Shown: piece by piece, positions 1 to 21,912 of the stretch
Position numbering within the stretch: the first letter of the stretch is position 1
Layout: each line of letters starts with the position of its first letter
Virus record (IMG/VR): IMGVR_UViG_2778261446_000009
Span: 1 to 21,912 of that record
DNA: 21,912 nucleotides
DNA from: a virus
Lineage: Duplodnaviria > Heunggongvirae > Uroviricota > Caudoviricetes
Reading direction: 5' to 3' (one strand)
Program-made: the position numbers and the translations under genes
Notes under the pieces: generated by a model
What the model was told of the DNA's origin: nothing
Database searches by the model: none
The model's input: only the letters and a program-made list of their open reading frames with translations

Positions 1-5913: not shown

Positions 5914-7755
5914 CTACTGCCTGGTAGCTTCGTTAGTTAGGAGAGGGCGAACGGCGTTAGCAGCCTGATTTAACGCTCGCTCATATGCCGGAGTTCCAGG
6001 CTTGACGTTTGCAAGGCGGAGAAGCATGTTTCTTGCTGCTTTAGACTCATACAAACGCATCATTGCACCGAAACCAGCCTCAAGCCCCATTGATACGCCA
6101 AGAGTCGCAGTTGCGCCAATCGTCCTTATCCGGTTGGCTTGCGATTGCCCCGTCTGAGTTACTACATTTGCGGTGTCTGACCTTGCTGTTTGCTGTAGAA
6201 CTTCATGAAGAGAATCAAGCTCTTTCATGTGCTTTCCAGAAAAAATAGTGTTGTAAATTTCACCGCCTGACTGAGATTTCAGCTTATTAACTTCAGTGAT
6301 GAACTTGGCTGGAGAGTCACCGGCCTTTTCCGCTATTTTGCTGACGTAAGCTGCACGCATAGCATCTTTCCCTTTATCATCCAATGCGCTCCAGATTCGT
6401 TTCACGTCCGATGGTTTTCTGCTTAATACAACGGTATTTATAAGTTCAGGACTGGCTTCACTGCTTGCCTTGTTGAGCTTGTTAGCAATGTTTTTATTAA
6501 GCGCCTTATTATAAACGTTTGCATAATCGGAATTTGCTTTAAGGTATTTTGCTGCGTCTGATGCACCGAGGTTTTTAGCAACTGCGTTACGAAGGTCTTT
6601 TGACATTGCATTCTCTACCATATTGGTAGCTGCTTTTGCCTGGTTGGGGAAGACCATAGCATCTCCCTGAACATTAGATCTAAATGCTGTTCTGTGCTGA
6701 CGCAAGAGATCAAACGTAACATCCAAATCAGTTGCAGGGTTTGCTAATTCTTCACGTAGGTTACGCAAGGATGTAAGCAGGCTTTGATTGGCAGACGTCC
6801 CAAGCCGTTCCTGTCTTGCGATCGCTGTATTCAGAGCATTCATGGTATTTGTGGTATCAACTGCGGCATTACCCATTTTATTGGTGACGTCATTGATAAC
6901 AGCGCCAGCGGCATCCTTCCGCCCCCTTAACGTGGTGGTCAGAGATTTCACCACATCATCAGGGTTGTACTCACCAAAACGGTCAAAATAATTGCTTACC
7001 AGCTTACTACGCGTTGCATATTGCTCTGCTCGCTTTGAGCCTGTCCCGAGCAAAGCCCCCTCGGCATCCTGAGTAAGGCCGCGAGTGAAAGCATTTTTCG
7101 GCGGGATAACATCAGATGTCATTGGTGTCACGCCCATCGATTCTGATGTGGCAATTTTCTTCGCTACTTCTGGCGCAATATCACCTTTTATAGCCGTTAT
7201 TCCACGCCCTATTCCCTTTGCTGCTGCGGAAAGAACCCCCTGAGCGGCAAGGTTAACTCCGGCATTTTTGGCTGCATTTTGTGCGAAATCGCCTTTCTGA
7301 TTTGCGGCCTCTGCCAGTGAGCCAATAGCCATGCTTCCTGCCGTTCCAACTCCTGGAACTAAATACCCGCCAATTGTTTCTCCAGCTTGCGCATAAGGGT
7401 CTGTCGGTCTGTCTACTGGACGATAAACATCATCCAAAACCTTGGGTCCACCAAGCCCCTGACTGATTGCATTAATCAGACTTGCGCCACCCTGCAATAC
7501 GTCAAATGGTATGTTTACCAGACCACGACCAGCCTGTTCTGCAATTTGCCCTGCACTTTGACCACCAGTGAGCCAATCGCCAGCTTGTTGCATCAATGAT
7601 GGTTCTTCCCGTGTTGGTGCATTATTGGCCTGATTAACTGTTTGTTGCTGAACAGCCTGACCAGCAAAATACTCATCAATGGCGGTGCCAATATCTTCCG
7701 TGCTCGTACCATCAGGGAAGGTAAATGTCTTACCGTTTGCAGTTACTTTCATCAT
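5914..7755 (-). CDS. gp16: Ejection (DNA transfer) protein, P22 gp16 homolog
   Basis: 613 aa; starts [33 protein letters not shown]. Size and gene order match P22 gene 16. Start overlaps the stop of the upstream gene. Confidence 0.85.
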
Positions 7756-9167
7756 TCCACCGTAAATTGAATGCCTGATTTTGAGGTATATGATCCAACC
7801 TGATTCCGTGGTTCTCCTGAAGGTGTCGAATCTTGTGCTGGCGCTGCGTCAGTATTCAATGACATATACCGCTTAACGGCACTCCCCAATGATTCACCTT
7901 TTTTAACATCCAACCCCAATATCTGACCGCCATTACGCGATTGTCCAGGGTTGCCATTCGCGCTCATCCACTCGGCTTTAAACTCATTAAACTGCGCGTT
8001 TCGTCGCTCAAGGTTTGCCATTGCATCAAGCCATCTTGCGACCGTCTCAGGATTATCCATGTCAGTTGGCGCACCCTGCCGAACGATCTCAACGTCTTTA
8101 TCCGTTGCTGGGCCGGGAGGTAGGAATTTAAGAACCTGACTGTTAACAAGAGCATTTTGGCGAATGCGCAAATCACGCAATGTCGTATCGCTTCCGGTAA
8201 GTTTTGCGAACATGTTCTGTGCGTTACCGAACAAACCTGTCGTTGGTTTTTCTGCTCTGAACTGTTGAGCAAGCGCACTCATAGAATTGGCTGAGTTTGA
8301 TGATGCTGTGGCATTGTTTACAGCCGTCTCGATGCCTTTTTCCATGTTTACTGACAGCTTAGGTGCTTCGCTAATCAACTGCTGAGCCTTTTCCTGCGCT
8401 TGCTGCATCTTAAACCCGAACTCTTGCTGATCCAGAGCCAAGCGTTGTGCTGCGATATTGTGCCCAGTCATTGCTGACTGATAGGAAAGGTTTTGCCCTC
8501 TCGCCTGAAGTGCTTCACCAGCCTGATTGCTGCGGATTGTCTCTGCCAGCCTGCCTCGGTCAATCTCACGACCAGCCATCTTGTCCTGAACAGCAAACGC
8601 CTTTTCTGGTCCAAGCGCACCGAGAGACATAGTAGTCAGCATGTGTGATAGCTGCTCTGGATTCTGGATACCTGTCTGAATCATCCAGTCAGCATTAGCA
8701 CCAACGCGATTTAACCTGTCCTTGTTGTCAGTAATGAATTTACTGTAGGCTTCCGGTCCCTGAGAAAGAGCGACGTTAGCCCTCATGGCTAAATCGCCCA
8801 TATCGTTGCGTTGCTGCTCATTAAGACCGGAAAACGCCTGTTGTGCCTGTGCAACAAACGCTGGATTTTCCTGGGCAAACTTAAATAGTCCCGATGGATC
8901 ACCAGAAGCCCATGCATCAGCGTGAACCTTATTGAACGCACTAATCGCTTTCTGTTGCTGTTCCTGATTGTAAATATCAGCAACTCCAGCCAGACCACGT
9001 AACGCGGTCAGACCAACGTTATTTGTACCTGAGCGAGCCAGTTCATTGTTTTCGCGAATCAGACCAAGCGTTGCGTTAATGTCGCTTGCCTTTGGTGCAT
9101 TCTCATTTTGCGTACCAATGCCAGCCAGAAAACCACCAGAATTAATACCCTGTTGCCACGTAGCCAT
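7752..9167 (-). CDS. gp20: Ejection protein, P22 gp20 homolog
   Basis: 471 aa, the same length as P22 gp20. Position between the gp7 and gp16 homologs. Confidence 0.85.
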
Positions 9168-9177
9168 TGATTAACCC

Positions 9178-9870
9178 TTAAAACAGTGAACCAAGCAGAC
9201 CAAGACCAGCACCAATACCAGCCCCCCACGGAGTTGATAGCTCGAGAGCACTGGCTATGCCACCACCCAAAAGCGCACCGGATGCAGCACCACTAACACC
9301 CTGCTGCAATGCTGACGGTCGGTTGGCGTTTGCCGCCGCCAGTGCTGCGCTTTGCTGCGAAATCTGACTCATGTTGTTGGCATATGTTTGCCCGGCGTTT
9401 GCCTGTCCCTGAAGAGCGCCAAGACCGATATTTGCCAGGTTGTTGTAATTGTTCATTTGTCCAGATAGCCATTGCTGACCAAGCGTTGGTGCGATTGTTG
9501 CTAACTGATTACTGGTTGCAGTGGAACCCAATCCACCTGTTGCTTCCGCTGCCGCCAGACTCTGATAGCGAGCCTGACCAGCAAGATCTTTGTACTGCTG
9601 AGAGTTGTAATACTGGTTAAGTGCCTGACCTTGCTCTTCCAGAGACGATAAGTTCTCGAGGCTGCCGACATACTTATCAGCCAGAGGAGTAAACGGCTTC
9701 AGGTTGTTCATGATGGTGTTGAACTGCTGATTTTGCAGGTCTGCTGCATACTTCTGAGCTTCTGCGGCATACTTTGCGCTTTTATCAGAACTGCCACCTT
9801 TCCCGCCTTTTTCAGGGCAATAAGGTTCCTCGCCGCGCAGTTTTCTGCCCAGCTTAAATGCATATAACAT
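9178..9870 (-). CDS. gp7: Ejection protein, P22 gp7 homolog
   Basis: 230 aa (P22 gp7 is about 229 aa). Gly/Ala-rich C-terminus. Gene order matches. Confidence 0.8.
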   Translation of the reverse strand: MLYAFKLGRKLRGEEPYCPEKGGKGGSSDKSAKYAAEAQKYAADLQNQQFNTIMNNLKPFTPLADKYVGSLENLSSLEEQGQALNQYYNSQQYKDLAGQARYQSLAAAEATGGLGSTATSNQLATIAPTLGQQWLSGQMNNYNNLANIGLGALQGQANAGQTYANNMSQISQQSAALAAANANRPSALQQGVSGAASGALLGGGIASALELSTPWGAGIGAGLGLLGSLF

Positions 9871-9872
9871 GG

Positions 9873-10328
9873 CTATCTCCCGTGATTCAGGAAGTCGATT
9901 AGTTCTTCGCGTGTAGCACTGTAAAATGTCACGTCATCCACGCCTTTGAAGTATTTCTTGATGGTCCCTACACGCTTAAGGCCAATCATTGCGCAGTACA
10001 TCTGCCCGTGGCGGAATTTGCGTGCAGCGAACGATGTGACACACTGAACGGTGGTGTTAGTCAGAATGTATCGCCAGAACGCCAGCCCGATTTCCTTGCT
10101 GAATCCACGAACCTCTGGCAGGTACATGGCGTGGCAATCGAATGTCAGCGGCTGAATCTCCTGATAGTAAACAATGCCGCCGAACTGCCCGTGCACGTTC
10201 ACCTCAAAGTAACGGCATTCAGGTTTGTAGTCGTATCCATCACCGTTATTGCTCCCGGCGATAATGTCAGGGTGATTTCCTACTGCTTCGATCAGGTCGA
10301 TGTTTCGCGTTGGTTTGAATGTAATCAT
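9873..10328 (-). CDS. gp14: Head completion / tail accessory protein, P22 gp14-position homolog
   Basis: 151-aa ORF immediately downstream of the tail needle gene, with ATGA start/stop overlap. Assigned from gene order; the sequence was not recognised in detail. Confidence 0.7.
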   Translation of the reverse strand: MITFKPTRNIDLIEAVGNHPDIIAGSNNGDGYDYKPECRYFEVNVHGQFGGIVYYQEIQPLTFDCHAMYLPEVRGFSKEIGLAFWRYILTNTTVQCVTSFAARKFRHGQMYCAMIGLKRVGTIKKYFKGVDDVTFYSATREELIDFLNHGR

Positions 10329-11029
10329 CAGTCAATCAGCCCATGTAATCTAAGTGCTGTTTCAAGCGCCAGAATACGCTGCCGCGCCTGCTGCAAACCT
10401 GTAGCGAGAGCTGCGACTTCGGATTGTGTGTACGTAGTGCCGACCGTGTATGACTGGTTAGCGTTGAATGAGCCAAGAAGTGGCGTACCTGTGGCTGCAG
10501 TCCATCCGGTATTTCTTGCTCCAACAACCTGAATTCCATCAACTGAATATGATGTTTTTACATCCAGCGGTGACTCAAGAGACTGCAATTCGGTTACGGT
10601 TTTCGATACGTAATCACTCTTAATGTCAGATACATCGCTTTCTACGCCATCCAGTCTTTGGTCAACAGTGACCAGATGCGCCTGAATATCGATAACCTCA
10701 TCAAGCAAGTAATCAACATCGCTACGCAGTACGACTATCTTCCCTTCGGCGGTTGTTAACCTGACCTCAAGGAGATTTATCGCTTTTGTGTTTGCGGTGA
10801 TTCTTGCATCGTGATCTGCCAGTTCGACGTCCTGTTCATCGTTTTTCACCTGAGCATCGTAAGCGCCCTGACCAGCCTGATTTGCCTTCCCGGCAATTGC
10901 GCCGACATCAGCCCCCTGATTAATGACATACAGCAGGTAAGACTGGCTGAATATATTGCGTGGAAGGATTGATGTATCGAGCCGCGTCGCCTGCACAATA
11001 ACAGGGGTGTTGAGATTCGAATCAGCCAT
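10328..11029 (-). CDS. gp26: Tail needle protein, P22 gp26 homolog
   Basis: 233 aa. N-terminus [36 protein letters not shown]... and C-terminus ...[13 protein letters not shown] match P22 gp26. Confidence 0.9.
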
Positions 11030-12447
11030 TACTCAATCCTTATCTGGCAGCCAGACAGAGTGACAGGTGACTTCGTGATAACGCGCAATTTGAAGCCAAC
11101 ATTTTTCCTGATGCGCCCTACTCGCTTCCACAAAACGCGTTTGTCGTAAACGAACGGTTCATTCTGCTCAATCATCTGCTCACGACCGTAATTTATGCCG
11201 TCAGTGGTCGCAGAGAGAAAAAGGCGGTCAGCGTACTGCGCAACGCCAGTTGACGATTCAACCTCAAAGTCGAAAACTCTGGCGTTATCCGCTTTGAACA
11301 ACGGAGTAAACAGCAGGTGTTCCTGTTGAAGCCCGTACTGGCTGCTGATGTCGAATTGCAATTTCCCGGTCACGGACTCCAGCTTATCGCCGCACGTTAT
11401 CTGATTGCCTTCGTAAATGAAGTCGATAGCGCGGTACACATCGTCATACAAGCCTGTTTTCAGCACACACCATTGCGGACCATTGGCGCTTGAAGATGCG
11501 TCGTAAACAAGAACATGGCGCGGCAGGTGAATAATCAGCAACTCATGAGCATCAAACCGCAACGATTCCATCACGCCATCAGCCAGTTCATCAGCAGTGT
11601 AGGAGCGTAGTATTTTCTCAATGCTCGCGCTGGCGATTGGTGATACCTGACCGGAGCCGATGATATACACAGACGGCGCACCTGTTGCCGGATTGCTGAT
11701 GAACGCATACGAGTCAGCAAACGGCGTTTTGCAGTAGGTTCCGGCAATGCCTTTCTGCACCATCAGCGATGGCTGGGCGACATACAAAGCAGCACCAACG
11801 GTGGTTGCACCAGTCAGGGAGAAATATTCAATCGTCGATGAACCAAAACAGACGATGAAGTCTCGCCATGTGCCGATACCGATGATGCCGTCCGGCTGCG
11901 ATTCTGCGCGATATTGTGCGCTGTAGCGGTCAGGATGCGATTCGTCTTCAAGGTCAGTGATAAACCATGAATCAGTTCCGTCTTTTGACCACGCATAACG
12001 CCCACGCAAGCGCGTAATGTCACGAACCGAACCTAACTCATACTGAGTGAATCCGCTATCTGCAGGCCAGTTTGAGACGGTTTTAACCGTGCCATCATAG
12101 CGATACTCTACCAGTTGACCATTAACGCCTACAGCCTGAGATGTCCGACCATGCGCCATTGATACACGACCACTTCCGGCAACATCACCGACCTCGCTTT
12201 CGCCCTTATACAGCTTGCCACCGCAAACGCGATAAACAGCATTCTGCGCCATGTTGTACTCGACGCCGCGCGATACGCCGTTTACATCAGAGCGTTTGGC
12301 AATGCCCGGGAATGAGCGAAGATATCCGCTGCTGTTCAGGATTTCTTTTGGTGTAGCCAACATATTCACTGGCAGATAGTCGATATAGTCGGCGTTTCTA
12401 AAGTCTTTGCCGACACCTTTCATAAGCGGAAGTTGCTGAATCGGCAT
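11029..12447 (-). CDS. gp10: Tail accessory (portal-closure) protein, P22 gp10 homolog
   Basis: 472 aa, the same length as P22 gp10. Gene order matches. Confidence 0.85.
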
Positions 12448-12948
12448 TTATTCGCTCCCGTCATCGCAAGGTTCCTTCCGGTGGAAGTAATTCCAACCGT
12501 TCCACTTCGCCAACTGGTTACCACTACCAACAGGCATACGGTTTGGATAACCGGACTTACATTTAGCGGCTTTTGCTCTGTCCATTGCAGACAGTTTGAC
12601 GAGTCTCTCTTTCCCGTATCTGGCAGTGGTTATAAGTTTTGCAGACGCTTCCAGCGCATAATCCGGAGCAATGCGGCAGGCAAGGTTGAAAATGACGGCA
12701 TTGATAGCGTTATTTGATAAACCGTGTTCATCGCCAGGATCTGGAGCGACATCTGCATCAGCGAAAATGTAGCCAACGTTGATACCTGGTGACGCATCAC
12801 CGCCAAGCCATTCAGCCATCATCATTTCAAGGTCGTTGACGCCATCTTCCATAGACTGCGGTTCGACATCGGTTAACGTGGCATTTGATGCCACACCGAG
12901 CTTACGTAATGCCGCAAGAACTAAATCACCCTTCGTTGTCAGGTTCAT
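12448..12948 (-). CDS. gp4: Tail accessory protein, P22 gp4 homolog (166 aa); internal start of tool ORF 12448..13029
   Basis: From the ATG at 12946-12948: [33 protein letters not shown]... matches the P22 gp4 N-terminus and its 166-aa length. The tool's 27-codon QSQSQ extension derives from the upstream hexamer repeat. Confidence 0.85.
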
Positions 12949-13168
12949 CTGCTGCCGCCTTAGGTTTTCGACCAGGATTTTTACGCTGTTTTTCTTCTGG
13001 CTCTGGCTCTGGCTCTGGCTCTGCAACATCCTTCAAAAGGTCATCAGGATGTGAAAACCAACCAGCATCCAGATATTCCTGAAGCTCTTCGGCTTTCACG
13101 ATTTCAAAGTCGTAGCCAACGCCTTTCCACTTCTTCATGTCGCCATGACGAAAGATCATGTGTGTCAT
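12926..13168 (-). CDS. Small acidic hypothetical protein (about 80 aa) with an (EP)n repeat, between coat and gp4
   Basis: ATG at 13166-13168 preceded by GGAGA, just downstream of the coat terminator. The tool reports it as 12926..13216 from a GTG. Encodes ...[24 protein letters not shown]... Overlaps the gp4 start by 23 nt in a different frame. Confidence 0.45.
12996..13019. repeat. Hexanucleotide tandem repeat (TCTGGC)x4, plus a partial copy
   Basis: Four perfect tandem copies read directly from the sequence. Encodes the EPEPEPEP run in the small ORF frame. Confidence 0.8.
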
Positions 13169-13182
13169 GCTTGTCTCCAGAT

Positions 13183-13204
13183 AAAAAAGGGAGCCGAAGC
13201 TCCC
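13183..13204 (-). terminator. Rho-independent terminator immediately after the coat gene (minus strand)
   Basis: On the minus strand, GGGAGC-TTCG-GCTCCC followed by TTTTTTAT, starting 9 nt after the coat stop codon. Confidence 0.65.
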
Positions 13205-13212
13205 TCTGGTTA

Positions 13213-14508
13213 TCACGCAGTCTGGTTAGGCAGACCAACACCAATTGCCTCTGGTCGTACAGCACATGCTGAATACCACACAGCAATACGGCACTTACCA
13301 GACAGAGTGTTGATATCACCCTGCGTTGCGAAGATGCCGTTAACACCAATACCAGGAATGCTGAAGGAAGACGTTTTCATGCCAGCAAACAGTTCATGGG
13401 TTACCGGGATCGGCTGAGACAGCAGACGGATTGAGTCATCAGCCCAGAACACGTTAGCGGTTGTTGTTGCCACGTTCAGAACGTTTACCGGAGTGGTATC
13501 AGCAAGAGAGGTGTTTACGTTAGCGTAAGCCTTCTCTTCTTTTGTCAGTGACGCGTCATCCAGTGCAATCGGCTTCGGCGTGATTTCGATGTGAGTACTA
13601 TCGATCACGCGGGTGATTGAGAAAGTAGCATCATCAGTCAGCACGTTCTTCGCCATCTGAGACAGGAATTTCACACCAGTGAAGCTGATTTTGTCGCCGC
13701 GCTTAAATCCGGTGGTGGAGGATACGGTCACCGTTGCAACACGGTTGTCGACGTTCTCTTTGTTACCATCGGTATCAAGGGTGTATGCCTGCGGCTTAAA
13801 CTTCTGCGCACCAGAAACAGTTACACCAGTAGCGGTTGACTTGGTAACTGCCGGAAGTTTAGGTGAGCGAAGAATTTCATCAAAGCCAGCAATCTGACGC
13901 TGAATAGTACCGTTGCGATACGCTTCTTCAGGAACGCGACCGAAGATGTCACCATCTACCAGGTTGCGGCCTGCTTTGCGGTAATCGTCAGGGTTCAGGA
14001 AGTAACTGATGCCCATATCGCGGTTTAGCTCACGGGAGAACATCAGGCGCTCTGCATCAGACACAAAATCCTAGCCAGACAGGCCAGTAGATGGACCAAT
14101 TGCGCGGGTATCGTGAACAACAAGCGAGCCCATTTCAGTTGCCTGTTTGGCAATTGCTGACTCAATGTTATTCGCCAGTTTTTTGGCGGATGCCTGGATG
14201 CGACGACGGTAAGAACGCTCATCACGCAGGTCATCTGCACGAAGCTCGAAAAAATCGTTATCCGGATCGCCCATGTTGCATTTCACGGAGAGTTCCAGAA
14301 TCCCGGTTGCGTTGCCAGTTAAATCCCAGCCAGTCTGGGTTGGCGCTTCCTGCTCAACAGGCATCCACACGGTGTTGCTTGAACGCTGCATGGATTCTGC
14401 CGGAGGGGTGTATTTTGTCACTTTGGACGCCATTGGCGTCAGGTTCTGGACGGTTTCGATGATTTCATCCAGAGCATACGTGACCAGTTGACCTTCATTT
14501 AATGCCAT
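13213..14508 (-). pseudogene. gp5: Major capsid (coat) protein gene, P22 gp5 homolog, interrupted by an in-frame TAG (amber) at codon 146
   Basis: Tool ORFs 14071..14508 and 13213..14064 are in the same frame. The joined length of 431 codons matches P22 coat (430 aa). The N-terminus MALNEGQ... and the region after the stop ([20 protein letters not shown]) align with P22 coat ([21 protein letters not shown]), placing the TAG at the conserved Trp (TGG to TAG). RBS AAGGAA precedes the ATG at 14506-14508. Confidence 0.85.
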
Positions 14509-15419
14509 TATCGAATTCCTTTATTCAGTTGCGCCTTGAGCTTGCGGTATGTCTCTACATCCCCTTTGTTTGCTGCCGCTTCCATCTGCTTTTCAATCGC
14601 AGAGATATTTGCAGCAACAGCGTGTCCCTGAATGGGTTCATCAGGTAACGGGGCTTCTGAAACAGGCTTGGCTCGAGGCTTGAGAGTTAAACGTTCTGAC
14701 AGTCGAGTGAGTTCAATCAGCGCGGATTGCCCGTCCATCGCCAGCAACTGGCGTGTTTTCTCAGGATTAGCACCAAGGTGATACATGAGTGCAGCGGATT
14801 TCTCCGGGAAGAGGCGCATGATGTCGGCGCCGACTGCTGGCGGCACCAGTTGCATGAATGCGTCCTCTTTCTCCTGATAGTCAGGGATATTGAGCTTTTC
14901 CGCTGCGTCGTAGTGCTTACGGGCTGCCTCGGCGTATTGCGCTGATTGCTGGGTGAACTCCTGAGTTTTGCGACCCTGCTCGGCGACAGCCTGGCTTCGT
15001 GCGTCCATAGCCTTGATCTGCCATTCACTGTTTGCCTGCTGGAAGGCAGCCAGTGCGCGGCTCTGGTCATAGTCGTACTTAGCCAGTGCGTCTTCGGAAA
15101 GATAATCGTTAGGGTCTGGTTGTTTTGGTAACTCAGGGTTCACCCGCAGGTGCTCCGGCAACTCTCCACGCTTAACCGCTTCCATCTGCTGCTCAAGCTC
15201 ACGCTGGCGTTTGCGTTCGATGCGGCGACGGGCAAATTCAGCATTAGTTGCCGGGTCTTGTTTTGGTTTCTCATCGTCTTTCAGGACAATCTCGAAGCCT
15301 TCTTCCTGACCTGTGTTATCGTTGGCATTATCGACAACTAAGCCATCAGCAGATGCCGCTGCATGATTGCCGGGCAGGGTTAATTCTTCAGAAGCCTGAA
15401 TGTCGGTGGTTTGGTCCAT
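14508..15419 (-). CDS. gp8: Scaffolding protein, P22 gp8 homolog
   Basis: 303 aa, the same length as P22 gp8. Acidic and Gln-rich. Stop overlaps the coat start (TAATG). Confidence 0.9.
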
Positions 15420-15432
15420 GATTAACTCTCTC

Positions 15433-17598
15433 TTATTGAGGTGTCTCGGCTACTCCGCCGGAGGGGATTTGAACTTGACGCATAAGATTCGCGAAATCCA
15501 TGCGTTGTGAATGAGTCTGGTCTGCATCTTTAAGAAGCAGCTCAGCGTTAGCACGAGCATCTTTGCTGCGCTGTTGCTGGAATTGACCTACGAGCTTGAG
15601 GTACTCACGCAGTTCTGCCTGCTTGTCGAGGTCCATATTGTTGAAGATTTCTGCAATCTTCGCGGCGTTGAGTTGGTTTTGGGCTTCAACCTTGGCAGCT
15701 TCAACCTGAATCTGCGCCTGTTGGTTCTCTGCCTTGAGCAATTCAGCCTGACCTTGCAGAAGGATACCCTGCGCCTGAATTTGCTCTGCTGATGGCTGCT
15801 GCGGCTGCTGTTGCGCCTGTTGTACCATCTCCATCTCTTCAGGTGTTTCTGCTTTCTTCAGCCCCATCATCACCAGTTGCTTGTTCGCGTACTCTCGCAT
15901 CATCTCGACGCCTTTACCGTCAAGCAGCGTGAAGTATTGCAGCATCAGCATCTGGAACTCTGGAGTACCTTGCGGAACCTTGGTTAGCAACTCCTGAATC
16001 TCTGCGCGATTCTGTTCCTTCATGCTCTGGAAGGATGGCCCAACGTCCGTATAGCACTCATAGCGACCGCGAATGTCGTTGAGTGTGACCACATTGCCGG
16101 ACTGATAATCGACAACTTGCGCATAGAGTTGAACGTCTTTCTCGCTTCCATCTTCAAGTGTCAGCGTCACATGACGAGGAACGTCATAAATATCGTTGAC
16201 CATTGAGGCATAAATCTCGCCATCACGTCGCATTGCGGTAGCCAGGTTATCCTGAAACACGTATGTCTCAAGGTCTGCCCGCATGTTCAGTTGATTGACG
16301 GTATCGAAAGCGACCTGACCATTTGCCGCCTGCGCATCCACGCCAAGACTAGCCACCTCTTTCACTGCGTTGGTGGCAGCCTCAAGCATGTAAGCGTTGG
16401 CTTGCGGCACTTCAGGGTTTTCCATGTAGGAGATTGGACCAATCGGAAGGTCGTTACCGTTTTCATCGGTCTTGTTCTGCAGATAGTACGGATAGTCATC
16501 ATTTCCACCGTACATGTATTCGTAGCCTTCGATTTGCTCAGGGAAGAAGGTCGGTTTCTTCTTCGGTGAACGAGCAACAATATCGGCGTTGAACGACATG
16601 ATCATGTTACGAAGGCGTTGGCCGTCTTTCGTCAGCCTTACCACGCCCTCGTAGCACTCCTTGTCACCAGCGAATGACCATTCGCCGTACACAGGAACGA
16701 TTGGGATATGCTCTCCGGCTATCTTCTCGCGGTCTTTCAGTATCTGCGTGCAGGTGATGATCGACTTATACACACGCCGACGCTTGACCTTACGCTCTGC
16801 TACCTTAATGAATCCACGATTAGCCAGGTCGTCGATGACGTCTTTGATATCCTGCTGGTAATAGCTGACCGGCTCACCTGTCAGCGGGTCGCGGTAGATG
16901 AAGACTTTCTCTTTCTTCTCTTCGACCTCGTAATACTCAGCGACGTAGACGACATCATTCGATACCCACGGAAACAGCCATGTATCGTTCGGATTCTGGA
17001 AAGATGGCAAGGTGTCAGGATCAATACCGTAATCCTCTGCGAACTCTTTCCAGCCATTGCGTGACAAAGCGTTAATCACCGTGCAGTGCTTAGCATCGCT
17101 CTTATCCATCTGCTTGCTGTTGGCGTCCCATATGACGTGTGAGCAGGCTTCATGGATTGGCAGGCGTCGGATTACCTGATTGTTGCTTGTTGGGTCGTTG
17201 TCTTCGTACTGGGTGACCAGACGCCATGCACCAACGCCGGACTCTATCTGCTCACGAACGCCAACGTTAACGGCAATCTTTGCCGTGTTATGGCGCATAT
17301 CAGTACGATACATTCCCATCAACACATCGGCAGCATCAGGATTAGCGCCGTCTTTGGGTCGGAAGAGAACGTCGATAGGGTTCCGGCGCATCTCTGCGAC
17401 CAGTTTCCTGACCACCGGGCGAACAACATCGAATTGTCCGCGATATTGCAGGGTGGTGTAGTTTGATAGCCAGTCATCCCATTGCGACACTCGGCTAAAA
17501 TACAGGTCATTTGTCGCCTCGGTTCTGGCTTCATCGCTCGCCATCCAGTCCGCGTCAAACTTACACAGAATGGAATTGAGTCTGTTTTCGTCGGCCAT
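15433..17598 (-). CDS. gp1: Portal protein, P22 gp1 homolog
   Basis: 721 aa. [45 protein letters not shown]... matches the P22 portal along its length, including the Gln-rich C-terminal barrel region. Confidence 0.95.

Positions 17599-21912: not shown

Follow-up and report, generated by a model that had tools for sequence, protein, structure and literature searches.

An apparently recent amber mutation probably inactivates the coat gene of a P22-like Escherichia coli prophage that otherwise looks intact

The major capsid gene of a P22-like prophage is found here in two pieces. In the window (the whole stretch of DNA that was analysed, 21,912 nucleotides, IMG/VR record IMGVR_UViG_2778261446_000009), the minus strand of 13213-14508 encodes 145 residues and a stop, after which the same frame stays open for 286 residues until the normal stop. 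The question raised by this locus is whether the stop is real; if real, whether it is natural, whether it is tolerated and whether it is young or one lesion among many in an old remnant.

The internal stop is an amber codon (TAG, codon 146, 14073..14071 on the minus strand, context GGC TAG GAT). The list of open reading frames gives two same-frame minus-strand ORFs (14071..14508, 145 aa; 13213..14064, 283 aa) and the read-through product has 431 residues. When Trp is restored at the stop, this product matches the P22 coat structures (2xyy, 5uu5, 8i1v and others) over residues 1-431 with E = 1.9e-215 (HMMER). In the HMMER alignment, the stop is placed exactly on the Trp of P22 '...TA-DAWNFVADAEEIMF', i.e. 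P22 W145. The change at codon 146 is a single G-to-A transition on the coding strand (C-to-T at plus-strand 14072). The sequence-only reading had described a coat gene split by a single TAG at codon 146 with a 431-residue read-through, a stop facing the Trp of a P22 motif and a single TGG-to-TAG transition: the translation gives the same coordinates and numbers, the alignment the same Trp, and all fetched relatives read GGC TGG GAT. Chance occurrence is not at issue, because the TAG is a single deterministic difference from every relative. The features are listed in Table 1.

Table 1. Coat gene, its interruption and the neighbouring late genes in the window.
Feature	Position in the window	Strand	Remarks
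Major capsid (coat, gp5-type) gene of a P22-like (Lederbergvirus) prophage	13213..14508	-	432 codons including the terminal stop; broken at codon 146
In-frame amber codon TAG, codon 146	14071..14073	-	Mutated base 14072: T on the plus strand, A on the coding strand
N-terminal coat fragment ORF, 145 aa	14071..14508	-	Separate gene in the NCBI and Logan assemblies
C-terminal coat remainder, same frame	13213..14064	-	Called from GTG 14064 (283 aa) or ATG 14043 (276 aa)
Scaffolding protein gene, 303 aa, intact	14508..15419	-	PF09306; 99.3% full-length identity to APC_JM3.2
Downstream late genes gp4, gp10, gp26 needle, gp14, gp7, gp20, gp16, full length	5914..13029	-	
Upstream late genes portal (721 aa), large terminase (499 aa), small terminase (162 aa), full length	15433..19570	-	

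Both coat fragments are matched by PF11651 (P22_CoatProtein). The I-domain structure 2m5s matches coat residues 224-346; the 145-residue product thus ends well before the I-domain and has none of the sequence that follows. In a non-suppressing host, the 145-aa ORF is expected to be the sole part of the coat that is translated efficiently. The residues of the C-terminal remainder are identical to those of intact coat alleles, and neither the gene calls nor the comparison with these alleles gives evidence that the remainder is a genuine separate gene. At the DNA level, the coat gene is 98-99% identical to intact coat genes of E. coli prophages and phages. Full-length homology to the P22 coat family, including the I-domain, and the place in the late operon with scaffold and gp4 are thus found together with a frame that is interrupted. 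The interrupted gene is a pseudogene allele of a member of the P22 coat protein family.

The sequence-only reading had proposed that coat genes of close relatives be aligned in search of TGG at codon 146. TGG is found in all relatives covered. Eleven out of 11 fetched coat genes, from six E. coli chromosomes and five isolated phages (APC_JM3.2, IME10, HZ41, Bas106, Louie), have GGC TGG GAT. A scan with an R-degenerate 41-mer gives G (TGG) in 119/119 IMG/VR loci, and plus-strand 14072 is C (TGG) in 130/130 relatives aligned to the window. In 5,426 complete E. coli genomes, an 81-mer centred on codon 146 has 230 matching places, the best of them at 80/81 and hence none identical. The exact TAG 41-mer has no match in GTDB representative genomes and none in JGI metagenome contigs. 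In the protein, this Trp does not vary among 129 coat homologues from Escherichia, Salmonella, Citrobacter, Klebsiella, Serratia and Hafnia (all with at least 84% identity) and is kept in the 25%-identical coat of another P22-like branch (DETEC-P61 prophage). The coat protein is, stop excepted, WP_021568314.1 residue for residue. At the level of sequence, these comparisons show a TAG allele that is private to the source strain lineage.

A widespread TAG allele was considered and rejected. An exact look-up of the 145-aa product gave seven short metagenome or SRA contigs, none of which has the TAG. Six of these seven contigs end at codon 145/146 with '', 'T' or 'TG'. The seventh (L006), a MEGAHIT metagenome contig with leftover Illumina adapter, has 'TG' followed by the adapter (AGATCGGAAGAG), which creates a false TGA. 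Two other contigs (L010, L011) merely start at the ATG of the 276-aa piece. The seven short contigs (among the set L002-L008, L010, L011) are a selection artefact of the exact-product look-up, not TAG alleles. Counts of contigs carrying an exact product should be read with this caveat: such contigs may just end or begin at the boundary of a fragment.

As the difference is one base in a draft assembly, and as the TAG occurs in no other sequence of the E. coli genome, GTDB, IMG/VR and JGI collections searched, the true codon could be TGG and the coat gene intact. An exact look-up places the window in contig NOCT01000050.1 (31,587 bp) of the draft NCBI assembly GCA_002517975.1; window 4071..21912 equals locus L001 in reverse complement, and the contig stops, inside the lysis genes, at window position 21912. 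In the Logan assembly of run SRR3974396, the coat gene of contig SRR3974396_61 (24,371 bp; reported in 2 samples) is 100% identical to that of the window, TAG included, and the gene calls are again 145 aa and 283 aa. This assembly is independent of the NCBI one, but possibly made from the same reads; a systematic read error could then be shared by both. A second NCBI contig (31,633 bp) has the same two coat fragments (145-aa and 276-aa products). The TAG lies outside any homopolymer or repeat, and consensus substitution errors are very rare in Illumina assemblies. A sequencing or assembly error, one of the alternatives raised from the sequence alone, is thus very unlikely: the Logan assembly repeats the TAG and the second NCBI contig repeats the fragments.

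The genomic context bears on the origin of the mutation. Past the tailspike gene, the contig carries an S24-peptidase remnant, then dacD, sbmC, yeeA, yeeX and a CP4-44-like island. Two E. coli chromosomes, those of DETEC-P61 (rectal swab isolate) and S163-2 (pangolin), match this host flank at 99.8% identity; since dacD-sbmC-yeeA-yeeX is so close to E. coli chromosomes, the element is a chromosomal prophage of a wild-type E. coli lineage. The nearest phage records are the E. coli Lederbergvirus APC_JM3.2, IME10 and HZ41 (94-97% identity), whereas P22-group Salmonella phages are about 80% identical to the window DNA. At the prophage/host junction beside dacD, a peptidase-S24 fragment (window 1..369, minus strand) corresponds to a frameshifted S24 pseudogene in the DETEC-P61 annotation; it looks like a remnant common to strains with different prophages at the dacD site.

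TGG-to-TAG is a transition favoured by common mutagens, which would suit a mutant deliberately isolated in the laboratory, like P22 5-amN114, and kept in a suppressor host. Gene 5 amber mutations are indeed classic laboratory tools of P22, grown on supE hosts (bioRxiv 10.1101/626804). This origin, also raised by the sequence-only reading, has an almost negligible probability. The element is not P22: its DNA is only about 80% identical to that of the P22 group and its coat protein differs at many sites. It is integrated beside dacD with a flank 99.8% identical to clinical and animal isolates, and its sequence bears natural-population polymorphism. A literature search for NOCT00000000, GCA_002517975 and SRR3974396 gave no match, the accession and the run being mentioned in no paper found. 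The closest records being E. coli prophages and phages and the flank that of wild E. coli, the background is not that of laboratory P22.

None of the other late genes looks damaged. The order is TerS-TerL-portal-scaffold-coat-orf-gp4-gp10-gp26-gp14-gp7-gp20-gp16, followed by an immI-like region and the tailspike gene; the stop of the scaffold gene overlaps the start codon of the coat gene. In comparison with the isolated phage APC_JM3.2, TerS and TerL are 100% and portal 99.7% identical; gp4, gp10, gp26 and gp14 are 97-99% identical to their counterparts. The ejection proteins are mosaic, yet full length. The other late-region proteins (about 20 genes) align end to end with those of APC_JM3.2 or of intact prophages, as the sequence-only reading had supposed for the morphogenesis genes.

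Several other features of the region were recorded. The small ORF downstream of the coat gene (12926..13168, minus strand) carries a perfect TCTGGC x 4.7 tandem repeat at 12996..13023; it has 80 aa here, 88 and 104 aa in relatives, and a repeat_region is annotated there in APC_JM3.2. It appears to encode a length-variable repeat protein. A 161-aa T5orf172/MUG113 (GIY-YIG-like) gene (20259..20744, minus strand) lies between the Rz lysis gene and a DUF2560 gene; its slot holds a Rha regulator in APC_JM3.2 and nothing in the AHB29 prophage, and it looks like a mobile or moron insertion. The genes of the immI-like region (2853..5894, between gp16 and the tailspike gene) are 99-100% identical to those of the AHB29 prophage. 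They encode a 213-aa HTH and peptidase-S24 (CI/LexA-type) repressor (4863..5504, plus strand), a Bro-N/P22AR_C antirepressor-like protein (3890..4621, minus strand), an Arc-family protein and the products of several more ORFs. The tailspike (553..2448, minus strand) combines a P22 head-binding domain (residues 1-113) with a GDSL/SGNH esterase-type domain, not a beta-helix glycanase. DETEC-P61 has a tailspike gene of the same length (631 aa) at the same place beside dacD, in a prophage whose coat is 25% identical. This agreement in length and position, with coats so different, suggests that tailspike and head modules may be exchanged as a mosaic.

A real and natural stop could still be a tolerated one, the UAG being read by a suppressor tRNA of the host or prophage, or by programmed read-through or recoding, so that full-length coat is made. 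TAG reassignment in late genes is known in some phages. Furthermore, related prophages have tRNA genes between Q and holin, a slot that lies past the end of the contig here. The contig ends in the lysozyme gene (window 21553..21912); the tRNA-Asn and tRNA-Thr genes of related prophages (L017 23306..23461; L026 359..514) would be located just past the window end, and this shared, repeated Q-holin tRNA segment is probably the cause of the assembly break. ARAGORN found no tRNA gene in the window. Recoded phages have many in-frame TAGs over their late genes; here, the late operon contains a single one from end to end, all its other genes being ordinary open frames. Programmed read-through would leave a stop conserved in relatives; none of the 130 has a stop at codon 146. 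The T=7 capsid of P22 requires roughly 415 coat subunits, for which basal read-through is too little. A functional, tolerated stop is highly improbable on this evidence, which for tRNA genes covers the window. It can hardly be expected either that the amber is tolerated natively through a strain- or prophage-coded suppressor, or that the 145-residue fragment is kept to poison superinfecting P22-like phages. If the former were true, capsid production would be conditional on suppression; if the latter were true, the fragment would block capsid assembly of P22-like phages that trans-activate the late operon.

If the stop is a lesion, its age can be assessed from the accompanying changes. Between this coat gene and that of strain 165, there are 18 synonymous differences, W146* being the sole non-synonymous one. 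A base was considered private when it occurs in none of the other sequences, among 49 distinct relatives. Over coat, scaffold and portal, the private changes of the window that are non-synonymous number 3 (W146*, scaffold V163A, portal P583A), beside 6 that are synonymous; the values pooled over the relatives are 184 synonymous and 89 non-synonymous. Prolonged relaxed selection was rejected, as the ratio of 6:3 is no different from 184:89. Because the late operon is otherwise undecayed and the private-mutation load is typical of relatives, the knockout looks recent; W146* is apparently a young change, as judged from these sequences.

An old defective remnant, in which the TAG would be one of many lesions, is unlikely. 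It could be suggested by the S24-peptidase pseudogene remnant at the prophage/host junction and by the early region of the prophage, which is on other contigs and hence outside view. Against this long-standing decay, all of the about 20 late-region genes keep their full length, at 97-100% identity to an isolated phage, the private ratio matches that of the relatives, and no extra non-synonymous change is found in the coat gene downstream of the stop. Two other cases give a sense of the background decay of prophages in this group. Among 90 full-length IMG/VR coat genes, a single one (L104) is broken, having lost 1 bp; coat-gene lesions would be at roughly the 1% level, i.e. rare but known. In the E. 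coli CT02 prophage (L014, 9002..11076), a deletion has fused a truncated DnaB-like gene to a truncated portal gene and the terminase genes are lost.

Taken together, these results make it very probable that the capsid gene of this P22-like prophage was broken recently by a spontaneous nonsense mutation; the prophage sits beside dacD in the chromosome of a natural E. coli isolate and otherwise looks intact. Integration at dacD, a private TAG, intact neighbours and a normal private load all agree with a recent inactivating mutation, the first of the alternatives in the sequence-only reading. Its description of a cryptic prophage unable to make capsids stands for the recent inactivation; 'cryptic' is an overstatement, since the damage seen is confined to the capsid gene, and the early region is on another contig.

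The mutation is a G:C-to-A:T change at the invariant Trp-146 codon, and G:C to A:T is the commonest class of spontaneous mutation. A Dcm 5-methylcytosine hotspot was considered and rejected: classic lacI amber hotspots are Dcm CCWGG sites, and direct reading of the wild-type sequence (ATCCCAGCC / GGCTGGGAT, two strands) gives no CCWGG. Without an amber suppressor, RF1 would end coat translation after residue 145. According to the published P22 architecture, the resulting fragment would be reduced to N-arm, E-loop and spine-helix region, and would be missing the C-terminal strands of the P-domain as well as most of the A-domain. Such a fragment is predicted to be unable to form an HK97-fold subunit, and no procapsids would be made. 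The coat gene is single-copy and essential in P22-type phages. On induction, the prophage might still excise, replicate and lyse the cell, presumably with essentially no infectious particles. Particles could be rescued by reversion of the base, by a related phage that supplies coat or recombines, or by UAG suppression in the host. The lesion is one base from reversion, and repair would be possible by recombination with many related E. coli prophages.

For annotation, the two coat ORFs should be joined into one pseudogene that carries an internal stop. Prophage finders would see a complete gene set, yet this prophage should be counted among those that probably cannot make virions. This is ordinary pseudogenisation of a prophage capsid gene, probably recent, and would not surprise a specialist. 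As a natural case, the locus neatly illustrates how prophage domestication or decay begins: with a single revertible nonsense mutation and no secondary decay. It could be used in population studies of prophage death and as a natural amber allele for the assembly genetics of E. coli P22-like phages.

Three known systems can be compared with this locus. The first is the set of P22 gene 5 ambers (e.g. 5-amN114), in which a single amber codon is likewise found in the gp5-type coat gene of a P22-like phage. These mutants need a supE host or a plasmid-borne gene 5 (bioRxiv 10.1101/626804). By analogy, neither coat nor procapsids would be expected here in su- hosts, and a suppressor or plasmid gene 5 would be expected to rescue them. 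Unlike these mutants, the present allele belongs to a natural E. coli prophage, the late region of which shares only about 80% DNA identity with P22-group Salmonella phages, and arose without laboratory selection; its amber is at the equivalent of P22 W145, and no map position of P22 5-amN114 was found in the literature search. The second comprises the intact coats of E. coli Lederbergvirus (WP_021568314.1, WP_001196946.1; APC_JM3.2, IME10). The gene order (scaffold, coat, small ORF, gp4) is the same, whereas codon 146 is TGG in these and TAG here. The third comprises defective E. coli prophages inactivated by point mutations. What is shared with these is an integrated prophage, lambdoid or P22-like, that is disabled in a gene essential to the virion: the element is in the chromosome and W146* is absent from its relatives (0/130, including the five isolated phages). 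In contrast with ordinary defective prophages, the lesion could be undone by changing one base, and the remaining late genes are undamaged. Judged from its late region, the source prophage would be at the earliest stage of decay, not an eroded remnant.
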